A DNA stretch of 64,000 bases from IMG/VR virus record IMGVR_UViG_3300037780_000034, positions 96,001-160,000 of that record; one strand, written 5' to 3'. Of the stretch, positions 1 to 64,000 are shown in pieces (positions within the stretch are counted from its first letter, which is position 1; each line of letters opens with the position of its first letter). A program made the position numbers and the translations under genes. Below the pieces are notes generated by a model. That model was not told the origin of the DNA. It made no database searches and was given only the letters and a program-made list of their open reading frames with translations. Source of the DNA: a virus (taxonomy: Duplodnaviria > Caudoviricetes).

Positions 1-224
1 CAGATGCGTGGACTACTTGGTTAAGTGTATTTGCACAAATTCTAATGATCCGCAAATACTGGGAATCGTGGTCATTATGGATAATTATGGATGTCGCTGC
101 GATTGGTATCTATTTTGCCAAAGGATTGTATGTAGTTTCAGGACTATATTTTATATTTCTTATCATTGCTACCATCGGACTATTTAAATGGTATCGTGAT
201 TGGAAATCCCAACAAATTAATTAA
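1..224 (+). CDS. pnuC: PnuC nicotinamide riboside transporter, C-terminal part (5' truncated by window)
   Basis: Frame from nt 3 reads DAWTTWLSVFAQILMIRKYWESWSLWIIMDVAAIGIYFAKGLY..., the PnuC C-terminal signature; upstream of nadR. Confidence 0.85.
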   Translation, partial: DAWTTWLSVFAQILMIRKYWESWSLWIIMDVAAIGIYFAKGLYVVSGLYFIFLIIATIGLFKWYRDWKSQQIN

Positions 225-229
225 AACCT

Positions 230-253
230 AAGAGAGGGGTATACCCCTCTCTT
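230..253. terminator. Perfect 24-bp palindrome, likely terminator hairpin
   Basis: AAGAGAGGGGTA/TACCCCTCTCTT directly after the pnuC stop. Confidence 0.6.
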
Positions 254-276
254 TGATATATAAAGAGAAAGTTGAA

Positions 277-879
277 ATGTCTAAAAAAAGAAATAACTTG
301 ACTAAAGAAGAATGTCAAGAAAAGGCACTGCTTTGCAAAACCAGAAGTGAATTTGAAAAAACATATAATTCACATTATAAAAAAGCAAAACGGGAAAATT
401 GGTTAGATGACATATGTCCACATATGGAAATTTTATTAAATAACTGGACCAAAGAAGAATGTCAAGAGAAGGCACTTCTCTGCGAAAGCAGAAGTGAATT
501 TAAAAAAACATATAATTCACATTATAACAAAGCATTACGAGAAAATTGGTTAGATGACATATGTCCACATATGACTACAATCGTATTAGTAGACACTGTA
601 TATATTTGGAATACGCTTGAAAATCCACAATTGTGGAAAATTGGAATAAGTAATCACTATACTGTAGAAAACCGAATTAATAAAGTTGGTAAAGAAGGTA
701 ACATAACTCCACATTCCAAATATTGGAAAGTATTTGAAGATGACAATGTTTATAGTATTGAAAAAGAATTGTTAAAATTAGGAGAACCATATCAATTTAC
801 TACTCCGTTTGATGGACATACTGAATTTCGTCTATTGACTGCCGAAGAAGAACAGTATATGAAGTCACTGATTGCATAA
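277..879 (+). CDS. Putative GIY-YIG/T5orf172-type homing endonuclease with two N-terminal repeats
   Basis: Two ~42-aa repeats (TKEECQEKALLC...WLDDICPHM; nt ~301-426 and ~448-573), then VYIW...WKIGISN; lies between pnuC and nadR. Confidence 0.6.
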   Translation: MSKKRNNLTKEECQEKALLCKTRSEFEKTYNSHYKKAKRENWLDDICPHMEILLNNWTKEECQEKALLCESRSEFKKTYNSHYNKALRENWLDDICPHMTTIVLVDTVYIWNTLENPQLWKIGISNHYTVENRINKVGKEGNITPHSKYWKVFEDDNVYSIEKELLKLGEPYQFTTPFDGHTEFRLLTAEEEQYMKSLIA

Positions 880-893
880 GGGGATGCTTAACA

Positions 894-1928
894 ATGGTTA
901 AAATTGGAATCACTATCGGAAAATTCATGCCGCTTCATCGTGGGCATGAACTATTGATTGATTTTGGGTCTTCAATGGTAGACCTTCTTTATGTTCTTGT
1001 ATCAGGTAAAGAAACTGATACTATTCCCCTAACTACACGGTATAACTGGGTATGGGATTATGTCAATAAAAATAATCTACAAAATGTAGAAGTAATTTAT
1101 CACGTTGATAATTCACCTACACCAATTAATGTAGATGAACACGGAACTGTTCTTGATCCAGAATTCCAAGAATATTGGAAAACAGAATTCAATCGCGTCA
1201 CCAACGCAACGCATTTTATTTCTAGTGATATGTATGGAAAAACTATGGCAGACCTTCTTGGTATCAAGTGGTTGCCAGTTGATCCAACACGTGAAATGAT
1301 CAATATCAGTGCAACACTCATTCGTAATGATCCTGTGACACATTTTGAAATGATTTCTGATGTTGCAAAACCGCATTATGTTAAAAAAATTGCTATAGTT
1401 GGTCCTGAAAGCAGTGGTAAATCCACTATGGTTAGTGATCTTGCTGATTTCTTTGGAAGTGAAATTGTCAATGAATATGGTCGCACATTGTGTGAAGTAA
1501 AAAACAATAATCTTACAAAAGAAGATTTTTTAGATATTATGCGGGGCCAACAGGCACTTATTGATAGTGTTACAAAAAAAGCAACCTCACCTTTTGTATT
1601 CATTGATACAGAAGCATATACCACTTATCTGTTTTCCAAAATTTATCTTGGAGAATATGTAGAAGAAATTCTTGATTTTGCACACAAACAAGAAATTGAT
1701 CATTATATTGTTTTATCTCCTGACATAGATTGGGTAGATGATGGAACACGTATTATGTCAAGATACAAGGATAGAGAAACATTTTATAAAGAAACAATAA
1801 AACTACTTGATTCGCAAAATAAATCTTTTGATGTAGTAAATGACGAAGATTATCGTAAGCGGTTTTGGAATGGGGTTGATGCAGTTCGTTATGTTAAATC
1901 GTTTTTGACTCATCCATTGACAACCTAA
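894..1928 (+). CDS. nadR: NadR-like NMN adenylyltransferase / ribosylnicotinamide kinase
   Basis: GKFMPLHRGH (HxGH) plus P-loop GPESSGKST, EYGR and DTEA. Confidence 0.9.
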   Translation: MVKIGITIGKFMPLHRGHELLIDFGSSMVDLLYVLVSGKETDTIPLTTRYNWVWDYVNKNNLQNVEVIYHVDNSPTPINVDEHGTVLDPEFQEYWKTEFNRVTNATHFISSDMYGKTMADLLGIKWLPVDPTREMINISATLIRNDPVTHFEMISDVAKPHYVKKIAIVGPESSGKSTMVSDLADFFGSEIVNEYGRTLCEVKNNNLTKEDFLDIMRGQQALIDSVTKKATSPFVFIDTEAYTTYLFSKIYLGEYVEEILDFAHKQEIDHYIVLSPDIDWVDDGTRIMSRYKDRETFYKETIKLLDSQNKSFDVVNDEDYRKRFWNGVDAVRYVKSFLTHPLTT

Positions 1929-1978
1929 AACGAATCGTATACGCTAAATTAGACAACATATGTAGAAGGAAGTATAGA

Positions 1979-2971
1979 ATGGGTTGTTGGAACGGAACTT
2001 GCGGGCTTAGTGGTCTGCCAATTATTCACGGTGAAGAAATGTATGTTTTTCCGATTTTGGAATCATATCGGGATAGCTTCTGTTACGCTACTGCACTGTA
2101 TCGCCCTAGCGTAGTGCCATTTCGCGCAGAATACAATGACTATGGTGCTGGTGAAAACTGCAGTGGTCCTGCACTAGAATTTCTTATTGCAGGAATTCGT
2201 GAAAATTTAATAGAAATGGAAGTTGGCGAAAATAAATATCACGACATTGCGGTAAAACGTGAAGGTTTTGATGTTGATATGTTTTTTGAAACATGCCACG
2301 AAAAGCGGCTTCGTATGAACAATCCTTTAAAATCATATCCTGGTCAGAAAGAATATCGTGAAATGTTCTTCACGATGATTCGTAAAGATGTTGTTGATCG
2401 TCTGTGGAATGAGTGGTCATTTGATATGTGGAAGGGTTCGGATGGTGATGTTCCAGAAGGATTTGAAGGCGACAAATACTATATTAAAAACGTCACTTAT
2501 GCGAAACTTGCTGAATTGATTCCACACTACATGGAACAAATGGCTGGAAAAGATAGCCCATATAAAAAAGCATTGGAAGGCATTGATGATGAATCAAAAT
2601 TACTAATGAAAGAATATTTCGGACGATATGCTTTCTTTGAAGGTTATCGTGAACACATTCTTTCTGGTTACTTTGGTCATGCATTTGGTAGTAGTTATGC
2701 TAGTGGTGGCTTCACTTCTATTGGAAATATTAAAGATAAAATTCTCGATGAATACTTTGACGGTGACAAAGAAGTAGCATATGAACTAATGCGTGAAGCA
2801 CTAGTTGGTATCATGATTAACAGTTTTATGGAATCAACCCGTAAAATCTGGTTGCCTTCTATGCATCAAGGTTCTCAAAGCGAATGCTATGATGAATATC
2901 GTTTGATGAATAAAATCACTACTGATATTATGAATGCACGCGAAAAACAATACGATTGTGATGAAGAGTAA
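1979..2971 (+). CDS. Hypothetical phage protein
   Basis: 330-aa ORF with RBS; no motif recognised. Confidence 0.7.
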   Translation: MGCWNGTCGLSGLPIIHGEEMYVFPILESYRDSFCYATALYRPSVVPFRAEYNDYGAGENCSGPALEFLIAGIRENLIEMEVGENKYHDIAVKREGFDVDMFFETCHEKRLRMNNPLKSYPGQKEYREMFFTMIRKDVVDRLWNEWSFDMWKGSDGDVPEGFEGDKYYIKNVTYAKLAELIPHYMEQMAGKDSPYKKALEGIDDESKLLMKEYFGRYAFFEGYREHILSGYFGHAFGSSYASGGFTSIGNIKDKILDEYFDGDKEVAYELMREALVGIMINSFMESTRKIWLPSMHQGSQSECYDEYRLMNKITTDIMNAREKQYDCDEE

Positions 2972-2988
2972 AAAAGGAAATTCATATT

Positions 2989-3474
2989 ATGAAACTTTAT
3001 ATTCCTGAAATTGGAGATCAATTTAAGTTAATAAATGATTGGACATTTGATCTATATAACGAGCAAAGAAATAAAAGTTTGTGGGATTTATATGAATGCG
3101 AAAATTCTCATAGCGTTTCGCTTCAACGTGTGGAAGAAAAAAATGCTAATGAAGAAATTAATAAAATTGCAAACAAGTATTATATATCAAATGGTTATAG
3201 GTATACCAGATATACTGAATGGGATCAGAATGATATAGATAGATATAATGAGCTTGATGACATTCGTAGAAAATTTACTTCATGTTTAGTTAAAATTCCA
3301 AAAGATTCCATTTTAAAGTTGGATCGTATTTTTATCCGAAAAGGAATGGATGATTGGAGTTCATTGACATTTTATCTAACTCATCATCCGGATATTTCTT
3401 TTAAAAAGAAGCCTAGATTTTGGGCAAAACTGCATGATTGTAACAATATAGAATTTGACCAAGTTTCTACTTGA
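2989..3474 (+). CDS. Hypothetical phage protein
   Basis: ORF with RBS; MKLYIPEIGD start and KKPRFWAKL C-terminus. Confidence 0.65.
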   Translation: MKLYIPEIGDQFKLINDWTFDLYNEQRNKSLWDLYECENSHSVSLQRVEEKNANEEINKIANKYYISNGYRYTRYTEWDQNDIDRYNELDDIRRKFTSCLVKIPKDSILKLDRIFIRKGMDDWSSLTFYLTHHPDISFKKKPRFWAKLHDCNNIEFDQVST

Positions 3475-3501
3475 CATTGTTATATGAATCCTGTATAAAT
3501 A
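3471..3501 (+). promoter_or_regulatory. sigma70-type promoter with GAATC in the spacer, overlapping a TATAAATA late-promoter motif
   Basis: TTGACA(3471)-17 nt-TATAAA(3494); GAATC at 3486. Confidence 0.7.
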
Positions 3502-3548
3502 TAAACACAGAACAAGAGTTCTTGTAATAGCAAAAGGAGTTTTTGCAA

Positions 3549-4580
3549 ATGAATAAAAAATTTAATACATTGGTATTTTGTGGTAGATTTTCTCCATTTC
3601 ATCTTGGACATAAGGCTGTAGTTGATCGTGCACTAGAATTGGCAGATGAAGTCGTCATCGTAGTGGGGTCCAGCTTTCAAGCACGAAGCACAAAAAATCC
3701 CTTCACATTTGAAGAACGTAAAGATATGATCAAAGCATTGTATCCAAACGATAATGTTAAAATTGTAGGGGTGCAAGATTATCCATACGACGACAATGCT
3801 TGGGTCAGTGCAGTTCAACGAGCAGTTAACAGCGTAAAAACTGGAACAAATACTGGTCTTATTGGTCATTCTAAAGATCACAGTTCATATTATCTTAAAA
3901 TTTTTCCAGATTGGAGAAATCACGTTGAAGTTGGCAATGTGGATGGAATAAATGCAACAGATATCAGAGCAATGATTTTTGGCAAAAATGTTAATCCAAA
4001 AAATATTTCTAAAATGATGCCAGACAAATCATATGATGTTATGTCATTGAATCTTATCAAAAATGGAAAAATTGGAGGATGGTATGACCATATTTGTCAA
4101 GAATATTCAGAAATAATTAAATATCACGAGGATTGGGAAAATGCTCCATATCCGCCAACATTTGTTACAACTGATGCGGTTCTTACACAAAGTGGTTACA
4201 TTCTGCTTATCAAGCGTGGGAAATTTCCATTTAAAGGGTGTTGGGCACTTCCAGGCGGATACCTTGCAAAAGGACAATTCATTGTTGATAATATGATCAA
4301 GGAACTTCGTGAAGAAACTTGTGTAAAAGTTCCTTCAAAAGTGTTGAAAGGGTCTGTTAAAGATGTTCAAATTTTTGATCATCCTGACCGTGATCCACGT
4401 GGACGAACTATTACTCACGGATTTTTCATTGATCTTGGATACCCAGATGAAAAACTGCCAAAGGTAAAAAACGGGGATGATGCCGCACATGCAGAATGGG
4501 TTCATCTAAGTGAACTAAAAAGTGATATGTTTGCATTTGATCATTTTCATATAATAAATCGCTTTATTCCAGTATATTAA
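3549..4580 (+). CDS. nadM: Bifunctional NMN adenylyltransferase / Nudix ADP-ribose pyrophosphatase (NadM-Nudix, NatV-like)
   Basis: GRFSPFHLGH; C-terminal Nudix box WALPGG...MIKELREET; HPDRDPRGRTIT. Confidence 0.9.
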   Translation: MNKKFNTLVFCGRFSPFHLGHKAVVDRALELADEVVIVVGSSFQARSTKNPFTFEERKDMIKALYPNDNVKIVGVQDYPYDDNAWVSAVQRAVNSVKTGTNTGLIGHSKDHSSYYLKIFPDWRNHVEVGNVDGINATDIRAMIFGKNVNPKNISKMMPDKSYDVMSLNLIKNGKIGGWYDHICQEYSEIIKYHEDWENAPYPPTFVTTDAVLTQSGYILLIKRGKFPFKGCWALPGGYLAKGQFIVDNMIKELREETCVKVPSKVLKGSVKDVQIFDHPDRDPRGRTITHGFFIDLGYPDEKLPKVKNGDDAAHAEWVHLSELKSDMFAFDHFHIINRFIPVY

Positions 4581-4590
4581 GGAAAGTCAG

Positions 4591-4734
4591 ATGAATTATA
4601 AGCTATGTCATATAGAACAACGCGCTGATGGTCTATGGTATATTGTGAATCCAGATTGCAATAAATCGTGGAGACAAGGATACAAAACAAAAGGATGGGC
4701 TACCAGAACATTAAACTGGTTGGTAAAAAAATGA
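4591..4734 (+). CDS. Small hypothetical protein (not in ORF track)
   Basis: MNYKLCHIEQRADGLW...; RBS upstream; ATGA overlap with next gene. Confidence 0.5.
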   Translation: MNYKLCHIEQRADGLWYIVNPDCNKSWRQGYKTKGWATRTLNWLVKK

Positions 4735-4913
4735 CAATCACTATAATACAAATAGGCGAAAAAGAAATCAAGTGTGGCAAATGTTTGTCACACTTGAAAT
4801 ACAATCAGTTGGATGTCAAAGAATATGAAATAAACCACGATTATCTTGGAGACTTTGATACGATATATGGTATCAAGTGTCCTGTTTGCAGTAATATCGT
4901 AAAGGATAAATAA
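4731..4913 (+). CDS. Small Zn-ribbon protein
   Basis: CGKC...CPVC; likely ATG at 4731. Confidence 0.55.
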   Translation: MTITIIQIGEKEIKCGKCLSHLKYNQLDVKEYEINHDYLGDFDTIYGIKCPVCSNIVKDK

Positions 4914-4914
4914 G

Positions 4915-5124
4915 ATGGAACTACAGCGTATCTATTTTAAAGCAGAAAGCATTGTTGAAAGCGATATGTCTTGGGAAGAAAAATATGATCTGATTTTCAG
5001 TTCAGAGATTTCTCAAAAGGTGTGCAAACTTGCCCGTGGGTTTGATTACTATGATCCTGATACCACATACGAGGAAGATGTGATGGCATTCTTCAACAGT
5101 TTCAAAGAATATTTGTGGGGCTGA
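4915..5124 (+). CDS. Hypothetical protein
   Basis: ORF in operon packing. Confidence 0.6.
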   Translation: MELQRIYFKAESIVESDMSWEEKYDLIFSSEISQKVCKLARGFDYYDPDTTYEEDVMAFFNSFKEYLWG

Positions 5125-5125
5125 T

Positions 5126-5293
5126 ATGACTGTTAACGAATTAATTAAACAACTGAGTGATCACGATCCAAACATGGAAGTCTATGTGACCACGAAAAAA
5201 GAAAACTGCAATGATATTGTCAATGTAGATTATGAATTGTTTTCATGTCATGGTCGGTATCGTGGTGTTTATATTGAAATTAGGGAAGAATAA
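5126..5293 (+). CDS. Small hypothetical protein (MTVNELIKQL family)
   Basis: N-terminus resembles ORFs at 19267 and ~37725. Confidence 0.5.
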   Translation: MTVNELIKQLSDHDPNMEVYVTTKKENCNDIVNVDYELFSCHGRYRGVYIEIREE

Positions 5294-5646
5294 TGAAAAT
5301 TCTATTATTTGCAGCAATAATCCTAGCCATTCCTAGTGTAGCACAAGCTGAATATAAATGTATGATTGAATCATCACATGGTCGTTCTCAGGTGCGGACT
5401 ATGGAATCGTTTGTTACATTAAAACAAGCAGAAAACACTGTAAAAAATTACGTGATTGAAAACCCACAACTTATAAATCGGAATAGTAATAGACGAACTG
5501 ATACTGCAAGCAGCCAGGAAGCATATTTGATATGCTTTGATGATGCAGGTGAAACAGTGTTATCAAAGTATTACAGGTCTGTTCCGAATTGCGAAGTGAG
5601 CAAATGGGATGGTAGTTTTGAATGTGAAGATTTTGTGATTGAATAA
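5293..5646 (+). CDS. Hypothetical exported protein
   Basis: Signal-peptide-like MKILLFAAIILAIPSVAQA. Confidence 0.6.
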   Translation: MKILLFAAIILAIPSVAQAEYKCMIESSHGRSQVRTMESFVTLKQAENTVKNYVIENPQLINRNSNRRTDTASSQEAYLICFDDAGETVLSKYYRSVPNCEVSKWDGSFECEDFVIE

Positions 5647-5750
5647 AAAATGATAAATTTATATCAAACTTGGAAAGATGATAAAGAAACCGAACCCAAG
5701 AAAAACAAAAATCATACAGAGCATAAGTGTATTTTTTTAGGTAATAACTA

Positions 5751-6014
5751 ATGCCAACAATGATTGATAAAAAATGTAAACACTGTAGCAGTAATATCAC
5801 TGTTCGTCTTGCTGATCACAATCGTGGTTGGGGAAACTTTTGTAACAAAAGTTGTAAAGCAAAATATCAAGAAAAACGCAATGGACAACATGCTGCATAT
5901 CGGAATGGTCGTGGGGTTAGCAACTTGCATCCTGAGCGTTTGAAAGATTACACAGATAATTACGATGATAGTCATCCATTTTCTCCAGATGGATTAGGAC
6001 AATGGTTAGATTGA
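5751..6014 (+). CDS. Cys-rich hypothetical protein
   Basis: CKHC...FCNKSC. Confidence 0.55.
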   Translation: MPTMIDKKCKHCSSNITVRLADHNRGWGNFCNKSCKAKYQEKRNGQHAAYRNGRGVSNLHPERLKDYTDNYDDSHPFSPDGLGQWLD

Positions 6015-6044
6015 CATAATATCAATTTATTATAAGGATAAAAA

Positions 6045-6596
6045 ATGATTGAAAATGAAGTAAAATATGTATTATCATTAAATTCTTTTGATCATACCAG
6101 TATTATTAATAATTCTAAAATATTAGAAATAAAACAAGGTTATGATAAAAATGGTGCACGGTTCAGAAAACAAAACAACGAATACTTTTTTAATTATAAA
6201 ACTATTACAAAAGCAGGGGTTGACGAGTTTGAACTAAAAATTTCAAAAGAAGAGTTTGATCGTTGTTATGATACGTGTATAGAAAAGTTACACAAGAAAA
6301 GATACACACTAAAAGATCATTTTGGAAATACTTGGGATATAGATTTTTTTCTAAATGACGACAAATTATATTTTGCAATGGCAGAATGTGAAATGTTAAA
6401 TGAAAATCAAGAATTTCCAGAAAAAATAATAGATTTTGTTGATAAATTTTGTGTGTATGTTGTTCCAAGAAAACATACAAAAAAATATTCAAGCAGAAAA
6501 CTTTCAAATGTGGAATATGCAAAAACTGTGTTTGAAAAAATAGATGGATTAAATAAGGTTTTGGAAAACTCTTACAAATCTGCTAATGCTGCTTGA
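6045..6596 (+). CDS. CYTH (triphosphate tunnel metalloenzyme) domain protein
   Basis: ENEVKY (ExExK), IKQGY, RFRK, KKRY, WDIDFF, AECE. Confidence 0.8.
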   Translation: MIENEVKYVLSLNSFDHTSIINNSKILEIKQGYDKNGARFRKQNNEYFFNYKTITKAGVDEFELKISKEEFDRCYDTCIEKLHKKRYTLKDHFGNTWDIDFFLNDDKLYFAMAECEMLNENQEFPEKIIDFVDKFCVYVVPRKHTKKYSSRKLSNVEYAKTVFEKIDGLNKVLENSYKSANAA

Positions 6597-6654
6597 CAAT
6601 CACTATGAAGTAACGTATAGTGACGTATAAGAACCACAAAGCAAGGACAACACA

Positions 6655-6957
6655 ATGACTACTACAATTGTAAAAGAAGTATTTTCAGTATCTGAACAAG
6701 TAGAAAATGCTCGTTCTTTACAAGATGTTTTAACTCATTTAGTTACAGAAGTCGGTGAACTTGCACTTGAAATACAAATTTCAGAAGGAAAATCATATAA
6801 AAATAGTGGTTCAGATGGAATAGTAGGGGAAGCAATTGATGTAATCGTTTGTGCATTAGACATAATTAAATTACATAATCCAAAAATAAAAGAAGATTAT
6901 GATTTATATCCTACTGTGTTAAGAAAACTAAATAAATGGAAAGAAACGTGCAAATGA
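6655..6957 (+). CDS. MazG-like nucleotide pyrophosphohydrolase
   Basis: LVTEVGELA...GEAIDVIVCALD. Confidence 0.75.
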   Translation: MTTTIVKEVFSVSEQVENARSLQDVLTHLVTEVGELALEIQISEGKSYKNSGSDGIVGEAIDVIVCALDIIKLHNPKIKEDYDLYPTVLRKLNKWKETCK

Positions 6958-7096
6958 CCCACATTTATAAAGTTTTATGTTTTTTTGGATATCACAAAAT
7001 GTTATTTGGGTATGTTCATCCAACTTATCCAAATGGATGGTATGACAAATGTAAACATTGTGGATATAAAAGTGAACCATATGAGATAGAAGACCA

Positions 7097-7396
7097 ATGT
7101 TGACAACAGCCCAACTATATGATATGATGTCAAGAGAAATCACAAAACAAAGGATGAATAACATGTTCCCTGAATACGTAAATTATAAAACAGAAAATTC
7201 TGATAACAAACAAAATAAAAAATTCTGGATGATTACTGGCGATAGAAATTCACCAAAAGTTCGTCATTATAACTATGAAGATGCTCTTAGAGAAGCAAAT
7301 CGTCTTTCAAGAAATAATCCAGGAACTGAATATTTTATTTTGGAAGCTGTTGAAAAAATTACACTTCCTACTGGTGTAATTCGTGAAAAATTATAG
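7097..7396 (+). CDS. Hypothetical phage protein
   Basis: ORF; RHYNYEDALREANRL motif. Confidence 0.6.
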   Translation: MLTTAQLYDMMSREITKQRMNNMFPEYVNYKTENSDNKQNKKFWMITGDRNSPKVRHYNYEDALREANRLSRNNPGTEYFILEAVEKITLPTGVIREKL

Positions 7397-7404
7397 GAAA
7401 TAAA

Positions 7405-7653
7405 ATGAGTTATCGTAAAATTACAGTAGACGGAAAAGAATACGAATACAGTATTGGTCGCACACACGTAAAAATAAAAGGTGTTGGAGTTTGGCTAAAA
7501 GAAGAAGTAGGTGAAAACTTTGCTAAAATATGCGGTTGTGGTTGTGGTGAACCAGTAGATACAATTTATTCACAAGAAAAACTTACAGAACATGATTATA
7601 CAATACGTGTACATCCTAAACATATTGCAGAAAAAATTAGGAAAGAAGTATAA
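7405..7653 (+). CDS. Hypothetical protein
   Basis: ORF with RBS. Confidence 0.6.
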   Translation: MSYRKITVDGKEYEYSIGRTHVKIKGVGVWLKEEVGENFAKICGCGCGEPVDTIYSQEKLTEHDYTIRVHPKHIAEKIRKEV

Positions 7654-7874
7654 TGGAAGCCGATGCAGACAATGAAGAATATAGTGAAGGTTCAGAAGCA
7701 CTTGAATTGCTAAAAGAACTATCACCAAATTATAAAGTCAAAGAAGTAACCCCAGATGAACTAAATAAAGAAGTAGCTGATGCTATCAAGCTACTTGGAG
7801 ATAATGAAATACTATGGGTAGAGCCTAACGGAAGTATTAATATCGAAAGCATAGATAAAAAACTACCCAACTAA
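7653..7874 (+). CDS. Hypothetical protein
   Basis: ORF with TAATG coupling. Confidence 0.55.
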   Translation: MEADADNEEYSEGSEALELLKELSPNYKVKEVTPDELNKEVADAIKLLGDNEILWVEPNGSINIESIDKKLPN

Positions 7875-7903
7875 AACAAATCATCAATTATAGGAGTTAT
7901 AAG

Positions 7904-9349
7904 ATGAAAAATATACTACAACTACTAACGGCAATTACCCGCACCGACAGCTACAAGATGTCTCAGTGGGTCCAATATCCAAAAGATACTACTCATATCA
8001 GTTCATACATTGAAGCACGTGGTGGAGAACCAGAAAGTGTCTTTTTTGGTCTACAGGCTTTCATCAAAGAATATATGATGAATCCTATCACTATGGCAGA
8101 TATTGATTTTGCAGAACGTGTGATTACTGCTCACGGAGAACCTTTCAACCGCAAAGGTTGGGAAATCATTGTGAAAGAATACGGCGGAATGCTTCCAGTT
8201 GAAATTGAAGCAGTGCCAGAAGGCACCATTATGCCTACCAGCAACGTTCAAGTCCAACTTGTTAATACCGATCCACGACTATACTGGTTAACTTCCTACT
8301 TGGAAACCGCTATATTACGTGGTGTGTGGTATCCTTCAACGGTTGCAACAATGTCACGCAAGATGAAGAAAGTAATTGCAGAAGCACTTTATAAAACGAG
8401 TGATATTCCTGTAATGGATCAACTTTTTTTCAAACTACATGACTTTGGTGCACGTGGTGCAAGTTCTACTGAGACCGCAGTTCTTGGCGGTATGAGCCAC
8501 CTTGTAAACTTCATGGGAACGGATACCTTTGAAGGAATTATGGGAGCAATGACTTATTACAACAGTGATGTTTGTGGTTTTTCTATTCCAGCAAGTGAAC
8601 ATTCAACTATTACTAGTTGGGGCAGTGAAGGTGAAATTGAAGCGTTCAAGAACATGATTGAACAATTTGCTGGTGAAGGTAAAATCTTTGCGTGTGTAAG
8701 TGACAGTTATGACATTTATGCAGCAGCAGGGGAAAAATGGCCATCACTAAAAGAAGAACTTGTTGCAAAAGGTGGAACTCTTGTAGTTCGTCCTGACAGC
8801 GGTGATCCTTTGACTATGCCTATTGAAATCGTTAAGATTTTAATGGATAAGTTTGGTTACACTATTAACAGTAAGGGATACAAAGTTCTTCCGCCTTACA
8901 TTCGTGTTATCCAAGGTGACGGCATTGATCACACCAGTCTTCCTGTCATTGTTGAAAATATGATTGCAGAAGGTCTAAGCCTTGATAACCTTGCATTCGG
9001 TATGGGCGGTGGACTACTCCAAAAAGTTGACCGTGATACACTGAAATATGCTATGAAAGCAAGCGCGCGGCGCGATGCAAATGGTGTATGGCATGATGTA
9101 TTTAAAGACCCTATCACTGACAAAGGCAAAACTTCTAAGAAAGGCCGTTTGGGGTTGATTTACAATTGTGGATTAGGAAATTGTGGGTATCACACTGTTC
9201 CAAAAGAAGTTGCAGATGAAAAAGGAAATGTTCTACGTCCAATTTTCCGTAATGGTGAATTGCTTGTAGAAGATGACTTTGAAACCATTAGACAACGTGC
9301 GCAATTACGTGAGGAAGAATACATTCTTCAAGAAGTTGAACGGTATTAA
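7904..9349 (+). CDS. nadV: Nicotinamide phosphoribosyltransferase (Nampt)
   Basis: TDSYK, LHDFGARG, SIPASEHS, VSDSYD, VVRPDSGDP, IQGDGI, AFGMGGGLLQ. Confidence 0.95.
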   Translation: MKNILQLLTAITRTDSYKMSQWVQYPKDTTHISSYIEARGGEPESVFFGLQAFIKEYMMNPITMADIDFAERVITAHGEPFNRKGWEIIVKEYGGMLPVEIEAVPEGTIMPTSNVQVQLVNTDPRLYWLTSYLETAILRGVWYPSTVATMSRKMKKVIAEALYKTSDIPVMDQLFFKLHDFGARGASSTETAVLGGMSHLVNFMGTDTFEGIMGAMTYYNSDVCGFSIPASEHSTITSWGSEGEIEAFKNMIEQFAGEGKIFACVSDSYDIYAAAGEKWPSLKEELVAKGGTLVVRPDSGDPLTMPIEIVKILMDKFGYTINSKGYKVLPPYIRVIQGDGIDHTSLPVIVENMIAEGLSLDNLAFGMGGGLLQKVDRDTLKYAMKASARRDANGVWHDVFKDPITDKGKTSKKGRLGLIYNCGLGNCGYHTVPKEVADEKGNVLRPIFRNGELLVEDDFETIRQRAQLREEEYILQEVERY

Positions 9350-9359
9350 AATGAAGTAA

Positions 9360-9390
9360 GTGGGGCAGGGAAACTTGCCCCACATTTTAT
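9360..9390 (+). terminator. Intrinsic terminator after nadV
   Basis: GTGGGGCAGG-GAAA-CTTGCCCCAC followed by ATTTTAT. Confidence 0.6.
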
Positions 9391-9422
9391 ACCAAAATAA
9401 CAAAATATTGGATAAAATAATT

Positions 9423-9611
9423 ATGAAAATTGAAACTAAAGATTATTATTGGGAATGTGGTGACGGTTGTTGTAGTGAATACGCAACCATTCTTTTTATT
9501 GATGGAAAAGAAATAGAAGATCGTCGCTTTGGTGATACTCGTGACGCATATCGCTATGTGCTTGAAGAAATGTTAGGACACGAAATAGATTACATTTATG
9601 AGGATGAATAA
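9423..9611 (+). CDS. Hypothetical protein
   Basis: Likely ATG at 9423 (track start lies in the terminator). Confidence 0.55.
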   Translation: MKIETKDYYWECGDGCCSEYATILFIDGKEIEDRRFGDTRDAYRYVLEEMLGHEIDYIYEDE

Positions 9612-9613
9612 TA

Positions 9614-9997
9614 GTGGATTTAGAATTAGATAAAAAATTATGTGAAAAGTATCCAGAAATATTTGCGAATCGTCACAATAAAAATGAACCAATTGTTTGG
9701 GGATTCGAATGTCGTGATGGTTGGTTTATTCTTATAGATCGTTTATGTGGAATTATTCAAAACAGAATAAAATATAATCCAGAAACGCCTCAAGTAGTTG
9801 CTATACAAGTAAAAGAAAAGTTTGGAAGACTTCGTTTTTATTATAGTGGTGGTGATGATTACATAAGGGGAGCAGTAGATTTAGCAGAATATTGCAGTGG
9901 AAACATTTGTGAAAGCTGTGGAACAAAATCTATTGTGAAAGACAGAGAAGGATGGTATACTAGCATATGTGATGAATGCATTAAGGATATAAAATGA
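9614..9997 (+). CDS. Hypothetical phage protein
   Basis: GFECRDGW...QVKEKFGRLRFY motif. Confidence 0.65.
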   Translation: MDLELDKKLCEKYPEIFANRHNKNEPIVWGFECRDGWFILIDRLCGIIQNRIKYNPETPQVVAIQVKEKFGRLRFYYSGGDDYIRGAVDLAEYCSGNICESCGTKSIVKDREGWYTSICDECIKDIK

Positions 9998-10287
9998 ACA
10001 AAAATTTAAAAGCAGAAACTACTATTATGCTTCCTAAATGGATTGATAAAATTTTATGGAAATTTGGGGCAAATAAACGTAAGCGTATTCTGAAATTTTT
10101 TGGGTTTTGGACAGTTGAAGATGAACTTTTTGAAATTCTTTCAGAAGAAATTCGTCACGAGATTGATAATGAAATTTTAGAAAATATTTTACTATCAAAA
10201 AATACACAAGGAGATCATAATTCAGAAGATTATGTAAAATGGATGGCAGAAGTATGGAAAGCCAATGATGAACGAAATAAATTGTAA
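9994..10287 (+). CDS. Hypothetical protein
   Basis: ORF with ATGA coupling. Confidence 0.55.
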   Translation: MNKNLKAETTIMLPKWIDKILWKFGANKRKRILKFFGFWTVEDELFEILSEEIRHEIDNEILENILLSKNTQGDHNSEDYVKWMAEVWKANDERNKL

Positions 10288-10446
10288 TCATTGTGGAACA
10301 AAAATTAAGTTTATTGGGTATACTGGATATCCCATATATTATTTAGGTTCTGGTCCAGATAATCCTCAAGATGCAGAAGTATTTTTCTGTGGTCCTTACT
10401 GCTCCACGCATTACGTTATAAATAAAAAAGAAAAAAAGGAATAACA

Positions 10447-10710
10447 TTGTTTGAAGTTGTGCATATACCAGAACAAAATTATATAAGTTTTTGGGAAATA
10501 AATTATAAATGTAAAGATTATATTCGCAAAGATAATAAAGGAAATATAAAATTATCCAAAGAAATGTATAGTTGGTTAAACGAAAATGTATCAAAATGGT
10601 CTGTTCATTTTGAATTTTATCACGAATACGATATATCAAAAATAATTATAAAATTTTCAAATGAAGAAGAAATGAACAGTTTTGTAGAAAAATGGAATTT
10701 AAATGACTAA
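10447..10710 (+). CDS. Hypothetical protein
   Basis: ORF in operon packing. Confidence 0.5.
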   Translation: MFEVVHIPEQNYISFWEINYKCKDYIRKDNKGNIKLSKEMYSWLNENVSKWSVHFEFYHEYDISKIIIKFSNEEEMNSFVEKWNLND

Positions 10711-10978
10711 ACATATAATACACGTAAATCGTCAACATATCGCTATGAATGCAAAAGATGGAAAAAATCGTCCAGTATATACTATAAAATCTGGAAACAA
10801 AATAAGATATGCTCGTGAAGTTTTCATTGACGGGCCATCAAAACTGGTATATAATGGTAGTCAATTAAGTTGTGGTGCACGTGCTTGGATTACAACAGAT
10901 TCAGAAATCATTTTGATTGATGAAATGACATTTAAGGAAGCGAGAAATATTGATGAAATGGAATCCACAACAGGATAA
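10703..10978 (+). CDS. Hypothetical protein, paralog of 22426..22677
   Basis: Shared IH..R..IA.N..D...RPVY.IK...YAR.V.I.GPS.L.Y...GARA. Confidence 0.65.
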   Translation: MTKHIIHVNRQHIAMNAKDGKNRPVYTIKSGNKIRYAREVFIDGPSKLVYNGSQLSCGARAWITTDSEIILIDEMTFKEARNIDEMESTTG

Positions 10979-12047
10979 TGCTTTAAAAGAAGTAGAAAAA
11001 TGGTTTAAAACAGAAAGTAAAGTAAAACCTATATTTAGAATTTTCGGATTTGCGGGGTCAGGTAAGTCAACTTTAGCCCGTCATTTTGCAGAACATATAA
11101 ATGGAACAGTGTGCTATGCCGCATATACTGGAAAAGCTGCTCTTGTAATGAGGAAAAATGGATGCGTTGGTGCATCTACCATACACAGATTAATTTATAA
11201 AGTAAATCAAGATTCAAAAGGTAATATATCTTTTTCATTAAATAGAGCAAGTGCATTAACGAAAGCATCATTGTTAATTATAGACGAATGCTCTATGGTA
11301 GATGAAAAAATTGCAAAAGACTTGCTTTCATTTAAAGTGCCAATACTTGTATTAGGAGACCCCGCACAGTTACCTCCCGTGAAAGGAGAAGGATATTTTA
11401 CTAACGAAGTTCCAGATGTTATGTTAACTGAAATTCATAGACAAGCTTCTGACAATCCTATTATTTTTCTTGCAAACAAAGTTCGCAATGGTGAAAAACT
11501 AAATTACGGTGACTATGGTGAAAGTAGAATCGTGTCTGAACTTGCAGATGAAATGATTTTTGAAGCTGATCAAGTGTTAGTAGGTAGAAATAATACAAGA
11601 GAAACTTTTAATTCATATGTAAGAAATACTTGTGGAATAAAAGACCTTTATCCCATAGAAAATGAAAAATTAATTTGTTTAAAGAATGATCATAACATTG
11701 GCATATACAATGGAGGCATGTTTACTGTAACGCAGAAATATAATAAAAATTATGATAGTGATTATTGTGTTTTAGGGGTATTAAATGATGATGAAGAATC
11801 ACATCCTTTATATGTAAATGTTCATAATAGTTTTTTTAATCCACTTTATAAAAAACCACATTGGGGTAAACTAAAAGATACACAGCAATTTACGTTTGGA
11901 TATACTATTACAGTAAACAAATCTCAAGGATCGCAATGGGAAAATTGCACAATTATAGATGAATCTTGGTGTTTTCGTGAAGATTGGAACAAATGGTTAT
12001 ATACTGCTATTACACGAGCATCCGAAAAGGTAACAATAATAAAATGA
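10953..12047 (+). CDS. Dda/RecD-like SF1B ATP-dependent DNA helicase
   Basis: GFAGSGKST, IIDECSM, LGDPAQLPPV, LTEIHRQ, TVNKSQGSQW, LYTAITRA. Confidence 0.9.
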   Translation: MKWNPQQDNALKEVEKWFKTESKVKPIFRIFGFAGSGKSTLARHFAEHINGTVCYAAYTGKAALVMRKNGCVGASTIHRLIYKVNQDSKGNISFSLNRASALTKASLLIIDECSMVDEKIAKDLLSFKVPILVLGDPAQLPPVKGEGYFTNEVPDVMLTEIHRQASDNPIIFLANKVRNGEKLNYGDYGESRIVSELADEMIFEADQVLVGRNNTRETFNSYVRNTCGIKDLYPIENEKLICLKNDHNIGIYNGGMFTVTQKYNKNYDSDYCVLGVLNDDEESHPLYVNVHNSFFNPLYKKPHWGKLKDTQQFTFGYTITVNKSQGSQWENCTIIDESWCFREDWNKWLYTAITRASEKVTIIK

Positions 12048-12319
12048 ATGAAACTGATATACAAAATATGGCAGATACTGTTAATACGTGGTTGCAAGAA
12101 GCACCAGAACGTGATAAAATGCTTTTTGTAAAATCTACTAAAAAAGAATTAATAGTATATCATAATACGCTTGGAAGAAAAATTAGAAATTATTTTGAAT
12201 TGTGGAAAAATGAATATACTCCAATTATAGAAAACGGGATAGATATCTCTGAAAATCATCCAGATCAAATAAGTATGAAAGTAATAGAAAAAGTATGGGA
12301 AATGAATAAAAATGAATAA
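12044..12319 (+). CDS. Hypothetical protein
   Basis: ATGA-coupled start at 12044. Confidence 0.55.
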   Translation: MNETDIQNMADTVNTWLQEAPERDKMLFVKSTKKELIVYHNTLGRKIRNYFELWKNEYTPIIENGIDISENHPDQISMKVIEKVWEMNKNE

Positions 12320-12821
12320 TGCAATTATTATGGCAGGAATTCCAGGTAGTGGTAAAAGCACCATTCGTGAAAAGTTTATTAAAAAACTTGATGATTTTGT
12401 TTTTATATACAGCACGGATGATTATATTGAAGATATAGCAAATATACAAGGATCATCTTATAATGATGTCTGGGATACTTATATTCGTGAAGCAACAGAA
12501 ATTCAAAATCAACGACTTGCTGATGAAATATCAAAAGGAACAGATGTTCTTTGGGATCAAACAAATGTTTCTGTTAAAAAAAGAAAATGGGCTATCTCTA
12601 AATTTCCAAAATATTACTCAATAAAATGTGTATGTATTGTTCCTCCACGTAATAAAGATGAAGAAAACGAGTTGTTTACCAGACTAGAAAATAGAAAAGG
12701 AAAACACATACCAAATCATATTATTGCAAATATGATTAATAGCTTTGCAATTCCTGAAAAAATTGAAGGTTTTGATGAAGTTATATTATATAATATATAC
12801 GGAGATAAGATAAATGAGTAG
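12312..12821 (+). CDS. P-loop kinase (AAA_33 / polynucleotide kinase-like)
   Basis: GIPGSGKST, STDDYIE, WDQTN. Confidence 0.75.
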   Translation: MNNAIIMAGIPGSGKSTIREKFIKKLDDFVFIYSTDDYIEDIANIQGSSYNDVWDTYIREATEIQNQRLADEISKGTDVLWDQTNVSVKKRKWAISKFPKYYSIKCVCIVPPRNKDEENELFTRLENRKGKHIPNHIIANMINSFAIPEKIEGFDEVILYNIYGDKINE

Positions 12822-13383
12822 AGATATATGGGTTAGTAGTGATTTGCACTTGTTTCACAGTAATATTTTAACTTTTACAGATTCGGAAGGAAAAAAAGTT
12901 CGTCCAGAATTTTCTAATGTAAAAGAAATGAATGAACATATATTGGAAATGCATAATTCTGTTGTAAAGAAAGGAGATATTCATTATTGTTTAGGCGATG
13001 TATTCATCGGTGATCGTGAAGAATTTAAAAAGTTTTGGCCAAAGTTTAATGGCAGTAAACGTTTGATCGTGGGGAATCATGATCACATAAAATTTTTATC
13101 TACTGGTGGATTTTTTAATAAAATTCAAATGTGGCGTATGTTTCCTGAATTTGGGTTAATGTTTAGTCACGTTCCTTTGCATACTAGTTCTATGATGAGA
13201 CACGTAGACAAAACAAAAAGTTATGCAGAAGGATGCAAGGTTCTATACGGAATCCACGGACATATACATCAAAATAAAAGTCCAGAAGGCCCATATCGTA
13301 ATGTATCAATGGAGGTTATAAATTATACACCAGTTCACATTGAAGATTTAATACAAGAAGCAAAAAATTATTTTAAGGATTAA
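12814..13383 (+). CDS. Calcineurin-like metallophosphoesterase
   Basis: SDLH, LGD, GNHD, HVP, HGHIH. Confidence 0.85.
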   Translation: MSRDIWVSSDLHLFHSNILTFTDSEGKKVRPEFSNVKEMNEHILEMHNSVVKKGDIHYCLGDVFIGDREEFKKFWPKFNGSKRLIVGNHDHIKFLSTGGFFNKIQMWRMFPEFGLMFSHVPLHTSSMMRHVDKTKSYAEGCKVLYGIHGHIHQNKSPEGPYRNVSMEVINYTPVHIEDLIQEAKNYFKD

Positions 13384-13387
13384 TAAT

Positions 13388-13570
13388 ATGGAAATTATTT
13401 TACACTACGTGCTACCAAATATTTTATTATTTACCAGTATATACGCAATAGCTAAATTATGCGAATTCATTATGTGGGAAATGATTTTGTTTATTTCTGA
13501 TCCGTGTGATGATCATAAAATAGGAAGGTTCTTAGACAAAATAGGGGTTGACAACAGCACACAGCAGTGA
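13388..13570 (+). CDS. Small membrane protein
   Basis: Hydrophobic 60-aa ORF. Confidence 0.45.
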   Translation: MEIILHYVLPNILLFTSIYAIAKLCEFIMWEMILFISDPCDDHKIGRFLDKIGVDNSTQQ

Positions 13571-13626
13571 TACTTGTTTGGTAGTCAAGCAGACGTATCT
13601 ACCAACCCATCCTGAAAGGAAAACCA

Positions 13627-13815
13627 ATGGAAACTTTTGCAATCATCACAGTAGCAGTTATCGCCACGTTTTTTGTATTTGGTGCTTACAAAATGTTTAT
13701 GTTCTTCAAAAATGACAACTCGTATAATCGTTATGAATACAAGATTGTTGATGTAGACGGAAATCTGGTTGAAAAGGTGATTGATACCCACGACCCAGAA
13801 TACAAAGACAACTAA
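13627..13815 (+). CDS. Small membrane-anchored protein
   Basis: N-terminal hydrophobic helix; promoter-like TTGACA at ~13548. Confidence 0.55.
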   Translation: METFAIITVAVIATFFVFGAYKMFMFFKNDNSYNRYEYKIVDVDGNLVEKVIDTHDPEYKDN

Positions 13816-13824
13816 ATATGTCAA

Positions 13825-13852
13825 AAATAAGGGGCAGTATTGCCCCTTATTT
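13825..13852. terminator. Hairpin terminator
   Basis: AAATAAGGGGCA-GTAT-TGCCCCTTATTT. Confidence 0.65.
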
Positions 13853-13872
13853 AATTATGAAAGAAGCTCTAT

Positions 13873-14766
13873 ATGACAGATAGAAAATTAACTGATATTT
13901 TTGTTGTGCCACCAATAAGCGTATTAGATGTAAAGCAAAAATATTGGAAAGATAGAAGAAAAAAATGGTTAGAATTAGGAATTCAAAGTGAGTTGGGCAG
14001 AAATGAAAATTTGCTAAAACTTTCAGATTTAATGAGTAAAAAACAAAAATCAACATCTATTTTTGATCCCGTTCTTTGCGAAATAATGTATCTATGGTTT
14101 ACAACCGAAAATGATTATGTAATAGACCCATTCTGCGGTGGTTCTGTTAGAGGAATAATTGCTTCACAACTAAAAAGAAATTATGTAGGAATTGATATAC
14201 GCAAAGAACAGTTGGCGCATAATGAAGAACAAAGTAAAAAGTTATGTATCGGTCATATGCCACGATGGATAGAAGCAGATGGCATTACAAAAGAATTAGA
14301 TGAAAAATTTGATTTCTTTTTTACTTGTCCTCCATATTATGATTTAGAAAAATATTCAGATCAAGAAAATGATCTTTCAAATATGAATCCAAAAACATTT
14401 GAACGTCTATATGAAGATATAATAAGATACCATCTTTCAAATTTAAATGACAACAGATTTGCTGCAATTGTAGTAGGTGACGTTCGTGATAAAAACGGAT
14501 TTTATTTAAAATTTCCTCACAAAACTGTTGAAATATTTGAACGTGCAGGATTAAAACTTTATAACGATATGGTTATATTGCAAGAACCTGCTACTGCAGC
14601 AATGAGGTCATTTAACTATATGAACAGTAGTAGAAAAATTGCAAAATGTCATCAAAATGTTTTAATATTTGTAAAAGGTGACTCTATACAAGCAACGAGT
14701 CGCTTGCCGATTTTCAAAGAACATAAAGAAAATACAGTTTTCAATAATTTGTTTACTACATTGTAA
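13873..14766 (+). CDS. Amino-DNA methyltransferase (N6A/N4C type)
   Basis: SAM-binding DPFCGG and catalytic-like TCPPY. Confidence 0.75.
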   Translation: MTDRKLTDIFVVPPISVLDVKQKYWKDRRKKWLELGIQSELGRNENLLKLSDLMSKKQKSTSIFDPVLCEIMYLWFTTENDYVIDPFCGGSVRGIIASQLKRNYVGIDIRKEQLAHNEEQSKKLCIGHMPRWIEADGITKELDEKFDFFFTCPPYYDLEKYSDQENDLSNMNPKTFERLYEDIIRYHLSNLNDNRFAAIVVGDVRDKNGFYLKFPHKTVEIFERAGLKLYNDMVILQEPATAAMRSFNYMNSSRKIAKCHQNVLIFVKGDSIQATSRLPIFKEHKENTVFNNLFTTL

Positions 14767-14802
14767 ATATCTTAGTGTGTATTAAACACGTAGGAGTGAG
14801 CA

Positions 14803-16020
14803 ATGATAGATAAAAAGTATTTTAAAAATATTATTGATGAATATAAAAAAGATGGCAGATATCGTGTATTCAATAATGTAGTTCGTGAACAAGGTAATTT
14901 TCCCAAAAATATATGGTATGGCAGATATAATATAACTGAAATTGTAAATTGGTGTAGTAATGACTATTTGGGTATGGGTCAAAACAAATTTGTTATAGAT
15001 TCAATGCATACTGCACTCAATAAAACAGGAGCAGGGAGCGGAGGAACAAGAAACATTAGTGGAACTTCGCATTATCATATAACATTAGAAAAAGAACTTG
15101 CTTCATTACATAGAAAACAAAGTGCTTTACTTTTTTCTAGTGCATATGTTGCAAATGAATGGACCCTGATAACACTTGGAAATATAATACCAAATATAGT
15201 TTTTATAAGTGATAGTAAAAATCACGCAAGCTTAATACAAGGAATTCGCCATAGCAGATGCGAAAAACATATTTGGAAACACAATGATTTAACTCACTTA
15301 GAAGAATTACTACAAAAGACACAATCAGAGGGAAAAACCCCTTGCATAGTGTTTGAAAGTGTGTATAGTATGGATGGAGACATATCACCAATTGAATCCA
15401 TATGCGATCTTGCAGACAAATACGAAGCAATAACGTATATAGACGAAGTTCATGCTGTTGGATTATATGGTGATACCGGAGCGGGATACTTAGAAAAACT
15501 AAAGCTACAAGATAGAATTGATATAATAAATGGAACACTTGGGAAAGCATTTGGAGTCATAGGAGGATATATAGCAGGAGACGAAGAAATATTAGATGCA
15601 ATAAGATTAAAGTCAAGCGGATTTATATTTACAACAAGTTTACCTCCTGTTATATGTGCTGGTGCAATAGCTAGTATAAAATATTTAAAAGATCACAATG
15701 AATTAAGATTGGACCATCAAAGTAAGGTAAAACATTTTAAAAATATGCTACAAGATCAAAACATAGAAATACATAAAACAACAAGCACACATATAATACC
15801 AGTTATGATAAAAGATGCAAAACTATGTAAAGATATAAGTGACAGATTGTTAGAAAAACACGGAATTTACTCACAAGCAATACAATATCCAACAGTTTCA
15901 GTAGGACAAGAAAGATTAAGATTTATACCGACGCCATTACATACTGATACAATGTTGTTACAGTGCATAGAGGCTTTGGATGAATGTTTTCGGAATTTTA
16001 ACATAAACAGGAATGCGTAG
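14803..16020 (+). CDS. hemA: 5-aminolevulinate synthase (PLP-dependent, Shemin pathway)
   Basis: [65 protein letters not shown]. Confidence 0.88.
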
Positions 16021-16155
16021 TATGAACGATTATGAACCAAATGACCAATTTCCACCTATAGAAGGAAATAATACAAGAATTGCAGGACCACTCATTTTTA
16101 TCTTCTCAATTGTAATTTTTGTTTTAGTTTTGATATTTTAGTAAAGGATTGGTAA

Positions 16156-16512
16156 ATGAAATTTACTACAACTGAAAACAAATCGTATAGACATAAAATC
16201 GGATATGTCCCAAAACCTTGGATTGAGTATACTTTCAAACCTTATGAAGAATATGAAGATATTTATAAAAGTTCAATCATAAAGTATTTTTACGATAATA
16301 TTAAGTTGTATGATTGGGATATATGTGGTGATGAAACTCACGATTTTGTATTTGAAGATGGAAAAGCATTTCGTCTTGAATATAGTTGGTGGAGTGAATG
16401 GTATCACGAAGATGATGAAAAAAATGGTCTGAAAGATGAATACAACATAACAGAAATATCAATAGAAGAAGCAACCGTTCCAGAAAAAAAGGTAGGAAGA
16501 AATTGGATATAA
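16156..16512 (+). CDS. Hypothetical protein
   Basis: ORF with RBS. Confidence 0.55.
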   Translation: MKFTTTENKSYRHKIGYVPKPWIEYTFKPYEEYEDIYKSSIIKYFYDNIKLYDWDICGDETHDFVFEDGKAFRLEYSWWSEWYHEDDEKNGLKDEYNITEISIEEATVPEKKVGRNWI

Positions 16513-16709
16513 AATATGAGCCAACAGAAGGTTTAATTGTATCAATAGAAAATCTAAAAAAAGATTTTTTAAATGCAGAAACTACATATGATAAATACAA
16601 AGCTTTTGAAAAAGCAATAGAATGGATTAAATCAAGTGACGAAATAAAATGGTATTTGTCAGAAAAATACAAAGAAACACTAGTAAAGTTAGATAGATAT
16701 GAAAAATAG
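16503..16709 (+). CDS. Hypothetical protein
   Basis: ORF in operon packing. Confidence 0.45.
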   Translation: MDIKYEPTEGLIVSIENLKKDFLNAETTYDKYKAFEKAIEWIKSSDEIKWYLSEKYKETLVKLDRYEK

Positions 16710-17181
16710 AATATTTCTAGACCTTGATGGGGTAATGGCAGACTTTGAAGGTCATTTTCAAAGTTATTTTGGAACACGTCACGATTCATTTTCAGATTTT
16801 GAAATGTGGAGAAAGATAGAATCATATAAAACTTTTTTTCTTGATCTTCCTGTTATGGATGGTGCTTTAGAGTTTTTCGATAGTATCAAGCATCTTAATC
16901 CTATTATTCTTACAGCTTGTCCCAAAACAAGCTATAATGTGAGTGCAATACAAAAGAAACAATGGGTTAAAATGAATTTATCTAAAGATATTTTAATTCT
17001 TCCTGTTCTTGGTGGAAAAAATAAAGCATTATTTATGCAAAATCAAGGTGATATTCTGATTGATGATTTCAAAAAGAATTGCGATTCTTGGACGAATTAT
17101 GGAGGAAACGCAATCCTTCATAGTAATTTCGTTGATACAACAAAACAACTTACTAATTTAATGGAAAATAACGATGGGTAG
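16699..17181 (+). CDS. HAD-family 5'(3')-nucleotidase
   Basis: DLDGVMADF, ILTA, LIDD. Confidence 0.8.
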   Translation: MKNRIFLDLDGVMADFEGHFQSYFGTRHDSFSDFEMWRKIESYKTFFLDLPVMDGALEFFDSIKHLNPIILTACPKTSYNVSAIQKKQWVKMNLSKDILILPVLGGKNKALFMQNQGDILIDDFKKNCDSWTNYGGNAILHSNFVDTTKQLTNLMENNDG

Positions 17182-18067
17182 AAATATTTTTGATGTAATA
17201 CAAGATAGAACATTGTGTCAACCGCCAAAATGGTTGCCACAAAATTTGCACTATTGTGTAATAACTGGATCGGTATCATATGCTGTTTCCAGCGATACAA
17301 GTGATATGGATGTCGTTGGATTTTGCATTCCTCCAAAAGAAATGATATTTCCGCATCTTCGTGGAGAAATTTTAGGATTTGGAACTCAAATTTCACGATT
17401 TGAAAATTGGCAGCAACATCATATTATTGATAAGTCTTCAAAACAAGAATATGATTTTAGTATATATTCTATTGTTAAATTCTTTCATCTTGCAATGGAA
17501 AATAATCCAAATATGGTTGATATTATTTTTACTCCGCAAAGGTGTGTATTATACTGTTCTCCGGTTGGACAGCTTGTTCGTGATAATAGAAAAATGTTTC
17601 TACATAAAGGTTCTTATCACAAGATGCGTGGATACTCCTATTCGCAATTACATAAAATAGGAACAAAAGCTAATTCTTCAAATCCAAAACGTCAAGAAAG
17701 CATTGAAAAATATGGGTATGATGTTAAATTTGGATACCACATTGTAAGACTTCTATTAGAAGCAGAACAAATTCTTATAGAACACGATCTGGATATAGAA
17801 AGAAATAGCGAAATATTAAAATCTATTCGTCGGGGAGAATGGTCTGAACAAAAACTTCGTAGTTGGTTTGACGAAAAAGAAAAACATCTTGAAGAACTTT
17901 ACATTAAAAGTGATTTAAGATCGTATCCAAATGAAGAAGAAATAAAACAATTATTATTGACTTGTTTGGAACAACATTACGGATCATTAGATAATGCAAT
18001 CAAACGAGAAGTTCCGGTAGAAAAACTAATTAACGAATTAAAATTAATTGTTGAAAAATACTCATAA
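17174..18067 (+). CDS. Pol-beta superfamily nucleotidyltransferase
   Basis: GSVSY...SDMDVVG; NNPNMVD; YHIVRLL. Confidence 0.8.
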   Translation: MGRNIFDVIQDRTLCQPPKWLPQNLHYCVITGSVSYAVSSDTSDMDVVGFCIPPKEMIFPHLRGEILGFGTQISRFENWQQHHIIDKSSKQEYDFSIYSIVKFFHLAMENNPNMVDIIFTPQRCVLYCSPVGQLVRDNRKMFLHKGSYHKMRGYSYSQLHKIGTKANSSNPKRQESIEKYGYDVKFGYHIVRLLLEAEQILIEHDLDIERNSEILKSIRRGEWSEQKLRSWFDEKEKHLEELYIKSDLRSYPNEEEIKQLLLTCLEQHYGSLDNAIKREVPVEKLINELKLIVEKYS

Positions 18068-18134
18068 CTACGTATTGACATTGTGACACTATGTGTTATA
18101 GTGTCAATACACCAATTAGAAAAGAGATTTCATC

Positions 18135-18572
18135 ATGATAGAAAATATTTATGATTTTAAATATGACAAAAAATCAATATCAGCAATTATAAGTTCTATC
18201 AAAGTATTAGAACGAGAACTTGGTCCTATCGGTAAAGAAAAACTGATTAATATGTTGGATGCTTTTGATCCTGAATTGAAATTAGATATTTTGACGTTTT
18301 ACGTTATTGGTGAAAGCAGTTGTAAAATGGTTTTCAATATCGGCAAAAAAGCAAATACAAAAAGAGAAGATCGTAAAATCATCAATGCAATCAAAGAAGT
18401 TCGGTCAATTAGTGGACTTGGATTACGAGAAGCAAAAGATATTATTGATGAAGTTGAAAATAAAAATGGATTTGTAGAATTAAGAATAAATCGTGATTTT
18501 GATCATGATTATTCAATCGTTCACGATAATTTTATTAACTCAATGTATAAATGGGGTTATGAAGTTGTCTAA
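18135..18572 (+). CDS. Protein with ribosomal protein bL12 C-terminal-like motif
   Basis: KIINAIKEVRSISGLGLREAKDIID resembles bL12 KIxVIKxVRxITGLGLKEAKDLVE. Confidence 0.6.
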   Translation: MIENIYDFKYDKKSISAIISSIKVLERELGPIGKEKLINMLDAFDPELKLDILTFYVIGESSCKMVFNIGKKANTKREDRKIINAIKEVRSISGLGLREAKDIIDEVENKNGFVELRINRDFDHDYSIVHDNFINSMYKWGYEVV

Positions 18573-18811
18573 AAAAATATTTTCAATAAAAACAAAAAAG
18601 AAAATTATTTATTTTCTTTTATCAGATGACTGGAAAACAAAAACTCCTTGGGTCCATAAAGGAAATAATATTAGATATATAGATTTTCGCATTGAAATAT
18701 CAAAAAAACATAATTATAGTGACATTAAACTAAAATATTATTATATTGGACCTTTTGCTATATTGTCTGGAAAAAGACTTGAAAATTTAAACAAGGTAAG
18801 GAAAGATATAC

Positions 18812-19270
18812 ATGAGTCTTATTAACAAGCTAAAAGAAACTATGGAAGAACTTGAAAAAGCTAAAATAGTTGGTTTAGAAAATCAACATAATGCGTCAGT
18901 AGACGCAATTAAAAGAGAACGTCAACAAACTAAACAATGGTTAGATTCAATTAAAGATACGTTGATTTCACAAATTAACGAAGGAAAAATTCCTTTAAAG
19001 AAAATAAAAAGTTATGAAAAGAAATCTTGGGTTAAGAAGTGTTTCTTAGGAAATGCTGAACATCAAGATATTTGGAATGATTTTCAAAGTTTCTGGAAAA
19101 GTGAGGGATTGTATGTTATATATGAAGAAGGTCATGATGGTATGGGAATGGAAGAGTGGATCAACTTATCTTTAAAAGTATCACCGCCAAGAATGCGTTC
19201 TCCGGAATTTAACAAAACTACCAGATATGGTTTAAAAGGCGATTTAAGCGTAGGAGATTATAGAGGATGA
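18812..19270 (+). CDS. Hypothetical protein
   Basis: ORF; EGHDGMGMEEWI motif. Confidence 0.6.
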   Translation: MSLINKLKETMEELEKAKIVGLENQHNASVDAIKRERQQTKQWLDSIKDTLISQINEGKIPLKKIKSYEKKSWVKKCFLGNAEHQDIWNDFQSFWKSEGLYVIYEEGHDGMGMEEWINLSLKVSPPRMRSPEFNKTTRYGLKGDLSVGDYRG

Positions 19271-19518
19271 AAGTAAAAGAACTTATTGAACAATTGAATT
19301 CACTTGATCCAGAAATGGATATTTATATTCAAAAAGATAGTGAAGGAAATGGATTTGAAAAATTGAGTGGTGCTGATCCAGATGGTGTATTAATTCAATT
19401 TGATAAATATGAATTTGAAATTTATGATGCAAGTTGGGATGCAACAGAAGCCGATATGGACGAAGATGAATGGGAAGAATATAAAGCTAATCCTCGTGTA
19501 TTAGTATTATATCCTTAA
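19267..19518 (+). CDS. Hypothetical protein
   Basis: MKVKELIEQL...DSEGNG. Confidence 0.6.
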   Translation: MKVKELIEQLNSLDPEMDIYIQKDSEGNGFEKLSGADPDGVLIQFDKYEFEIYDASWDATEADMDEDEWEEYKANPRVLVLYP

Positions 19519-19523
19519 TAAAA

Positions 19524-19754
19524 ATGATAGAAGTAAATAGTTTGGCATCACTGTTTGAACCTTGCACGTGTGAGCCAAGATACACGATTGAGCTACACGG
19601 TAACGGATACGCTCTATATTATGGTCGCTGTATGCATCGTCACGGTTATAACCTTGTATACTTAAATGACCCCGCACTTAACTGTGATTTAAAAAAAATT
19701 GAAGCACTATTAAATCTTGGTAATACAGAATATAAAAAGTTAAAAAATGAGTGA
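19524..19754 (+). CDS. Hypothetical protein
   Basis: ORF in operon packing. Confidence 0.5.
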   Translation: MIEVNSLASLFEPCTCEPRYTIELHGNGYALYYGRCMHRHGYNLVYLNDPALNCDLKKIEALLNLGNTEYKKLKNE

Positions 19755-19992
19755 TGCAATTAAAAAAGCGAGACTTTCAGTTTCTGCACTTGGCATAAGT
19801 GAAATAAGTGCTGTTGCAAATGACGAAACATTACAAGAATTATTTGCACAAAAACAAGAACTTATTGCAGAAATGAACAAACAAAAAAGAAAAGCTGCTG
19901 ACGAAGCTGCTAAACCATATATGGAAGCAATAGAAGAAATTGACAAAATGTATGCTTTTATTTTAATATTATTAGGAAATAACGAAGATTAA
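19747..19992 (+). CDS. Coiled-coil hypothetical protein
   Basis: ORF in operon packing. Confidence 0.55.
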   Translation: MSDAIKKARLSVSALGISEISAVANDETLQELFAQKQELIAEMNKQKRKAADEAAKPYMEAIEEIDKMYAFILILLGNNED

Positions 19993-20008
19993 TTAAAAGG
20001 AAGTTTTA

Positions 20009-21223
20009 ATGTATAAAAGTAATATAAAGATTCCAGAAAAACACTATGTTGGTATGGTTAAAAGAAATAATGAAAAAATTCCATTAGGGTTTATAACTCC
20101 TTGGGGAGAAGATTCTTCTGCAAAAAAACGTATGTCAACTGTGGATAGTTGGGCAAACCGATCTTCCAGAAACACAAAATCACTGCCTACTATGATTATT
20201 AACAATATTCCGATGAGTGGGTTCAAAATGACCACTGATATTCGTAGCAGCAGCTATGGTGGAAGTGACAAATGGCGTATAGAAGACCCTAGAGGATTTG
20301 AATTGGAAATCACTAGTCATAATCTTGCTCAATTGCTTTCCGTAGGTATGATTGATCGTGGAGAAATTTCAGATACGTGTGTATGGGCGCGTGATGGACA
20401 AGTCAACGTTTTACTTAGCACTTCAACCAAAGAATACAAAGAAGCAGTAGAAAATACAAAAGTGTCAGAAATGTCTGCCAGTTGGAAAGACGTTAAAATA
20501 GGAAATAAAATTCTATTAAAAAATAACATATCTGGAATCTGGCTTGGTAAAATGTTTTTGACTGGAATTAGTTATTATTATAATAATAGCAATGCTAATA
20601 AAATAAAAGTGTCAGAAAAATCTATTCATATAATTTATATTAATACAGATAACAAAAAGAAATTATTAGTTATTAATAATCCAAAACTTGCTTCTATATT
20701 ATCAGACGAAACTATATTAGACTCAGATGCAGAAATTCTTGCAAACAACTTGTTAAATGACAAAAATTGTAGTATAGAATATAGTGGATATAGTAACTTT
20801 TTTGCGTTAACCATCGGTGCACCTAAATTTGGAAAAAATACTACTTTATCATTAGAACCTGTCTCGGTTGATACTCAAGATCAATTAGATGTATTAGTAA
20901 ACAATTACAACGAACGTGGAAGTATATATACAAAAGCAAGTAACTTTTTATATAAAATAGAAAAAAATAGAGATTATTCTATTCATAAAAGTATGAAAGT
21001 AGAATACGTATGTAAATATTTTTGTCTAGATTCATTTAAAAATAATGAAATTATTCAACTATACAATTCCGTTACTAATCTTAATACCTATAATTGGGGA
21101 AAAAATAATACATATTTAGAAGAACGTAAACACGATTATTTCTTTAATAATAAGGATGAGTTTTATCATATGGTTGTTACATTTGATACTAAATCTGGAA
21201 ATAAATTAAAAGCATATGTGTGA
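20009..21223 (+). CDS. Hypothetical phage protein
   Basis: 404 aa; WRIEDPRGFELEI...CVWAR motif. Confidence 0.7.
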   Translation: MYKSNIKIPEKHYVGMVKRNNEKIPLGFITPWGEDSSAKKRMSTVDSWANRSSRNTKSLPTMIINNIPMSGFKMTTDIRSSSYGGSDKWRIEDPRGFELEITSHNLAQLLSVGMIDRGEISDTCVWARDGQVNVLLSTSTKEYKEAVENTKVSEMSASWKDVKIGNKILLKNNISGIWLGKMFLTGISYYYNNSNANKIKVSEKSIHIIYINTDNKKKLLVINNPKLASILSDETILDSDAEILANNLLNDKNCSIEYSGYSNFFALTIGAPKFGKNTTLSLEPVSVDTQDQLDVLVNNYNERGSIYTKASNFLYKIEKNRDYSIHKSMKVEYVCKYFCLDSFKNNEIIQLYNSVTNLNTYNWGKNNTYLEERKHDYFFNNKDEFYHMVVTFDTKSGNKLKAYV

Positions 21224-21228
21224 GATAA

Positions 21229-21429
21229 ATGAAACATACTATATATTTACCTTGTAATAGTCGTGCACACTTTGATGGAGATTTTTCATATCGTTGTGAA
21301 AATTGTTTTGCCGTTGTTGGAAGTATAGGACAACCAAAACGATGTTCAGACTTAGCAAAAGAATTTAAAATGTATGAAACTCTAGGTCATCAAGGATGGG
21401 ACTATGAAAAGGAAAATCAAGAATCGTGA
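21229..21429 (+). CDS. Small Cys-rich protein
   Basis: YRCENC...GSIGQP..C. Confidence 0.55.
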   Translation: MKHTIYLPCNSRAHFDGDFSYRCENCFAVVGSIGQPKRCSDLAKEFKMYETLGHQGWDYEKENQES

Positions 21430-21671
21430 CGGAAAAAGAAAGAGAAATGAGTAATAAAACAGTTTTTAAAGAAGAAGACATACATAAAATATACTTAGAA
21501 TGGATGAACGAAACAGAATCTGGATCATATCGTAAAGATAGATTTGTAAATTTATTGAAAGGAATTCCATTAGAAACTCAATACGAAATAGAACAATGGT
21601 TAGTATCTTCTCTTGCAATCGGATTAGAAGAAGGATACAATACAGAAAAAAGGAACAATCAAAATGAATAA
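21426..21671 (+). CDS. Hypothetical protein
   Basis: ORF in operon packing. Confidence 0.5.
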   Translation: MTEKEREMSNKTVFKEEDIHKIYLEWMNETESGSYRKDRFVNLLKGIPLETQYEIEQWLVSSLAIGLEEGYNTEKRNNQNE

Positions 21672-21972
21672 TACTCCTGATTATGAACAGTTATATTTTC
21701 AATTAGTAGAAGCATTGGGATATGAAAAAGAACATGTTCTTTCTAATGAATTACAAGATAAGTCCATAGAAGCAGCAAAAATACTTCGCAGAGTTGCAGT
21801 AGCAATGCAAACCAGTTCTCCTGAAACTAGCGGAGCATTGTTTATATGTGGTATTGGTGGTGAAAAGGATGATCTAGGACTTCCTGAAAGATTAAGTGTA
21901 TGTCCAACATATGGAATGCAGGGAAGTGCTACATATACAAAAACACGAGAATATAGCGAACCAGGATGGTAA
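21664..21972 (+). CDS. Hypothetical protein
   Basis: ORF; FICGIGGEKD..GLPE motif. Confidence 0.6.
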   Translation: MNNTPDYEQLYFQLVEALGYEKEHVLSNELQDKSIEAAKILRRVAVAMQTSSPETSGALFICGIGGEKDDLGLPERLSVCPTYGMQGSATYTKTREYSEPGW

Positions 21973-21976
21973 TATT

Positions 21977-22429
21977 ATGAAAACAAAATTGGTTGAAACA
22001 ATGTCAATGCCTATAAATGCTGATATGTGCGAAATATCAGTATTAAAAGACAATTCTATATTTAATTACCGTGTTGTTGAAATTAAAACAACCAATTTTT
22101 TAAATAAAATTTTTATATCTTGTGTAGAATCAAAAAAACTTAAAACTACTAACAAGAAATTACAAGAAGGGTTTTTGATTTATTCTTCTCAAATCATAAC
22201 TTGTATAGGAATAGAATTAACAAAAGATGATTATATAGAATGGGTATTGTCTTGTAAACCAATTAAAGAAATAATAAATACACAAAACACATTATATAGA
22301 ATTAAATATGATGATGAATTTAAAAGTATATCTAAATTAGAAAACATTGATGTGTGTGAAAATACTTCTGAAAGTAAAAAATACAATTTTCACATAATTA
22401 ATCATTTAATGGGATTAATTAAACAATGA
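21977..22429 (+). CDS. Hypothetical protein
   Basis: Likely ATG at 21977. Confidence 0.5.
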   Translation: MKTKLVETMSMPINADMCEISVLKDNSIFNYRVVEIKTTNFLNKIFISCVESKKLKTTNKKLQEGFLIYSSQIITCIGIELTKDDYIEWVLSCKPIKEIINTQNTLYRIKYDDEFKSISKLENIDVCENTSESKKYNFHIINHLMGLIKQ

Positions 22430-22677
22430 CAACTAAAATACATATAGATAGATCAATTATTGCATTAAACTATCGTGATAACGGAAAAAGACCTGTTTAT
22501 ATTATTAAAACAGAAAATACTATTTCTTATGCAAGAGGGGTCAAGATACTTGGTCCCTCTGAATTAATTTATGATGATAGTAAAAACAACTTTGGTGCAA
22601 GAGCATATATACTTACAGAAAGTGAAGTTGTTCTTATTGATGAAATGAGTTATGAAGAAGCAGTTTTGTCAAAATAA
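22426..22677 (+). CDS. Hypothetical protein, paralog of 10703..10978
   Basis: Shared motifs with 10703. Confidence 0.6.
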   Translation: MTTKIHIDRSIIALNYRDNGKRPVYIIKTENTISYARGVKILGPSELIYDDSKNNFGARAYILTESEVVLIDEMSYEEAVLSK

Positions 22678-22709
22678 AATAAATATGTATTATATAATTG
22701 GAGATTATT

Positions 22710-23330
22710 ATGACACAAACTACTGGTCAAGAAATAAGAAAAATATTAAATGTATTAGAAGCGAGAACTCCTAATAATGAAATTTCATATACTGATGAGA
22801 AAGATAAATTAACTATTGACATTAAAGGTAAAAAATCTGCTGAAATAACAAAATTAGCAAAGCAGTTTATGGAAGTTAAAAAATTAGAAAAAGAGTTAAA
22901 AGAAACTAAAGACTCTATGACTGATAATATTAAAAGAGTAACGGAAGCACTGTTTGATGCAGAAGATGCATTAAAAACAAAATATATCAAAACAGTTTCA
23001 ACTGTTATGACAATAACAAAAGATATAAGCCCATCACAAAAAGAAGAATTTGATGTAGATGGGTTTTTTAAAGAACTACACGATTTATTGGATAAAGACA
23101 TAGTTTCAAAGCTATTAGATTTAAAAGAAAAATATACAAACATTAAAGAGATTTCTGGAAGAAAAGGTTCTTTGCGTGATGTTAAAATAAAAGAAGAAGT
23201 TATTTCTGAAAGTTTTATGAGTAGCTTAAAAGAATGGACTTTGGACTTTGCTAATAAAATAATGAAACGATTACCTTTGTTTGATAAAAAGTTGCAAAAG
23301 CTAATGAAAAAATACGGGATCAGTTCCTAA
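22710..23330 (+). CDS. Putative virion head protein with LxE-type leader
   Basis: N-terminal IRKILNVLEA; GGAG RBS. Confidence 0.6.
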   Translation: MTQTTGQEIRKILNVLEARTPNNEISYTDEKDKLTIDIKGKKSAEITKLAKQFMEVKKLEKELKETKDSMTDNIKRVTEALFDAEDALKTKYIKTVSTVMTITKDISPSQKEEFDVDGFFKELHDLLDKDIVSKLLDLKEKYTNIKEISGRKGSLRDVKIKEEVISESFMSSLKEWTLDFANKIMKRLPLFDKKLQKLMKKYGISS

Positions 23331-23558
23331 AAAGATTGTCTATTGACACAACACTCTGGGCGAGTTATGTAAGAAGTGTGCGAAGAAGAATCGCACGCTT
23401 AACCTTATGGAGTGACAAGAAATGAAAATAGTATTCAGCGAAATGGAAACTGAAATCCTTAAAGAACTTCGTAAGTGGGCAGAATCAAAATATAAAACAC
23501 ATTTTGAAATGTTGAATTATGAAGAAGTGTTGGCAGAATTCTGGAAAGAAAAACTTAA

Positions 23559-23828
23559 ATGATAAAATATTTTGATCCAAACGATTTGATAATTGTTGAT
23601 CCTGAAGCAGGTATGCATTTTTATAAACAAGCGGTTTATGAATATGGAGACAACTATGAACTTAGTATTATCACAAACGATGATATTACTTATGAATATG
23701 AATTGCGGTTTAATACATTACCAACAAAGCTTAGATACTTCTTCAAAGATGGATTATCTTGCGATGATGTAGAAAATTTAATGAGTTACGTAGTAGGACT
23801 AACTGGGCACAAACCAATTCAGATATGA
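23559..23828 (+). CDS. Hypothetical protein
   Basis: ORF. Confidence 0.5.
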   Translation: MIKYFDPNDLIIVDPEAGMHFYKQAVYEYGDNYELSIITNDDITYEYELRFNTLPTKLRYFFKDGLSCDDVENLMSYVVGLTGHKPIQI

Positions 23829-23836
23829 GATAATCA

Positions 23837-24148
23837 ATGTCTAAAAAACGTTTTAACATTACTGCTATTATCTATGATAAACGTGGCAGGGTTCTTTCTA
23901 TTGGAAAAAACTCCTATACCAAAACGCATCCAGTTCAAGCAGCATATTCTGAAAAAGCTGGATTGCCTCATAAAATATATCTACACGCTGAAATTCACGC
24001 AATAGTAAAATGTAAAAATCTTGAAAAAGCACATAGAATTGTAGTTTTTCGCTATGATAATGAGGGAAATCCTCGTTCTGCAAAACCTTGTCCAATATGT
24101 GAAAGTGCCATAAAAGAAACTTCTATAAAAGTTATAGAACATACTTGA
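23837..24148 (+). CDS. Zn-dependent cytidine/CMP deaminase-fold protein
   Basis: HAE...PCPIC. Confidence 0.75.
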   Translation: MSKKRFNITAIIYDKRGRVLSIGKNSYTKTHPVQAAYSEKAGLPHKIYLHAEIHAIVKCKNLEKAHRIVVFRYDNEGNPRSAKPCPICESAIKETSIKVIEHT

Positions 24149-24760
24149 CATAGACGCAAATATGTTGTATAAATATAAAGTCTGATTCGTTCAGTCATAT
24201 GGTATTAAAACACATAGCACAGAAAATGAAAATGTTTTTTTTCTTCTACGTTTTCACTTTTTATTAAGTTAGATAGTGAATAGATATAGTAGAAATGTGC
24301 ACTTATATATTTTACCAATATATGAGTTGGTTTACGTCAGGGATGACCACCCTAAAAAGAGTAGGCAATCGTGAACACCTAATCTAGTTGGATTACGGAA
24401 CCTACAGGGAGCAAAAAGCTATCTACACGGCTAATGCTCTTGCGTCATAACGAAGATAGTAAGTAAAATGGTACAGCGTGACCGCCATTTCCTAACGATA
24501 TAGGTTTTATTGTGTAGAGTGTCTTGATACGGAAATGCAAATTTTCTAAGGACATGCTTTGCCCACGGAAGGGCAAAGTGTGTCCATTCCTCGGAAATAT
24601 ATCTTAAGATTATATAATAATAATTATAATTAATAAATCAATTAAAAATAAAAAAAAGAAAATATATACAAATTCTGAGTGATTAACGAAGAATTGTATA
24701 TATTTTATGATTATTAAGTAATGAAACGTAGTGAAATTACTTAATATCTCATTTAATCTT
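24146..24760 (+). ncRNA. Promoter-led structured non-coding region (ncRNA or replication origin candidate)
   Basis: TTGACA at 24146; ~600 nt without a credible ORF; hairpins at 24550-24585, 24659-24706 and 24713-24745. Confidence 0.45.
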
Positions 24761-24833
24761 ATTATCTTACCTATTGACTCTCATTGAACACATGTGTAAA
24801 CAGATTGTAGTCATTTGATTTACGGGGATAGTT

Positions 24834-25106
24834 ATGTCTAACAAACAAGAATTGGATTCAGATGTATTGATTGGAAAAGTAATATATTTAATGTCAGATA
24901 TAACAGAAATAATGGCAAATGAAAAATTTACATTAGAAGAAAGAAAATACATACATATGTTATATAGAAACTATATTGTATATTCTGCTCTAACTGATAC
25001 GTTACCTTCAAACGAATCATATGTAGTAACAAACAAAGTATTGCCTAATAACCCGTGTTATATTTCAAAAGATATAGATGTAATTAAGAAATGGAAAGAT
25101 GAATGA
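24834..25106 (+). CDS. Hypothetical protein
   Basis: ORF with RBS. Confidence 0.5.
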
Positions 25107-25450
25107 AAATATTTATGGTAGGTGGTTCAATTCGTGATAAACTAATGCATCGTCCTTGTGAGGATTATGATTGGTTAGTTGTTGGTTCATCACACGATGA
25201 AATGATAGAAAATGGATTTGTTCAAGTAGGTGCAGATTTTCCTGTATATTTGCATCCTGAATCAAAACAAGAATATGCTCTTGCTCGTGTAGAAAAGAAA
25301 ACAGGCAGTGGTTATCTTGGGTTTGATACAATACATCAAAGTGGAAATCTTAATCCAAAATTATTGCAAAAGTTTGTTGATCTTGGGTATGATCCAGAAA
25401 AAGAATATAATATTAATGAGTTAATGACAGTTTTCAAAAATATGAAATAA
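25103..25450 (+). CDS. cca: CCA-adding tRNA nucleotidyltransferase, N-terminal catalytic-head fragment
   Basis: [37 protein letters not shown]. Confidence 0.85.
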
Positions 25451-25460
25451 TTTGTTTATG

Positions 25461-25489
25461 TTGACAGCATAGACAAATAGTCATATAGT
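25461..25489 (+). promoter_or_regulatory. sigma70-type promoter between the two cca fragments
   Basis: TTGACA-17-TATAGT. Confidence 0.7.
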
Positions 25490-25513
25490 GTGATTCAGAT
25501 TGGAGTGAGTATA

Positions 25514-26542
25514 ATGATAAAATTAAAAGACTTTGTTGATTTGATTTCGGATTTACAACGCAGGGATTTATCAATTAACAGTATTGCAGTTGGTCCAACT
25601 GATGAATTTTGCACTATGGTTGATCCTTTTGATGGTGAAACTGATATAAAAAATAAAGTTTTACGTCATACAAGTGATGCATTTATGGATGATCCTGTTC
25701 GTGTATTACGAATTGCAAGATTCCGTGCACGATTTGGAAGTGATTGGAAGATTGCAGAAGATACAAAAACATTAATTCATAAGATGGGAAAGTCTGGGGT
25801 TCTTGATGAACTTCAACCCGATAGAATTTGGAAAGAACTAAGTCGGGCACTTATGGAAAAACATCCTCGTTTGTTTTTTGACACTCTATTAGAGTGTGAT
25901 GTCTTGCATATTATTTTCCCAGAAATATATGCACTTTGTAGTGCATTGGAAAGTCATAGGTGGCATCCAGAAGGGAATGCATATGAGCATACTATGCTTG
26001 TATTGACACAAACAACTCGTTACGAATTTGGAGAAGAATTTGGTCTATTATTGCGTCTTGCTGCATTAGTTCACGATTTTGGAAAAGGATTGACACCAAA
26101 GGATAAATTACCAAAACATTATGGACACGATGTTAATGGTGTATCAGTGGTTGAAAGTTTTTGTAAAAGGCTTCGTGTTCCTACAGTTATGTGCAATCGT
26201 GTAAAAAAAGCAACACGATATCATATGTATATGCATAAATTAACTGAGTTGAATTCAAAAACTTATGTTAAAATGTTTAGCGATATGAATTCGTGGAATG
26301 ATGAAACCACAGTTGACTTATTGTATTGGGTAGGGATCGTTGATAGTCGTGGCAGGTTGGGAAGTGAACATTGTTCTATTGATGAACTACAGTTACTTCC
26401 AAAAATTTGGAATAATGTTAGAAGTGTAAAGTTTGTTGATGTATTTCCAAATGGTGAGACTGATGTTAATAAGATTAAAAAAGGATTGGAAAACGCTAGG
26501 ATTAATGCAGTAACAGAAGCAAAGAAAGAATTTCAAATATGA
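25514..26542 (+). CDS. cca: CCA-adding enzyme, C-terminal part with HD phosphohydrolase domain
   Basis: DLQRRDLSINSIA, DPFDG, DDPVRVLRIARF, ERIW-like DRIWKEL, HDFGKG. Confidence 0.85.
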   Translation: MIKLKDFVDLISDLQRRDLSINSIAVGPTDEFCTMVDPFDGETDIKNKVLRHTSDAFMDDPVRVLRIARFRARFGSDWKIAEDTKTLIHKMGKSGVLDELQPDRIWKELSRALMEKHPRLFFDTLLECDVLHIIFPEIYALCSALESHRWHPEGNAYEHTMLVLTQTTRYEFGEEFGLLLRLAALVHDFGKGLTPKDKLPKHYGHDVNGVSVVESFCKRLRVPTVMCNRVKKATRYHMYMHKLTELNSKTYVKMFSDMNSWNDETTVDLLYWVGIVDSRGRLGSEHCSIDELQLLPKIWNNVRSVKFVDVFPNGETDVNKIKKGLENARINAVTEAKKEFQI

Positions 26543-27036
26543 CTACAAAAAGTGAAATTATGAAAGAATATTATAGTTTATCAGTAGCACAACGTAGATA
26601 TATATTTGATGATACTTATTATGCTGTAAATCCTAAAACAGAAGAAGTTCTGGTTAGGAAAGGTTATGTATTTTCATATCGTGAACGCAGTAGAACTATG
26701 AATAATGGTATATTAAAACTGGGATCAAAATTTACTGAAAAAGCACATAAATTTGTTGAAAGTTATTTAAATATTAAATTTAAATCTAATATTGCATATC
26801 AAGATGGTATTGTTGTAAATGATATTAATTTTTTACGTTCGTTAATAACAGAAGGAAAACTAGTAGATGAAGAATTCTATTTTGATGTATATAGTGGAAT
26901 CGGAACTACAATTTTGAATGATGTTAAATATATCTTGCATCCACATTTAAAATGGAAGTTAGAAGTTGATACAAGTGAAATATATTGTTATAAATCTAAA
27001 TTTAACAATAAACAATATTATTTAAAATTCTCATAG
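26539..27036 (+). CDS. Hypothetical protein
   Basis: ORF. Confidence 0.55.
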   Translation: MTTKSEIMKEYYSLSVAQRRYIFDDTYYAVNPKTEEVLVRKGYVFSYRERSRTMNNGILKLGSKFTEKAHKFVESYLNIKFKSNIAYQDGIVVNDINFLRSLITEGKLVDEEFYFDVYSGIGTTILNDVKYILHPHLKWKLEVDTSEIYCYKSKFNNKQYYLKFS

Positions 27037-27069
27037 TAATAAATAATTAATATAATTAGGAGAATTTTT

Positions 27070-28266
27070 ATGAGGATTGGTCAAATACTAAAAGAAGCTA
27101 CCAGACCATATATTGAAAAAGTAGTTGATCCAGCATTGATGACATTTTCAGAATATTATAATTTGGTTAATCCACAAGATAAATTTCATCCATCTGATGC
27201 ATATGATGTAGATTTAAAAAAATTAAACGCATATGAATCTGTAGATGATTATCAGAACCTAATTAACACAATAACAATTAATAATATTGTTTTTGAAATA
27301 CGAGAAAAAGCAGATGATCGTTGGGACAAAAAATATGTAAAAACTGACCAAGATAATAATATAGTTCGTGATGAAAACGGATTAGCTACATATTTGAATG
27401 ATGAAGAAATAAAGATGATTATTCCTGCTGAAAAGCGATATGATTATGAATATGCTGCAATAAGAAAAGATACCAATGAAATTGTTGGTAAAACTGAAAA
27501 TGAGTGGGGAACTTTACTTATAATGGTTGCCCAAGAATACAGAAATTTTGGATTTGGAACATTATTGGTAAAATTAAAACGTCAGAGAAATCCTGAAAAA
27601 AGTAGTGGTGGGTTCACCCGGTCTGGTCTTAAGAATTTCAGAAGAGTTCATTCTCAAATGGTTCGGGATTATATGGAAAGCGGATTTTATTCTTATTTGG
27701 TAAAAAACGATGTTATAACTTCTGCTCGTGTAAAAGCCATTGTTGGTTCTATTTTGTCAAGACCATCAAAACAAAAGCAAAAAAACTTGGATACTACAAA
27801 TACAAGCGATTGGATAATAATGACTGATGAAGGAAGTTCATACGTCATTGTTTATGACAAAAAGCTTTATCAGTTTACAAAAGATGATATAGACTATAAT
27901 GATTATTGGATAGAAAAATTTATAATCGGTATGGTAGGCATAGGTGGAAGTGATAAATTTACTTATATTGATAGAAAATATGGTCCTGACAATGTAATTT
28001 CAAAGTCAATAGAAATTTTGATTAATGGAGAATATCCTAAACCAGTATACTTAGAAGAATCTGAATACAACTTAATACGAAACAAAAATATAAAATCTGA
28101 AAAAATAAATAAAAATAATAATGTTATGTATAAATGTTGGGTAAATTCTCCAACTGTAAATATAAAACAAATTTCTAATAAAGAAAAGAAAATAAGACAG
28201 AAATATGATGAATATGATGAATTAAGGTATCGTATTCACGAAATTGCAGAATCTCTTGCAAAGTAG
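27070..28266 (+). CDS. Putative virion head protein with LxE leader and GNAT-like segment
   Basis: MRIGQILKEA; MVAQEYRNFGFGTLL resembles the acetyl-CoA-binding motif. Confidence 0.55.
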   Translation: MRIGQILKEATRPYIEKVVDPALMTFSEYYNLVNPQDKFHPSDAYDVDLKKLNAYESVDDYQNLINTITINNIVFEIREKADDRWDKKYVKTDQDNNIVRDENGLATYLNDEEIKMIIPAEKRYDYEYAAIRKDTNEIVGKTENEWGTLLIMVAQEYRNFGFGTLLVKLKRQRNPEKSSGGFTRSGLKNFRRVHSQMVRDYMESGFYSYLVKNDVITSARVKAIVGSILSRPSKQKQKNLDTTNTSDWIIMTDEGSSYVIVYDKKLYQFTKDDIDYNDYWIEKFIIGMVGIGGSDKFTYIDRKYGPDNVISKSIEILINGEYPKPVYLEESEYNLIRNKNIKSEKINKNNNVMYKCWVNSPTVNIKQISNKEKKIRQKYDEYDELRYRIHEIAESLAK

Positions 28267-28325
28267 TTGACACTCATTTAACTGTTTGATACCAAAGCAA
28301 TCATTGCACAATGAAGGAGAAATAA

Positions 28326-28538
28326 TTGAATACTGATGAAATAATTAGTTCATCTTTACAAACATATATTGATGAAATTTATGATGGAGATATATATGAA
28401 CTTTTTGAAAATTACGAAGATATAGAGATAGCATATGAACTATGGGAAAATACCCAATCTGGTGAACTGAATCTAGTTGACATTGAAACAGAGATTCGCT
28501 ATCTTCGTAAGAACCAGATGCTTCACATAATAGAATGA
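28326..28538 (+). CDS. Hypothetical acidic protein
   Basis: GAAGGAG RBS, TTG start. Confidence 0.55.
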   Translation: MNTDEIISSSLQTYIDEIYDGDIYELFENYEDIEIAYELWENTQSGELNLVDIETEIRYLRKNQMLHIIE

Positions 28539-28748
28539 CGACAACGTAGCAAGGAGAAACTAAAATGTATATGATTTTTGCTGAAAACTACAATGGAGAT
28601 ATCATTCGTGCTATCACTTGGAATAAAGGAAAGATTGAAGGAATTCTTCATATGAAACTTGCTCTTAAAGAGAGCAAAAAGACTGCTTCAAAAATTTGGG
28701 CAGAAAAAATCAACAAACAAGAAACCACTGTTTAAGAAAGAAACATAA

Positions 28749-28985
28749 ATGAACGGATACAGTTATACCTATTATTATGACACTGAAGAAGATGTTCGTA
28801 AAATTTTTCATACTGTGATTCACCCAGATGGAAGTCATCATAACATTCCTTGGAGTTCATATGAACATATGGATAGTGAAGATTTTAAATTGTGGGTTCA
28901 CTTGGGTATGCCACAAAGTCCACTAACCGGAAGCAATTTTAATAAGAAAAGTCTTATTGAATATCTAAACCAAGCAATGTCGTAA
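28749..28985 (+). CDS. Hypothetical protein
   Basis: ORF. Confidence 0.55.
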   Translation: MNGYSYTYYYDTEEDVRKIFHTVIHPDGSHHNIPWSSYEHMDSEDFKLWVHLGMPQSPLTGSNFNKKSLIEYLNQAMS

Positions 28986-28999
28986 AGAGGGTTATCAAA

Positions 29000-30118
29000 A
29001 TGGGATACTATACTTTTTTGTTTTTTATTCCTGTAGTTGTGTGGATTTTGTTTTCAAAATTATATTTTAAAAATGAGTTCACATATAAAGAAATGATTGC
29101 ACAAAGTATAGTATCTCTTTTTGTAATTTTTTCTATATTTTCTTTTGGAAGCTATTCCCAAACATATGACACAAAACTTGTTAATGGCTTAGTAACTGAA
29201 CTTAACCAAAGAAAAGAAAATTGTCCTATGGGATGGAACGACTGGACTGACAATTTTTGCACAGAATATAGAACACGTACAGTTCCAGATGGACAAACTT
29301 GCACTACATCATCTAATGGAATTCGTAGTTGCACCACAAACTATAAAACACAGTATAATTACATATATAGTTGGGAACAACGTTATTTTGTAAAAACAGA
29401 TATCAATGATGGATATGAAATTAGCAGAATTGATCGTCAGGGTAAAGATATTCCTCCAAGATTTTCTGAAATAAATATAGGAGACCCAGTAACACATAGT
29501 ATTGCTTATACAAATTATATTCGTGGAGCGTATGATAGCTTATTTAATGAAAAATTGCCAAGTGATGTGTTACCACCACTTTCTTACCCAAAAGTTCGTG
29601 ATTACTATAAAGTAAATCGTCTTGTAGTATATGGAGTTGAATTTAGTCCTGCGGTTTTTAACGAATGGAATAATCAACTTTCTGCAATGAATTCTAACAT
29701 TAGAGAAACAAACGCAAACGTGATTATAGCAATTACTGGCGAAACACAGGAATTTGCCAATAGGTTGTCACAGGCGTGGGAAGCGCATAATATTAATGAT
29801 GTAATAGTATCAATAGGTATCAACAATAATCAAATAATTTGGGCAGATGTTCGTAGTTGGAGTTCTAATGAATTAGTAAATGTTTCAATTCGTGATGAAA
29901 TACTGAACCTAAATGAGTTAGATTATGTAAAAATAAACAAAATTATAAGTGAAAATATAGTTGCTCATTATAATCAAAAAGATATGAGCGAATTTGAATA
30001 TCTTGCTGATGATATTCCGCCTCCTACTTGGGCTATGATATTAGCATTTATCTTCTTGATGATTGCATCACCTATAATAACTATACTTCTATCTAAAAAT
30101 CAGATCAAATCTAAATAA
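29000..30118 (+). CDS. Membrane protein with a large extracytoplasmic domain
   Basis: Two N-terminal and one C-terminal hydrophobic helices; Cys-rich loop. Confidence 0.7.
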   Translation: MGYYTFLFFIPVVVWILFSKLYFKNEFTYKEMIAQSIVSLFVIFSIFSFGSYSQTYDTKLVNGLVTELNQRKENCPMGWNDWTDNFCTEYRTRTVPDGQTCTTSSNGIRSCTTNYKTQYNYIYSWEQRYFVKTDINDGYEISRIDRQGKDIPPRFSEINIGDPVTHSIAYTNYIRGAYDSLFNEKLPSDVLPPLSYPKVRDYYKVNRLVVYGVEFSPAVFNEWNNQLSAMNSNIRETNANVIIAITGETQEFANRLSQAWEAHNINDVIVSIGINNNQIIWADVRSWSSNELVNVSIRDEILNLNELDYVKINKIISENIVAHYNQKDMSEFEYLADDIPPPTWAMILAFIFLMIASPIITILLSKNQIKSK

Positions 30119-30130
30119 AAGGAATTAAAA

Positions 30131-30688
30131 ATGAAAACTAAAAGTATTTTAGCAATTTCAAGTGCAATCGTTATCTTTGGAGCAGTTGCATTTTCGGCAG
30201 TAAGTTATATTTCTGCATATAATTTGGGAAATCGTCTTGAACAAAATATTGTAGCAACATACGAAAATAATCGTAACGTGCTTGCACAATATGGAAATCG
30301 TGTTTCTGAGGCTGCTCAAATCCCTGCAATGCAGCGTGATGATTTAACACAAGTTGTCACTGCTGCGCTGGAAGGACGTTATGGAGAAGATGGTTCACAA
30401 GCTGTATTTCAATGGATTCAAGAACAAAATCCACAAATAGATTCAACTGTATATGTTCAATTACAGAGAATTATTGAAGCTGGAAGGATTGAATTTGCCA
30501 ATGAACAAACTAAATTGGTAGATCAAAAACGAGTATATGAAACCGCACTTGGCTCATTTTGGAAAGGAACTTGGCTGAATATTTCTGGATATCCATCAAT
30601 AAACCTTGACGACTTTCAAATTGTATCCACCTCTCGTGCAAATGAAGCATTTGAATTTGGAATTGAAGAACCAATTCAGCTAAGGTAA
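30131..30688 (+). CDS. Membrane-anchored protein, possibly LemA-like
   Basis: N-terminal TM helix plus helical domain; family call tentative. Confidence 0.55.
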   Translation: MKTKSILAISSAIVIFGAVAFSAVSYISAYNLGNRLEQNIVATYENNRNVLAQYGNRVSEAAQIPAMQRDDLTQVVTAALEGRYGEDGSQAVFQWIQEQNPQIDSTVYVQLQRIIEAGRIEFANEQTKLVDQKRVYETALGSFWKGTWLNISGYPSINLDDFQIVSTSRANEAFEFGIEEPIQLR

Positions 30689-30715
30689 TCCCATCTTCAA
30701 CAGAAAGGATTTTTT

Positions 30716-30931
30716 ATGCTGTTTGAAAAACAATATAATTTAATTGGTGGGCAGTATGTTACTGCCCACCCTGATTCAAATATGTCACTGAATAGTTTGT
30801 ATCCTTATTATAATGGTTATGATCTAATTGCAATAAAACCAAATGGAATATTGGTATATAAACGTAGAAATTTTGTCGTTAGATTGTTTCGCTATGTCAA
30901 ATTTATTATAAAAGGTAAAAGATATGCGTAA
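30716..30931 (+). CDS. Hypothetical protein
   Basis: ORF. Confidence 0.45.
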   Translation: MLFEKQYNLIGGQYVTAHPDSNMSLNSLYPYYNGYDLIAIKPNGILVYKRRNFVVRLFRYVKFIIKGKRYA

Positions 30932-31271
30932 TGGACTCATTGAAGATTCAGATGGAACAAAATGGTGGTATATAAATGACAAACTTCATCGGAGTGATGG
31001 CCCTGCAGTTGAATATTCAGATGGAACAAAAAGTTGGTATATAAATGGCAAATGTCATCGGAGTGATGGCCCTGCTATTGAATATGCAGATGGAAGAAAA
31101 AGTTGGTGGATAAATGGCCAACGTCATCGGAGTGATGGCCCTGCCGTTGAATTTCCAGATGGAAGAAAAAGGTGGTATATAAATAATAAAGAATATTCTT
31201 TTACTGATTATTGCATTGAATTAAAATTATCAAAAGAACAAATATGTGAATTGGTATTACATTATGCGTAA
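30924..31271 (+). CDS. MORN-variant-like repeat protein A
   Basis: 23-aa repeats WYING..HR.DGPA.EY.DG.K. Confidence 0.8.
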   Translation: MRNGLIEDSDGTKWWYINDKLHRSDGPAVEYSDGTKSWYINGKCHRSDGPAIEYADGRKSWWINGQRHRSDGPAVEFPDGRKRWYINNKEYSFTDYCIELKLSKEQICELVLHYA

Positions 31272-31611
31272 TGGACTTGTTGAATATCCAAGTGGAACAA
31301 AGGAGTGGTATATAAATGACAAACGTCATCGTATTGATGGCCCTGCTGTTGAACGAGCAAATGGAACAAAGGAGTGGTATCAAAATGACAAACGTCATCG
31401 GAGTGATGGACCCGCTATTGAAGATTCAGATGGAATAAAAATGTGGTATATAAATGGCAAACGTCATCGGAGGGATGGACCCGCTATTGAAGATTCAGAT
31501 GGAATAAAAATGTGGTTTATAAATGGTAAAGAATATTCTTTTACTGATTATTGTATTAAATTAAATTTATCAAAAGAACAAATATGTGAATTGGTATTAC
31601 ATTATGCGTAA
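31264..31611 (+). CDS. MORN-variant-like repeat protein B
   Basis: Starts at ATGCGTAA overlap with the stop of A. Confidence 0.8.
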   Translation: MRNGLVEYPSGTKEWYINDKRHRIDGPAVERANGTKEWYQNDKRHRSDGPAIEDSDGIKMWYINGKRHRRDGPAIEDSDGIKMWFINGKEYSFTDYCIKLNLSKEQICELVLHYA

Positions 31612-32020
31612 TGGACTTGTTGAATTTCCAAGTGGAACCAAAATGTGGTATCATAATGACAAACTTCATCGGAGTGATGGCCCTGCCATTGAACAAACAG
31701 ATGGAAGAAAAAGGTGGTATCATAATGACAAACTTCATCGCATTGATGGCCCTGCTGTTGAATATGCAGATGGAACAAAAATGTGGTTTATAAATGACAA
31801 ACGTCATCGGAGTGATGGCCCTGCAGTTGAATATTCAGATGGAACAAAAAGTTGGTATATAAATGGCAAATGTCATCGGAGTGATGGCCCTGCTATTGAA
31901 TATGCAGATGGAAGAAAAAGTTGGTGGATAAATGGTGAAAAATATTCCTTTACTGACTATTGTATTGAATTAAAATTATCAAAAGAACAAATATGTGAAT
32001 TGGTATTACATTATGCTTAA
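31604..32020 (+). CDS. MORN-variant-like repeat protein C
   Basis: Same architecture with one more repeat. Confidence 0.8.
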   Translation: MRNGLVEFPSGTKMWYHNDKLHRSDGPAIEQTDGRKRWYHNDKLHRIDGPAVEYADGTKMWFINDKRHRSDGPAVEYSDGTKSWYINGKCHRSDGPAIEYADGRKSWWINGEKYSFTDYCIELKLSKEQICELVLHYA

Positions 32021-32222
32021 TGGACTTGTTGAATTTCCAAGTGGAACCAAAATTTGGCATCAAAATGACAAACTTCATCGCATTGATGGCCCTGCTGTTG
32101 AACGAGCAAATGGAACAAAGGAGTGGTATATAAATGGTAAAGAATATTCTTTTACTAATTATTGTATTGAATTAAAATTATCAAAAGAACAAATATGCGA
32201 ATTGGCATTGACCTATGCGTAA
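32013..32222 (+). CDS. MORN-variant-like repeat protein D
   Basis: Shortest paralog; same C-terminal cap YSFT.YCIELKLSKEQICEL. Confidence 0.75.
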   Translation: MLNGLVEFPSGTKIWHQNDKLHRIDGPAVERANGTKEWYINGKEYSFTNYCIELKLSKEQICELALTYA

Positions 32223-32243
32223 CAAAATTATTAAGGAATTAAA

Positions 32244-32462
32244 ATGACAAATCAAAGACCAGCAAAAACATACAATAGAACCGAAAATAATGGAGATATT
32301 AATATTAAAACACTAATTGAATTTACTAAGAAAGCAGAAATTTTGTTGTTAGACAATAATCAAGAAGATGCATCTTTTTATTTTTCGCAGGTTCACGATT
32401 GGTTAATAAAAAATCCACATATCGGATTAAATGAAAATTGTAGTAAAATTTTAGGATTATAA
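32244..32462 (+). CDS. Hypothetical protein
   Basis: ORF with RBS. Confidence 0.55.
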   Translation: MTNQRPAKTYNRTENNGDINIKTLIEFTKKAEILLLDNNQEDASFYFSQVHDWLIKNPHIGLNENCSKILGL

Positions 32463-32464
32463 TT

Positions 32465-32932
32465 ATGATATCTAAAGAAATGGAAGACAAAATAAATAAA
32501 TTTTTTTCGTTTGGTAGGTGTGAATATAGAGAAAACTTTAAAATAAGTTTATGTGCAAAATGCGATGGATTGGGATTTTATACAACAGAAACATTAGTTG
32601 ATTATCACCGAAATGATTATGAATACAATACACATAATTGTAATGTATGCAATGGTGACGGAAGAATCATAGTGATAGAAAAAAGTGTTGTTTTAAATAC
32701 AAGCCAAGAAAAAGAAATTGTTCCATATATTGGAAATGAAAATCTATTAAAACAAAACAAATGCACACATATTCATTTAAAAGTAGATAATAGAAATCCT
32801 TTTTTGGAAAATAGACATCCAGAATTAAAGGAGTTGACATACACCAACTATGATGCTATGGTAAGAAACATCTTAATAGAAGAAGCGTTGGTAACAGATG
32901 ACAAAAACAGAAAAAACACCTTCCCGTTCTAA
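32465..32932 (+). CDS. Protein with DnaJ-type Zn finger
   Basis: CAKCDGLG...CNVCNGDG. Confidence 0.6.
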   Translation: MISKEMEDKINKFFSFGRCEYRENFKISLCAKCDGLGFYTTETLVDYHRNDYEYNTHNCNVCNGDGRIIVIEKSVVLNTSQEKEIVPYIGNENLLKQNKCTHIHLKVDNRNPFLENRHPELKELTYTNYDAMVRNILIEEALVTDDKNRKNTFPF

Positions 32933-33206
32933 ACCGCTTAAAGTAGTTGATGAACACGAACAAAAAGTAAGAGACAATGCAGTGTATTATAATGTTTCTT
33001 TTTTTCAACCTGGCTTTGGAACAAAAGTATATCAATCTTTTGAAGATTTTAAACACGCAAAGGCATATTGTCAGGTAGTTTTAAAGGAACCTAATCGCTT
33101 GCGTTCTGGACTTATCTATGCTATAGATAATAATGGAAATCACGCATTAGTAGGAACTATGGATCGTAATTTAACTTGGAAAGAAGTAATTCCACAAACT
33201 GTATAA
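32898..33206 (+). CDS. Hypothetical protein
   Basis: ORF. Confidence 0.5.
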   Translation: MTKTEKTPSRSKPLKVVDEHEQKVRDNAVYYNVSFFQPGFGTKVYQSFEDFKHAKAYCQVVLKEPNRLRSGLIYAIDNNGNHALVGTMDRNLTWKEVIPQTV

Positions 33207-33220
33207 ATAAAGGAACTATT

Positions 33221-35392
33221 ATGAAAATTAATACTAAACCAGAAAACGTAGCAGAATATAAAAATATAACTTCTGTAAACGAATTTAAAATCAAGTCAAA
33301 TTTTCACAGTTTTCAGATTCTTAGTTCTGGATTGTATGCAAACAAGATTCGTGCTATTATTCGTGAACTTTCTTGTAATGCGTGGGATAGTCACGTAGCA
33401 GCAAATAATGTAAACACTCCGTTTGATTTGCACCTTCCAACTAGTATTGAACCATATTTTTCTATTCGTGACTATGGAACTGGTCTTACACACGAAGAAG
33501 TTGTTAATATTTATACGACTTATTTTGAATCTACTAAATCAGATTCAAATGATTTCATTGGTGCACTTGGTCTCGGTTCTAAGTCTCCATTTTCTTATAC
33601 AGAAAACTTTACAGTAACCGCTATCAAAGATGGCGTGAAAAGTATTTATACTGCATTTGTCAGTGAACAAGGTGTTCCTTCTGTTGCACGTATGGCAGAT
33701 TTAACAACTGATGAACCAAATGGTGTTGAGGTTAAATTTGCTGTAGAAAATACTTATGATTTTTCAAAGTTTGAAAATGAAGCAAAATATGTTTTGACTT
33801 ACTTTAAAGTGAAGCCAAACTTTACAGGAAGAACTTGCAGCGTATTTACTCCTGAATATGAAGAAGTAAACATCGTTGACAATATCAACGTTATGAAATA
33901 TAGCGTTAATAATAGTTCAAGTGTTGCAATTATGGGAAATATCGCATATCCAATTGATGTTCCTAATAAAGAAAACAACTTGGGAAATCTTGCAGAATTA
34001 TTGAGGCACAATCTTGAAATTACATTCAACATCGGTGATGTTGAATTTCAAGCAAGCCGTGAAGGTCTTTCATACACTGCTAAAACAATCAATTCTATCA
34101 AAGAAAAATTGCAATCTTTACAAAATCGCTTGGATTACTCTCTTGAAAAAGAAGTAGCACATATTACAAACGAATGGGAACTTTGTTTCTTTTTGTTTGA
34201 TAAATATCAAACAAACATATGGAAAAATTCTGTTATTAATTATATTAAAAATAATGTAAAATCTCCATTGATTAAAAATAATGTAAATTATTTTTCGTTA
34301 GAAGATATTTATCTATTGTCAACAGAAATAGAAAATAAGTATAATGTATCTGTTCGTCATATCAAGTATGATTCATATTCACAGAATTTTAGAAATATGA
34401 CAGAACACACTGTTTATGATAATAAAACTGGTTCTTATGTAAAAAAGTTATCTATTGAAGTTGATACCGATACCGTATTTGTAAAATACGATAAAAAACA
34501 CGGAGCATTACAGCACGTAAAACACCATTTTAAACATAATAGACCAAAACATTATACACATATTTATATTCTTTATCCAGCAACCAAGGACAAAGAAGCT
34601 GACTATGATGGGTTTTTTAAAGCTATACACAATCCTCCAAACTCACATATTGTGGAAATGTCTAATCTAATTGAAAAGCCAAAAGTAGTTAGAAATACTG
34701 TTGCAAAAAACAAAGACATTTCTATTCTACGGTTAGAAAAAGATTCTTATCGTAACTCATATACTTGGAAACAAGGAAGCTTGCTGTCTCACTATGATAC
34801 TAAAACAACACATTTTTATATTCCCCTGTCTGGATATAGTGGTATATGGAAAGACGGATACGAAGAAACGGATATAAAAAGTTTTGTAGATGACCTCAAT
34901 ACATCTGGTATTGATCATTTGTTGGGAATTAAAACAGTATATGGAATACGTAAATCAGATATAGAAAAAGTGATTGCTATGAAAAATTGGGTTAACATTC
35001 AAGAATATCTAATAGATAAACTTGAAAGTATTGATAAACCAATGCTAATTCCATATGTTTTCTCAAAAAATAACAACTATGGAAAATCTCTTATAAAAGA
35101 CATTTTGCCGTCTGTTCCAGATACTGATTTTGCAAAATATTTTGATAATGCTGATTTAAGTAGTTTTCCTACAAGCTTTTCAAAGTTATCAGAACTCTAT
35201 AAAAGGTATACTAATAAAACTAATATTAAAGAAATGTTTACAGAATCAGTAAAAGAGTTTAACGCTTTTATGGAAAAGTATCCACTGATACTGTATGCAG
35301 ATTATGGAAGATACTATACACAACAACAAATTCGCAAAGATTGTATTAACTTAATTAACTTAATTGAAAACAAAACCCAAGGAGAAAATTAA
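33221..35392 (+). CDS. rIIA: rIIA protein (GHKL/HSP90-like ATPase N-terminus)
   Basis: IIRELSCNAWDSH, IRDYGTGL, FESTK, IGALGLGSKSPFSY; paired with rIIB. Confidence 0.88.
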   Translation: MKINTKPENVAEYKNITSVNEFKIKSNFHSFQILSSGLYANKIRAIIRELSCNAWDSHVAANNVNTPFDLHLPTSIEPYFSIRDYGTGLTHEEVVNIYTTYFESTKSDSNDFIGALGLGSKSPFSYTENFTVTAIKDGVKSIYTAFVSEQGVPSVARMADLTTDEPNGVEVKFAVENTYDFSKFENEAKYVLTYFKVKPNFTGRTCSVFTPEYEEVNIVDNINVMKYSVNNSSSVAIMGNIAYPIDVPNKENNLGNLAELLRHNLEITFNIGDVEFQASREGLSYTAKTINSIKEKLQSLQNRLDYSLEKEVAHITNEWELCFFLFDKYQTNIWKNSVINYIKNNVKSPLIKNNVNYFSLEDIYLLSTEIENKYNVSVRHIKYDSYSQNFRNMTEHTVYDNKTGSYVKKLSIEVDTDTVFVKYDKKHGALQHVKHHFKHNRPKHYTHIYILYPATKDKEADYDGFFKAIHNPPNSHIVEMSNLIEKPKVVRNTVAKNKDISILRLEKDSYRNSYTWKQGSLLSHYDTKTTHFYIPLSGYSGIWKDGYEETDIKSFVDDLNTSGIDHLLGIKTVYGIRKSDIEKVIAMKNWVNIQEYLIDKLESIDKPMLIPYVFSKNNNYGKSLIKDILPSVPDTDFAKYFDNADLSSFPTSFSKLSELYKRYTNKTNIKEMFTESVKEFNAFMEKYPLILYADYGRYYTQQQIRKDCINLINLIENKTQGEN

Positions 35393-35393
35393 A

Positions 35394-36224
35394 ATGAACT
35401 CATACCCTTATCTAATTCAAGGAACTAATATCGTTATTTTTATTAATAACGAAACCTACACTATTACAAAATCACATATCTCATATGAAAAAGTATTGGA
35501 ATCAATTCGTTCCAATGATTGGGAAACTGTAAAAAACATTGTTGATCCTAAAAAAGTAATCATCAATTATGGAAAAGGAAATGTTTCCATTCAAGGTGAA
35601 ACACTTTATTGGAAAGATAAAGAATTCCATAATTCATTAAGCTCACGAATGATTAAAATGTTTCAAGATGGTTTCTCTATTGAACCAATGATCAATTTTA
35701 TGGAAAATCTTATGGAAAATCCAAGTTATCGTGCAGTAAATGAACTATACGAATTCTTGGAAAAAAATAACCTTCCTATTACACCAGATGGTCATTTTCT
35801 TGCTTATAAAAAAGTAAAAAACGATTATATGGACGTTCATAGCAGAACTGTTCCAAATAAACTTGCAAAAATGTTTACTGATGAAGAAATTCAAAGTATG
35901 CCTATCGTTGGTGGACTTAATGGCGAAGTAACAGTAAAAATCAATTCTGACAATGTTACTGTTGTCAAAATGCCGCGAAATCAGGTTAACGATGATAAAA
36001 CTCAAACTTGCAGCGAAGGTCTTCATTTTTGTTCAAAAGAATATCTTTCAAGCTTTGGTGGTGAAAGGATTATGGTTCTTAAAATCAATCCACGAGATGT
36101 AGTATCAATTCCTGTTGACTACAATCGTAGTAAAGGTCGTTGCAATAGGTATCAAATCATTGCTGAACTTGGTGTCAAAGAAGAAGTGTTTGACGAAGTT
36201 GTGATGGAAAACGCTAACGTATAA
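35394..36224 (+). CDS. rIIB: rIIB protein
   Basis: LPITPDGHFLAYKKV, MPRNQVNDD...CSEGLH, INPRDVVSIP.DY. Confidence 0.88.
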   Translation: MNSYPYLIQGTNIVIFINNETYTITKSHISYEKVLESIRSNDWETVKNIVDPKKVIINYGKGNVSIQGETLYWKDKEFHNSLSSRMIKMFQDGFSIEPMINFMENLMENPSYRAVNELYEFLEKNNLPITPDGHFLAYKKVKNDYMDVHSRTVPNKLAKMFTDEEIQSMPIVGGLNGEVTVKINSDNVTVVKMPRNQVNDDKTQTCSEGLHFCSKEYLSSFGGERIMVLKINPRDVVSIPVDYNRSKGRCNRYQIIAELGVKEEVFDEVVMENANV

Positions 36225-36233
36225 CTTTTGTAA

Positions 36234-36261
36234 AATACACGGGAACTAGTTCCCGTGTATT
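36234..36261. terminator. Perfect 28-bp palindrome after rIIB
   Basis: AATACACGGGAACT/AGTTCCCGTGTATT. Confidence 0.65.
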
Positions 36262-36517
36262 CCTCTTTTAGGAATGTGAATATGGAACTTATTGAAAAGA
36301 AATTAAAGTTTTTACAAGATAGTGACAGTATGCAAAAAGATGATGCCTTTCAACAATTAAATGTTGAAGTATTAGATAGTGGCGCCGGAGCATATGTAGT
36401 TATTTCAACTAAAAGATGGTCGTTTGATGAGTCAGACATTGATAACTTTGCAAAAATGTTAAAAAAAGAAATTAAAAATGTAGGACACAGTATAAAATAT
36501 AATGCAGAAAATTAAAG

Positions 36518-36832
36518 ATGATAATATCAATAGACTATGATAATACATATACCGTTGATCCGGTATTATGGGATCAATTTATAAAAAATGCTATTTCAAA
36601 AGGACATACTGTCTATTGCATTTCTGCAAGGTCAGAACCTATGATGGAAGATGCAAAGAATACGATAGGTAAAATAATCGGTCCAGCAAATTGCTTTGGA
36701 ACAAACTTTGAACCAAAAAAAAGTTTTATGTGGAAAAACCATAAAATAAAAATAGATGTATGGATTGATGACACGCCAGAGTATATAACAGATATTACTT
36801 ATGGTGGATTAATTATGCCATATTCTCCATAG
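36518..36832 (+). CDS. Small HAD-superfamily protein
   Basis: SIDYDNT, ISAR, VWIDD. Confidence 0.7.
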   Translation: MIISIDYDNTYTVDPVLWDQFIKNAISKGHTVYCISARSEPMMEDAKNTIGKIIGPANCFGTNFEPKKSFMWKNHKIKIDVWIDDTPEYITDITYGGLIMPYSP

Positions 36833-36843
36833 GATATTTTAAA

Positions 36844-37146
36844 ATGACAAATATAGTTTCAACAAATTATGACTTTGTAAATCATTTCTTAAATTCAACA
36901 AAACAAATATTTCGTGATCATCTTGTATTAAAAGATGGTTCTATTTTATCTATTCAAGCAAGCGAACTTCATTATTGTTTTCCAAGGAATAACAATGCTG
37001 ACCATTATGAAACTGTTGAAATTTGGCTATACCCAAAAAACGAAACTTTTTTTGCTGAATGGGGCGGCGATGATACTACACCAGCAGCATTTGTGCCAGT
37101 TGAAAAAGTTAATGAATATATATTAAAACGTGGTGGAATATTATAA
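36844..37146 (+). CDS. Hypothetical protein
   Basis: SIQASELHYCFPR...YETVEI motif. Confidence 0.6.
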   Translation: MTNIVSTNYDFVNHFLNSTKQIFRDHLVLKDGSILSIQASELHYCFPRNNNADHYETVEIWLYPKNETFFAEWGGDDTTPAAFVPVEKVNEYILKRGGIL

Positions 37147-37172
37147 ATATTATAATATAAAGGAATATTATA

Positions 37173-37649
37173 ATGGATATAAGAACGTTAATTAATAAAA
37201 TAAATTCGTTTGATGAAGAAACTTCTTTAGTAGAAAGTGTATTAAAAGAATATAGCATAAATGATTTATTCACATTTGATAATTCTTATCTTAACGAAGA
37301 TTTAAACAATTTAAAACCATACCAAACCCAAAATTGGGATATAGATTATTCAAACGCATTTAAAAAAGGTGTTAAGAAATATAGAAATAATCCAAAAGTT
37401 TTAAAAGAATTAAAAGAATTAGAAAATTTTATTATTTCACACTCTGAAAAACCAGAAAAATCTACATTTCCACCACAGTATAATGTTCATATAATAAAAA
37501 CTGATCCAAAATTTTCAGGTGCATACGATGCTCATATATTAGGCAGTAAAATAATAACACTATTTTACATAGAAACTGATTCTGAAAAATTGAAACTACG
37601 TTGGATATATCTTGGAACACACGAAGGTGCAAAGAGCCATCTTGCTTGA
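37173..37649 (+). CDS. RelE/YafQ-like mRNase domain with N-terminal LxE-type leader
   Basis: YSNAFKKGVKK...YDAHI...WIYLGTH; TATAAATA at 37142. Confidence 0.6.
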   Translation: MDIRTLINKINSFDEETSLVESVLKEYSINDLFTFDNSYLNEDLNNLKPYQTQNWDIDYSNAFKKGVKKYRNNPKVLKELKELENFIISHSEKPEKSTFPPQYNVHIIKTDPKFSGAYDAHILGSKIITLFYIETDSEKLKLRWIYLGTHEGAKSHLA

Positions 37650-37883
37650 CAACTAACTCTTAGTGTGATATATGATTCGGTAACGATCAATAATCGTAAT
37701 CACACTATTATGAATGACACCAAATGACAGTTTTTGAATTAATTAGCATACTTCAACAATTTCCACAGGATTACAAAGTATATTGTGAAGGTGGAGATTA
37801 TAAAGACGATTATCGTGAAGTCTACAAAGTTGAAGTATCACACAGATCAACACTCGGAACACCAGTAGGGATTTTTATTAAAA

Positions 37884-38189
37884 ATGAATGATCGTATTAC
37901 AGAGATTATCAAATCTATGGGAATTATCTCAGAATCAGAACATTATGAAATTGCTGAAAAAGTAATTCGTGAATGTGCGATTCTATCACGAAATTTGTCT
38001 CCACACGGAGAACTTACAGAAAAAGCAATATTGGATCACTTTGGAATTTCAAATTCACAAGAAACAGTTTCTGATTTTTTGGATGAAGATGAAGATTATT
38101 CTGTAGAAGACCTTTTTACTTTTTCAAATGGATATGATCCAATTTATAAAAAATATCAAAATGAGGAAAATAACGATGATCACTCTTGA
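37884..38189 (+). CDS. Hypothetical protein
   Basis: ORF; AEKVIRECA motif. Confidence 0.55.
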   Translation: MNDRITEIIKSMGIISESEHYEIAEKVIRECAILSRNLSPHGELTEKAILDHFGISNSQETVSDFLDEDEDYSVEDLFTFSNGYDPIYKKYQNEENNDDHS

Positions 38190-38670
38190 ACAAGCAATTA
38201 AACTCGCAAACTACCAAATAACTGGGGGAAGCCAGTATCTTTGGAAATGTTTTGGCCCAAATGCACGGTATCTTGATTTCGTGGACAACGAAAAGATTTC
38301 GTATTCTGTAATTTTTGATACAGAAACACAAGTTGTATATCAGGCAACCATAAGTGATTATACTCGGGAAAATCATTATCTTCTGCTAAACAAAGAGTAT
38401 CGTGAAGACTATATTGCAGAATCAGATTCAAGAGGTTCAAGATATAATCAAGTATATGACGATGTAAACTATGTAGAACTTGAAGAAGTAAATGATTTTG
38501 TTGAAAAAGCAGATGCCATCATAAACGGTAAAGAATATGATGATCGTGTATCAATTCCTCTTGATTTTGACGATGCACTTCTTTTTAAAATTATGATTGC
38601 TGCTCATAAAGAAGACCTTACACTAAATCAGTTCATTGAAAAAAGTATTAATTCCTTTATAAATAAATAA
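38176..38670 (+). CDS. Hypothetical phage protein
   Basis: ITGGSQYLWKCFGPNAR; C-terminal AAH..DLTLNQF. Confidence 0.65.
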   Translation: MITLEQAIKLANYQITGGSQYLWKCFGPNARYLDFVDNEKISYSVIFDTETQVVYQATISDYTRENHYLLLNKEYREDYIAESDSRGSRYNQVYDDVNYVELEEVNDFVEKADAIINGKEYDDRVSIPLDFDDALLFKIMIAAHKEDLTLNQFIEKSINSFINK

Positions 38671-38689
38671 AAATAAAGGATTAAACATT

Positions 38690-39109
38690 ATGAGAAAATA
38701 TTTAAATATTGTAGAAGCTTCAAACAAAGGATGTCCACCAGCTACACAAGATATTGATTTAAATCTAAAAAATCGTCAAAAAGCAATTGACGAATATCAT
38801 TATGGTCCAGCTAACCCAGACAATCCAGAAAATTATTGGAAAGATGCAGCAAAAAGATGGAATATCACTGAAAAAACTGCAAAAACAATGACTTGTTCAA
38901 ATTGTGCTGCATTTGACGTTAGCGATAAAATGTGGGATTGTATCACAAAAGGAATTGAAGGCGATAATAAAGATGTAGACTCTCTTGCTACTATTCATAA
39001 AGCCGACTTGGGATATTGTAACTTTTTACATTTTAAATGTGCAGGAACAAGAAGCTGCACAGCTTGGGTAACTGGTGGAGCAATAGACGACAAAGATAGA
39101 ACTAAATGA
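38690..39109 (+). CDS. Cys-rich late protein with LxE-type leader
   Basis: MRKYLNIVEA; CSNCAAF...GYC...FKC...RSC..W; TATAAATA at 38658. Confidence 0.7.
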   Translation: MRKYLNIVEASNKGCPPATQDIDLNLKNRQKAIDEYHYGPANPDNPENYWKDAAKRWNITEKTAKTMTCSNCAAFDVSDKMWDCITKGIEGDNKDVDSLATIHKADLGYCNFLHFKCAGTRSCTAWVTGGAIDDKDRTK

Positions 39110-39750
39110 AACTAATAAAAACAAATGAACAATTTAATCCAAATCCATATTTGTCAACTCCTATAGATTTAGAATTAGTTAAGAATTTAAAATTAACTGA
39201 TTTTGACAAAGATGGATATGAAGTTCCTTCTCCACTGGAACAACTTCATTATGAAGCACAAGGTGTAGAATTAAATAAAGAAATACAATATCATATAGCA
39301 CCAGTTCAACCTTGGTATTATGATGAAGAATCCAGTGAAAAAGAATTAGTGTTGGATCATTGTATGATATTGACACGTTGGGAATTTTCAGGTGAAGCAA
39401 GAAAACAATTAGAATATGTAGCAAAGCAAAGACCAATACTAAATAAATTGCTCGGCATTAAACACAAATGGGGCATAGACTTTAGTTTAGATTGGATAGA
39501 CGATACATACTGTATGGAAATAATTCATATAGAACAAGACTTTTTCAATATTGATGAAGCAAATGATGCAAAACAAAAACTTGAAAATATAATAGAAACA
39601 ACTGATTGGAAACAAGGCGCAAAAGACCTTATCACTATAAAATCTAAATGGATAGATTTAAATTCTGATGACCAAAGCGATTTTAAAGCAAAGTTTTTTG
39701 GTTGGGACAGAGCATTTAACAATAAAAAAGTTTTTTCATTTTTTTCATAA
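39106..39750 (+). CDS. Hypothetical protein
   Basis: 214-aa ORF. Confidence 0.65.
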   Translation: MKLIKTNEQFNPNPYLSTPIDLELVKNLKLTDFDKDGYEVPSPLEQLHYEAQGVELNKEIQYHIAPVQPWYYDEESSEKELVLDHCMILTRWEFSGEARKQLEYVAKQRPILNKLLGIKHKWGIDFSLDWIDDTYCMEIIHIEQDFFNIDEANDAKQKLENIIETTDWKQGAKDLITIKSKWIDLNSDDQSDFKAKFFGWDRAFNNKKVFSFFS

Positions 39751-39821
39751 AAAATGCACTATTTTGTATATTTTTCTGTTTTAAAAACATAAATACAATT
39801 ACAAAAACAGAAAGAACATAA

Positions 39822-39917
39822 ATGAGTTTACGTAATAGAAATATATCATCTAACCAGATAATCCCCGCAAGAGGATTAGGTTGTGGTGTCTTTCAATTGG
39901 AGGGGTATATAGACTAG
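39822..39917 (+). CDS. Possible 31-aa leader peptide upstream of the tRNA island
   Basis: MSLRNRNISSNQIIPARGLGCGVFQLEGYID*, followed by a terminator. Confidence 0.35.
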   Translation: MSLRNRNISSNQIIPARGLGCGVFQLEGYID

Positions 39918-39947
39918 ATTAAAAGAAATTTTAAGAAAAGTTTATAA

Positions 39948-39980
39948 AACCCTCTGAATAAAATCAGGGGGTTCTTTTTT
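39948..39980 (+). terminator. Intrinsic terminator
   Basis: AACCCTCTGA/TCAGGGGGTT stem plus T-run. Confidence 0.75.
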
Positions 39981-39997
39981 TAAACTACGAAAAGGTG

Positions 39998-40026
39998 TTG
40001 ACAACGATAAGCGAATCACTTATAGT
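39998..40026 (+). promoter_or_regulatory. Promoter P1 of the tRNA island
   Basis: TTGACA-17-TATAGT; GAATC at 40013; imperfect direct repeat with P2. Confidence 0.85.
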
Positions 40027-40084
40027 TAGTTCATCAAGAAACGGACAGCAGATAAAAAAATCTGCAAGATGTTGAAAAAAGGTG

Positions 40085-40113
40085 TTGACAACCATAACCG
40101 AATCAGTTATAGT
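40085..40113 (+). promoter_or_regulatory. Promoter P2 of the tRNA island
   Basis: TTGACA-17-TATAGT; GAATC at 40100. Confidence 0.85.
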
Positions 40114-40134
40114 TACAACATCAAGAAACAAAAC

Positions 40135-40162
40135 AGAACGAAAGTTCTACGCTCTTTGAAAA
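40135..40162 (+). promoter_or_regulatory. rrn-like boxB hairpin plus boxA antitermination signal
   Basis: AGAAC-GAAA-GTTCT then GCTCTTTGAAAA. Confidence 0.6.
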
Positions 40163-40307
40163 TTTGGTATTCGTCTTAGGGAAAACCCGATAATAGACTG
40201 AAAACAGTGAAACGATGCTGGCGAATATGCCTGTAAGTTCTCTGTTAATGATTGATAATGAATGACTACTTTTGTGCAAACAACTGTTATGAAACATTAT
40301 CAAGAAT

Positions 40308-40388
40308 TCTGTTTTCAAATACACAGATATACTAACAGAAGGCTATCCGGAAGTCATTATGCTAAGTTTCTGTGTATCTGAAAACAGA
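40308..40388 (+). ncRNA. Long-stem hairpin ncRNA candidate
   Basis: TCTGTTTTCA/TGAAAACAGA and ATACACAGA/TCTGTGTAT. Confidence 0.45.
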
Positions 40389-40488
40389 TTAGGTCGTCAG
40401 TATAGACTCCATATGCAAGGCCGTTTAAGGGAATCAGGAGTGTCGGCAGCACAAACTTGTTTGTGACGGACTATTCCCTATTAGAATA

Positions 40489-40566
40489 AACTATGAAAGT
40501 AACTGAAATAGTATCATAGTCGCTCTATGATCTTGGTGCAAATCCAAGCATAGTGAAATCATAGTT
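40489..40566 (+). ncRNA. tRNA-like ncRNA candidate with T-arm
   Basis: AACTATGA/TCATAGTT stem; CTTGG-TGCAAAT-CCAAG. Confidence 0.45.
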
Positions 40567-40683
40567 TCCAACTTACTAACTTTACGCCTCCTTCAATAGT
40601 AAGTTGGGTTATTTTTCTGCCACTGTAAATGCAATACTTTACAGTGATGGGCTGGATAAAAGGTGAGCAGACATCTTCCAGCA

Positions 40684-40806
40684 CTTTTCTTACAGAACAG
40701 GTGATCCTAGTGTGGAACGGTATATAAATCCCTATCTTATACCAAGGAAAAAAGATTTTAGGGAATCTGGTGCAAATCCTTTCATCACCTTTTCTGTAAG
40801 AAAAAG
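40684..40806 (+). ncRNA. Long-stem ncRNA candidate with T-loop-like GGTGCAAATCC (Y-RNA-like layout)
   Basis: TTTTCTTACAGAA/TTCTGTAAGAAAA and AGGTGA/TCACCT. Confidence 0.45.
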
Positions 40807-40811
40807 TTTAT

Positions 40812-40933
40812 TGCATCGTAGCTCAGAGGTAGAGCAGGTGACTGTGGATGCTAAAGGTCATAGGGTCAGTTCGATTCTGACAGCATCAACCGTAATCACT
40901 TGGTCGCAGGTTCGATCCCTGCCGATGCAGCCA
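40812..40933 (+). tRNA. tRNA-Asn(GTT) interrupted in the anticodon loop by a 47-nt tRNA-minihelix insert (40846-40892)
   Basis: Removing the insert gives GGTGA-CTGTTAA-TCACT; G73 and CCA present. Confidence 0.75.
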
Positions 40934-41014
40934 ATATTTTGTGTAATTTATTGATACAGTTACACAACTTAAAACCCAATCAAATGCGCAGTTTTGGGTC
41001 TGCGCGATATTTAA

Positions 41015-41106
41015 GGAACATTGGCTGAGTGGTCTAAAGCATCGGTTTGCTAAACCGACGAAGGCAAATATGTCTTCCATTGGTTCGAATCCAATATGTT
41101 CCGCCA
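41015..41106 (+). tRNA. tRNA-Ser(GCT)
   Basis: Cloverleaf, long variable arm, CCA. Confidence 0.92.
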
Positions 41107-41125
41107 ATAACGAATATGAAGAATA

Positions 41126-41202
41126 CAGGGTATGGGATAGTCTGGTTAATCTAACGCCCTTGGACGGCGTTGACGGTGGTTCAAATCCACCTACCCTGAC
41201 CA
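41126..41202 (+). tRNA. tRNA-Pro(TGG)
   Basis: ACGCC-CTTGGAC-GGCGT; C1-G72, A73. Confidence 0.92.
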
Positions 41203-41344
41203 TAAATTTCAGAGGGTTAAAACAGCGGATTATGTATGTTTCGTAAAATGAAAACAAAAGTAGTTTAAAATGTAAAGTTTATCTGTAGATAAACCTCTTG
41301 CATTTTTCTACAGAAACCGAAAAAGTCCCTCACTTTAATAACTT

Positions 41345-41420
41345 GCGGGTATAACTCAGTTGGTAGAGTATCTGACTTCCAATCAGAATGTCGTCGGTTC
41401 GAATCCGATTGCCCGCTCCA
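41345..41420 (+). tRNA. tRNA-Gly(TCC)
   Basis: TCTGA-CTTCCAA-TCAGA; U73. Confidence 0.95.
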
Positions 41421-41516
41421 AAATATGTCGGTTCCATTCAGTTGGTTTATTGAAGAACGATACTTCAATTTAGTCTAGTCGTTTAGACAATCGGCTCCAT
41501 TTTTAAACTTTTTTTT

Positions 41517-41645
41517 AGGATCATTTCCGCAATATTTTACTTTGCATCAGAAGCACGTGTTTGCAGGTTCAAGTCCTGCCTCCCCAACCATAATAATTGA
41601 CGGGGAGTAGGCAAATGGTAAAGCCGCGTTAAGTAATATGATCCT
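41517..41645 (+). tRNA. Circularly permuted tRNA (anticodon CAG) in WCMGCAA scaffold
   Basis: 3' part 41544-41590 (ends CCA) precedes 5' part 41601-41629; rejoined stem CGTGC/GCACG. Confidence 0.7.
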
Positions 41646-41756
41646 GTTATATACTACAGGCTAACTTTTGGGGGTTAGCTTGGTGTTACAGAAGTATAGG
41701 AAATCATTCGGAACCAAATAATGCCTATACCATTTTACGGTTCCAGCAAAACACAG

Positions 41757-41785
41757 TTGACAACCGATAGAGAATCAGCTACATT
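41757..41785 (+). promoter_or_regulatory. sigma70-type promoter with GAATC
   Basis: TTGACA-17-TACATT; GAATC at 41772. Confidence 0.7.
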
Positions 41786-41827
41786 ACAGACACTGAAAAT
41801 GAAACCACTAACAAAAGGTGAAACACT

Positions 41828-42280
41828 ATGAAGGGCATTGAAGCCAAATATACTGCTAAAGTAATTGCAAAAATGATCAAACATAATCGTTCAATTGAAC
41901 GCAAACATCAGCGTAAAAGTGAACGTGATTTCTTTGATGATGAAAGCTATGTTATTGCAAACTTTACACATAAAGAAGGAAAGAAACTTTCTTCACAATT
42001 TCGTGCATTTATGATCCATAATGCTTTTAAGAAAAATCGTGGATTTACAAGTGCAGAAGTTGCTTATTTTAACCTTGGTGAAAATTCACTGTCTACTATC
42101 AAAGAGAATAAAGAACTATATTCACGATATATGGATAGGTTTAAACGCCAGCAAAAAGCAATTAACATTGTTCGTCATAAACTTCTTGATCATAATGAAC
42201 GTGAAAGTTTTGAAAACTGGCTTAACACAAATGCAATGAATGAAACTTACTTTGACGAAAATTTCCTTCAACCTGCATAA
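41828..42280 (+). CDS. Hypothetical protein
   Basis: 150-aa ORF behind a promoter. Confidence 0.7.
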   Translation: MKGIEAKYTAKVIAKMIKHNRSIERKHQRKSERDFFDDESYVIANFTHKEGKKLSSQFRAFMIHNAFKKNRGFTSAEVAYFNLGENSLSTIKENKELYSRYMDRFKRQQKAINIVRHKLLDHNERESFENWLNTNAMNETYFDENFLQPA

Positions 42281-42286
42281 TACTGG

Positions 42287-42344
42287 TTGACACTGTTGAA
42301 AATCATTGATATAGTGTCAACAACAACAAAACGCTCTTTGACAA
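42287..42344 (+). promoter_or_regulatory. Internal promoter with second boxA
   Basis: TTGACA-17-TATAGT then CGCTCTTTGACAA at 42332. Confidence 0.65.
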
Positions 42345-42432
42345 TTTAACCATCTTCCCTATGCGAAAGCTATGATGGGATAAAAACAGACTTATTGTGT
42401 AAGATGAAGAATCTGTAAATCGCAATTGGTTG

Positions 42433-42538
42433 TCTGTTTTGAATATGATAGCACCACTTCCGAGTAATCAGATAATAACTGATTATTTCGAGTTAATTAA
42501 TAGTTTGAGCAAACGGATGCTATCATATTCAAAACAGA
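42433..42538 (+). ncRNA. Long-stem ncRNA candidate
   Basis: Perfect 21-bp inverted repeat TCTGTTTTGAATATGATAGCA. Confidence 0.5.
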
Positions 42539-42543
42539 TATAA

Positions 42544-42617
42544 GGCTCTATTGCATTGTGGAATGCAGCGGCTTCTAACCCCGTTTCAAGCAGGTTCGAC
42601 TCCTGTTAGGGCCACCA
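42544..42617 (+). tRNA. Arg-type tRNA body with ambiguous anticodon (CTA in canonical register, TCT in shifted register)
   Basis: GCGGC-TTCTAAC-CCCGT; A20; CCA. Confidence 0.7.
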
Positions 42618-42727
42618 AATAAAACCAAATGGAGAGAAAAATGTTCTAGATTTATATACCACCATAACTTCTATTGATTTAAAGTTTAAAGAAAGACCTT
42701 TACTCAAATATCAATAGGAGAAACAAA

Positions 42728-43108
42728 ATGAGTATTCAATTAAAAATTAAAAATAAACATCTTAGTGAAGAAGCACGAATCATACGTTTTGAAGAAAACA
42801 AAATCAAAAAACACGCTCGTAACGTAAGAGAACGTCAAGGGCACCAAACTGCCGATGATATAATGAAAACTTTTCAGTCACTTAGACATCATCGCAGATG
42901 GGACGTTCGTAACGAAAATCGTGCTACTTTTATTGCCAGAGCCTTCATAGAAGGAAAATCATATAAACAAGTTGAAACCAAACGTAATCCAGAGAATGAA
43001 TATACATTTATAGCGTTTGTGTTGCCAAGAGTGTTGACAATGGTAAACAAGTATGGCAATGTCCAGATAACAAAAGAAGAATTACTCAAATGGTGTAATC
43101 AAGAATAA
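42728..43108 (+). CDS. Hypothetical phage protein
   Basis: LKIKNKHLSEEARIIR...HRRWDVR.E.RA motif. Confidence 0.7.
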   Translation: MSIQLKIKNKHLSEEARIIRFEENKIKKHARNVRERQGHQTADDIMKTFQSLRHHRRWDVRNENRATFIARAFIEGKSYKQVETKRNPENEYTFIAFVLPRVLTMVNKYGNVQITKEELLKWCNQE

Positions 43109-43115
43109 CTAAAAC

Positions 43116-43192
43116 GGAAGCATAGCATAATTGGTTAATGCCCACGTCTCATAAACGTGTTTATCTTGGTTCAAGTCCAAGTGCTTCCACCA
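43116..43192 (+). tRNA. tRNA-Met/Ile2(CAT)
   Basis: CACGT-CTCATAA-ACGTG. Confidence 0.9.
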
Positions 43193-43337
43193 ATATGTTG
43201 AAACTTAATTGTCAGTCTGACGTTTCAATATTAATTAATTAATGACTGGCCAAAGGCTTGATGTGTTAAAAACCTTGTGGTGATGTAATCAAGATAAACC
43301 ACATAAACTCCTTTGTATGAAATGAAATTTCCTCTTT

Positions 43338-43394
43338 AGGATGATTACCGCAAAATTAATAAACTTTTTTTTGGTAAAAGCAGAACATCATCCT
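43338..43394 (+). ncRNA. WCMGCAA-scaffold RNA carrying a bare Gln(TTG)-type anticodon stem-loop
   Basis: AGGATGA/TCATCCT; CTTTT-TTTTGGT-AAAAG. Confidence 0.6.
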
Positions 43395-43407
43395 GATTGT
43401 GTATTGT

Positions 43408-43487
43408 GGGCGAGTGGGCAAATTGGTAAAGTCGGTTCACTCAAAATGAGAGTCATTTTGTCGGTTCGAGTCCGACCTCGCCTACCA
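43408..43487 (+). tRNA. tRNA-Leu(CAA)
   Basis: Loop CTCAAAA, variable arm, CCA. Confidence 0.85.
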
Positions 43488-43572
43488 ATTTTATCTTATG
43501 AGTTAAGATTTGTTTTAATCATTGAAGTCCCTCTACGGGCACCAACAACTATAAACACTAAAATAGAATAAT

Positions 43573-43647
43573 GCGGACATCGTATAAGGTTATTACGCTT
43601 GGCGACCAGCTAAGAAATACAGGTTAGAATCCTGTTGTCCTGCTCCA
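43573..43647 (+). tRNA. Atypical tRNA-Gly-like gene (anticodon ACC, G33, bulged acceptor)
   Basis: CTTGG-CGACCAG-CTAAG; T-loop TTAGAAT. Confidence 0.55.
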
Positions 43648-43655
43648 AATAACTG

Positions 43656-43684
43656 TTGACACTCACCAGAGAATCAACTATAGT
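43656..43684 (+). promoter_or_regulatory. sigma70-type promoter with GAATC
   Basis: TTGACA-17-TATAGT; GAATC at 43671. Confidence 0.75.
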
Positions 43685-43708
43685 AACAGTGTAAGAACTA
43701 ATACTTGT

Positions 43709-43785
43709 GGGCCTGTAGCATAATTGGTTAATGCCCAGTGCTCATAACACTGTCAATCGCGGTTCAAGTCCGTGCGGGCCTACCA
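43709..43785 (+). tRNA. tRNA-Met/Ile2(CAT)
   Basis: CAGTG-CTCATAA-CACTG. Confidence 0.9.
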
Positions 43786-43805
43786 GTATTAGTTTTTGAT
43801 TTTTT

Positions 43806-43863
43806 AGGATGACTTCCGCAAAATTATGCATTTGACCGTTAATCAAAAAAGCAAAATCATCCT
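43806..43863 (+). ncRNA. WCMGCAA-scaffold RNA carrying a bare Asn(GTT) anticodon stem-loop
   Basis: AGGATGA/TCATCCT; TTTGA-CCGTTAA-TCAAA. Confidence 0.6.
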
Positions 43864-43873
43864 GTAATAGAAT

Positions 43874-43967
43874 GGGCGCGTGGCGAAATTGGTTGAAACG
43901 CAAGGCACTTAAAATGCCTCACAGATTAGTGATCACACTGTGGGTTCGAGTCCCACCGCGCCTACCA
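43874..43967 (+). tRNA. tRNA-Leu(TAA)
   Basis: AGGCA-CTTAAAA-TGCCT; long variable arm. Confidence 0.92.
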
Positions 43968-44026
43968 AAATGTAGTAAACACAAAGAAATTTACTTCTAC
44001 TCATAAATAAGTAGAAGGAGAATTAA

Positions 44027-44467
44027 ATGAGTGATTACTTCAAAAATTATATGAACTTAACAAAAGAAAACAGACAAAGACACTTAGATATATCTTCACC
44101 TTGTGAAGAACGTGGTGGGAATAGCACAATATATAGAGGAGTCCTTGCTCAATATTTAAACACTCCTATCCCGATGGGTAGGATAGCAGTTCTGGCTCAC
44201 GCATGTAACAATAATAAATGTTCTAATCCACAGCATTTATATTGGGCGACAGACAGAGAGAATATAGTAGAAGATGGAAAAAAGTTTGGAACTTTTAAGA
44301 GTGTTTGGGAACGAATGGTAGACAAGCACGGTTATGAAGAAGCTTGTAGGCTACAAGCCAACGGTGCCCAATCAAAGGCAGGACAAGGAAACAAAGGTAA
44401 ACGAAAGTCTGAAGAACATAAGCGCAAAATATCCGAATCTTTAAAAATAAAAAATAGAAAAGAATAA
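44027..44467 (+). CDS. HNH homing endonuclease with NUMOD3-like tail
   Basis: HACNNNKCSNPQHLYWAT.REN; KSEEHKRKISES. Confidence 0.75.
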   Translation: MSDYFKNYMNLTKENRQRHLDISSPCEERGGNSTIYRGVLAQYLNTPIPMGRIAVLAHACNNNKCSNPQHLYWATDRENIVEDGKKFGTFKSVWERMVDKHGYEEACRLQANGAQSKAGQGNKGKRKSEEHKRKISESLKIKNRKE

Positions 44468-44538
44468 ATCTTCTAATAATATAAATAATTATAGAAATTT
44501 GCAACCATTATACAACTACCAAAAAGGATTAAAATGTT

Positions 44539-44661
44539 AGGATCATTACCGCAATTTTATTTGCATTTCCAGCCGTAGATGCAGGTGCAATTCCTGCTCA
44601 CCCTACCAATATAAATTATGGGGTGATCGTCTAATAGTAGGACAACGTATAATATGATCCT
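44539..44661 (+). tRNA. Circularly permuted tRNA-Glu(TTC) in WCMGCAA scaffold
   Basis: 3' part 44563-44608, 5' part 44620-44647; rejoined stem ACGGC/GCCGT; Glu-type D arm. Confidence 0.72.
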
Positions 44662-44697
44662 GTTCTTTAAAAAAAAGAAAGTTAATTTAAGTTTTTT

Positions 44698-44815
44698 AGA
44701 TTATGTTCAGCAAACCATATAAATTATATGAAAGCCTATCAACGTTGCCGGAAGGCCCGTATGGCAAACCCAGTTTTCGATTTTCTGGTTCTATAAAAAA
44801 GTAGACACATAATCT
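44698..44815 (+). ncRNA. WCMGCAA-scaffold RNA with long-variable-arm-like and T-arm-like hairpins
   Basis: AGATTATGT/ACATAATCT; TTCAGCAA. Confidence 0.5.
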
Positions 44816-44823
44816 GTAATAAT

Positions 44824-44900
44824 TGCGGGGTAGACTGGAGAGGTACCCAGCACGGTCTCATAAGCCGATCACGGCGGTTCGAATCCGCCCCCCGCAACCA
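44824..44900 (+). tRNA. Initiator-like tRNA-Met(CAT)
   Basis: TGCGGGG/CCCCGCA acceptor; loop CTCATAA. Confidence 0.85.
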
Positions 44901-44985
44901 TTTTTATAAAATGATAATTCCCTTTATTTTTACGAGTTTCCTTTCCGAGTAAAAATATCAAGGTTGAGTTATCATTTTATAAAAA
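44901..44985 (+). ncRNA. Long-stem hairpin ncRNA candidate
   Basis: TTTTTATAAAATGATAATT/AGTTATCATTTTATAAAAA. Confidence 0.45.
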
Positions 44986-45164
44986 TGAGGATATAAATTA
45001 TGGATAAAGAAATACAAGATTTTATAGATTTTTGGAAAGAAAAAGATGTAAAATTACCAAATCCACAAAATTATCCAAAATCTTTTGAATGGTATGTTAC
45101 AATGTGGAAATATCACACAAAATAATATTATAAATACCTATGTAAGTTAACATAGGAGATAATA

Positions 45165-45809
45165 ATGTCATTAATAAGAATTCAACAAATACTAAAAGAT
45201 ATGAACCACGATCCAGGTCCAATTGATGGATTATGGGGAAGCAGAACAAAAGCTGCATTAGAAAGTTTAATACAATGGGAAGGAAAACCAGTAACGGTTA
45301 CTTCCAATTCATCTGATGATGATTTACCTTGGATGATAGAAGGAAAAAAAGTATTTGGGTTTCACGAAGTTAGAAATAATAGTGAATTAAGAAAATGGTT
45401 AAGAAGTGATGGTGCTACTCTTGGTGATCCAAAAGCACTTCCCTGGTGTGGTGATTTTACCGAGACTGCTATAAAAAACTCATTACCAACTGAACCTTTT
45501 ACTGGTAGAATGCTTGAAAATCCATATTGGGCAAGAAATTGGCTTGAATTTGGTCGTGCATCGCCTGCTATATATGGATGCATAGGCGTTTTTAGTAGAG
45601 GCACAGGAGGTCACGTTGGTTTCTTGGTAGGTGAAGATGCAACAGACTATTATGTTTTTGGTGGAAATCAAAGCGATAGTGTTAATATAGTAAGAATAGA
45701 TAAAAAACGTTTACTGGGAACAAGATGGCCATTGACTTACAATATTGTTAATACACCATTACCTAAAAGAGACCCAAAAACTGTAATCAAATCAGTTAAT
45801 GAAATATAA
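45165..45809 (+). CDS. Endolysin-like protein: PG-binding domain plus TIGR02594/NlpC-CHAP-like amidase
   Basis: PGPIDGLWGSRT; PWCG, ARNW, GHVGF, GGNQ; TATAAATA at 45129. Confidence 0.8.
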   Translation: MSLIRIQQILKDMNHDPGPIDGLWGSRTKAALESLIQWEGKPVTVTSNSSDDDLPWMIEGKKVFGFHEVRNNSELRKWLRSDGATLGDPKALPWCGDFTETAIKNSLPTEPFTGRMLENPYWARNWLEFGRASPAIYGCIGVFSRGTGGHVGFLVGEDATDYYVFGGNQSDSVNIVRIDKKRLLGTRWPLTYNIVNTPLPKRDPKTVIKSVNEI

Positions 45810-45818
45810 GGAAAAGTT

Positions 45819-46055
45819 ATGAAAATAGTATTTGCCCAAGGTGCATTTGATGATTTTGATGGAACACAAGAAGAACTTGATAACCTTCTTTCGGAATTAA
45901 AAGAAATGATTGAAAGTGGTTCACTTATGGAAAAAAGTGAACCAGTGGATTTAGACTTATTGCAAGAAGAAAATCCAGAAATATATGAAAAAATTATGAA
46001 GTTTGATAGTTTAGATCAAGATACGTTTGAAAATACTAAAAATAAACTCCATTAA
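45819..46055 (+). CDS. Hypothetical acidic protein
   Basis: FAQGAFDDFDGTQEELD motif. Confidence 0.6.
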   Translation: MKIVFAQGAFDDFDGTQEELDNLLSELKEMIESGSLMEKSEPVDLDLLQEENPEIYEKIMKFDSLDQDTFENTKNKLH

Positions 46056-46059
46056 TTTT

Positions 46060-46138
46060 GGCCCCATCGTCTACGCTGGTGTTAGGATACTCGGCTTTCA
46101 TCCGAGAGAAGTCGGTTCAATTCCGTCTGGGGCTACCA
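46060..46138 (+). tRNA. tRNA-Glu(TTC)
   Basis: CTCGG-CTTTCAT-CCGAG. Confidence 0.9.
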
Positions 46139-46145
46139 AAATAAT

Positions 46146-46231
46146 GTGTCGGTGGGTGAGCGGTTTAAACCACCTGACTGTAAATCAGGCGCTGAAAAGC
46201 AACGCTAGTTCGAATCTAGCCCGACACACCA
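46146..46231 (+). tRNA. tRNA-Tyr(GTA)
   Basis: CCTGA-CTGTAAA-TCAGG; variable arm. Confidence 0.92.
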
Positions 46232-46273
46232 AATATTATGAGTGCAAAGTTACAAGCACTCAAAACAAATCTT

Positions 46274-46350
46274 GTGCGTGTGTAGCTGAATGGTTAAGCG
46301 CAGGATTGCAAATCCTGATTATGTTGGTTCGAGTCCAATCACGCACTCCA
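46274..46350 (+). tRNA. tRNA-Cys(GCA)
   Basis: CAGGA-TTGCAAA-TCCTG; U73. Confidence 0.88.
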
Positions 46351-46389
46351 ATATAGTCTACTCTAATAAATAATAAAAAAGGTAAAAAA

Positions 46390-46560
46390 ATGGAAATATC
46401 TGATAGGATTGAATCTTTAAAAGCAAAACATCGTGAACTTGATAGTAGGATTGAAGTTCTGTATGCTGAAAGAGTAGACGAAAAGTATATAACTTCTCTA
46501 AAAAAAGAAAAGTTAAAGATAAAAGAAGAAATTACTAAGTTACAAAATAGCTTAGTATAA
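46390..46560 (+). CDS. DUF465/YdcH-like small coiled-coil protein (not in ORF track)
   Basis: MEISDRIESLKAKHRELD...LKKEKLKIKEEI. Confidence 0.65.
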   Translation: MEISDRIESLKAKHRELDSRIEVLYAERVDEKYITSLKKEKLKIKEEITKLQNSLV

Positions 46561-46568
46561 AATAATTT

Positions 46569-46652
46569 AGGAATATTTCAGCAAATTTATCTTGGATAAA
46601 ACATTGTTCTCAAAAACAAAGTGAAGTGGTTCAAATCCACATCAATATTCCT
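46569..46652 (+). ncRNA. WCMGCAA-scaffold tRNA mimic (D-like, anticodon-like and T arms; no CCA)
   Basis: AGGAATAT/ATATTCCT; TTGTT-CTCAAA-AACAA; GTGG-TTCAAAT-CCAC. Confidence 0.55.
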
Positions 46653-46663
46653 GACTAATATCT

Positions 46664-46773
46664 TGGAACATTACCGCAACTATAACATAAACAATGGGTT
46701 ACAGGTTCAAATCCTGTCTTTTACAGTTTGTAAAAGTAGTTCAATGGTAGAACAATTGTCAAAAAATGTTCCA
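46664..46773 (+). tRNA. Degenerate circularly permuted tRNA (anticodon CAT) in WCMGCAA scaffold
   Basis: 3' part ~46684-46725, 5-nt linker, 5' part 46730-46759; GTAAAAG/CTTTTAC acceptor; no encoded CCA. Confidence 0.6.
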
Positions 46774-46782
46774 GTATTTTAT

Positions 46783-46856
46783 GGGGGATTAGTTCAATGG
46801 TAGAACAGGTGCTTTACGCGCATCATACAGCAGTTCGATTCTGTTATCCCCTACCA
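46783..46856 (+). tRNA. tRNA-Val(TAC)
   Basis: GGTGC-TTTACGC-GCATC. Confidence 0.9.
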
Positions 46857-46871
46857 ATATTAGGAAAAAAT

Positions 46872-47309
46872 ATGAATAATAAATGGGATTTAAGATTTTT
46901 AGAATTAGCAAAACATATTGCAGAATGGTCAAAAGACCCAAGCACAAAAGTTGGGTGTGTAATAGTAAGACCAGATAAAACTATTGCGTCTGTTGGTTAC
47001 AATGGATTTCCACGTGGTGTTAATGATGAACCAGAAAGATATAATAATCGTGAGATAAAATATCTTATGGTAAAACACGCAGAAGAGAATGCAGTATACA
47101 GTTCAAAAGAATCATTGACTGGATATACGGCGTATGTTACACACTATCCGTGTTCTAGTTGCACAGGAACACTAATACAAAATGGAATAAAAAGAATTGT
47201 AACACAAAAACCAGATGATAGTTTTGCTTCAAGGTTTCGTGATAGTTTTGAATCATCAAAAATAATGATTAATGAAACTGGTATAGAATTAGTTTTAATA
47301 GAAGATTAA
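46872..47309 (+). CDS. dCMP deaminase
   Basis: SKDPSTKVG, GYNGFPRG, HAEEN, PCSSC. Confidence 0.9.
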   Translation: MNNKWDLRFLELAKHIAEWSKDPSTKVGCVIVRPDKTIASVGYNGFPRGVNDEPERYNNREIKYLMVKHAEENAVYSSKESLTGYTAYVTHYPCSSCTGTLIQNGIKRIVTQKPDDSFASRFRDSFESSKIMINETGIELVLIED

Positions 47310-47311
47310 AT

Positions 47312-47396
47312 GGGCTAGTGTTGAAATAGGTAGACAATGCGCACTTAGAATGCGTTGCCGAAAGGCGTGGGGGTTCAAGTCCCTCCTAGCCTACCA
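47312..47396 (+). tRNA. tRNA-Leu(TAG)
   Basis: GCGCA-CTTAGAA-TGCGT; variable arm. Confidence 0.92.
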
Positions 47397-47415
47397 TTAT
47401 TGAAAGGATACAAAA

Positions 47416-47588
47416 TGAAAAACAAAATAAAAACACCTAAACCACGAAATGAATATGCAATTTCTGCAAGGTTTAGAACAGGTGCTGGTCCTATGCAAAA
47501 ATCTAAGAAAGCACAGAGACAACAAGATAAAATTGCTTTAAAGAAAAAAGGTAAAGACTACTTTAACAATAGAGAAACTATTCTTTAA
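47416..47588 (+). CDS. Small basic hypothetical protein
   Basis: KPRN.YA...GAG motif; start after the tRNA. Confidence 0.55.
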
Positions 47589-47735
47589 GTAGTCTTGTTT
47601 TATAATATATGAAAGGATATAATATGTTTACATTAATAGTAGGAATAGTAATTGGTGCTTTCATTGGTTGGAATTTTCCACAACCAGAGTTTGCTAGAAA
47701 TATTCAAAATAAGATAAAAAATATTCTAAAATAAT

Positions 47736-48509
47736 GCCACGGTAGCTCAGTCCGGTAGAGCATACAGGTTTGTAAAATAGTAAATATCTAAAAAGGATAT
47801 TTACTATGATTAGAAATAAAATAGAATGTAAAAAATGTGAAAGATTGATAAGTTTATCAAATCATAAAAGACATACACAATCCTGTAATGGCAAAAAAGT
47901 ATCTTCAAACAAAACTATTGAAGAAAATCATATTGATTGGAAAACAATACAAGAAGATTATGACAATGGATTAACATACCGTGGAATAACAGAAAAATAC
48001 AAAATATGTCAACAATCAATATCAAATGCGAGAAAAAAAGGTCTGTTAAAAACACGTTCTAAATCAGAAGCCTCTAAACTTTATTATAAAAATAATACAC
48101 CAAACATAATGAGCGATGAGGCCAGAAAAAGAATTTCTGAAAAAATGTCCGAACATAATCACGGCGGAAGAAGTAAATGGTTTGAGATAGATGGGAAGAA
48201 AGTCCAAGGAACTTGGGAGCTTAACTTTGCCAAATTTTGCAAAGAGAACAACATAGAATGGCAAAGATGCAAACCTTGGAAATATAAAATGGATAAAAAA
48301 ATAAGAAGCTATACACCAGACTTTTATATTCCAAGCAAAAAATTATTTATAGAAATAAAAGGTCATTGGTGGGGAGATGATAGAAGAAAAATGAACTGTG
48401 TAATAGAACAACATCCTGATAAAAACATTCTTATAATAGAAAAAGAGATATACGAACAGATGCTAGATGGAAAATTAGAATGGTGATTCGAATTCACATC
48501 GTGGCACCA
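47736..48509 (+). pseudogene. tRNA-Thr(TGT)-like gene split by an endonuclease gene
   Basis: 5' part GCCACGG...TTTGTAA (47736-47775); 3' part GTGA-TTCGAAT-TCAC-A-TCGTGGC-A-CCA (~48483-48509). Confidence 0.65.
47806..48486 (+). CDS. PD-(D/E)xK-type (TnsA/DUF559-like) putative homing endonuclease
   Basis: QGTWEL, YTPDFY, IEIKG; N-terminal Zn/HTH region. Confidence 0.7.
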   Translation: MIRNKIECKKCERLISLSNHKRHTQSCNGKKVSSNKTIEENHIDWKTIQEDYDNGLTYRGITEKYKICQQSISNARKKGLLKTRSKSEASKLYYKNNTPNIMSDEARKRISEKMSEHNHGGRSKWFEIDGKKVQGTWELNFAKFCKENNIEWQRCKPWKYKMDKKIRSYTPDFYIPSKKLFIEIKGHWWGDDRRKMNCVIEQHPDKNILIIEKEIYEQMLDGKLEW

Positions 48510-48512
48510 TAG

Positions 48513-48605
48513 TTTTATGATACACTGTCCGCAACAGGTCTTGATGGGGTAGCTTACGAGCAAGCCAAAGTGTAGGTGTAAGTCCTACCGCAGTGTATCA
48601 TAAAA
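48513..48605 (+). ncRNA. WCMGCAA-scaffold RNA with 15-bp stem and T-arm
   Basis: TTTTATGATACACTG/CAGTGTATCATAAAA; TCCGCAA; GTAGG-TGTAAGT-CCTAC. Confidence 0.55.
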
Positions 48606-48615
48606 ATATAAATAT

Positions 48616-48692
48616 TGTTCTGTAGCACAATTGGTTTAGTGCAGGCGACTGATAATCGTCAGATTCAAGTTCAAATCTTGACAGAACAACCA
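48616..48692 (+). tRNA. tRNA-Ile(GAT)
   Basis: GGCGA-CTGATAA-TCGTC. Confidence 0.92.
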
Positions 48693-48701
48693 ACAAATTT
48701 A

Positions 48702-48777
48702 TGGTAGAAGGGAAATTGGCGACCGACCGCACTTTGAATGCGTGTTATTGTAAGTTCGAATCTTACTCTACCAACCA
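48702..48777 (+). tRNA. tRNA-Gln(TTG)
   Basis: CGCA-CTTTGAA-TGCG; U1-A72. Confidence 0.85.
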
Positions 48778-48799
48778 ATATAAAGTAAAAATGAAATAC

Positions 48800-48884
48800 G
48801 GACAAGTGCCCGAGAGGACAAAGGGAACTGACTTTTAATCAGTCGCTATATGCTACGTGGGTTCGAATCCCACCTTGTTCACCA
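48800..48884 (+). tRNA. tRNA with Lys(TTT) anticodon on a Tyr-like type II body
   Basis: ACTGA-CTTTTAA-TCAGT; D arm CCCGAGAGGACAAAGGG; long variable arm. Confidence 0.85.
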
Positions 48885-48962
48885 AAATATGGTCGAATCA
48901 GATTGACATATACAGTCAACTATGCTATTGTATAGTATATTCAATGAAAGAAAGATATTACT

Positions 48963-49409
48963 ATGAAAATTGAATACCGTCAAGGCGATCTATTTAAAAC
49001 AGAGATTAAAACAATTGTTCACGGATGCAATGCGCAAGGTGTTATGGGGTCTGGGGTTGCGAATATAATTCGTGAACAATATCCAGAAGCATATGAGCGT
49101 TATCGTAATGAGTATGAAAAACATAATTATCTAAAGCTTGGTGATATCATATCAGTTCCTTGTAATTACAAGTTTATTGTAAACGCTATTACACAAGAGT
49201 ATTTTGGGCGTGACAATAAACGATATGTTAGCTATGATGCAGTAGATGACGTTATGGTAAAGTTAAATAAATTTTACGATATATACGGTATTTCAGAAAT
49301 TGCTATGCCAAAAATTGGTGCTGGTTTAGGAAATGGTTCTTGGGAAGTGATAGAAGCAATCATAGAGAATCGTCTTGACACCGTGAAACCAGTAGTGTAT
49401 ACTATGTGA
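48963..49409 (+). CDS. Macro domain ADP-ribosylhydrolase-like protein
   Basis: GDLF, HGCNAQGVMGSGVA, MPKIGAGLGNG.W. Confidence 0.88.
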   Translation: MKIEYRQGDLFKTEIKTIVHGCNAQGVMGSGVANIIREQYPEAYERYRNEYEKHNYLKLGDIISVPCNYKFIVNAITQEYFGRDNKRYVSYDAVDDVMVKLNKFYDIYGISEIAMPKIGAGLGNGSWEVIEAIIENRLDTVKPVVYTM

Positions 49410-49420
49410 TATGAAATAAT

Positions 49421-49497
49421 CTCCACGTAGCTCAACTGGACAGAGCGAGTGACTTCTAATCACTAGGTTGAGGGTTCGATTCCTTCCGTGGAGGCCA
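49421..49497 (+). tRNA. tRNA-Arg(TCT)
   Basis: AGTGA-CTTCTAA-TCACT. Confidence 0.93.
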
Positions 49498-49561
49498 TTT
49501 CTTATACTACCTTATACCCTACTAACAGGTATAAATACCTATGAACTAGGAGAATACTATA

Positions 49562-49957
49562 ATGAGCATTTCAAACCAAAAAGGTGATATAGGGGAAGCA
49601 CATTTTGTTTTAAGGGCTACTGAAAAGGGATATTGGACTGGAAAAATGCCACAAGACTGCCCTTATGATTTTGTATTGGATAGAGGAAAAGGATTAGAGC
49701 GTGTTCAGGTAAAATACAGGTCTAGTGCAAAAAAAGGTTCAATACAAATTAATTCCTTTAATTCAAGTCCGCAATCAAATAGAACATATAACGGTTTCGT
49801 TGATCAATTTGCAGTATATAACCCAGAAACATCAGAAGTATATCTTATTCCAGCTAATTTAGTAATGGAATCTGGTGCTTCTATTTTTAGAGTAGAATAT
49901 CCTAAAAATAATCAACTAAAAGGTGTAACTTTTCTTTCTGAATTCAAAGAATGGTAG
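49562..49957 (+). CDS. PD-(D/E)xK endonuclease (intron-associated PDDEXK_5-like)
   Basis: KGDIGE, YDFVLD, RVQVKY; TATAAATA at 49530. Confidence 0.75.
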   Translation: MSISNQKGDIGEAHFVLRATEKGYWTGKMPQDCPYDFVLDRGKGLERVQVKYRSSAKKGSIQINSFNSSPQSNRTYNGFVDQFAVYNPETSEVYLIPANLVMESGASIFRVEYPKNNQLKGVTFLSEFKEW

Positions 49958-49980
49958 TTCGAATCTTACTTGCAGCACCA
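49953..49980 (+). pseudogene. Orphan tRNA 3' fragment (T arm, acceptor strand, CCA) overlapping the endonuclease stop
   Basis: GTAG-TTCGAAT-CTTAC-TTGCAGC-A-CCA. Confidence 0.55.
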
Positions 49981-50096
49981 ATAAAAATATTGTATTGAAC
50001 CCCACTATTCATATGCTGAGTGTTTTAGACCTGACACTGTGAAGCGAATATGCGTTCAATACCTGCTAGGGGAATTGGTCCCTCCTAGTCAGTTTT

Positions 50097-50170
50097 GGCC
50101 CCTTGGTATATGGATATTACGCTCGGCTGTCTACCGGGAAAAACGGGTTTGAGTCCCGTAGGGGTCGCCA
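50097..50170 (+). tRNA. tRNA-Asp(GTC)
   Basis: CTCGG-CTGTCTA-CCGGG; G73. Confidence 0.9.
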
Positions 50171-50171
50171 A

Positions 50172-50575
50172 TATAGACTGTGACGTAATCGGCCCTTGTG
50201 AGGAACGCTCCCGTAACCAGTCGGGTTAAAGTTGCAAACAACCCAGTCTATAAAATAAAGTCCTATGTCCGACTTACCGATTTTGGTATTTTGGCTTAGG
50301 CACCAGTTTGATCTAGATACTTTTATTTTTGGAGCAAGAGTAGTCGTGTGTGATGATAAAAATGAAAGTCGTTTCAATGCTAGACAACATTCGGTTCAAG
50401 GACGTGCGAACCAGTATTATGACACCTGCACGTTGACCCTGAAACCAGTGTGCAGCATTATACGATGGGTAACAGTCTGGAGAGTGACAGACATATATGC
50501 GAAAAGGGTTTTTAGTAGTATGTGGTAATTCTTAAACCCTGAAATATCCATTAAGATCGTCGGTAGGCCACATAT
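50172..50575 (+). ncRNA. ~400-nt structured ncRNA region
   Basis: Several stems (ATAGACTG/CAGTCTAT, GGTTC/GAACC, CTGCAC/GTGCAG, AGGGTTT/AAACCCT) and a possible pseudoknot TATGTGG/CCACATA. Confidence 0.45.
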
Positions 50576-50577
50576 TT

Positions 50578-50652
50578 GGGGGATTGGTGAAATCAGGATC
50601 ACGTAGGTGTTGCATACCTAAATTATCGGGGCAGGTCCGATATCCTCCACCA
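50578..50652 (+). tRNA. tRNA-Ala(TGC) with atypical T-loop
   Basis: G3-U70, A73; TAGGT-GTTGCAT-ACCTA; T-loop GGCAGGT. Confidence 0.8.
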
Positions 50653-50812
50653 TATAAATAAAGGATATGTTATGATTGGTTTAATATTTTTATCATTTAG
50701 TCCATTGTTTTTGATAGCATCAAATGACTATTTTGGTAAAATTTCTTCTATAATTTGTGCTGTTATTGGCATAACCATAATAACTATATCTCTGTTAATG
50801 TAAGGAATAAAA

Positions 50813-51142
50813 ATGTCATATGAAAAACCACTTCCTAAACCATTATATCCGCCAGTTGACCAAGGTTCACTAAAAGCTTTTGAATATTACAAAGAATTTA
50901 TAGAATATCTTGGAGCAAAGCCGGTAAATCATACTGAAATAGAAAATGGTGATACCACAAGTTTAGAACATTTGTTATGGATGTGTAATCATTGTATACC
51001 AAGAATTCGTGATGATGGATTAGGATTTAATGTTTCTAAGTATTCACGATGGTTAGGATACATACAAGGTTGTTTAATTTGTAAAGGTTACACAAGTGTA
51101 GCACAAGAAAGAGACAGAACAAGAAACTTTTTTAATGAATAA
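50813..51142 (+). CDS. Hypothetical phage protein
   Basis: HLLWMC...KYSRWLGYIQG. Confidence 0.65.
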   Translation: MSYEKPLPKPLYPPVDQGSLKAFEYYKEFIEYLGAKPVNHTEIENGDTTSLEHLLWMCNHCIPRIRDDGLGFNVSKYSRWLGYIQGCLICKGYTSVAQERDRTRNFFNE

Positions 51143-51148
51143 TCTTTT

Positions 51149-51367
51149 TGGATCAGTTCAGCAAACAATATTTCCGTGAAAAGGACCGTGACGGTGGTGC
51201 AAATCCGCCCTTCCCCGCCACAGATACACTATGACAACATAGACGGGTTAATCGCCGTAGGAACGAAGCAGTTTCCAAACCAACGATAGGAAGAGTTTGT
51301 CGTCTTCTGTAGTGTATCTTTGACGGGGAAGTAGCTCAGTTAGTAGAGCAGGTAAAAAGTTGATCCA
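51149..51367 (+). tRNA. Circularly permuted tRNA-Phe(GAA) in WCMGCAA scaffold; linker holds another hairpin RNA
   Basis: 3' part 51174-51220, 5' part 51325-51353; rejoined 76 nt with stem GGTCC/GGACC. Confidence 0.75.
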
Positions 51368-51368
51368 G

Positions 51369-51656
51369 TTAATATAATAAAGAATCGTCTAGCCATCTTA
51401 TTACAGCGTGATCCAAAACAAGTTTAGCATCTTCAACTGATATATTAAACCATTCTCCACTTATTCTTTTGTAAGATATCTCACTATGTATTTTACTTTC
51501 CATAATTCTTGTTTTTTCATCTGGAATTTCAACATAATAATGAAGATAAAGTTTATCTGGATTTCCAGTTTGTAGGTTCTTTAGCCTACGATGTGGGTCT
51601 TTTGCAAACCCAATCTTTTGACGATTTTCATTGTTACCTATAATATAAATATACAT
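51369..51656 (-). CDS. GIY-YIG/T5orf172-family protein
   Basis: YIYII...KIGFAKDP.RRLK.LQTGNP...GEWF. Confidence 0.8.
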   Translation of the reverse strand: MYIYIIGNNENRQKIGFAKDPHRRLKNLQTGNPDKLYLHYYVEIPDEKTRIMESKIHSEISYKRISGEWFNISVEDAKLVLDHAVIRWLDDSLLY

Positions 51657-51680
51657 ATAACTATTTATGGAGATTAAAAA

Positions 51681-51854
51681 ATGGACTCACCGTTTAAAAC
51701 ACAATTTGACTTACCGCGTGCTGGATTAATTAGACAAGAATTAATTACATATGAAGATCGTGGTGGGGTAATATTTAAAATCACTACTATAAGAAATTTT
51801 CATAACGGCGACTATATAGATTCACAAACTATTGTCCCTATCGTAGAAAAATAA
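51681..51854 (+). CDS. Small hypothetical protein (not in ORF track)
   Basis: MDSPFKTQFDLPRAGLIRQELITYE...; GGAG RBS. Confidence 0.6.
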   Translation: MDSPFKTQFDLPRAGLIRQELITYEDRGGVIFKITTIRNFHNGDYIDSQTIVPIVEK

Positions 51855-51858
51855 CATT

Positions 51859-51944
51859 GCTGAAGTCCCATAGCGGCGATTGGAAAGGTTTTGTAATCCT
51901 TCGGTTAACACCCATCGTGAGTTCGAGTCTCACCTTCAGCACCA
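51859..51944 (+). tRNA. tRNA-Thr(TGT) with long variable arm
   Basis: GCTGAAG/CTTCAGC; loop TTTGTAA. Confidence 0.8.
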
Positions 51945-51967
51945 ATATACAATACAAAAATTATTTT

Positions 51968-52044
51968 CCCGACTTAGTGTTTAGCGGTTAGCACGGATGA
52001 TTGTGGATCATCAAGGCCAGATTCGAATTCTGGGGTCGGGACCA
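51968..52044 (+). tRNA. tRNA-His(GTG) lacking G-1, with A73
   Basis: GATGA-TTGTGGA-TCATC; T precedes C1. Confidence 0.9.
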
Positions 52045-52052
52045 AATATTAC

Positions 52053-52144
52053 GGAAGTATGGCAGAGTCTGGTTTATTGCATCTGCTTTGAACGCAGAAG
52101 AACGTGAAAGCGTTCCGTGGGTTCGAATCCTACTGCTTCCGCCA
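52053..52144 (+). tRNA. tRNA-Ser(TGA)
   Basis: TCTGC-TTTGAAC-GCAGA; long variable arm; G73. Confidence 0.92.
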
Positions 52145-52152
52145 AAATTTAT

Positions 52153-52241
52153 AGGGGTGCGCCAACGTTGGAGTGTTGGGCTGGTCTCCAAAACCAGTGT
52201 TTGAAAAAACTTAGTGAGTTCGAATCTCATCACCTTTGCCA
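52153..52241 (+). tRNA. tRNA-Trp(CCA) with long variable arm
   Basis: CTGGT-CTCCAAA-ACCAG; G73. Confidence 0.85.
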
Positions 52242-52261
52242 ATATAAAACTCAGGAAAATT

Positions 52262-52486
52262 ATGAAACAAAGATTACCATATGCAACAAGAAATCTTAAA
52301 AACTTTATAACCGCAGTATATCCACTTCTATTAGATGATAGATATATTGATATGACTGAAAGTCAATTTGTTAGTGAAGTTATGAAAAATAGTGGAGGAT
52401 CACTAAATCCAAAAACTATAATCTCAGTATATAATTCACTTATGAGTGATGCAGGGTTGGAGCCATTATATGAAAATCATAAATAA
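52262..52486 (+). CDS. Hypothetical protein
   Basis: MKNSGGSLNP motif; start after the tRNA. Confidence 0.55.
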   Translation: MKQRLPYATRNLKNFITAVYPLLLDDRYIDMTESQFVSEVMKNSGGSLNPKTIISVYNSLMSDAGLEPLYENHK

Positions 52487-52587
52487 TAAAAGATGGAAAA
52501 TACAATCTAAACAACAATTTGGCAATAAGATAACTTATATAATCAAATGTGTAGAATTTCCATCTGATATAAGAAGGATTTCTATTA

Positions 52588-52845
52588 ATGGATGGGAAAA
52601 ATACCCAGATGCCGACAGTTGACCAATTAGCAGAAATTGCTATGGAAAGTGAAATTACTGATCCAATAGATTGGGGAATGTTAGTTGTATCTGAAAAACA
52701 CGCATACAAAATGATGGCTTCATATGTGTTGGAAATGGCAGAAACACAAAAAAATAACAAACATTTTGATACTATATTGATGGCAACTATAACCAAGTTG
52801 CTTGTTGAAAATTTTGTATTAAATTTAAAAGTTAATAATAAATAA
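52588..52845 (+). CDS. Hypothetical phage protein
   Basis: AMESEITDPIDWGML motif. Confidence 0.65.
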   Translation: MDGKNTQMPTVDQLAEIAMESEITDPIDWGMLVVSEKHAYKMMASYVLEMAETQKNNKHFDTILMATITKLLVENFVLNLKVNNK

Positions 52846-52864
52846 TCTCTAAGGAGATTATAAT

Positions 52865-53143
52865 ATGAAATTAAAAGATTTTGCTATAATAAAAACCAGT
52901 TTTTCAGATGCAGATTTTTGGTTAGTCAGGCGTGGAAGTATTGATATGGTTGGAAAACCTGTTAAAAATTATGATCCAGAATACATCGGTGTTAAAGTAA
53001 CTAGTGATAAAATACTTCCAAATTTTTTATTTTATTGGTTTATGAATTTTCATAATACAGGATATTGGAAAACTGTTGCAACTGGAGCAACAAACCTTGT
53101 TAATATAAAAACAGAAGATGTTAAAAATATACCAGTAGGATAA
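52865..53143 (+). CDS. Small protein resembling a type I R-M HsdS target-recognition fragment
   Basis: ILPNFLFYWF...ATGATNLVNIK.EDV..IP. Confidence 0.5.
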   Translation: MKLKDFAIIKTSFSDADFWLVRRGSIDMVGKPVKNYDPEYIGVKVTSDKILPNFLFYWFMNFHNTGYWKTVATGATNLVNIKTEDVKNIPVG

Positions 53144-53148
53144 TTATA

Positions 53149-53574
53149 ATGAAAGAGTTAGATTTACTATATGATAGTGTAAGAATAAAATTAGGTCAAA
53201 AACAGAGAGACCCAGATTTAGATGATTTTATGGAAGAATACTATGAAATTACAAGTCCTCATCCTTTTGATAATGTAACACGTATTTTGGGTAATACTGC
53301 TGTTCATATTTCTCCTACAAGTGATAATGAAATTCATATTCACGATATACTGTCTTTGCTACCAAGAAGTGGTGCAGGAACAGATGCAATGAAAGAATTA
53401 ATTAACTTAAGTGATAAGTATGGAATTCCTCTTTCTGGGTTTGCAAAAGCATATCATAAAGATAAAAAATTTATAACTGATACTGATAAATTGTTAAACT
53501 GGTATAAAAAACTAGGATTTACTGTTGTAAACAAACACGAAGATGGTTATGAAATAAGGTATAGCAAATATTAA
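53149..53574 (+). CDS. GNAT-like acetyltransferase
   Basis: RSGAGTDAMKEL...WYKKLGF. Confidence 0.65.
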   Translation: MKELDLLYDSVRIKLGQKQRDPDLDDFMEEYYEITSPHPFDNVTRILGNTAVHISPTSDNEIHIHDILSLLPRSGAGTDAMKELINLSDKYGIPLSGFAKAYHKDKKFITDTDKLLNWYKKLGFTVVNKHEDGYEIRYSKY

Positions 53575-53607
53575 TTATTTCACTCACGTATCCCCCTTGA
53601 TTACGAA

Positions 53608-54276
53608 TCAAGACAAAGGTAACTGGATGGAAATATAAATTTGTGATATTTCTAATTCAATTATTTTTTTTTGTTCTTCTAATTTTTTAATTTTTTTATT
53701 TATATTATCCAACTTTTTTTCTAATAATAATTTTTCTTTTTTTTTATTTTCGTTTATCTTTTTATCATATGATTTCCAAGAAACAATTCTTTTTTTAATA
53801 TATCCATTTTCAAGGTATGTTTCAATTTCTTCTGGTTTTACCTTGCAGCAGTGGCGTTCTTTTATATTGCTCATCCAAATTGTCCCATATTGACTATTGC
53901 CTTTTCCTGTTTGCGATTCGGACATTATGATACCTATATTTTTTCTTGCTCTTTCATATAGTCTTGTATTGACATATCTTTTTTGTGAGGATGATGAAGA
54001 ATACATACAAGTGAATGCTCTTACAACCTTTTTCCATCCATAACTTCCTTCATTAAGCATTTTGCAAAGCAAGTAATGACATAAAAAATGTTCACGAGCA
54101 GTGAGAAGAACAAGATTATTATTTTCGTCGGAGCCTCCGAGAGATTTTGGAATTATATGATGATTTTCGTAATAAACGTATGATTTATGCGTTGACCTTC
54201 TTTTTATTCTTCCGTTGATTTTTGCATTTTGTATTATTTTATAATATAATTTTGTATACTTATTAGTTAAAAACAT
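53608..54276 (-). CDS. HNH homing endonuclease
   Basis: ENHHIIPKSLGGSD...LVLLTAREHFLCH; likely ATG at 54276. Confidence 0.8.
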   Translation of the reverse strand: MFLTNKYTKLYYKIIQNAKINGRIKRRSTHKSYVYYENHHIIPKSLGGSDENNNLVLLTAREHFLCHYLLCKMLNEGSYGWKKVVRAFTCMYSSSSSQKRYVNTRLYERARKNIGIIMSESQTGKGNSQYGTIWMSNIKERHCCKVKPEEIETYLENGYIKKRIVSWKSYDKKINENKKKEKLLLEKKLDNINKKIKKLEEQKKIIELEISQIYISIQLPLS

Positions 54277-54384
54277 ATTTACGAACCTCTTTTTTATTTT
54301 ATTTATAAAATTTATGGGTTCGCAGAATCCTTGAACACTATTGAATAGTTTGGTAATTTGGATGACGATAGAGGAACCAATAAA

Positions 54385-54476
54385 GGTCATATGACAGAGT
54401 GGTTGATTGTGCCTGATTGGAAATCAGGTGAACGTATAATAGCGTTCCATAGGTTCGAATCCTATTGTGACCGCCA
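54385..54476 (+). tRNA. tRNA-Ser(GGA)
   Basis: CCTGA-TTGGAAA-TCAGG; long variable arm. Confidence 0.92.
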
Positions 54477-54479
54477 TTA

Positions 54480-54878
54480 TTAGAATATTTGCTTTTCTAT
54501 TTTAAGTGATATTATTTTTTCGTTTGGAACATATCTCCAATAGTATTTTCCACAGTCTTTTGTTATTCCAAATACAGTATACGTAATTCCTATTTTTACT
54601 ATTATTGCGTCTTCTCCATCTAATAAAACTTTATCACCTTCTCGGAAGGTTCCTGACATTTTAAACATAGCCCCTTTTGCTATTTTGGTTAAAAAGTCTT
54701 TTATCCAAAGAGTAATTAAAAAAGAAAACAACACCAATATTATTGGAGTCATTATTTCAGAAATTGTCATTGATATATCACCTATTGAAATCATCGTAAT
54801 ATTACTCCATTTATAAATATTATTTAATATAACTAACAAAAATATAATATATGGAGAGATTTTTATGTCAAATGACAA
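54480..54878 (-). CDS. Small membrane protein with MscS-like beta domain
   Basis: TM helix, then F.EGD.V.LDG...IVKIG; start uncertain. Confidence 0.5.
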   Translation of the reverse strand: MSFDIKISPYIIFLLVILNNIYKWSNITMISIGDISMTISEIMTPIILVLFSFLITLWIKDFLTKIAKGAMFKMSGTFREGDKVLLDGEDAIIVKIGITYTVFGITKDCGKYYWRYVPNEKIISLKIEKQIF

Positions 54879-55125
54879 AAAAACATTAATACACTATGAT
54901 TTATTTGGTGATCAATTATGTGACGAAGACGTAGTTATTGCTGCAGATGGGATTCGTGGTCAACTAAAAGTGTGTAAAATAATCAAACAAACTGAAAAAA
55001 TGATACGTGTAGAACCTATAAATAAAGATACTTACAGAGTAAGAAGCTTTTTACGATATCCAAGACATTTGATAAAAGTAGATAAAGAAAAAGCAATAGA
55101 ATATATTTTAACATTGGAATTATAA
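54865..55125 (+). CDS. Hypothetical protein
   Basis: ORF with GGAG RBS. Confidence 0.6.
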   Translation: MSNDKKTLIHYDLFGDQLCDEDVVIAADGIRGQLKVCKIIKQTEKMIRVEPINKDTYRVRSFLRYPRHLIKVDKEKAIEYILTLEL

Positions 55126-55126
55126 T

Positions 55127-55492
55127 ATGCTTCAACACAAACACTTAATTATAAGAGCAGAAGTAACCAAACCATTAATAGATGAAACTGTAGCAGAAGA
55201 ATGGATAAAAGATATAATATCTCATATAGGTATGAAAATATTAATAGGACCATTTTCAAAATATTTAGATATTGCTGGAAATCGTGGATTAACCGTAGGT
55301 GCAATAATAGAAACAAGTCACGTTATATTACATAGTTGGGATGAATGTAGTCCTGCAATAATACAATTAGATTTGTATAGTTGTGGTCCATTAGACCCAT
55401 TAAAAGTATTTGAAAAATTACAAGTGTTTGATCCAATAAAAGTAGAATATAAATTTTTAGATAGAGATAAACAATTACAAATTATAGAATAA
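55127..55492 (+). CDS. speD: S-adenosylmethionine decarboxylase proenzyme
   Basis: HKHLII, GLT, IETSH...HSW.E, QLDLYSCG. Confidence 0.8.
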   Translation: MLQHKHLIIRAEVTKPLIDETVAEEWIKDIISHIGMKILIGPFSKYLDIAGNRGLTVGAIIETSHVILHSWDECSPAIIQLDLYSCGPLDPLKVFEKLQVFDPIKVEYKFLDRDKQLQIIE

Positions 55493-55523
55493 AAGGGGGG
55501 AACATATGTTCCCCCCTTTTTTT
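55491..55523 (+). terminator. Perfect 30-bp palindrome plus T-run
   Basis: AAAAGGGGGGAACAT/ATGTTCCCCCCTTTT. Confidence 0.75.
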
Positions 55524-55568
55524 GTTTGTTGAATAAATAGTATAATATAAAGTTAAAGGATATATTAA

Positions 55569-57479
55569 ATGTTAATATCTGAAATGATAACCCTATTGGA
55601 AGCAACAAAATACGATTCTATGTTTGATGTTATTACTGGCAATAAATTAAAAACAATTCCAGATAATGTAAAACAATCGTTTAAAGATGCTATAGATACT
55701 CAGATAAATTGGGCTAGAAAATATTTAAAAAAAGAAGATAGAATTATATGGTTTTTACGAGTCTGTAAAATTCATTATTTGGAAGTAATGTTAGGAAGAT
55801 TTCCATCTGATGAAAATATGAAAAATATCAGCAATGAAAGTGACAGATTAAAATTAACAAATGAAAAAAATATCATAATAAAAGAAATAAATAAAACTTC
55901 AAACAAAGCGGGTGGATTGCAGGCAGTTAGAGATATAGGCACTGTTAGAAGAAATTTAATACATTATATTGGACAAGATCAAATTACCAGTATTCAAAAT
56001 TATGTTTTTAAAAATGAGCATCCAAACGAATTATATCAAAAATTTGAAGAATTTGAAGAAGAATGGAAAGAAAAAGTAGGAAGGGATAGTGTTACCATCA
56101 AAGAAGGTGACAAACTTATACTGGGATTTGATGGAGGCACAAAAGGATGGTGGTTGTTAGACCGTGGTGCATGTCGTGAAGAAGGTGATGCAATGGGTCA
56201 TTGCGGTAATGTTCCAAGTATCAAATCTGGTGATAGAATACTTAGCTTTAGAACCCAAATAGAAGGAAAATATTGGAAACCTCATTTAACTTTTATATTA
56301 CACGGTGATGGAACGCTTGGCGAAATGAAGGGTAGAAATAATGATAAACCTAATGAAAAATATCATCCTTATATAATAGAACTATTAAAACAATCTGATT
56401 TAATCAAAGGTATAAAAGGTGGCGGATATCGCCCAGAAAATAATTTTAGTTTAAGTGATTTGGATAAATCTGATCAAGATGATTTAATTGAAATAAATTC
56501 AAACTTAATGAATGTTTTTCAAAGATATAGAAAAAATGGATTTTCAAAAGAAATATTAGCAGAAATAAAAGATAAAAATTATGAATCAAGTTTGCCAAGT
56601 GTTGAAAGTTTTGATTATCCAACAGTTACATTAGAAGAGTGGTCCAATTTAGAAGAATTTGCAAGAAATTTTGATAATGAAGTTTTAAATTCATTAATGG
56701 CAAAAATTGATATAGAAGAAGAATTGGAAAATGATAGATTAGATGATGATGAACTACAAGAAATTGCAGATGAAATCAAAGTAGATTCAAACGATTATTA
56801 TGATATATTAGAACGATTACCACAACAAATACTTCAAACTATGGCAAATGATTTAAATCTTAATGTAGATGTTACCAATTTTAAAGGAATAGATTCTTTA
56901 TCTGAAAATATTGACAAATCAAAATATGGAGACATAATAAGACGTGCCATTGTAAAAACAAAAAACCTAAATAGTCAGCCTATTAAAGATGATCCTCAAA
57001 CAGTTGAATTTATTAATTTTTTTATGAATTCTGTAATATTAAGATCAAGTAAAATTTATAGTGCATATTTAGAATACGATGAAAATAATATTTTTGAAAC
57101 AACATTTTCTTATAAGATTAGTTTTGATGATTTTGTTAATATATTAGAAGAATCTTTTAGTAGTGGTGATGCTACCGAAGATGAAGAAGCTTTTTATATG
57201 GCACAAGATGCAATCAATGAAGGACAATGGTTATCCGTTGATAGTTATGATATATATCAAACATTAAAAAATTTAAAAAAACAAAATAGTCAATTTTCTG
57301 ATTATGACGAAGATGACAGAGAGTTGTATAATTCGTTTATAAAAAGAATAAACACTACAAACGTTGATTTATCTAATTTAAATCCAATAGAAGTTGCACG
57401 AGAAGTAGTAAGAATGATAAATTTTAATGAAAATGCAGAATTAAAAAGATTAAACATTTTAGCAGGTATTAAAAAATGA
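55569..57479 (+). CDS. Putative head protein with PcfJ-like domain, LxE leader
   Basis: MLISEMITLLEA; EGDAMGHCG...LSFR...EMKGR.N; ends LKRLNILAGIKK. Confidence 0.65.
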   Translation: MLISEMITLLEATKYDSMFDVITGNKLKTIPDNVKQSFKDAIDTQINWARKYLKKEDRIIWFLRVCKIHYLEVMLGRFPSDENMKNISNESDRLKLTNEKNIIIKEINKTSNKAGGLQAVRDIGTVRRNLIHYIGQDQITSIQNYVFKNEHPNELYQKFEEFEEEWKEKVGRDSVTIKEGDKLILGFDGGTKGWWLLDRGACREEGDAMGHCGNVPSIKSGDRILSFRTQIEGKYWKPHLTFILHGDGTLGEMKGRNNDKPNEKYHPYIIELLKQSDLIKGIKGGGYRPENNFSLSDLDKSDQDDLIEINSNLMNVFQRYRKNGFSKEILAEIKDKNYESSLPSVESFDYPTVTLEEWSNLEEFARNFDNEVLNSLMAKIDIEEELENDRLDDDELQEIADEIKVDSNDYYDILERLPQQILQTMANDLNLNVDVTNFKGIDSLSENIDKSKYGDIIRRAIVKTKNLNSQPIKDDPQTVEFINFFMNSVILRSSKIYSAYLEYDENNIFETTFSYKISFDDFVNILEESFSSGDATEDEEAFYMAQDAINEGQWLSVDSYDIYQTLKNLKKQNSQFSDYDEDDRELYNSFIKRINTTNVDLSNLNPIEVAREVVRMINFNENAELKRLNILAGIKK

Positions 57480-59179
57480 AATTAATTGAAGTAGTAGAGT
57501 TATTTGAAGCACAAAATTATGAAGAAATGTTTAATAGTGTTTATGCAATAGCACAAAAATTACCAGAAGAAAATTCTATAAAACATGTTAAAGATATGAT
57601 AATGGAAGATATCAAGTGGGCAAAGCAACAATTAAAAAAAAGTGACCGAATAGTGTGGTATCTTAGAATAATAAAATACCGATGGTTAAAACAATTAGAA
57701 CGCACAAGGTTTCCACATCTTTCAACTGAAGAAATAACTTTATTATCACAACAAATTGATAAAGAATTAAGTAAGTTAACACAAAAATATAATTATGTTA
57801 TACAAAGTAGTGACTATATAAATAGAACATTTCGTGCAACGATAGAACATTTTTTAAGTTTACCAGTTGCAAAGATTTCAAATTATGTATGGACAACGCA
57901 ACCATCAAATAAAATTATAAAAGATTTTGAAGAATTTGAAGAAGAATGGAAAGAAGCAAGTGGAGAACGTGCAGTTGATATTCAAGAAGGTGACAAACTT
58001 ATACTAGAGTTTGATGGCGGAACAAAAGGATGGTGGTTACTAGCACGTGGTGCGTGTCGTGAAGAAGGCGGGGCTATGGGACACTGCGGAAATGTCCCAA
58101 GTGTAAGAACTGGCGACAGAATACTTAGTTTTCGTGTAAAAAATCAAAATAACAAATGGACACCTAATTTAACTTTTATCTTGGATAAAGATGGTTATCT
58201 TGGAGAAATGAAAGGTCGCGGAAATGAAAAACCAGCAGCAAGATATCATCCTTATATAATAGAACTATTAAAACAAACAAAATTGATCAAAGGTATAAAA
58301 GGCGGTGGGTATGCACCAGAAAATAATTTTAGATTAAGTGATTTAAGCGAAACCCAAAGAGAAGAACTAATAAAAATAAATCCTGAATATATGGATTTCT
58401 TAGATATGGTAAAACGATTTGGTCCAGATAACAAATCAGTTATAAAAAAAGCTATTGGTATAATGGACGAATTTATATCTTATGAAAGTTATGATAGTGA
58501 AAAAAATTGGTTTGTAATAGAGTCGTGGAAAGATGCAAGTGACCTTGTATCTGATTATGGAAATGATACTGCAAAATCTATATCTGATTATATGTCAGGA
58601 GATAGATTTTACGATTTATATTATGATGTTGATGATTCGCAAATATCAACATTTCTAAATGATTTAGATAGAATAGAACGTAAAAGTGGAAAAAATGATA
58701 CAACAAAACAGCGTATAGTAGAATGGTTAAAAAACTTTGACCCTGAATTTGATCCAAATGAACAAGATTGGGTAGATTATATAATTGAAAATGATATAGA
58801 TGATATCAAAGACCCAGTTTCAAGTGCTATATTAGATGGAGAAAGAGCAGGAGCAGAATCGCAAATGTATGATTCATATAAGGATGCTGTTTTTGAATTT
58901 TCTTCACCATTAGGTGTTGGTGAATTTATTTTTGAAGAAACAGATGAAGGTGATAAAAAAATTTACGAACCTATAAAGTTTGTAATAAGAATACCAGATA
59001 TTGTGCAACTTATAAAAGATGCTAATGGTGATGAACAAGATTTAGAAGATCATATGTATGATGGTTTCTTTTATGATTCAGAAATAAAAGTAGAACAACC
59101 ATACTACGGTTGGCAAGACTATGATGAGTCTGCTGCTATAGAAAGATTTTATGAACTATTAGATGAAAGTATTGGATAA
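57476..59179 (+). CDS. Paralogous putative head protein with PcfJ-like domain
   Basis: MKLIEVVELFEA; near-identical central domain; divergent acidic C-terminus. Confidence 0.65.
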   Translation: MKLIEVVELFEAQNYEEMFNSVYAIAQKLPEENSIKHVKDMIMEDIKWAKQQLKKSDRIVWYLRIIKYRWLKQLERTRFPHLSTEEITLLSQQIDKELSKLTQKYNYVIQSSDYINRTFRATIEHFLSLPVAKISNYVWTTQPSNKIIKDFEEFEEEWKEASGERAVDIQEGDKLILEFDGGTKGWWLLARGACREEGGAMGHCGNVPSVRTGDRILSFRVKNQNNKWTPNLTFILDKDGYLGEMKGRGNEKPAARYHPYIIELLKQTKLIKGIKGGGYAPENNFRLSDLSETQREELIKINPEYMDFLDMVKRFGPDNKSVIKKAIGIMDEFISYESYDSEKNWFVIESWKDASDLVSDYGNDTAKSISDYMSGDRFYDLYYDVDDSQISTFLNDLDRIERKSGKNDTTKQRIVEWLKNFDPEFDPNEQDWVDYIIENDIDDIKDPVSSAILDGERAGAESQMYDSYKDAVFEFSSPLGVGEFIFEETDEGDKKIYEPIKFVIRIPDIVQLIKDANGDEQDLEDHMYDGFFYDSEIKVEQPYYGWQDYDESAAIERFYELLDESIG

Positions 59180-59255
59180 TACAATTAGCACTTGACACTG
59201 ACAGAATCTTATGGTATATTATCGTTATATAACAAACATATAAGGAGATAAGTAT

Positions 59256-59507
59256 ATGGGTAAGAAAAAAGGTGGAAAGAGTAAAGGATTTATTTCACAA
59301 GGTATTCACAGTAACGTTGCAAGTTCTACGCTAAATGCAATGCGCAGTGATTATCTTCAAAGTGGTGAACGTGTTATGAACCAGCTTAAAGCATTTCGTG
59401 CTGGAAAAAACGTAGTAGTTACTATTGAAAATCCTAATAAAAATGAAACAAATAAACGTTTAATTCGTGTAAATGCACGCGACATTTGGAAAAAGTTAGA
59501 GAAATAA
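59256..59507 (+). CDS. Small basic hypothetical protein
   Basis: MGKKKGGKSKG...; promoter at 59192. Confidence 0.65.
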   Translation: MGKKKGGKSKGFISQGIHSNVASSTLNAMRSDYLQSGERVMNQLKAFRAGKNVVVTIENPNKNETNKRLIRVNARDIWKKLEK

Positions 59508-60400
59508 TGAATGTTCTTGGCCTTTTCAGTGGAATAGGCGGGTTTGAATTAGGATTACAAAGAGCAGGATTTAATATTTCTGCTCTTTGTGAAATAGAAG
59601 AACCTTGTATTCGTGTTTTAAATAAAAATTTTCCAGATGTTCCAATTCTAAAAGATATATACAAAGTTAATTTAACAGAAAATGAATATGATGTATTATG
59701 TGGAGGATTTACCTGTTCAGATATATCTATATCTAGTAAAACTGGAACTGGTATAAATGGAAGTCGTTCAGGTATTTGGAAAGAATATTATAGATTAATT
59801 TGTGAAGGTAAGCCTAAATATGCGATCATTGAAAACGTCAGTGGATTGCTTGGAAGAGGACTTGAAGTCATTTTACACGACCTTGCCAAAATCGGGTATG
59901 ATGCGTGTTGGACAACGTTCGATTCAAAGTTTTTTGGAACTCCCCAACGACGCCGTAGAGTTTATATTGTGGGAATCCGTGACGGAATCCCCAACGGAAC
60001 CGATTTATTCAGGTTTAGAGAACGTAATACAGAAGAACACAGACAAACGTTGGATTCTTTCAACAACCGCTTTGAATGGGATTTTACGAAGAAGCAAGGA
60101 ATCACAAATTCCTTTGCCTACTTTACTAGACAACGCAGTGACGAATTTGCTTGTTTAGGTGTAAGTTCCACTCTTACAAAACGTGATTATAAAGACTTTA
60201 CCGATTTAGTTTATCAAGATGGAACCTTACGTAGGGTCACGCCAGAAGAAAGATTATTATTACAAACTTTTCCTATTGATTGGTTTGATGATTGTAATTT
60301 ATCAATGTCTGATAAATTTAAATTCAACGGAATGACAGTTAATGTTATAGAACATATAGGTAAGTGTATTATGGAATTTGAAAATGAAAGAAAAGTTTGA
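59507..60400 (+). CDS. DNA cytosine-5 methyltransferase
   Basis: LFSGIGG, GGFTC (motif IV variant), ENV, QRRRRVY. Confidence 0.88.
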   Translation: MNVLGLFSGIGGFELGLQRAGFNISALCEIEEPCIRVLNKNFPDVPILKDIYKVNLTENEYDVLCGGFTCSDISISSKTGTGINGSRSGIWKEYYRLICEGKPKYAIIENVSGLLGRGLEVILHDLAKIGYDACWTTFDSKFFGTPQRRRRVYIVGIRDGIPNGTDLFRFRERNTEEHRQTLDSFNNRFEWDFTKKQGITNSFAYFTRQRSDEFACLGVSSTLTKRDYKDFTDLVYQDGTLRRVTPEERLLLQTFPIDWFDDCNLSMSDKFKFNGMTVNVIEHIGKCIMEFENERKV

Positions 60401-61025
60401 TTTTAACAATATAAAAGAGTTTGATAACCATATAAGTCTTTCTATTCCTAATTATGATGGGTTATTTGATATTTTTCAAGCAATAGCGTTAGAATATATG
60501 CCAGAAGATGGAAAGTGCATTGATATAGGGTGTAGCACTGGAAAGTTTCTTAACGATTTATCTTTGCAAACAAAAGGAGATTATTACGGAGTAGATGTGG
60601 TAGATATGAAATCACCATATTACGAAAATATTACTTATGTAAATGCAGATGCTTATGATATTTTAAAACAATTTACTAATGTAGATTTAATAATATGTAT
60701 GTTTACTTTGCAATTTCTTGGAAAAACAAAAAGAAAACTTGTTGTAAATGAACTGAAAAGATTAGTAGAAAATGGTTCAAAACTTTTAATAGCAGAAAAG
60801 GTTTTTATAGGTGACGCAAAGCTTTCTTCTGTAATATACAAAGAACATATCAATCAAAAAAGAAAACATTTTTCTGACACAGATATATTAGATAAAGATT
60901 ATGCACTTCTTGGAAAAATGCAATGTCTTTCTGATTTTGATATTAATAAAGAACTTGAACATATAGGATTTCAAAGTCAAGTATGGCAAAGTTACAATTT
61001 CAAAGGATGGTTCGTAGAACACTGA
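60384..61025 (+). CDS. CmoA-like SAM-dependent methyltransferase
   Basis: FDNHI..SIPNY, DIGCSTG, FTLQFL, LLIAEK. Confidence 0.7.
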   Translation: MKEKFDFNNIKEFDNHISLSIPNYDGLFDIFQAIALEYMPEDGKCIDIGCSTGKFLNDLSLQTKGDYYGVDVVDMKSPYYENITYVNADAYDILKQFTNVDLIICMFTLQFLGKTKRKLVVNELKRLVENGSKLLIAEKVFIGDAKLSSVIYKEHINQKRKHFSDTDILDKDYALLGKMQCLSDFDINKELEHIGFQSQVWQSYNFKGWFVEH

Positions 61026-61081
61026 TAAATAGGTATTGACAGCAACTGCGATATAGTATATAGTTACTACTATGTGTTATT

Positions 61082-61408
61082 ATGCCTGAACATTGTTCAG
61101 GTATAATCTTTATAAGGAATCTAAAAATGTCAAACAGAAACACAACAAACGATATTAAATTTATTGATCCAATAACTTATGAAGTTGTATGCACCTATAA
61201 TGGGTGTTCAGAAAAATTTGAAATACATAAAACGGAAATAAAAGAAAGACACAAACCAAACAAAAAACAAGAGAGAGACATTGTTTATTTTCAACACTAT
61301 AGAAAATGCAATGAATGTGGCAAAACCATAAGACTTAATATTGATGAAAGGGCTACACGTTCAAGTAAAGCTGTAGCCATAAAAAAATCTTTAAAAGAAA
61401 AAGACTGA
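61082..61408 (+). CDS. Hypothetical Cys-containing protein
   Basis: C...C...CNEC; start uncertain. Confidence 0.5.
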   Translation: MPEHCSGIIFIRNLKMSNRNTTNDIKFIDPITYEVVCTYNGCSEKFEIHKTEIKERHKPNKKQERDIVYFQHYRKCNECGKTIRLNIDERATRSSKAVAIKKSLKEKD

Positions 61409-61473
61409 TTATATAAAAATATTTTAAATCTTTAAAGTAGGATTATAAAATGTAGAAATTAAATGAGGAAAAA

Positions 61474-61977
61474 ATGTTTACGGATACCCAAGTAGAAGAA
61501 TTAGTTGAATTACTGTTAACTTTAAATAAAAATACAAAAATATATATAGGGTGTGATTCCTATAGATTTATGAAAAAAGAAAAAAAATATGCAAAGTTTG
61601 CAACCGTGTGTATCGTTCATATGAATGGAAATAATGGTTGTAGAGTTTTTTCACATACGTCTATAGAACCGGACTTTGATTTAAAGGCTAATAGACCAAA
61701 GATGCGTATGCTTAATGAAGCAAAGAAAATTTGTGAAGCATATAATCAATTAATTCCTTTTGTAGATGAATATGATGTATCAGTTCATTTAGATATAAAT
61801 CTTGATGAACAGCATGGTTCAAACTGTGCTGCAAAAGAAGCAGCCGGATTTGTGCTTGGTATGACTGGATTGCCAGAAGAAAAAATCATATTTAAACCAG
61901 ATGCTTGGGCATCTTCGCACGGAGCAGACGGTTCTGTTCACGGTAGAACATCATCAACAAATAACTATATTATATAA
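61474..61977 (+). CDS. RNase H-like YkuK (DUF458) family protein
   Basis: YIGCDS, RML.EA, HLDIN, KPDAWASS..AD. Confidence 0.8.
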   Translation: MFTDTQVEELVELLLTLNKNTKIYIGCDSYRFMKKEKKYAKFATVCIVHMNGNNGCRVFSHTSIEPDFDLKANRPKMRMLNEAKKICEAYNQLIPFVDEYDVSVHLDINLDEQHGSNCAAKEAAGFVLGMTGLPEEKIIFKPDAWASSHGADGSVHGRTSSTNNYII

Positions 61978-62003
61978 ATATGTTTGTATAGGAACTTTGC
62001 AAA

Positions 62004-63107
62004 TTGAAAAAATATGATTTCATATTAACTGAACGTGTTAAACCCAGAATTGACCATCCTGAAGACCTTGTATGGCAGTATGGTAGTTCTGGGTTTAAAA
62101 ACGCAGTAAATGCATTAAAATATACTCAAGAAAATGAAGATTCCATCACCTTAAAATGGGATGGAACTCCTAGTCTTATATTTGGAAGAGACCCAAATAC
62201 TGGAAAATTTACACTAACTGATAAAACTGGATTCGGCGCAACCACCTATAAAGGTAGACCAGATGATGCACAAGAATTATACAATATGTTATATTCAAGA
62301 TTGCCTAATCAACCAAATAGAAGTGAATATGCAAAAAAGATTGCCATATTATGGAATTACTTTGAAAAAATTACTCCACCTACATTAAGAGGATTTTATC
62401 AGGGAGATTTATTATATGTTGGAACTCCTACTGTAGAAAATAACAATTATGTAATAAAACCAAATAAAATAACATATTCTATACCTGTAAATAGTAAATT
62501 CGGAAAAGCAATTTCTTTAAGTGTTATAGGAATAGCAGTTCATAGTTTTTTTAAAAATTATGGAATAAGTGTTCCAGAACCTGTTAATGATGTGTCTGAT
62601 TTACAAACTACAAATGAAGTATTAGTAATACCTCCGAGAATATCAACTTTAAAAGTATTTGATGTTTCTTCTCCAAAAATTTCAAATATTGATTTGATTG
62701 ATTCTTTGCTTGACCAAGTTGTATTAAAATCTAAAAAAATTAGTGATTTTAATACTTATATTGGAAAATATGTAAATCATATGGCAAGGATGGGAGATAA
62801 CAATTATGAAAATGCTCCGACAGAATTTATAAAATGGTTTGAAACTTATAAAAATGTAAGTGAAACTAAAAGAAATAAAATAAAACTTCACATAAAAGAA
62901 AATGTTGATGCATACAATAAATTGTGGGAAGCAATATCAAAAATTAATGAAATGAAAACACTAATAAAAAAGCAACTTGATAATCAAGAAAACAATATCA
63001 TTAAAGCATCTATAAGTGGAAAAAATAACCACGAAGGATATGTAGTATCGACCCCTTATGGCAAGATAAAATTGGTTGATAGATACATATTTATGAGAAA
63101 GGATTAA
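62004..63107 (+). CDS. DUF6267-like protein with ATP-dependent ligase/nucleotidyltransferase motifs
   Basis: TLKWDG (motif I), YQGDL, EGYVV, IKLVDR; TATAAATA at 61973. Confidence 0.6.
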   Translation: MKKYDFILTERVKPRIDHPEDLVWQYGSSGFKNAVNALKYTQENEDSITLKWDGTPSLIFGRDPNTGKFTLTDKTGFGATTYKGRPDDAQELYNMLYSRLPNQPNRSEYAKKIAILWNYFEKITPPTLRGFYQGDLLYVGTPTVENNNYVIKPNKITYSIPVNSKFGKAISLSVIGIAVHSFFKNYGISVPEPVNDVSDLQTTNEVLVIPPRISTLKVFDVSSPKISNIDLIDSLLDQVVLKSKKISDFNTYIGKYVNHMARMGDNNYENAPTEFIKWFETYKNVSETKRNKIKLHIKENVDAYNKLWEAISKINEMKTLIKKQLDNQENNIIKASISGKNNHEGYVVSTPYGKIKLVDRYIFMRKD

Positions 63108-63110
63108 AAG

Positions 63111-64000
63111 ATGAAAACCGAAGAATTTGAAAACAAAGAAATTATAGTCATTTATCCTGGCAGATTTCAACCATTTCATAAAGGACACCTGAAGATATAT
63201 AACTGGTTAAAATCAAAGTTTGATAATGTTTTTATCACAACCAGTAATACAACTGAATTAGATCGTAGTCCTTTTTCATTTGATGAAAAAAGAAAAATTA
63301 TGTTATTTTCTGGTGTTGGAGAAAATAGTATAATACAAGCAAGTAAACCATATAGTCCTGATGAATTATTAGAAAATTATGATCCGACTAAAACCATTTT
63401 AGTTATGGCTGTAAGTCAAAAAGATATGAGTGGTGAAAATCCAAGGTTTAGTTTTAATGATAAAAAAGATGGATCAAAAAGTTACTTTCAAAAATTTGAT
63501 ACTAATAATATGCAACCAATGGACAAACACGGTTATGTTATTGTTGTTCCAACTGTTGAATTTTCAATATTAGGAAAATCTGTTAATAGTGCAACTGAAA
63601 TACGCGATATGTTTAAAAATTCTACACCAAATATTCAAAGAAAAATCGTAAAAGATTTATATGGAAAATATTCTGACGAAATTCACGAACTATTAAGAAA
63701 AAAATTAAATATTCTTACTTCTTCATTCGTTAACGAAGCATTGGAATATCATTTAACAACAAAAACCCCTATACGTGAAAGTATTCTTAGAAGTGGAAGT
63801 AGATCGTTTTTTGATATGATAAACCATATTAAAGAAAATATAAGCAATTATTATCTTGATGAAATTGATAGAGAATTATTGAAAACTGACATTGGAGAAA
63901 TAGTTACACTAAAAGATGGCACACAGGTTCCTCTTGATCTTCCGTTTACAAGAACAGATGAAGAAATGATGGAAGCAGAATATAGAGGTAAAGATGTAAC
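63111..64000 (+). CDS. Cytidylyltransferase-family (HxGH) protein, 3' truncated (not in ORF track)
   Basis: YPGRFQPFHKGH...SPFSF..K...SAT.IR; open to the window end. Confidence 0.8.
   Translation, partial: MKTEEFENKEIIVIYPGRFQPFHKGHLKIYNWLKSKFDNVFITTSNTTELDRSPFSFDEKRKIMLFSGVGENSIIQASKPYSPDELLENYDPTKTILVMAVSQKDMSGENPRFSFNDKKDGSKSYFQKFDTNNMQPMDKHGYVIVVPTVEFSILGKSVNSATEIRDMFKNSTPNIQRKIVKDLYGKYSDEIHELLRKKLNILTSSFVNEALEYHLTTKTPIRESILRSGSRSFFDMINHIKENISNYYLDEIDRELLKTDIGEIVTLKDGTQVPLDLPFTRTDEEMMEAEYRGKDV

Follow-up and report, generated by a model that had tools for sequence, protein, structure and literature searches.

To our knowledge, the only tRNA introns attributed to bacteria and their phages belong to group I and splice themselves. 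Group I introns are about 200 nt or longer, carry a catalytic core (P3-P9) with a G-binding site, and occur in bacterial, plastid, and phage genes, among them the anticodon loops of tRNAs such as cyanobacterial tRNA-Leu(UAA). Archaeal and eukaryal tRNA introns, canonically at position 37/38, are cut by EndA/Sen at a bulge-helix-bulge (BHB), in which a 4-bp helix separates two 3-nt bulges, and the exons are joined by RtcB or Trl1; some in archaea harbor a small RNA with a function of its own, for example the C/D box RNA of the tRNA-Trp intron. RNase P and RNase Z can free tRNA-like modules from longer RNAs, as with mascRNA from MALAT1, engineered tRNA-gRNA arrays, and the permuted tRNA genes of Cyanidioschyzon, and phage T4 repairs tRNA that has been cut by PrrC with Pnkp and Rnl1, the latter sealing broken tRNA-Lys. 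We know of no bacterial system in which protein- or RNase P-dependent cutting and rejoining of a tRNA has been shown.

Closest to the locus analyzed here are the "enigmatic" introns that Devoto et al. 2019 (PMC6784885) described in the tRNAs of Lak megaphages, one of which "may itself encode a tRNA." These introns are 79-114 nt long and consist of a 5' hairpin, an A-rich spacer, and then a T arm on an acceptor-like helix (Table S6 of PMC6784885); they lie near positions 36/37-37/38 of Tyr, Phe, Thr, and Gly tRNAs and terminate roughly at the discriminator, and alleles with and without the intron exist (PMC6784885). Devoto et al. 2019 was the only mention of such introns that a full-text literature search returned, and no paper on their mechanism was found. 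An earlier note on this DNA had proposed "a new kind of tRNA intron," which overstates the case, since tRNA-like introns had already been noted in Lak phages; the insert in the present gene is a minimal variant of that barely described class.

An interrupted tRNA-Asn gene in a phage tRNA array

The gene lies in a stretch of 64,000 nucleotides (hereafter the window) that comprises bases 96001-160000 of an IMG/VR virus record of 317,722 bp (~30% G+C; completeness estimate, 85%) from pond metagenomes. According to ARAGORN and Rfam, a tRNA array of about 26 genes, including a CUA suppressor, occupies 40.8-54.5 kb of the window. Rfam RF00005 recognizes 40812-40933 as a full tRNA (54.5 bits, E 1.6e-11, above the gathering score of 29 bits), aligning 40812-40930 with model positions 1-71 and finding 50 nt where three anticodon-loop positions are expected. 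ARAGORN in default mode does not call the gene, and in intron-permitting mode it returns a 75-nt tRNA with a 47-nt intron in a register 2 nt too far left, which gives Thr(CGT). Since any 47-nt excision leaves a 7-nt loop, the register was set by comparison with uninterrupted genes. Eleven uninterrupted phage tRNA-Asn genes on other IMG/VR contigs (L001-L011) have the loop CTGTTAA and share with this gene the D arm, the GGTGA anticodon stem, U1-A72, G73, and CCA. Removing 40846-40892 is the only excision that restores CTGTTAA, so the body is that of an Asn tRNA and the boundaries are unambiguous; what remains has GUU in a CUGUUAA loop, G73, and U1-A72. Judged by its sequence, 40812-40933 is thus a complete tRNA-Asn(GUU) gene apart from an insert between U35 and U36 (Table 1). 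The earlier note had described a 47-nt insert at 40846-40892 that splits the GTT anticodon after GT, whose exact removal restores the loop, with a G73 that fits Asn, and the 11 uninterrupted genes uphold all of this.

Contigs from three runs of three studies cross the insert, which is real DNA. Folded alone, it reaches -13.4 kcal/mol (z = -2.5). Neither blastn nor the covariance models described below found a second copy of it in the genome, and the idea of a repeated mobile element was dropped; against Rfam at E<=10 its sole match was tRNA, with no ribozyme, Intron_gpI, or other family. The insert stem and the acceptor stem of the tRNA share GATGC/GCATC, and we considered an origin by copying of the tRNA's own acceptor stem; this was rejected, as the same insert stem recurs in relatives whose acceptor stems are unrelated to it.

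Table 1. Parts of the interrupted tRNA-Asn(GUU) gene, in window coordinates
Feature	Position	Strand	Remarks
5' exon, tRNA-Asn(GUU)	40812..40845	+	From the Rfam alignment; acceptor 5' strand, D arm, anticodon stem 5' strand, loop C32 U33 G34 U35; D arm and anticodon stem identical in uninterrupted genes
Mini-tRNA-shaped putative intron, 47 nt	40846..40892	+	Between anticodon positions 35 and 36
Unpaired G	40846	+	Invariant; precedes the acceptor-like stem; would be +1 of the mini-tRNA
Acceptor-like stem, 5' strand GATGCT	40847..40852	+	Pairs with 40882-40887; compensatory changes in 4/6 family pairs
Linker, 12 nt, with conserved AAAGGT motif	40853..40864	+	GG at 40856-40857
T-arm mimic, stem GTCAG/CTGAC, loop TTCGATT	40865..40881	+	4/5 stem pairs covary in the family
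Acceptor-like stem, 3' strand AGCATC	40882..40887	+	Directly adjoins the T stem, as in a tRNA
3' tail AACCG, 5 nt	40888..40892	+	Family form A-A-N-N-G; final G invariant
3' exon	40893..40933	+	U36 A37 A38, anticodon stem 3' strand, variable loop, T arm; ends with acceptor 3' strand, G73, and encoded CCA

Several other elements of the array were noted. The CUA-anticodon tRNA (amber suppressor type) at 42544-42617 suggests readthrough or recoding of TAG in part of the genome. Default ARAGORN also misses a tRNA-Gln(UUG) at 48702-48774 (Rfam match, 36.5 bits) and a class-II-like tRNA-Trp(CCA) with a long variable arm at 52153-52237 (35.7 bits with the Rfam Sec model). The sole Phe tRNA seen in the record, at 51149-51368, is apparently a circularly permuted tRNA-Phe(GAA), in which the anticodon loop and the 3' half with CCA are followed by a 104-nt structured spacer and then by the 5' half up to position 29; its acceptor strands, GGGGAAG and CTTCCCC, are exact complements. 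Repeated cassettes (41517-41646, 43338-43400, 43806-43863, 44539-44662, 44698-44820, 46569-46660, and 46664-46774) share a terminal stem that covaries, AGGAUNAU... / ...AUNAUCCU, with the motif YCMGCAA after it, and enclose tRNA-like or anticodon-hairpin modules; the cassette at 46673-46778 has a weak Rfam match to YrlA (Y RNA-like; 31.5 bits, E 0.002). A small ORF within the array (44027-44467) shows weak similarity to HNH / His-Me homing endonucleases (E about 0.002-0.004) and recalls the free-standing endonucleases of phage tRNA clusters. Synteny via the upstream ORF at 39106-39750 identified one relative (L022), which carries no tRNAs.

A family of inserts and the selection on their host genes

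Homologues were sought by pattern scans of IMG/VR, JGI metagenomes, and GTDB genomes and then with two covariance models. This yielded 12 distinct homologous inserts of 45-50 nt, every one between positions 35 and 36 of a CUNU/UAA loop. Ten are hosted by tRNA-Asn genes with many different acceptor stems, one by the tRNA L027, and one by a tRNA-Lys(UUU) (L038:3311); the anticodon is GUU in 11 of the 12 and UUU (Lys) in the other. L027:1952-2090, in genome G002, is a second interrupted GUU tRNA in that genome, with a long-variable-arm (class II) body and a U discriminator. Most insert-bearing tRNAs belong to jumbo-phage arrays, and several lie in complete genomes of 162-315 kb. Among GTDB genomes the strict insert patterns gave zero matches, and a looser pattern gave one true member, L047, whose tRNA array had been binned with a Kapaibacterium MAG, the rest being chance matches. 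ARAGORN calls members of the family Thr or His. Because default tRNA finders miss or mislabel these genes, the tRNA complements of jumbo phages, and the codon-supply inferences drawn from them, are systematically incomplete.

On the alignment of the 12 sequences, 92% of the cells in the two helices are paired, and both-sided changes occur in 8 of the 11 pairs. The covariation score is 0.751 versus 0.196 for shuffled partners (none of 500 shuffles reaches it), and slid partners score at most 0.15. On the strength of covariation in both helices, the insert is an acceptor-like stem stacked on a T arm, as the earlier note had read it from the GATGCT/AGCATC stem of a single copy. Eleven members have the T loop TTCGAWT, and the Lys member has TGCGAAT. 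Throughout the family the first position is an unpaired G, the first pair is G-C, and the T stem adjoins the acceptor-like 3' strand. Nearly all members have GG in the linker; in four larger members this GG lies in the loop of a small D-arm-like hairpin, which fits an elbow mimic. The linker GG is accordingly named here as a candidate mimic of the D-loop G18-G19, which would dock on the T loop. The tail has 5 nt in every member and the form A-A-N-N-G, mostly AAAAG, and both U35 before the insert and the terminal G47 are invariant (12/12). The ACCG ending, which the note had singled out, is present in this copy and peculiar to it; as a CCA-like feature of the family it does not hold up.

Two further kinds of element were encountered during these searches. 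In the related jumbo phages G002 (L053 and L054) and G004 (L057), other tRNAs have anticodon-loop inserts of 24-36 nt that form a simple hairpin and lack a T arm; the register is ambiguous, and with it the anticodon, so that L057, for example, could be a UCA suppressor or Leu(UAA). At L016:2700-2860, and likewise on L017 and L019, a long terminal stem encloses three hairpins that resemble T arms; ARAGORN miscalls this elaborate tRNA-like element as an intron-bearing tRNA-Arg.

The exons of these genes appear to be maintained. A strain in run X3 that is about 98.5% identical has the insert unchanged, and within the gene it differs at just two positions, C40814>A and G40927>T. These bases pair with each other as 3-70 of the acceptor stem, so that C3-G70 becomes A3-U70 by compensatory change. 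Acceptor stems differ at most pairs among members yet stay paired, with U1-A72 and G73 in nearly all. Judged from such substitutions, the insert-bearing tRNA genes are under purifying selection. The claim that no other intact Asn tRNA lies in the window extends to the whole 317.7-kb record (estimated 85% complete), in which ARAGORN and Rfam found no other GUU tRNA. For the complete genomes G002-G005, every region with an Rfam tRNA match was fetched and reannotated; each genome has a near-complete tRNA set in which the sole GUU tRNA is interrupted (two in G002, both interrupted), and the only Lys(UUU) tRNA of G004 is likewise interrupted. Asn is the fourth most used residue in the long ORFs of this phage, accounting for 7.4% of codons, mostly AAT. 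Splicing is not strictly needed in arrays L016, L032, and L040, which have intact Asn tRNAs in addition to the interrupted one.

By exon similarity, the genes closest to this one are intact ones of other phages (88.9%), above any other intron-bearing gene. Genes with and without the insert thus interleave, a pattern to be expected if the element is gained or lost precisely. An apparent intron-less allele in run X2, a joint that skips 40846-40892, did not survive scrutiny: over 41 nt the 151-nt contig has 6 mismatches, its 5' half is different, and by its sequence it is a foreign tRNA-Asn, no allele of this phage. From the alignments and substitutions described above, it is almost certain that the tRNA gene is live and that the insert in it is conserved, structured, and functional. 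For a conserved structured element inside a tRNA gene under purifying selection, "intron" is the best reading, and the insert is probably spliced out of the transcript. We also lean towards the fuller statement that it is a genuine conserved intron and belongs to a family of 45-50-nt, mini-tRNA-shaped elements that always interrupt NUU-anticodon tRNAs of large phages between U35 and U36.

Proposed excision and resealing, and rival explanations

At 47 nt and without a ribozyme match, the intron is too small for self-splicing, so proteins or RNase P would be needed and the genes imply a protein- or RNase P-dependent pathway of cutting and rejoining. RNase P, RNase Z, and other enzymes that act on a tRNA read its top half, or elbow; bacterial RNase P prefers U at -1 and G at +1, and its RNA binds an RCC tail. 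Cuts of the RNase P type leave 3'-OH and 5'-P ends, which are substrates of Rnl1- and Rnl2-type ligases. We tentatively propose, as a possibility to which we give appreciable but less than even weight, that the insert, whose removal would be required for a working tRNA, is excised in the following way. The elbow of the mini-tRNA (T loop and linker GG) would recruit host RNase P, which would cut between U35 (-1) and the invariant G (+1) and leave the 5' exon with a 3'-OH. A second nuclease, measuring from the same minihelix, would cut after the invariant G of the tail and leave a 5'-phosphate on U36, and a phage ligase for 3'-OH/5'-P ends (Rnl1-like or Rnl2-like) would then seal the anticodon loop.

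Sequence features of an RNase P substrate are present in 12/12 members, namely U(-1), G(+1), and a single-stranded 3' tail of 5 nt, and since U(-1) and G(+1) are invariant, the bond that RNase P is predicted to cut is also the 5' splice site. In the members parsed, 12 stacked layers run from the T loop to +1, counting a G.A layer: position +1 faces A, giving a G.A mismatch in place of the Watson-Crick 1-72 pair. An ACC that matches RCC is found in the tail of the window copy only. The 3' splice site is the weakest point of the model with RNase P and a 3' nuclease. It lies at mini-tRNA position "76," 3 nt past the discriminator rather than at an RNase Z site, and we know of no bacterial enzyme that cuts after position "76" on an AAG tail. 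The idea of a tRNA mimic processed by tRNA-maturation enzymes, put forward in the earlier note, has thus gained from the linker GG, the U(-1)/G(+1) boundary, and the 12 layers and lost at the 3' boundary, 3 nt past the canonical RNase Z site. By analogy, the Lak introns would also argue against the RNase P route, as the 5' end of their minihelix lies inside the intron, away from the 5' splice site.

Candidate genes for the sealing step exist. This genome encodes one Rnl1-like and one Rnl2-like RNA ligase (the latter on L013), and among the complete intron-bearing genomes the Rnl2 family is found in 4/4 and Rnl1 in 3/4; RtcB is found in 0/4. Since Rnl ligases are common in jumbo phages, this co-occurrence is weak, merely permissive evidence. 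The Rnl1-like gene (L012:1324-2464; 83.1-84.2 kb of the genome, outside the window) is split across two reading frames as two overlapping ORFs, with the adenylyltransferase part in one and a part weakly matching T4_Rnl1_C in the other. The Rnl1-like gene of G004 has the same 205-aa open frame, which covers about the first two thirds of the profile (positions 1-160 of 227), so the split may not be an assembly error but reflect a gene in two pieces or a conserved frameshift. Searches of this phage genome found no RtcB, Ro/TROVE, EndA (PF01974), or RNase Z-type (Lactamase_B_2) gene. Within the window, an ORF of 169 aa (12312-12821) has an AAA_33 / Zeta-toxin-like P-loop kinase domain and by that domain may be a polynucleotide kinase; Pfam gave no match for the ORF that follows (12814-13383).

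The insert could be a true intron that is excised by a dedicated, unrecognized phage or host endonuclease and not by RNase P with a 3' tRNA nuclease, a reading that we consider unlikely. Tail nucleotides A44-N-A46-G47 could pair with loop nucleotides U35-N-U33-C32 in a 4-bp helix that places the splice sites immediately 3' of both strands, with two-fold symmetry and beside a 3-nt UAA bulge, such that a dimeric nuclease could cut both. In its favor, tail A44 and G47 are invariant and A46 is present in 11/12 members, opposite the invariant U35, C32, and U33, and the short T-arm-less hairpin inserts of G002 and G004 hint at a more general endonuclease. If the ends produced were 2',3'-cP/5'-OH, a phage kinase and Rnl1 would be needed, as for T4 Pnkp/Rnl1 or yeast Trl1, and the AAA_33 kinase-like ORF at 12312-12821 together with the Rnl1-like gene and its weak T4_Rnl1_C match would suit that requirement. 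Covariation lends the helix no support, however, since its exon strand is fixed and the family does not maintain complementarity between positions 45 and 34; a dedicated nuclease would also leave the conserved, full mimic of the tRNA elbow unexplained, the phage has no EndA-type endonuclease, and the bulge polarity is reversed relative to the archaeal bulge-helix-bulge. Somewhat less probable again is the shielded anticodon that the earlier note gave as its alternative, in which the insert is never removed and the 122-nt RNA is a tRNA mimic or decoy with a masked anticodon, while host tRNA-Asn serves translation. Such a decoy could absorb a host anticodon nuclease or a tRNA-binding defense protein aimed at Asn/Lys tRNAs, and Asn(GUU) and Lys(UUU) tRNAs are indeed classic targets of anticodon nucleases (colicin E5 and PrrC), which counts for this reading, as do the intact Asn tRNAs that some arrays keep next to the interrupted one and the richness of the array in noncanonical tRNA-like RNAs (permuted cassettes and a weak YrlA-like match). 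Yet a decoy needs no U36-A37-A38, no G73, and no CCA, which several members have, nor an insert whose length and position restore a perfect 7-nt loop in 12/12 members, and five genomes with near-complete tRNA sets would oddly miss just Asn, the fourth most used residue.

Two other explanations fare much worse. That the gene is dead, through chance insertion or partial tRNA duplication, or is an assembly artifact is effectively refuted: the insert is single copy in the genome and its stem resembles the acceptor stem of the tRNA (GATGC/GCATC), both of which count for this reading, but it is present in three runs of three studies, there are 12 same-site homologues with covarying helices and with exons held by compensatory changes, and the resemblance to the acceptor stem is absent in relatives with other acceptor stems. 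Least credible of all is a remnant or partner of a group I intron that is spliced in trans by a ribozyme core encoded elsewhere. U35 before the insert and the invariant terminal G, similar to omega-G, would suit it, and group I introns are already known from bacterial tRNA anticodon loops, whereas 47 nt leave no room for a catalytic core, there is no Intron_gpI match at E<=10, the 5' splice site has no U.G pair, and no trans-acting core was identified.

We retain the RNase P, 3' nuclease, and ligase route as our working proposal. In its most extended form it would amount to a third tRNA-splicing pathway in bacterial cells, run by large phages, in which the ends of a mini-tRNA are the splice sites, RNase P, a 3' nuclease, and an Rnl-type ligase do the work, and a family specific for U35/U36 of Asn and Lys tRNAs is precisely spread or lost among arrays, possibly as a timing or anti-defense switch; we hold this picture to be slightly less likely than the route itself. 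If it is true, the intron may act as such a switch for tRNAs that are hit by host anticodon nucleases. The family offers a compact substrate for work on these ideas, with a 122-nt transcript, defined predicted cleavage bonds, and candidate ligases in the same genomes.

Comparison with known tRNA introns and tRNA repair

Group I introns resemble the present element in lying inside a bacterial-type anticodon loop, in the U that ends the exon and the G that ends the intron, and in their patchy presence. The U/G boundary occurs in 12/12 members, which is insufficient for membership of group I, and a catalytic core is absent; unlike group I introns, the element has 47 nt, the shape of a tRNA top half, and no Rfam intron match. 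With BHB introns it would share the logic of protein-dependent excision and ligation, but it differs from them in its 35/36 position, its bacterial setting, and the lack of an EndA or RtcB gene. The BHB fold is not formed either: 3 exon nt separate the 3' splice site from the anticodon stem, and the polarity of the bulge is reversed.

As in mascRNA-type modules, an embedded tRNA-shaped element would set its own excision points; there, however, the flanks stay unjoined, whereas here they are the two halves of an anticodon loop and would need ligation. The T4 repair system is comparable in using a phage Rnl1-type ligase on an anticodon-loop break, and genes of the Rnl1-like, Rnl2-like, and kinase-like types occur in the present phage. 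What is mended in T4 is damage done by a host defense nuclease, in contrast to the programmed excision proposed here.

The Lak introns are nearest. No sequence similarity between them and this family was seen when the two were compared by eye using Table S6, and the likeness is one of architecture: both are short, non-group-I inserts in anticodon loops of huge phages, in which a T arm is followed by an acceptor-like 3' strand and the 3' splice site falls a few nucleotides past the acceptor-like helix. Unlike in the Lak introns, the site here is always 35/36, the hosts are Asn and Lys tRNAs of aquatic phages, and the whole intron of 45-50 nt is a mini-tRNA that has neither 5' hairpin nor spacer and ends at its own +1 and "76."

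What the first reader, a model, noticed from the sequence alone, without database searches (positions are those of the whole stretch)
41517..51367. Nine-copy RNA scaffold (covarying stem plus WCMGCAA) that presents permuted tRNAs, bare anticodon loops and tRNA mimics
Seen: nine intergenic elements share one layout, a terminal stem whose sequence changes but whose pairing holds, followed on the 5' side by the motif WCMGCAA. The stems are AGGATCAT/ATGATCCT (41517, 44539), AGGATGA/TCATCCT (43338, 43806), AGATTATGT/ACATAATCT (44698), AGGAATAT/ATATTCCT (46569), TGGAACATT/AATGTTCCA (46664), a 15-bp stem (48513) and TGGATCA/TGATCCA (51149). Eight of nine have G right after the stem. The payload is tRNA-derived or tRNA-like: whole permuted tRNAs (4), anticodon stem-loops only (2), partial mimics (3). 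Established: permuted tRNA genes are known in some algae (e.g. Cyanidioschyzon merolae) and the archaeon Thermofilum, where BHB motifs direct processing. I do not know a bacterial or phage equivalent. Inference: the scaffold is a recognition or processing module, either (a) for cutting and ligating permuted tRNAs, (b) for two-piece aminoacylatable RNAs like the permuted two-piece tmRNA of alphaproteobacteria, or (c) for displaying anticodon decoys against host anticodon nucleases.
Basis: partly seen in the sequence, partly recalled or inferred. Interest (0 to 1): 0.95.

Follow-up and report, generated by a model that had tools for sequence, protein, structure and literature searches.

The report
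Phage Y-like RNAs carrying tRNA parts
The nine repeats are real small-RNA genes of a 318-kb phage: one conserved "handle" holds out copies of tRNA parts, and the same handle sits beside a Ro60-like ring-protein gene in very different phages, so they look like an uncatalogued viral version of the Ro60/Y-RNA particle, not working rearranged tRNA genes.

Summary
All nine elements are at the stated places, on the + strand, inside the tRNA array of a 317,722-bp IMG/VR phage.

- **Shared layout:** a closing helix that covaries, then W-C-M-G-C-A-A, an A-rich 3' linker, and G after the helix in 8 of 9.
- **Cargo:** four rotated tRNA bodies, two bare anticodon-type hairpins and three partial mimics.
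- **Not unique to this phage:** the same handle (mostly ACAGCAA) occurs many times, unannotated, in the tRNA regions of Cronobacter phage GAP32, Pectobacterium phage CBB and Serratia phage BF.
- **Linked gene:** the handle lies directly beside a DUF2828+vWA gene in 17 of the 18 phage loci checked, which infect Proteobacteria, Firmicutes, Actinobacteria and Fusobacteria.
- **This phage has that gene** 51 kb upstream. Its predicted fold matches Ro60/TROVE structures over the full length.

Best reading: these are Y-RNA-like partner RNAs of a phage Ro60-like protein that display tRNA parts. The closest known kinds are bacterial YrlA and the Dictyostelium Class I RNAs. The elements reach neither family's Rfam threshold.

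Cut-and-ligate maturation of permuted tRNAs is unsupported: I found no BHB motif, no splicing endonuclease and no RtcB. Protein binding and function are inferred. This scan has reported the same RNA family before on other genomes.

The parts
41516..41646 (+). el1. Closing helix 41516-41524 / 41638-41646, motif TCCGCAA 41526-41532. Cargo is a rotated tRNA body (T arm, CUCCCCA-A-CCA, 11-nt spacer, GGGGAG..., Leu-type D arm) plus an anticodon-type hairpin with loop AUCAGAA.
43336..43396 (+). el2, a short member. Helix 43336-43345 / 43387-43396, motif ACCGCAA 43347-43353. Cargo is one hairpin, CUUUU-UUUUGGU-AAAAG (Gln-UUG-like loop). It ends 11 nt before tRNA-Leu(CAA).
   Evidence: (R1 39.9 bits)
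43805..43864 (+). el3, a short member. Helix 43805-43812 / 43857-43864, motif TCCGCAA 43815-43821. Cargo is the hairpin UUUGA-CCGUUAA-UCAAA (Asn-GUU-like loop with C at position 33). It ends 9 nt before tRNA-Leu(UAA).
   Evidence: (R1 35.4 bits)
44538..44662 (+). el4. Helix 44538-44546 / 44654-44662, motif ACCGCAA 44548-44554. Cargo is a rotated tRNA body with UCACCCU-A-CCA, an 11-nt spacer, GGGGUGA and a D arm, plus the loop AUUUCCA. ARAGORN calls Glu-UUC only when positions 29 and 30 are joined.
44697..44816 (+). el5. Helix 44697-44706 / 44807-44816, motif TCAGCAA 44707-44713. Cargo is four hairpins, one with a UUCGAUU T-loop-like sequence, and is not a full tRNA body. It ends 7 nt before tRNA-Met.
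46567..46654 (+). el6. Helix 46567-46577 / 46644-46654, motif TCAGCAA 46578-46584. Cargo is a small hairpin, an anticodon-arm-like hairpin (CUCAAA loop) and a canonical T arm (GUGG-UUCAAAU-CCAC).
46663..46774 (+). el7. Helix 46663-46672 / 46765-46774, motif ACCGCAA 46673-46679. Cargo is T arm, an acceptor-like stem sealed by a short loop (no CCA), D arm and the stem ACAAU/AUUGU. This is the YrlA-type layout. It ends 8 nt before tRNA-Val.
   Evidence: (RF02553 31.5 bits, model 1-114)
48513..48605 (+). el8. A 15-bp helix 48513-48527 / 48591-48605, motif TCCGCAA 48528-48534. Cargo includes a T-arm-like hairpin (GUAGG-UGUAAGU-CCUAC). There is no G after the helix. It ends 10 nt before tRNA-Ile.
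   Evidence: (z -4.3)
51148..51368 (+). el9. Helix 51148-51155 / 51361-51368, motif TCAGCAA 51158-51164. Cargo is a hairpin with loop GUGAAAA, a T arm, CUUCCCC-G-CCA, a 104-nt insert that forms its own long hairpin, GGGGAAG and a D arm.
   Evidence: z -3.9

Best explanation
The nine elements are genes for small structured RNAs of one family, built like Y RNAs.

**The handle.** The 5' and 3' ends pair into a closing helix. Only the pairing and the base of this helix (WAGR...YCUG) are conserved. The helix is followed on the 5' side by single-stranded W-C-M-G-C-A-A and preceded on the 3' side by an A-rich linker.

**The cargo.** The rest is interchangeable and made of tRNA parts: whole tRNA bodies in rotated order, anticodon-type hairpins or T arms.

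**Release from the transcript.** The RNAs lie in the tRNA transcription units, 7-11 nt upstream of tRNA genes. They are therefore probably freed by the enzymes that process tRNAs (inferred).

**The partner.** The handle is most likely the binding site of the phage's Ro60-like ring protein (DUF2828 + vWA/MIDAS, 475 aa, genome 85,209-86,636, 51 kb upstream on the same strand). This would mirror the way the 5' GNCGAA motif of YrlA serves Rsr.

**Likely processing and function.** By analogy with M. smegmatis YrlA, el1, el4 and el9 (7-bp acceptor stem, encoded CCA, spacer) would be opened by RNase P into two-piece tRNA-like RNAs that stay clamped by the handle (inferred). The particle probably acts on tRNA-directed traffic during infection, either presenting tRNA or anticodon look-alikes to host tRNA-cleaving or tRNA-handling factors, or tethering such factors to the ring protein and an exonuclease (inferred; the weakest step).
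For: **(1) The family is real and conserved.**
- The same handle is present many times in related and distant phages, always on the strand of the tRNAs.
- The helix covaries.

**(2) Linkage to the protein gene, tested here.**
- Handle RNAs lie directly downstream of the gene in 8 IMG/VR loci fetched with the protein alone. None has tRNAs beside the gene; only L025 holds any tRNA genes, over 3 kb away.
- They lie directly after the 'Ro-like RNA binding protein' gene of Mycobacterium phage GuuelaD, and after the DUF2828 gene of Shigella phage Sf13.
- They lie directly beside the gene in Campylobacter, Staphylococcus, Bacillus, Listeria, Enterococcus, Fusobacterium and Aeromonas phages.
- All 9 handle-bearing records tested hold a DUF2828 gene. 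In the two closest relatives (the records behind L004 and L005) the RNAs abut it.

**(3) The protein folds like Ro60.**
- The AlphaFold model has pLDDT 77.
- The top 13 Foldseek PDB hits are all Ro60/TROVE over the full length. Thermus phage phiLo Ro60 (9l5y, 9kop) gives TM 0.57-0.62 and E down to 1e-8. Xenopus and human Ro60 and Deinococcus Rsr also match.
- The MIDAS DxSxS motif is invariant.

**(4) The architecture is that of YrlA.**
- RF02553 aligns el7 end to end at 31.5 bits.
- Relatives have acceptor stems sealed by UUCG or AUCG tetraloops.

**(5) Precedent.**
- M. smegmatis YrlA is cleaved by RNase P and gains CCA in vivo (PMC4201824).
- phiLo Ro60 binds two phage Y-like RNAs and host PNPase (PMC12135203).
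- Bas63 gp130, described there as structurally Ro60-like (I did not test its family), counters the ppl defence system. Its authors guessed that some of the neighbouring 'tRNA genes' are Y RNAs (bioRxiv 10.1101/2024.10.10.617714).

**(6) Anticodon-type loops are about 7-fold enriched in short cargos.**
- Asn (CUGUUAA) and Lys (CUUUUAA / CUUUUAC) loops recur in separate phage lineages.
Against: - No binding or expression data exist for this phage.
- Here the protein gene is 51 kb from the RNAs, and in the Rak2-like phages about 200 kb. In the jumbo phages the link therefore rests on co-occurrence, not adjacency.
- The Pfam TROVE model does not hit the genome.
- The motif differs from the GNCGAA / CGAA motif of proven Ro60 partners.
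- The window's own motif variants (UCCGCAA, ACCGCAA) differ from the commonest ACAGCAA.
- In the cited preprint, gp130 alone acted against ppl when moved to T7, so the protein may work without these RNAs.
- One of the ten isolate phages checked (Vibrio PVA23) showed no clear handle near the gene.
Confidence: 0.7

Rival explanations
1. el1, el4 and el9 are true circularly permuted tRNA genes (Leu-CAG, Glu-UUC, Phe-GAA). The handle brings positions 29 and 30 together, an endonuclease removes it, a ligase seals the nick in the anticodon stem, and RNase P with 3' trimming opens the acceptor end. The products are working tRNAs.
For: - All three have 7-bp acceptor stems, a discriminator base and an encoded CCA, like the phage's ordinary tRNAs.
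- After rotation ARAGORN calls tRNAs. For el4 it does so only with the 29|30 join.
- ARAGORN finds no ordinary tRNA-Phe in the genome.
- The phage encodes an RNA ligase of family PF09414 and a CCA-adding enzyme.
Against: - There is no bulge-helix-bulge geometry. The linkers are 6-11 nt and the helix 7-9 bp.
- The genome has no splicing endonuclease and no RtcB.
- The same handle carries cargos that can never become tRNAs: bare hairpins, sealed acceptor stems, and 200-nt inserts.
- The handle sits beside Ro60-like genes in phage loci with no tRNA genes beside them.
- The anticodon called for el1 and el9 depends on where one joins.
- Phage tRNA sets are rarely complete, so a missing Phe is weak evidence.
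Confidence: 0.08
2. The RNAs are free-standing decoys or sponges for host anticodon nucleases or tRNA-modifying enzymes. The handle only stabilises the RNA against exonucleases and binds no dedicated protein.
For: - Anticodon-type loops are enriched.
- Lys-UUU and Asn-GUU loops recur in separate phage lineages.
- Known anticodon nucleases such as PrrC (tRNA-Lys) and colicin E5 (Tyr, His, Asn, Asp tRNAs) cut such loops.
Against: - A mere clamp would not need an invariant single-stranded C-N-G-C-A-A (invariant columns).
- It would also not be expected to track one protein family across phyla.
- Orthologous elements differ in their loops (GAP32 CUUUUAC against CBB CCUAACC).
- Many cargos have no anticodon-like loop at all.
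Confidence: 0.15
3. The inverted repeats act at the DNA level, as ends of a mobile cassette or targets of the homing endonucleases scattered through the array, and are not RNA genes.
For: - HNH and PD-(D/E)XK endonuclease ORFs lie among the tRNAs.
- The cargos look shuffled between copies.
Against: - Orientation is strictly with the tRNAs and genes, with no family-like hits on the other strand.
- G-U pairs are tolerated in the helix.
- A conserved motif lies on one side only.
- The spacing to tRNA 5' ends is fixed at 4-11 nt.
- Some loci form a self-contained gene-RNA-RNA-terminator operon.
Confidence: 0.03

Closest known systems
YrlA, the bacterial and phage Y RNA-like RNAs bound by Ro60/Rsr (Rfam RF02553; Chen et al. 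2014, PMC4201824)
   Same: - The 5' and 3' ends pair, and a short conserved single-stranded motif follows the 5' strand.
- The interior is a tRNA-like domain in the order T arm, acceptor-like hairpin, D arm.
- The M. smegmatis member is cut by RNase P and gains CCA.
- The RNAs are encoded with a Ro60-fold protein. Phage examples are known.
   Different: - The motif is W-C-M-G-C-A-A, not GNCGAAN0-1G.
- The best Rfam score is 31.5 bits against a threshold of 69.
- The partner candidate is a DUF2828+vWA protein that the TROVE model does not detect.
- There are nine copies per genome, spread through the tRNA array 51 kb from the protein gene.
- The cargo also includes bare anticodon-type hairpins, and full anticodon arms on rotated tRNA bodies with an encoded CCA.
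Class I RNAs of dictyostelid social amoebae (Rfam RF01414; Kjellin et al. 2021, PMC7919456)
   Same: - About 60 nt long.
- A short covarying stem joins the ends.
- A conserved motif directly follows the 5' strand. The Rfam consensus contains CCUUACAGCAA.
- An A-rich 3' part, a start like AAG and an end like CUGU.
- Five tandem handle RNAs of Aeromonas phage LAh_8 align to the whole model at 18-28 bits.
   Different: - Class I RNAs are eukaryotic. Their known binder is the RRM protein Rnp1A, and their function is unknown.
- All phage scores lie below the 41.5-bit threshold.
- The window's own short elements do not hit the model at all.
- Class I RNAs are not reported to carry tRNA parts.
Yrl1 and Yrl2 of Thermus phage phiLo with phiRo60 (PMC12135203; PDB 9L5Y, 9KOP)
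   Same: - A phage-encoded Ro60-fold protein with phage-encoded partner RNAs.
- Its structure is the best structural match of this phage's protein.
   Different: - Those RNAs were picked by a CGAA motif and lie next to the gene.
- The protein is a recognisable TROVE protein.
- No tRNA-part cargo is described.
Permuted tRNA genes of Cyanidioschyzon merolae and Thermofilum
   Same: In el1, el4 and el9 the 3' half of a tRNA precedes the 5' half.
   Different: There is no BHB motif, no splicing endonuclease and no evidence of circular intermediates. The flanks are a conserved handle that is shared with RNAs that are not tRNAs.

Membership tests
YrlA (RF02553) | GNCGAAN0-1G motif near the 5' end | tested here: not met
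   All nine elements have TCCGCAA, ACCGCAA or TCAGCAA at that place. Relatives have mostly ACAGCAA.
YrlA (RF02553) | tRNA-like domain (T arm, acceptor-like hairpin, D arm) enclosed by the paired ends | tested here: met
   Met for el1, el4, el7 and el9. Not met for el2 and el3 (hairpin only) or el5, el6 and el8 (partial).
YrlA (RF02553) | Rfam gathering score of 69 bits | tested here: not met
   Best scores are 31.5 bits (el7) and 21.4 bits (el1). The handle RNAs of GuuelaD also give no hit.
YrlA (RF02553) | Encoded within about 4 kb of a TROVE-domain Ro60 gene on the same strand | tested here: not met
   PF05731 does not hit the genome. The Ro60-fold DUF2828 gene is 51 kb upstream on the same strand.
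YrlA (RF02553) | Bound by Ro60/Rsr | not testable with these tools
   Needs immunoprecipitation or EMSA.
Phage handle RNAs beside DUF2828 Ro60-like genes (uncatalogued) | Covarying closing helix followed directly by N-C-N-G-C-A-A, with an A-rich 3' linker | tested here: met
   The 3' linker is 55% A.
Phage handle RNAs beside DUF2828 Ro60-like genes (uncatalogued) | The genome encodes a DUF2828+DUF7788 (vWA) protein with the Ro60 fold | tested here: met
   P0001 matches PF11443 at 1.7e-30 and PF25043 at 6.2e-50. The top 13 Foldseek hits are all Ro60.
Phage handle RNAs beside DUF2828 Ro60-like genes (uncatalogued) | RNA genes adjacent to the protein gene | tested here: not met
   Here the distance is 51 kb, and a terminator follows the gene. 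The RNAs are adjacent in 17 of the 18 other loci checked and in the records behind L004 and L005.
Dictyostelium Class I RNA (RF01414) | Rfam gathering score of 41.5 bits; CCUUACAGCAA motif | tested here: not met
   el2 and el3 give no hit even at E<=10 in a 551-nt search. Relatives in phage LAh_8 reach 18-28 bits.
Permuted tRNA genes (algal / archaeal type) | 3' half upstream of the 5' half of one tRNA | tested here: met
   el1, el4 and el9.
Permuted tRNA genes (algal / archaeal type) | BHB motif at the joined termini and a splicing endonuclease to cut it | tested here: not met
   By inspection, the termini form a 7-9-bp helix with 6-11-nt linkers and no 3-nt bulges around a 4-bp helix. PF01974 is absent and RtcB is absent.
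Two-piece (permuted) tmRNA | Match to the tmRNA models; a tag reading frame | tested here: not met
   No tmRNA-family hit on the elements. ARAGORN run with -m finds no tmRNA.

The most novel reading that the evidence does not exclude
A Ro60-like ring protein and a set of handle RNAs form a phage particle that holds out complete tRNA look-alikes, opened by RNase P and ending in CCA, together with bare anticodon arms. The particle would bait, sense or repair damage from host enzymes that cut or modify tRNA. The same handle in Dictyostelium Class I RNAs would then mean that this orphan eukaryotic RNA class belongs to one ancient Ro-type RNP family.
Probability: 0.25. Interest if true: 0.9.

Novelty: new variant of a known kind. 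Interest (0 to 1): 0.78.

Why it matters
Ro60/Y-RNA particles are known from animals, a few bacteria and a few TROVE-encoding phages. What Y RNAs are for is still debated.

- **Scale.** A second handle type travels with a very large, unnamed protein family. The search found at least 7,972 homologues and 710 isolate phage genomes, including the Felix O1-like, Rak2-like, Listeria P100-like and mycobacterial phages used in laboratories and in therapy. If that holds, most phage Ro-type particles have been overlooked.
- **Annotation.** Dozens of unannotated gaps in phage tRNA arrays would be genes.
- **What this window adds.** It holds the richest set so far: nine RNAs, three of them complete rotated tRNAs with CCA ends and anticodon arms. 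That makes "what does the cargo do?" directly testable.
- **Wider link.** It offers a lead on the Dictyostelium Class I RNAs, whose function has been unknown since they were first described.

Tried and rejected
- **Rfam at gathering thresholds:** only tRNAs.
- **Megablast of the region against isolate phages:** no match.
- **Public sequencing runs:** three DNA holders (pond and other metagenomes) and no RNA holder listed, so there is no expression evidence either way.
- **Model R1, built from short members:** it finds short members only, plus a few long ones weakly. Long-cargo members were found with my own stem-plus-motif scan instead.
- **A tenth candidate at 61030-61088:** it is a TTGACA-17-TATAGT promoter whose -35 box happens to read ACAGCAA, so I rejected it.
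- **Does each anticodon-type cargo precede its cognate tRNA?** In GAP32 the Asn-like and Gln-like elements precede tRNA-Asn and tRNA-Gln. The rule fails in this window and in CBB and BF, so I rejected it.
- **K-turn, Hfq (ARN) and hammerhead readings of the handle:** considered by eye and dropped, because the defining bases are absent.
- **Promoter scan:** not enriched over shuffles, so it is uninformative.
- **Genome searches that found nothing:** TROVE, RtcB and tRNA splicing endonuclease.
- **Literature search for 'permuted tRNA' with 'bacteriophage':** nothing relevant.
- **Literature search for DUF2828:** only plant and tardigrade papers.
- **Literature search for the motif text:** nothing usable.

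Full report
**Setting.** The window is bases 96,001-160,000 of a 317,722-bp IMG/VR virus record, estimated 85% complete. It was assembled from a pond metagenome. Between 40.8 and 54.5 kb lies a + strand tRNA array with 22 ARAGORN calls and 24 Rfam tRNA hits. Small ORFs are interspersed, among them HNH and PD-(D/E)XK endonucleases, a dCMP deaminase and a macro-domain protein.

**The observation.**
- Each has a perfect closing helix of 7-15 bp. After 0-2 nt comes TCCGCAA, ACCGCAA or TCAGCAA.
- The strand entering the 3' arm is A-rich. G ends or follows the helix in 8 of 9.
- The helices differ in sequence but keep their pairing.
- A family-filtered scan of both strands of the whole genome finds such elements only in this 10-kb stretch. 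The exceptions are three weak AT-rich matches and one promoter look-alike.
- Folding places the closing helix in the MFE structure of every element.
- The cargo is as described. el1, el4 and el9 hold T arm, 3' acceptor strand, discriminator, CCA, spacer (11, 11 and 104 nt), 5' acceptor strand and D arm, plus a small hairpin with a 7-nt anticodon-like loop. el7 has the same order with a sealed acceptor stem. el2 and el3 hold one hairpin each. el5, el6 and el8 hold T-arm-like and other hairpins.
- Rotating el1, el4, el7 and el9 in silico makes ARAGORN call tRNAs. For el4 this happens only with the 29|30 join that the earlier notes proposed. For el1, el7 and el9 the anticodon called depends on the join.

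**The family is not private to this phage.**
- I fetched relatives through a neighbouring 109-aa protein. That gave loci from 64-378-kb phages full of the same elements, all on the tRNA strand.
- Three of these loci are published phages: Cronobacter GAP32, Pectobacterium CBB and Serratia BF. In GAP32 the elements fill unannotated gaps of the tRNA region.
- The usual form there is UUAGAAUCUA-ACAGCAA ... A-rich ... UAGAUUCUAG.
- A covariance model of short members hits only the tRNA regions of five whole phage records, always on the + strand.
- Elements sit 4-11 nt upstream or 1-10 nt downstream of tRNA genes. They are therefore part of the tRNA transcripts.
- Sixty distinct helices show 4-6 pair types at almost every position. 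On a model-fitted alignment, all ten pairs change on both sides, and the covariation score is 0.357 against 0.171 in shuffles (0 of 500; best at slide 0).
- In the relatives, the long cargos are tRNA bodies whose acceptor stems are sealed by UUCG or AUCG tetraloops. Their anticodon stems covary between GAP32 and BF. Such RNAs cannot be ordinary tRNAs.

**What it resembles.**
- At permissive thresholds, the only non-tRNA Rfam family that aligns an element end to end is YrlA (RF02553). It scores 31.5 bits on el7 against a threshold of 69.
- YrlA RNAs are bacterial and phage Y RNAs. They have paired ends, a 5' GNCGAAN0-1G motif thought to bind Ro60/Rsr, and a rotated tRNA-like domain.
- M. smegmatis YrlA is cut by RNase P and receives CCA in vivo (PMC4201824). 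That is a direct precedent for what el1, el4 and el9 look built for.

**The partner.**
- Pfam TROVE does not hit the genome.
- Notes from earlier agents of this scan said that the same handle accompanies a Ro60-like DUF2828/vWA protein. I tested this myself, as follows.
- The genome encodes a 475-aa DUF2828+DUF7788 protein at 85,209-86,636. It is followed by its own terminator.
- Its AlphaFold model (pLDDT 77) has Ro60/TROVE structures as its top 13 PDB matches over the full length. Thermus phage phiLo Ro60 comes first, and only after these come vWA-only hits. The MIDAS DxSxS motif is invariant.
- Loci fetched with this protein alone show handle RNAs 30-700 nt downstream of the gene on the same strand, with no tRNA genes beside it. 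One is a gene-RNA-RNA-terminator operon.
- The protein family is found in 710 isolate phage records.
- Of ten isolate phages I opened, nine have handle RNAs directly beside the gene. These are Mycobacterium GuuelaD (three, one tRNA-like), Shigella Sf13 (four within the tRNA array that follows the gene), and Campylobacter, Staphylococcus, Bacillus, Listeria, Enterococcus, Fusobacterium and Aeromonas phages. Vibrio PVA23 was unclear.
- All nine handle-bearing records tested hold the gene. In the two closest relatives of this phage the RNAs abut it.
- This is the same kind of evidence that defined YrlA. Binding itself remains inferred.

**Cargo.**
- Among 89 distinct short cargos, 58 have a hairpin of at least 4 bp with a 7-nt loop, against 27.7 in shuffles.
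- Of those, 22 have a Y-U-NNN-R-N loop, against 3.0 in shuffles (maximum 8).
- CUGUUAA (Asn) and CUUUUAA / CUUUUAC (Lys) recur in separate lineages.
- Orthologous elements can differ in the loop.
- The cargo does not consistently match the neighbouring tRNA.

**A second relative.** Five tandem handle RNAs of Aeromonas phage LAh_8 align to the whole Rfam model of Dictyostelium Class I RNAs at 18-28 bits, against a threshold of 41.5. The consensus of that model contains CCUUACAGCAA between a terminal stem and an A-rich 3' part. The published description matches in architecture: a stem joining the ends, an 11-nt motif after the 5' strand, an AAG start, a CUGU end and a length of about 60 nt (PMC7919456). 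The window's own short elements, which carry CCGCAA variants, do not hit this model.

**Mechanism.**
- *Shown:* a conserved, covarying RNA family; its genomic linkage to a protein family; the Ro60-like predicted fold of that protein; tRNA-derived cargo.
- *Inferred:* the protein binds the handle; tRNA-processing enzymes release the RNAs; RNase P opens el1, el4 and el9 into two-piece RNAs; the particle acts in tRNA-centred conflict with the host.
- *Context:* the phage also encodes an RNA ligase and a CCA-adding enzyme. Published work shows phiLo Ro60 binding phage Y-like RNAs and PNPase. It also shows Bas63 gp130, described there as structurally Ro60-like, countering the ppl defence system; I did not check that gp130 belongs to this family.

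**Rivals.**
- Cut-and-ligate permuted tRNAs are unlikely. There is no BHB motif, no endonuclease and no RtcB, and the handle carries cargos that are not tRNAs.
- Free decoys are possible, but they do not explain the invariant motif or the gene linkage.
- A DNA-level cassette is unlikely, given strict strandedness, G-U pairs and a one-sided motif.

**Novelty.** I found no Rfam family and no searchable paper that describes this handle in phages. It is a new variant of the Ro60/Y-RNA kind. This scan has already reported the same family on other genomes. What this window adds is the nine-copy set with complete CCA-bearing rotated tRNAs, and a partner gene that is not adjacent.

Noticed in passing
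window 40812-40933: A tRNA (Rfam 54.5 bits over 119 nt) carries an insert of about 47 nt in the anticodon region. The insert itself folds as a small hairpin with a T-loop-like sequence. ARAGORN does not call this tRNA.
   Followed up: partly
window 47737-48512: This looks like a tRNA interrupted by a homing-endonuclease gene. A 5' acceptor strand and D arm lie at about 47737-47765. A 226-aa Phage_endo_I-like ORF follows at 47806-48486, and its stop overlaps a T arm. A 3' acceptor strand and CCA follow at about 48486-48510. el8 begins 3 nt later.
   Followed up: no
window 49950-49985: A T arm, 3' acceptor strand and CCA directly follow a PD-(D/E)XK endonuclease ORF (49562-49957). I did not find the matching 5' half.
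   Followed up: no
window 50172-50652: About 480 nt after tRNA-Asp hold only short overlapping ORFs (no more than 87 aa) and gave no Rfam or ARAGORN hit. They end in a cloverleaf-like fold (50577-50652) with a 7-bp acceptor stem, a D arm, a UGC-type loop, an odd T arm and an ACCA end. This may be another structured RNA or an intron-bearing tRNA.
   Followed up: partly
window 42544-42617: A tRNA with anticodon CUA, an amber-suppressor type that ARAGORN labels 'Pyl', lies in the array.
   Followed up: no
L023 7554-7795 (also L022, L025 and L027): The second handle RNA downstream of the Ro60-like gene in freshwater phages carries a cargo of about 200-220 nt that is conserved between loci and is not tRNA-like. 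This is a long-cargo class that I did not analyse.
   Followed up: no
L036 6852-8062 (Listeria phage LMTA-148): RtcB / tRNA-splicing ligase genes lie 1.3 kb downstream of the DUF2828 gene and its three handle RNAs. This echoes the rsr-yrlBA-rtcBA arrangement of Salmonella.
   Followed up: no
genome 36694-37191 (-), outside the window; window 25490-26542: The phage encodes an RNA ligase (PF09414, 368-aa frame) and a CCA-adding enzyme with an HD domain. Both are parts of a tRNA repair kit.
   Followed up: partly

What the first reader, a model, noticed from the sequence alone, without database searches (positions are those of the whole stretch)
41517..41645. Permuted tRNA with CAG anticodon on a short-arm, C1:A72 body
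Seen: the 3' part (41544-41590, CCA), a 10-nt linker and the 5' part (41601-41629) rejoin to 76 nt with a perfect CGTGC-ATCAGAA-GCACG arm. CAG reads Leu, but there is no Leu-type long variable arm, and the acceptor has a C1:A72 mismatch. Established: that mismatch marks initiator tRNA and disfavours EF-Tu binding. Inference: identity elements conflict, so it may be mischarged, act as an alternative initiator at CUG, or serve as a decoy.
Basis: partly seen in the sequence, partly recalled or inferred. Interest (0 to 1): 0.75.

Follow-up and report, generated by a model that had tools for sequence, protein, structure and literature searches.

The report
Phage Y-RNA-like permuted tRNA mimic
A back-to-front tRNA look-alike in a giant pond phage is real and strongly conserved, but its "anticodon" and its C1:A72 mismatch change between relatives and it sits on a docking stem shared with sister RNAs that accompany a Ro60-like protein, so it is most likely a tRNA mimic of the Y-RNA type, not a mischarged or initiator tRNA.

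Summary
At 41517-41645 (+), an 8-bp terminal stem encloses a circularly permuted tRNA. Rejoined, it is called tRNA-Leu(CAG) by ARAGORN.

It is one of nine "handle" RNAs (terminal stem plus WCMGCAA bulge) in the tRNA cluster of a 318-kb phage. Fourteen relatives show strong covariation in every helix.

- The close ortholog (96% identical) reads UAG.
- A more distant relative reads UGG, and a near-copy of that one has a 6-nt loop.
- Pair 1:72 is C·A here, U·G in the ortholog and C:G in three relatives. It is a lineage-specific lapse, not an initiator mark.

Family members with a sealed acceptor end, or with only an anticodon hairpin, keep the same handle.

The phage encodes a Pfam DUF2828/DUF7788 protein whose model matches only Ro60 structures. 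In relatives the RNA lies 141 nt from that gene.

Best reading: a YrlA-like Y RNA / tRNA mimic, probably opened by RNase P to a CCA end. A cut-and-rejoin route to a working tRNA is not excluded, because no RNA data exist.

This scan had already noted the same RNA family in this genome and in others.

The parts
41517..41524 (+). Handle helix H1, 5' strand (AGGATCAT)
   Evidence: Pairs with 41638-41645. In 14 relatives 100% of cells pair, and 4 of 7 pairs change on both sides.
41526..41532 (+). Conserved bulge motif TCCGCAA (family consensus WCMGCAA)
   Evidence: Found directly after the terminal stem in nine elements of the cluster and in relatives from other phages.
41537..41542 (+). Handle helix H2, 5' strand (TTACTT)
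   Evidence: Pairs with 41631-41636. This is the weakest helix: 75% of cells pair and 3 of 6 pairs covary.
41544..41554 (+). Lower anticodon stem (GC/GC) with 7-nt loop AUCAGAA (CAG)
   Evidence: The loop keeps U33 and A38 in 11 of 11 relatives that have a loop, but the triplet varies.
41555..41557 (+). Upper anticodon stem, 3' strand (ACG, positions 41-43)
   Evidence: Pairs with 41627-41629. All 3 pairs change on both sides in the family.
41558..41562 (+). Short variable loop (TGTTT)
   Evidence: It is identical in L039, L042 and L043.
41563..41579 (+). T arm (GCAGG-TTCAAGT-CCTGC)
   Evidence: Partial Rfam tRNA and YrlA matches. 100% of cells pair in the family.
41580..41586 (+). Acceptor stem, 3' strand (CTCCCCA; A72 = 41586)
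   Evidence: All 7 pairs change on both sides in the family.
41587..41590 (+). Discriminator A73 and encoded CCA
   Evidence: NCCA is present in all 9 open-ended members among the 14.
41591..41600 (+). 10-nt A/U-rich linker (TAATAATTGA) closing the acceptor stem
   Evidence: Identical in the L039 ortholog. Other open members mostly have A/U-rich linkers of 10-11 nt; some are as short as 3 nt.
41601..41607 (+). Acceptor stem, 5' strand (CGGGGAG; C1 = 41601)
   Evidence: Position 1 is U in L039 and C, paired with G72, in L042, L043 and L058.
41610..41625 (+). D arm (GGC-AAATGGTAAA-GCC)
   Evidence: It is identical in L039, L042 and L043.
41627..41629 (+). Upper anticodon stem, 5' strand (CGT, positions 27-29)
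   Evidence: In a contig of run X3, similarity to this body ends exactly at 41629 and at 41543.
41631..41636 (+). Handle helix H2, 3' strand (AAGTAA)
41638..41645 (+). Handle helix H1, 3' strand (ATGATCCT)
44539..44661 (+). Sister handle RNA: permuted tRNA-Glu-like (UUC), same H1 letters, open end with ACCA
   Evidence: R1 72.5 bits, R2 107.6 bits. Its relatives read UCC and GUC.
46664..46773 (+). Sister handle RNA: permuted tRNA-like body with the acceptor stem sealed by a short loop, no CCA
   Evidence: Rfam YrlA 31.5 bits over the full model. R2 84.2 bits.
43338..43394 (+). Sister handle RNA: handle plus one anticodon-type hairpin only (57 nt)
43806..43863 (+). Sister handle RNA: handle plus one anticodon-type hairpin only (58 nt)

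Best explanation
The element is a small non-coding RNA of the Y-RNA type, a YrlA-like tRNA mimic, and not a decoding tRNA. It is probably transcribed with the neighbouring tRNAs. Its two ends pair into a two-helix handle (H1, a WCMGCAA bulge, H2). I infer that this handle is the docking site of the phage's Ro60-like ring protein (Pfam DUF2828/DUF7788, encoded about 51 kb upstream). The handle emerges from the anticodon stem between positions 29 and 30 of a complete tRNA-shaped body. The body has a 7-bp acceptor stem, an encoded ACCA and a conserved 10-nt linker. I therefore infer that RNase P and 3' trimming open the acceptor end, as shown for Mycobacterium smegmatis YrlA, leaving a two-piece, CCA-ended tRNA look-alike still held on the handle. 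The particle would then present a tRNA body and an anticodon-type loop to tRNA-binding factors. The likeliest of these are host tRNA-cutting defence nucleases or the phage's own tRNA-repair enzymes. Shown here: the structure, its conservation, the shared handle, the variable anticodon, the Ro60-like fold and the genomic linkage. Inferred: protein binding, RNase P opening, and the bait or tether role.
For: (1) The order T arm, acceptor hairpin, D arm inside a terminal stem is the YrlA layout. The best non-tRNA Rfam match is YrlA, at 21.4 bits and E 0.017 on the 191-nt stretch, with every arm aligned. A sister element scores 31.5 bits over the whole model.
(2) Nine elements in the cluster share a stem plus WCMGCAA. 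Their cargo ranges from a bare hairpin to a whole permuted tRNA.
(3) Covariation supports all eight helices.
(4) The anticodon is not held. The E1 lineage reads CAG, UAG, UGG and a 6-nt loop; the sister lineage reads UUC, UCC, GUC and GUC.
(5) Sealed members that can never be charged keep the anticodon arm. Two closely similar RNAs are one open (L035) and one sealed (L031).
(6) An AlphaFold model of the phage's DUF2828/DUF7788 protein (pLDDT 76.6) has Ro60 structures as its 13 best PDB matches, E 2e-8 to 4e-5, over the full length.
(7) Three records found through the RNA pattern alone all encode this protein. In L042 the E1-type RNA starts 141 nt after its stop codon on the same strand. In L118, L058, L122 and L115 such RNAs abut the gene.
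(8) Precedents exist. Phage Ro60 proteins bind phage Y-like RNAs that have a 5'-3' stem and a bulge motif (PMC12135203). M. smegmatis YrlA is cut by RNase P and receives CCA in vivo (PMC4201824).
Against: The YrlA score is far below Rfam's gathering score (21.4 against 69), and the bulge motif differs (WCMGCAA against GNCGAAN0-1G). Pfam TROVE does not match anything in the genome. Binding of the handle to the Ro60-like protein is inferred only from linkage; in this genome the gene lies about 51 kb away. Published YrlA RNAs have no anticodon arm, whereas this RNA keeps a canonical 7-nt loop with U33 and A38, an exact NCCA and a conserved linker, all of which a real tRNA would also need. Only about 10 of 80 Ro60-like loci had a full permuted-tRNA RNA within 10 kb, though that model does not score the simpler handle RNAs. 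No RNA data exist.
Confidence: 0.6

Rival explanations
1. It is a true permuted tRNA gene. A protein cuts the handle off at positions 29/30. A phage RNA ligase seals the nick in the anticodon stem, giving a circle. RNase P and 3' trimming then remove the linker to release a working tRNA.
For: The rejoined halves give a complete cloverleaf with an encoded ACCA. The loop keeps U33 and A38 across the family. Similarity to a related body on a different handle ends exactly at 41543 and 41629, the proposed junction. The phage encodes Rnl1-like and Rnl2-like RNA ligases and a Thg1-like enzyme, the first and last within 2-6 kb of the Ro60-like gene. The same cluster holds a tRNA-Asn with an insert of about 47-50 nt that also needs an unknown removal route.
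Against: The anticodon changes amino-acid meaning on an unchanged body (Leu, Leu, Pro, and a 6-nt loop). Sealed-acceptor and hairpin-only members carry the same handle and cannot become tRNAs. There is no tRNA-splicing endonuclease and no RtcB in the record, and the junction is not a bulge-helix-bulge motif. CUG is rare in the phage, and the sister Glu-type element duplicates a canonical tRNA-Glu(UUC).
Confidence: 0.17
2. It is a two-piece tRNA that keeps the handle, is aminoacylated, and acts in translation as a mis-reading elongator or as an alternative initiator at CUG.
For: It has a 7-bp acceptor stem, A73 and CCA. The 1:72 pair is weak in both E1 (C.A) and its ortholog (U.G).
Against: 1:72 is a normal C:G pair in L042, L043 and L058. 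There is no CAU anticodon and no run of three G:C pairs in the anticodon stem. From established ribosome structures, a helix projecting from anticodon-stem pairs 29-30 would clash with the 30S A and P sites; this is an inference. The anticodon is variable.
Confidence: 0.05
3. It is a decaying relic of a rearranged tRNA gene with no function.
For: It has a C1:A72 mismatch, a 3-bp D stem and a drifting anticodon.
Against: It is 96% identical to its ortholog, against 55-75% in the flanks and 58% in the neighbouring protein. Covariation is found in every helix. The family recurs in many phages.
Confidence: 0.03

Closest known systems
YrlA, the bacterial and phage Y RNA-like tRNA mimic bound by Ro60/Rsr (Rfam RF02553; Chen et al. 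2014, PMC4201824)
   Same: A terminal 5'-3' stem with a conserved bulge motif. A T arm, acceptor-type hairpin and D arm in permuted order. Travels with a Ro60-type protein and occurs in phages. The M. smegmatis member has a 7-bp acceptor stem, is cut by RNase P and gains CCA.
   Different: It scores only 21.4 bits against a gathering score of 69. The bulge motif is WCMGCAA, not GNCGAAN0-1G. The partner protein is a DUF2828/DUF7788 Ro60 look-alike that Pfam TROVE does not detect. It carries a full anticodon arm and an encoded ACCA. There are nine paralogous handle RNAs with different cargo in one genome.
Thermus phage phiLo Ro60 with Yrl1 and Yrl2 (PMC12135203; PDB 9L5Y, 9KOP)
   Same: A phage-encoded Ro60 ring with a vWA domain that binds phage-encoded stem-bulge-stem RNAs encoded beside the gene. 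These are the best structural matches to this phage's protein.
   Different: The phiLo RNAs carry a CGAA motif and are not described as whole permuted tRNAs. Sequence identity between the proteins is about 14-15%.
Circularly permuted tRNA genes of Cyanidioschyzon merolae, some green algae and Thermofilum (from my own knowledge of the literature)
   Same: The 3' half precedes the 5' half with a short linker, and the flanks pair with each other.
   Different: Those use a bulge-helix-bulge junction, a splicing endonuclease and a circular intermediate, and they keep their anticodons. Here there is no such motif or enzyme, the anticodon drifts, and non-tRNA cargos share the same flanks.
Two-piece (permuted) tmRNA
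   Same: A permuted gene order with CCA followed by a linker and the 5' acceptor strand. It gives a weak Rfam match of 11.7 bits.
   Different: There is no reading frame for a tag peptide and there are no pseudoknots. ARAGORN finds no tmRNA.

Membership tests
YrlA (Rfam RF02553) | Score at or above the curated gathering score (69 bits) | tested here: not met
   21.4 bits, covering model positions 23-89 only. The sister element reaches 31.5 bits.
YrlA (Rfam RF02553) | T arm, acceptor-like hairpin and D arm in that order, enclosed by a stem | tested here: met
   The cmscan alignment places every arm. Covariation is present in 14 relatives.
YrlA (Rfam RF02553) | Ro60-binding stem with the GNCGAAN0-1G motif on the 5' strand (PMC4201824) | tested here: not met
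   A stem with a bulge is present, but the conserved motif is WCMGCAA.
YrlA (Rfam RF02553) | Encoded with a Ro60/TROVE protein | tested here: inconclusive
   Pfam TROVE finds nothing. A DUF2828/DUF7788 protein has a Ro60 fold. Linkage is seen. In this genome the gene is about 51 kb away.
YrlA (Rfam RF02553) | Physical binding to Ro60 | not testable with these tools
   Needs co-immunoprecipitation or a gel-shift assay.
Permuted tRNA gene (Cyanidioschyzon type) | The rejoined halves form a full cloverleaf | tested here: met
   ARAGORN calls tRNA-Leu(CAG), 76 nt.
Permuted tRNA gene (Cyanidioschyzon type) | Splicing endonuclease and a bulge-helix-bulge motif at the junction | tested here: not met
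   There is no PF01974 match in the record. The junction is a three-way helix junction.
Permuted tRNA gene (Cyanidioschyzon type) | Anticodon conserved among orthologs | tested here: not met
   CAG, UAG, UGG and a 6-nt loop.
Permuted tRNA gene (Cyanidioschyzon type) | Circular intermediate or junction reads | not testable with these tools
   No RNA run holds the stretch.
Bacterial initiator tRNA | Conserved 1:72 mismatch, CAU anticodon, and three G:C pairs at 29-31:39-41 | tested here: not met
   1:72 is C.A, U.G or C:G in relatives. The anticodon is CAG. The stem is C-G, G-C, U-A, G-C, C-G.
tRNA-Leu | Type II body with a long variable arm | tested here: not met
   The variable loop is 5 nt. 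C1:G72, A73 and UGG in L042 look Pro-type instead.

The most novel reading that the evidence does not exclude
The open-ended handle RNAs are a route to working tRNAs in a bacterial virus. Either the handle is cut out and the anticodon stem is sealed by the phage's Rnl-type ligases, which would be the first permuted tRNA genes outside eukaryotes and archaea. Or the two-piece, CCA-ended molecule is aminoacylated while the Ro60-like protein holds it. The fast-changing anticodon would then be a way to reprogramme decoding or to escape host anticodon nucleases.
Probability: 0.15. Interest if true: 0.9.

Novelty: new variant of a known kind. Interest (0 to 1): 0.6.

Why it matters
Y RNAs that mimic tRNA are known, but their job is not. 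Here one phage carries nine of them. They mount anything from a bare anticodon hairpin to a whole CCA-ended tRNA on one docking stem. They go with a Ro60 look-alike that the Pfam TROVE model does not detect, and that gene lies within about 6 kb of Rnl1-like and Thg1-like genes. The anticodon-type loop keeps its shape while its triplet changes quickly. That pattern points to an arms race over tRNA cutting or repair. It offers a tractable system for asking what the tRNA-like part of a Y RNA is for. For annotation, these elements should not be counted as tRNA genes when judging a phage's decoding capacity.

Tried and rejected
- BLAST of the region against 50,697 phage records found only ordinary tRNA similarity.
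- The neighbouring 150-aa protein gave one viral relative, and that one lacks the element upstream.
- A body pattern in viral contigs returned only a Leu-type relative on the same kind of handle, with no anticodon loop and no CCA.
- A handle pattern gave 13 hits, of which 10 were chance matches in coding DNA.
- The contig of the closest Ro60-like protein (86% identity) could not be searched beyond 10 kb.
- No RNA holder was listed for the stretch. Contigs of DNA runs showed no joints.
- The minimum-free-energy fold recovers H1, the T arm and the acceptor hairpin but not the D and anticodon arms (z = -2.2), so I relied on covariation instead.
- Similarity of the rejoined body to canonical tRNA-Pro or tRNA-Leu genes is unremarkable, at 48-58 of about 77 positions. 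Its parent tRNA cannot be named from overall similarity.
- I found no promoter-like site directly upstream.
- A literature search found no paper linking DUF2828 to Ro60 and no report of a permuted tRNA in a phage.

Full report
**What is there.** The window lies at 96001-160000 of a 317,722-bp virus record from a pond metagenome, estimated 85% complete. Positions 40.8-54.5 kb of the window hold a one-strand cluster of 22-24 tRNA genes separated by small ORFs. Most of these genes encode their CCA end. The finding lies between tRNA-Gly(UCC) and a 150-aa ORF.

- The 3' part is 41544-41590. It holds the lower anticodon stem and loop, a 5-nt variable loop, the T arm, the 3' acceptor strand, A73 and CCA.
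- The linker is 41591-41600.
- The 5' part is 41601-41629. It holds the 5' acceptor strand, a D arm with a 3-bp stem, and positions 27-29.

Rejoined, ARAGORN calls the 76 nt tRNA-Leu(CAG), with C1 opposite A72. The outer bounds of the finding, 41517-41524 and 41638-41645, are a perfect 8-bp inverted repeat.

**It belongs to a family inside this genome.** A simple scan for a stem followed by [AT]C[AC]GCAA finds nine such elements, all between 41517 and 51418 of the window. They share the terminal helix H1, the bulge motif and a short A/U helix H2. What they carry differs:
- two are 57-58-nt RNAs with a single anticodon-type hairpin;
- one is a permuted Glu-like tRNA with the same H1 letters as this element;
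- one has a permuted tRNA-like body whose acceptor stem is sealed by a short loop;
- others carry only a T-arm-like hairpin.

A covariance model built from this element alone finds the two permuted sisters at 72.5 and 46.4 bits. A second model finds no further copies elsewhere in the genome.

**Relatives elsewhere.**
- A metagenome contig, found through the neighbouring protein (58% identical), carries an ortholog at L039:3693-3821 that is 124/129 identical. It lies 8 nt after a canonical tRNA-Pro(UGG). The upstream spacer is 55% identical and the downstream spacer 75%.
- The five differences are two bases in the handle's unpaired part, C34 to U (CAG to UAG), A72 to G, and C1 to U.
- A contig in a DNA run matches the body from 41543 to 41629 and no further, and sits on a different handle.
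- Searching for that handle gave L042 and L043. They have the same D arm, anticodon stem and variable loop, compensated changes in the T stem, and an acceptor stem with C1:G72, A73 and CCA.
- In L042 the loop is AUUGGAA (UGG); in L043 it is the 6-nt AUGGAA. ARAGORN calls the rejoined L042 RNA tRNA-Pro(UGG).
- A more distant relative, L058:12154-12288, has the same 5' acceptor strand as this element, paired C1:G72.

So C1·A72 and U1·G72 are each one transition away from a C:G pair. The triplet walks UGG, UAG, CAG by single transitions on an otherwise fixed body.

The sister Glu-like lineage behaves the same way: UUC, UCC, GUC, GUC. Two closely similar RNAs from other phages are one open-ended with ACCA (UCG) and one sealed (UGA).

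Across the 11 members that have a loop, U33 and A38 never change, and 10 loops are 7 nt long. The loop's shape is selected; its triplet is not.

**Structure support.** On 14 members, 93.9% of cells form standard pairs. The figure is 68.3% in shuffles (0 of 500 shuffles reach the observed value) and at most 46.6% when partners are slid by one to three columns. Twenty-five of 34 pairs change on both sides, including all seven acceptor pairs and all three upper anticodon-stem pairs. The alignment was fitted to the model, which favours the structure. H2 is the weakest helix.

**The protein partner.** Pfam TROVE finds nothing in the genome.
- It encodes 475 aa at genome 85209-86636 and matches Pfam DUF2828 and DUF7788.
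- Plain sequence search finds no relative in the PDB.
- An AlphaFold model built on 26 homologs has mean pLDDT 76.6. Its 13 best PDB matches are all Ro60 proteins: Thermus phage phiLo, Xenopus, human and Deinococcus. E-values run from 2e-8 to 4e-5 and the alignments cover the full length. Hits from rank 14 on (E 5e-3 and weaker) are partial, many to vWA domains alone.
- The family is very large: 7,972 of the 8,000 candidates scored had E <= 1e-5.

Linkage to the RNAs:
- Three records that I found through the RNA pattern alone all encode this protein.
- In L042 the E1-type RNA begins 141 nt after the protein's stop codon, on the same strand. Another handle RNA and a tRNA array follow it.
- Among 80 loci centred on the protein, about ten have full permuted-tRNA handle RNAs within 10 kb. 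All are on the gene's strand and several abut it.

In this genome an Rnl1-like gene lies about 1.5 kb upstream of the Ro60-like gene and a Thg1-like gene about 6 kb downstream. An Rnl2-like gene lies elsewhere. There is no RtcB and no tRNA-splicing endonuclease.

**Interpretation.** The layout is that of YrlA, the tRNA-mimicking Y RNA of bacteria and phages. Rfam's YrlA model is the best non-tRNA match and aligns every arm, but it scores far below threshold. Published work shows two relevant things:
- phage Ro60 proteins bind phage RNAs that have a 5'-3' stem around a bulge motif (PMC12135203);
- M. smegmatis YrlA, which has a 7-bp acceptor stem, is cut by RNase P and gains CCA in vivo (PMC4201824).

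I therefore read this element as a Y-RNA-type mimic whose handle docks the Ro60-like protein. Its acceptor end is probably opened to a CCA terminus.

What the tRNA-shaped part does is inferred only. Three observations fit a bait or tether for proteins that read tRNA anticodon arms, such as host anticodon nucleases or the phage's repair enzymes:
- hairpin-only and sealed members keep anticodon-type loops;
- the triplets turn over quickly;
- tRNA-repair genes lie near the Ro60-like gene.

Comparative work on jumbo phages has already proposed Ro/TROVE proteins, together with a tRNA-like partner RNA, as an RNA-repair platform (PMC7824862).

An initiator role needs a conserved 1:72 mismatch, a CAU anticodon and three G:C pairs in the anticodon stem. 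None holds. A Leu identity conflict presumes a Leu tRNA, but the body looks Pro-type and the triplet drifts. CUG makes up 2.6 per 1000 codons in the phage. A helix projecting from anticodon-stem positions 29/30 should not fit the ribosome; that is an inference from known ribosome structures.

**What remains open.** A cut-and-rejoin route to a real tRNA cannot be excluded. The exact NCCA, the conserved linker, the canonical loop shape, the sharp similarity boundary at the junction, and the ligases are all compatible with it. No RNA data are available to decide.

**Earlier notes.** Earlier notes of this scan describe the same handle family in this genome and in other genomes. I used them as leads and re-tested the points I rely on.

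Noticed in passing
window 40812-40930 (+): A tRNA (GUU, Asn) with an insert of about 47-50 nt in the anticodon loop. Rfam scores it 54.5 bits as a tRNA with a 50-nt insertion, and ARAGORN misses it. The insert contains a T-arm-like hairpin and the words ACAGCAT, which resemble the handle motif.
   Followed up: partly
window 42544-42617 (+): A tRNA with anticodon CUA (amber suppressor type; ARAGORN labels it 'Pyl'). L118, a relative's locus, has one too.
   Followed up: no
window 41680-41790 (+): The spacer downstream of the element is well conserved in the L039 ortholog. It contains a GGAACC...GGTTCC hairpin followed by AGCAAAA, then a promoter-like site (TTGACA, 17 nt, TACATT) at 41757-41785 ahead of the 150-aa ORF.
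   Followed up: partly
window 41643-41690 (+): Two small hairpins lie right after the handle's 3' strand. One (stem CTAAC/GTTAG) keeps its pairing in L039 with a different loop. It may be a processing or terminator signal.
   Followed up: no
genome G000:C1:24332-24407 (-), outside the window: A 76-nt, short-variable-arm tRNA in normal gene order with a UAA (Leu) anticodon, next to a tRNA-Met. So Leu-type anticodons on type I bodies also occur in ordinary gene order in this phage.
   Followed up: no
window 48702-48774 (+): A tRNA-like match found by Rfam only (36.5 bits) and not called by ARAGORN. It lies between tRNA-Ile and tRNA-Lys.
   Followed up: no
genome G000:C1:83269-92669, outside the window: An RNA-repair neighbourhood around the Ro60-like gene: Rnl1-like at 83269-83679 and Thg1-like at 92265-92669. 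The 86%-identical relative L038 also has a DNA ligase, an HD domain protein and Acb1 there.
   Followed up: partly
L017:1501-1643 (same sequence in L022 and L023): A handle RNA whose permuted body is Leu-like, with a long variable arm capped by a GCAA loop. The handle replaces the anticodon loop, and the 3' end reads ACAA instead of ACCA. It lies about 6 kb from a Ro60-like gene.
   Followed up: partly
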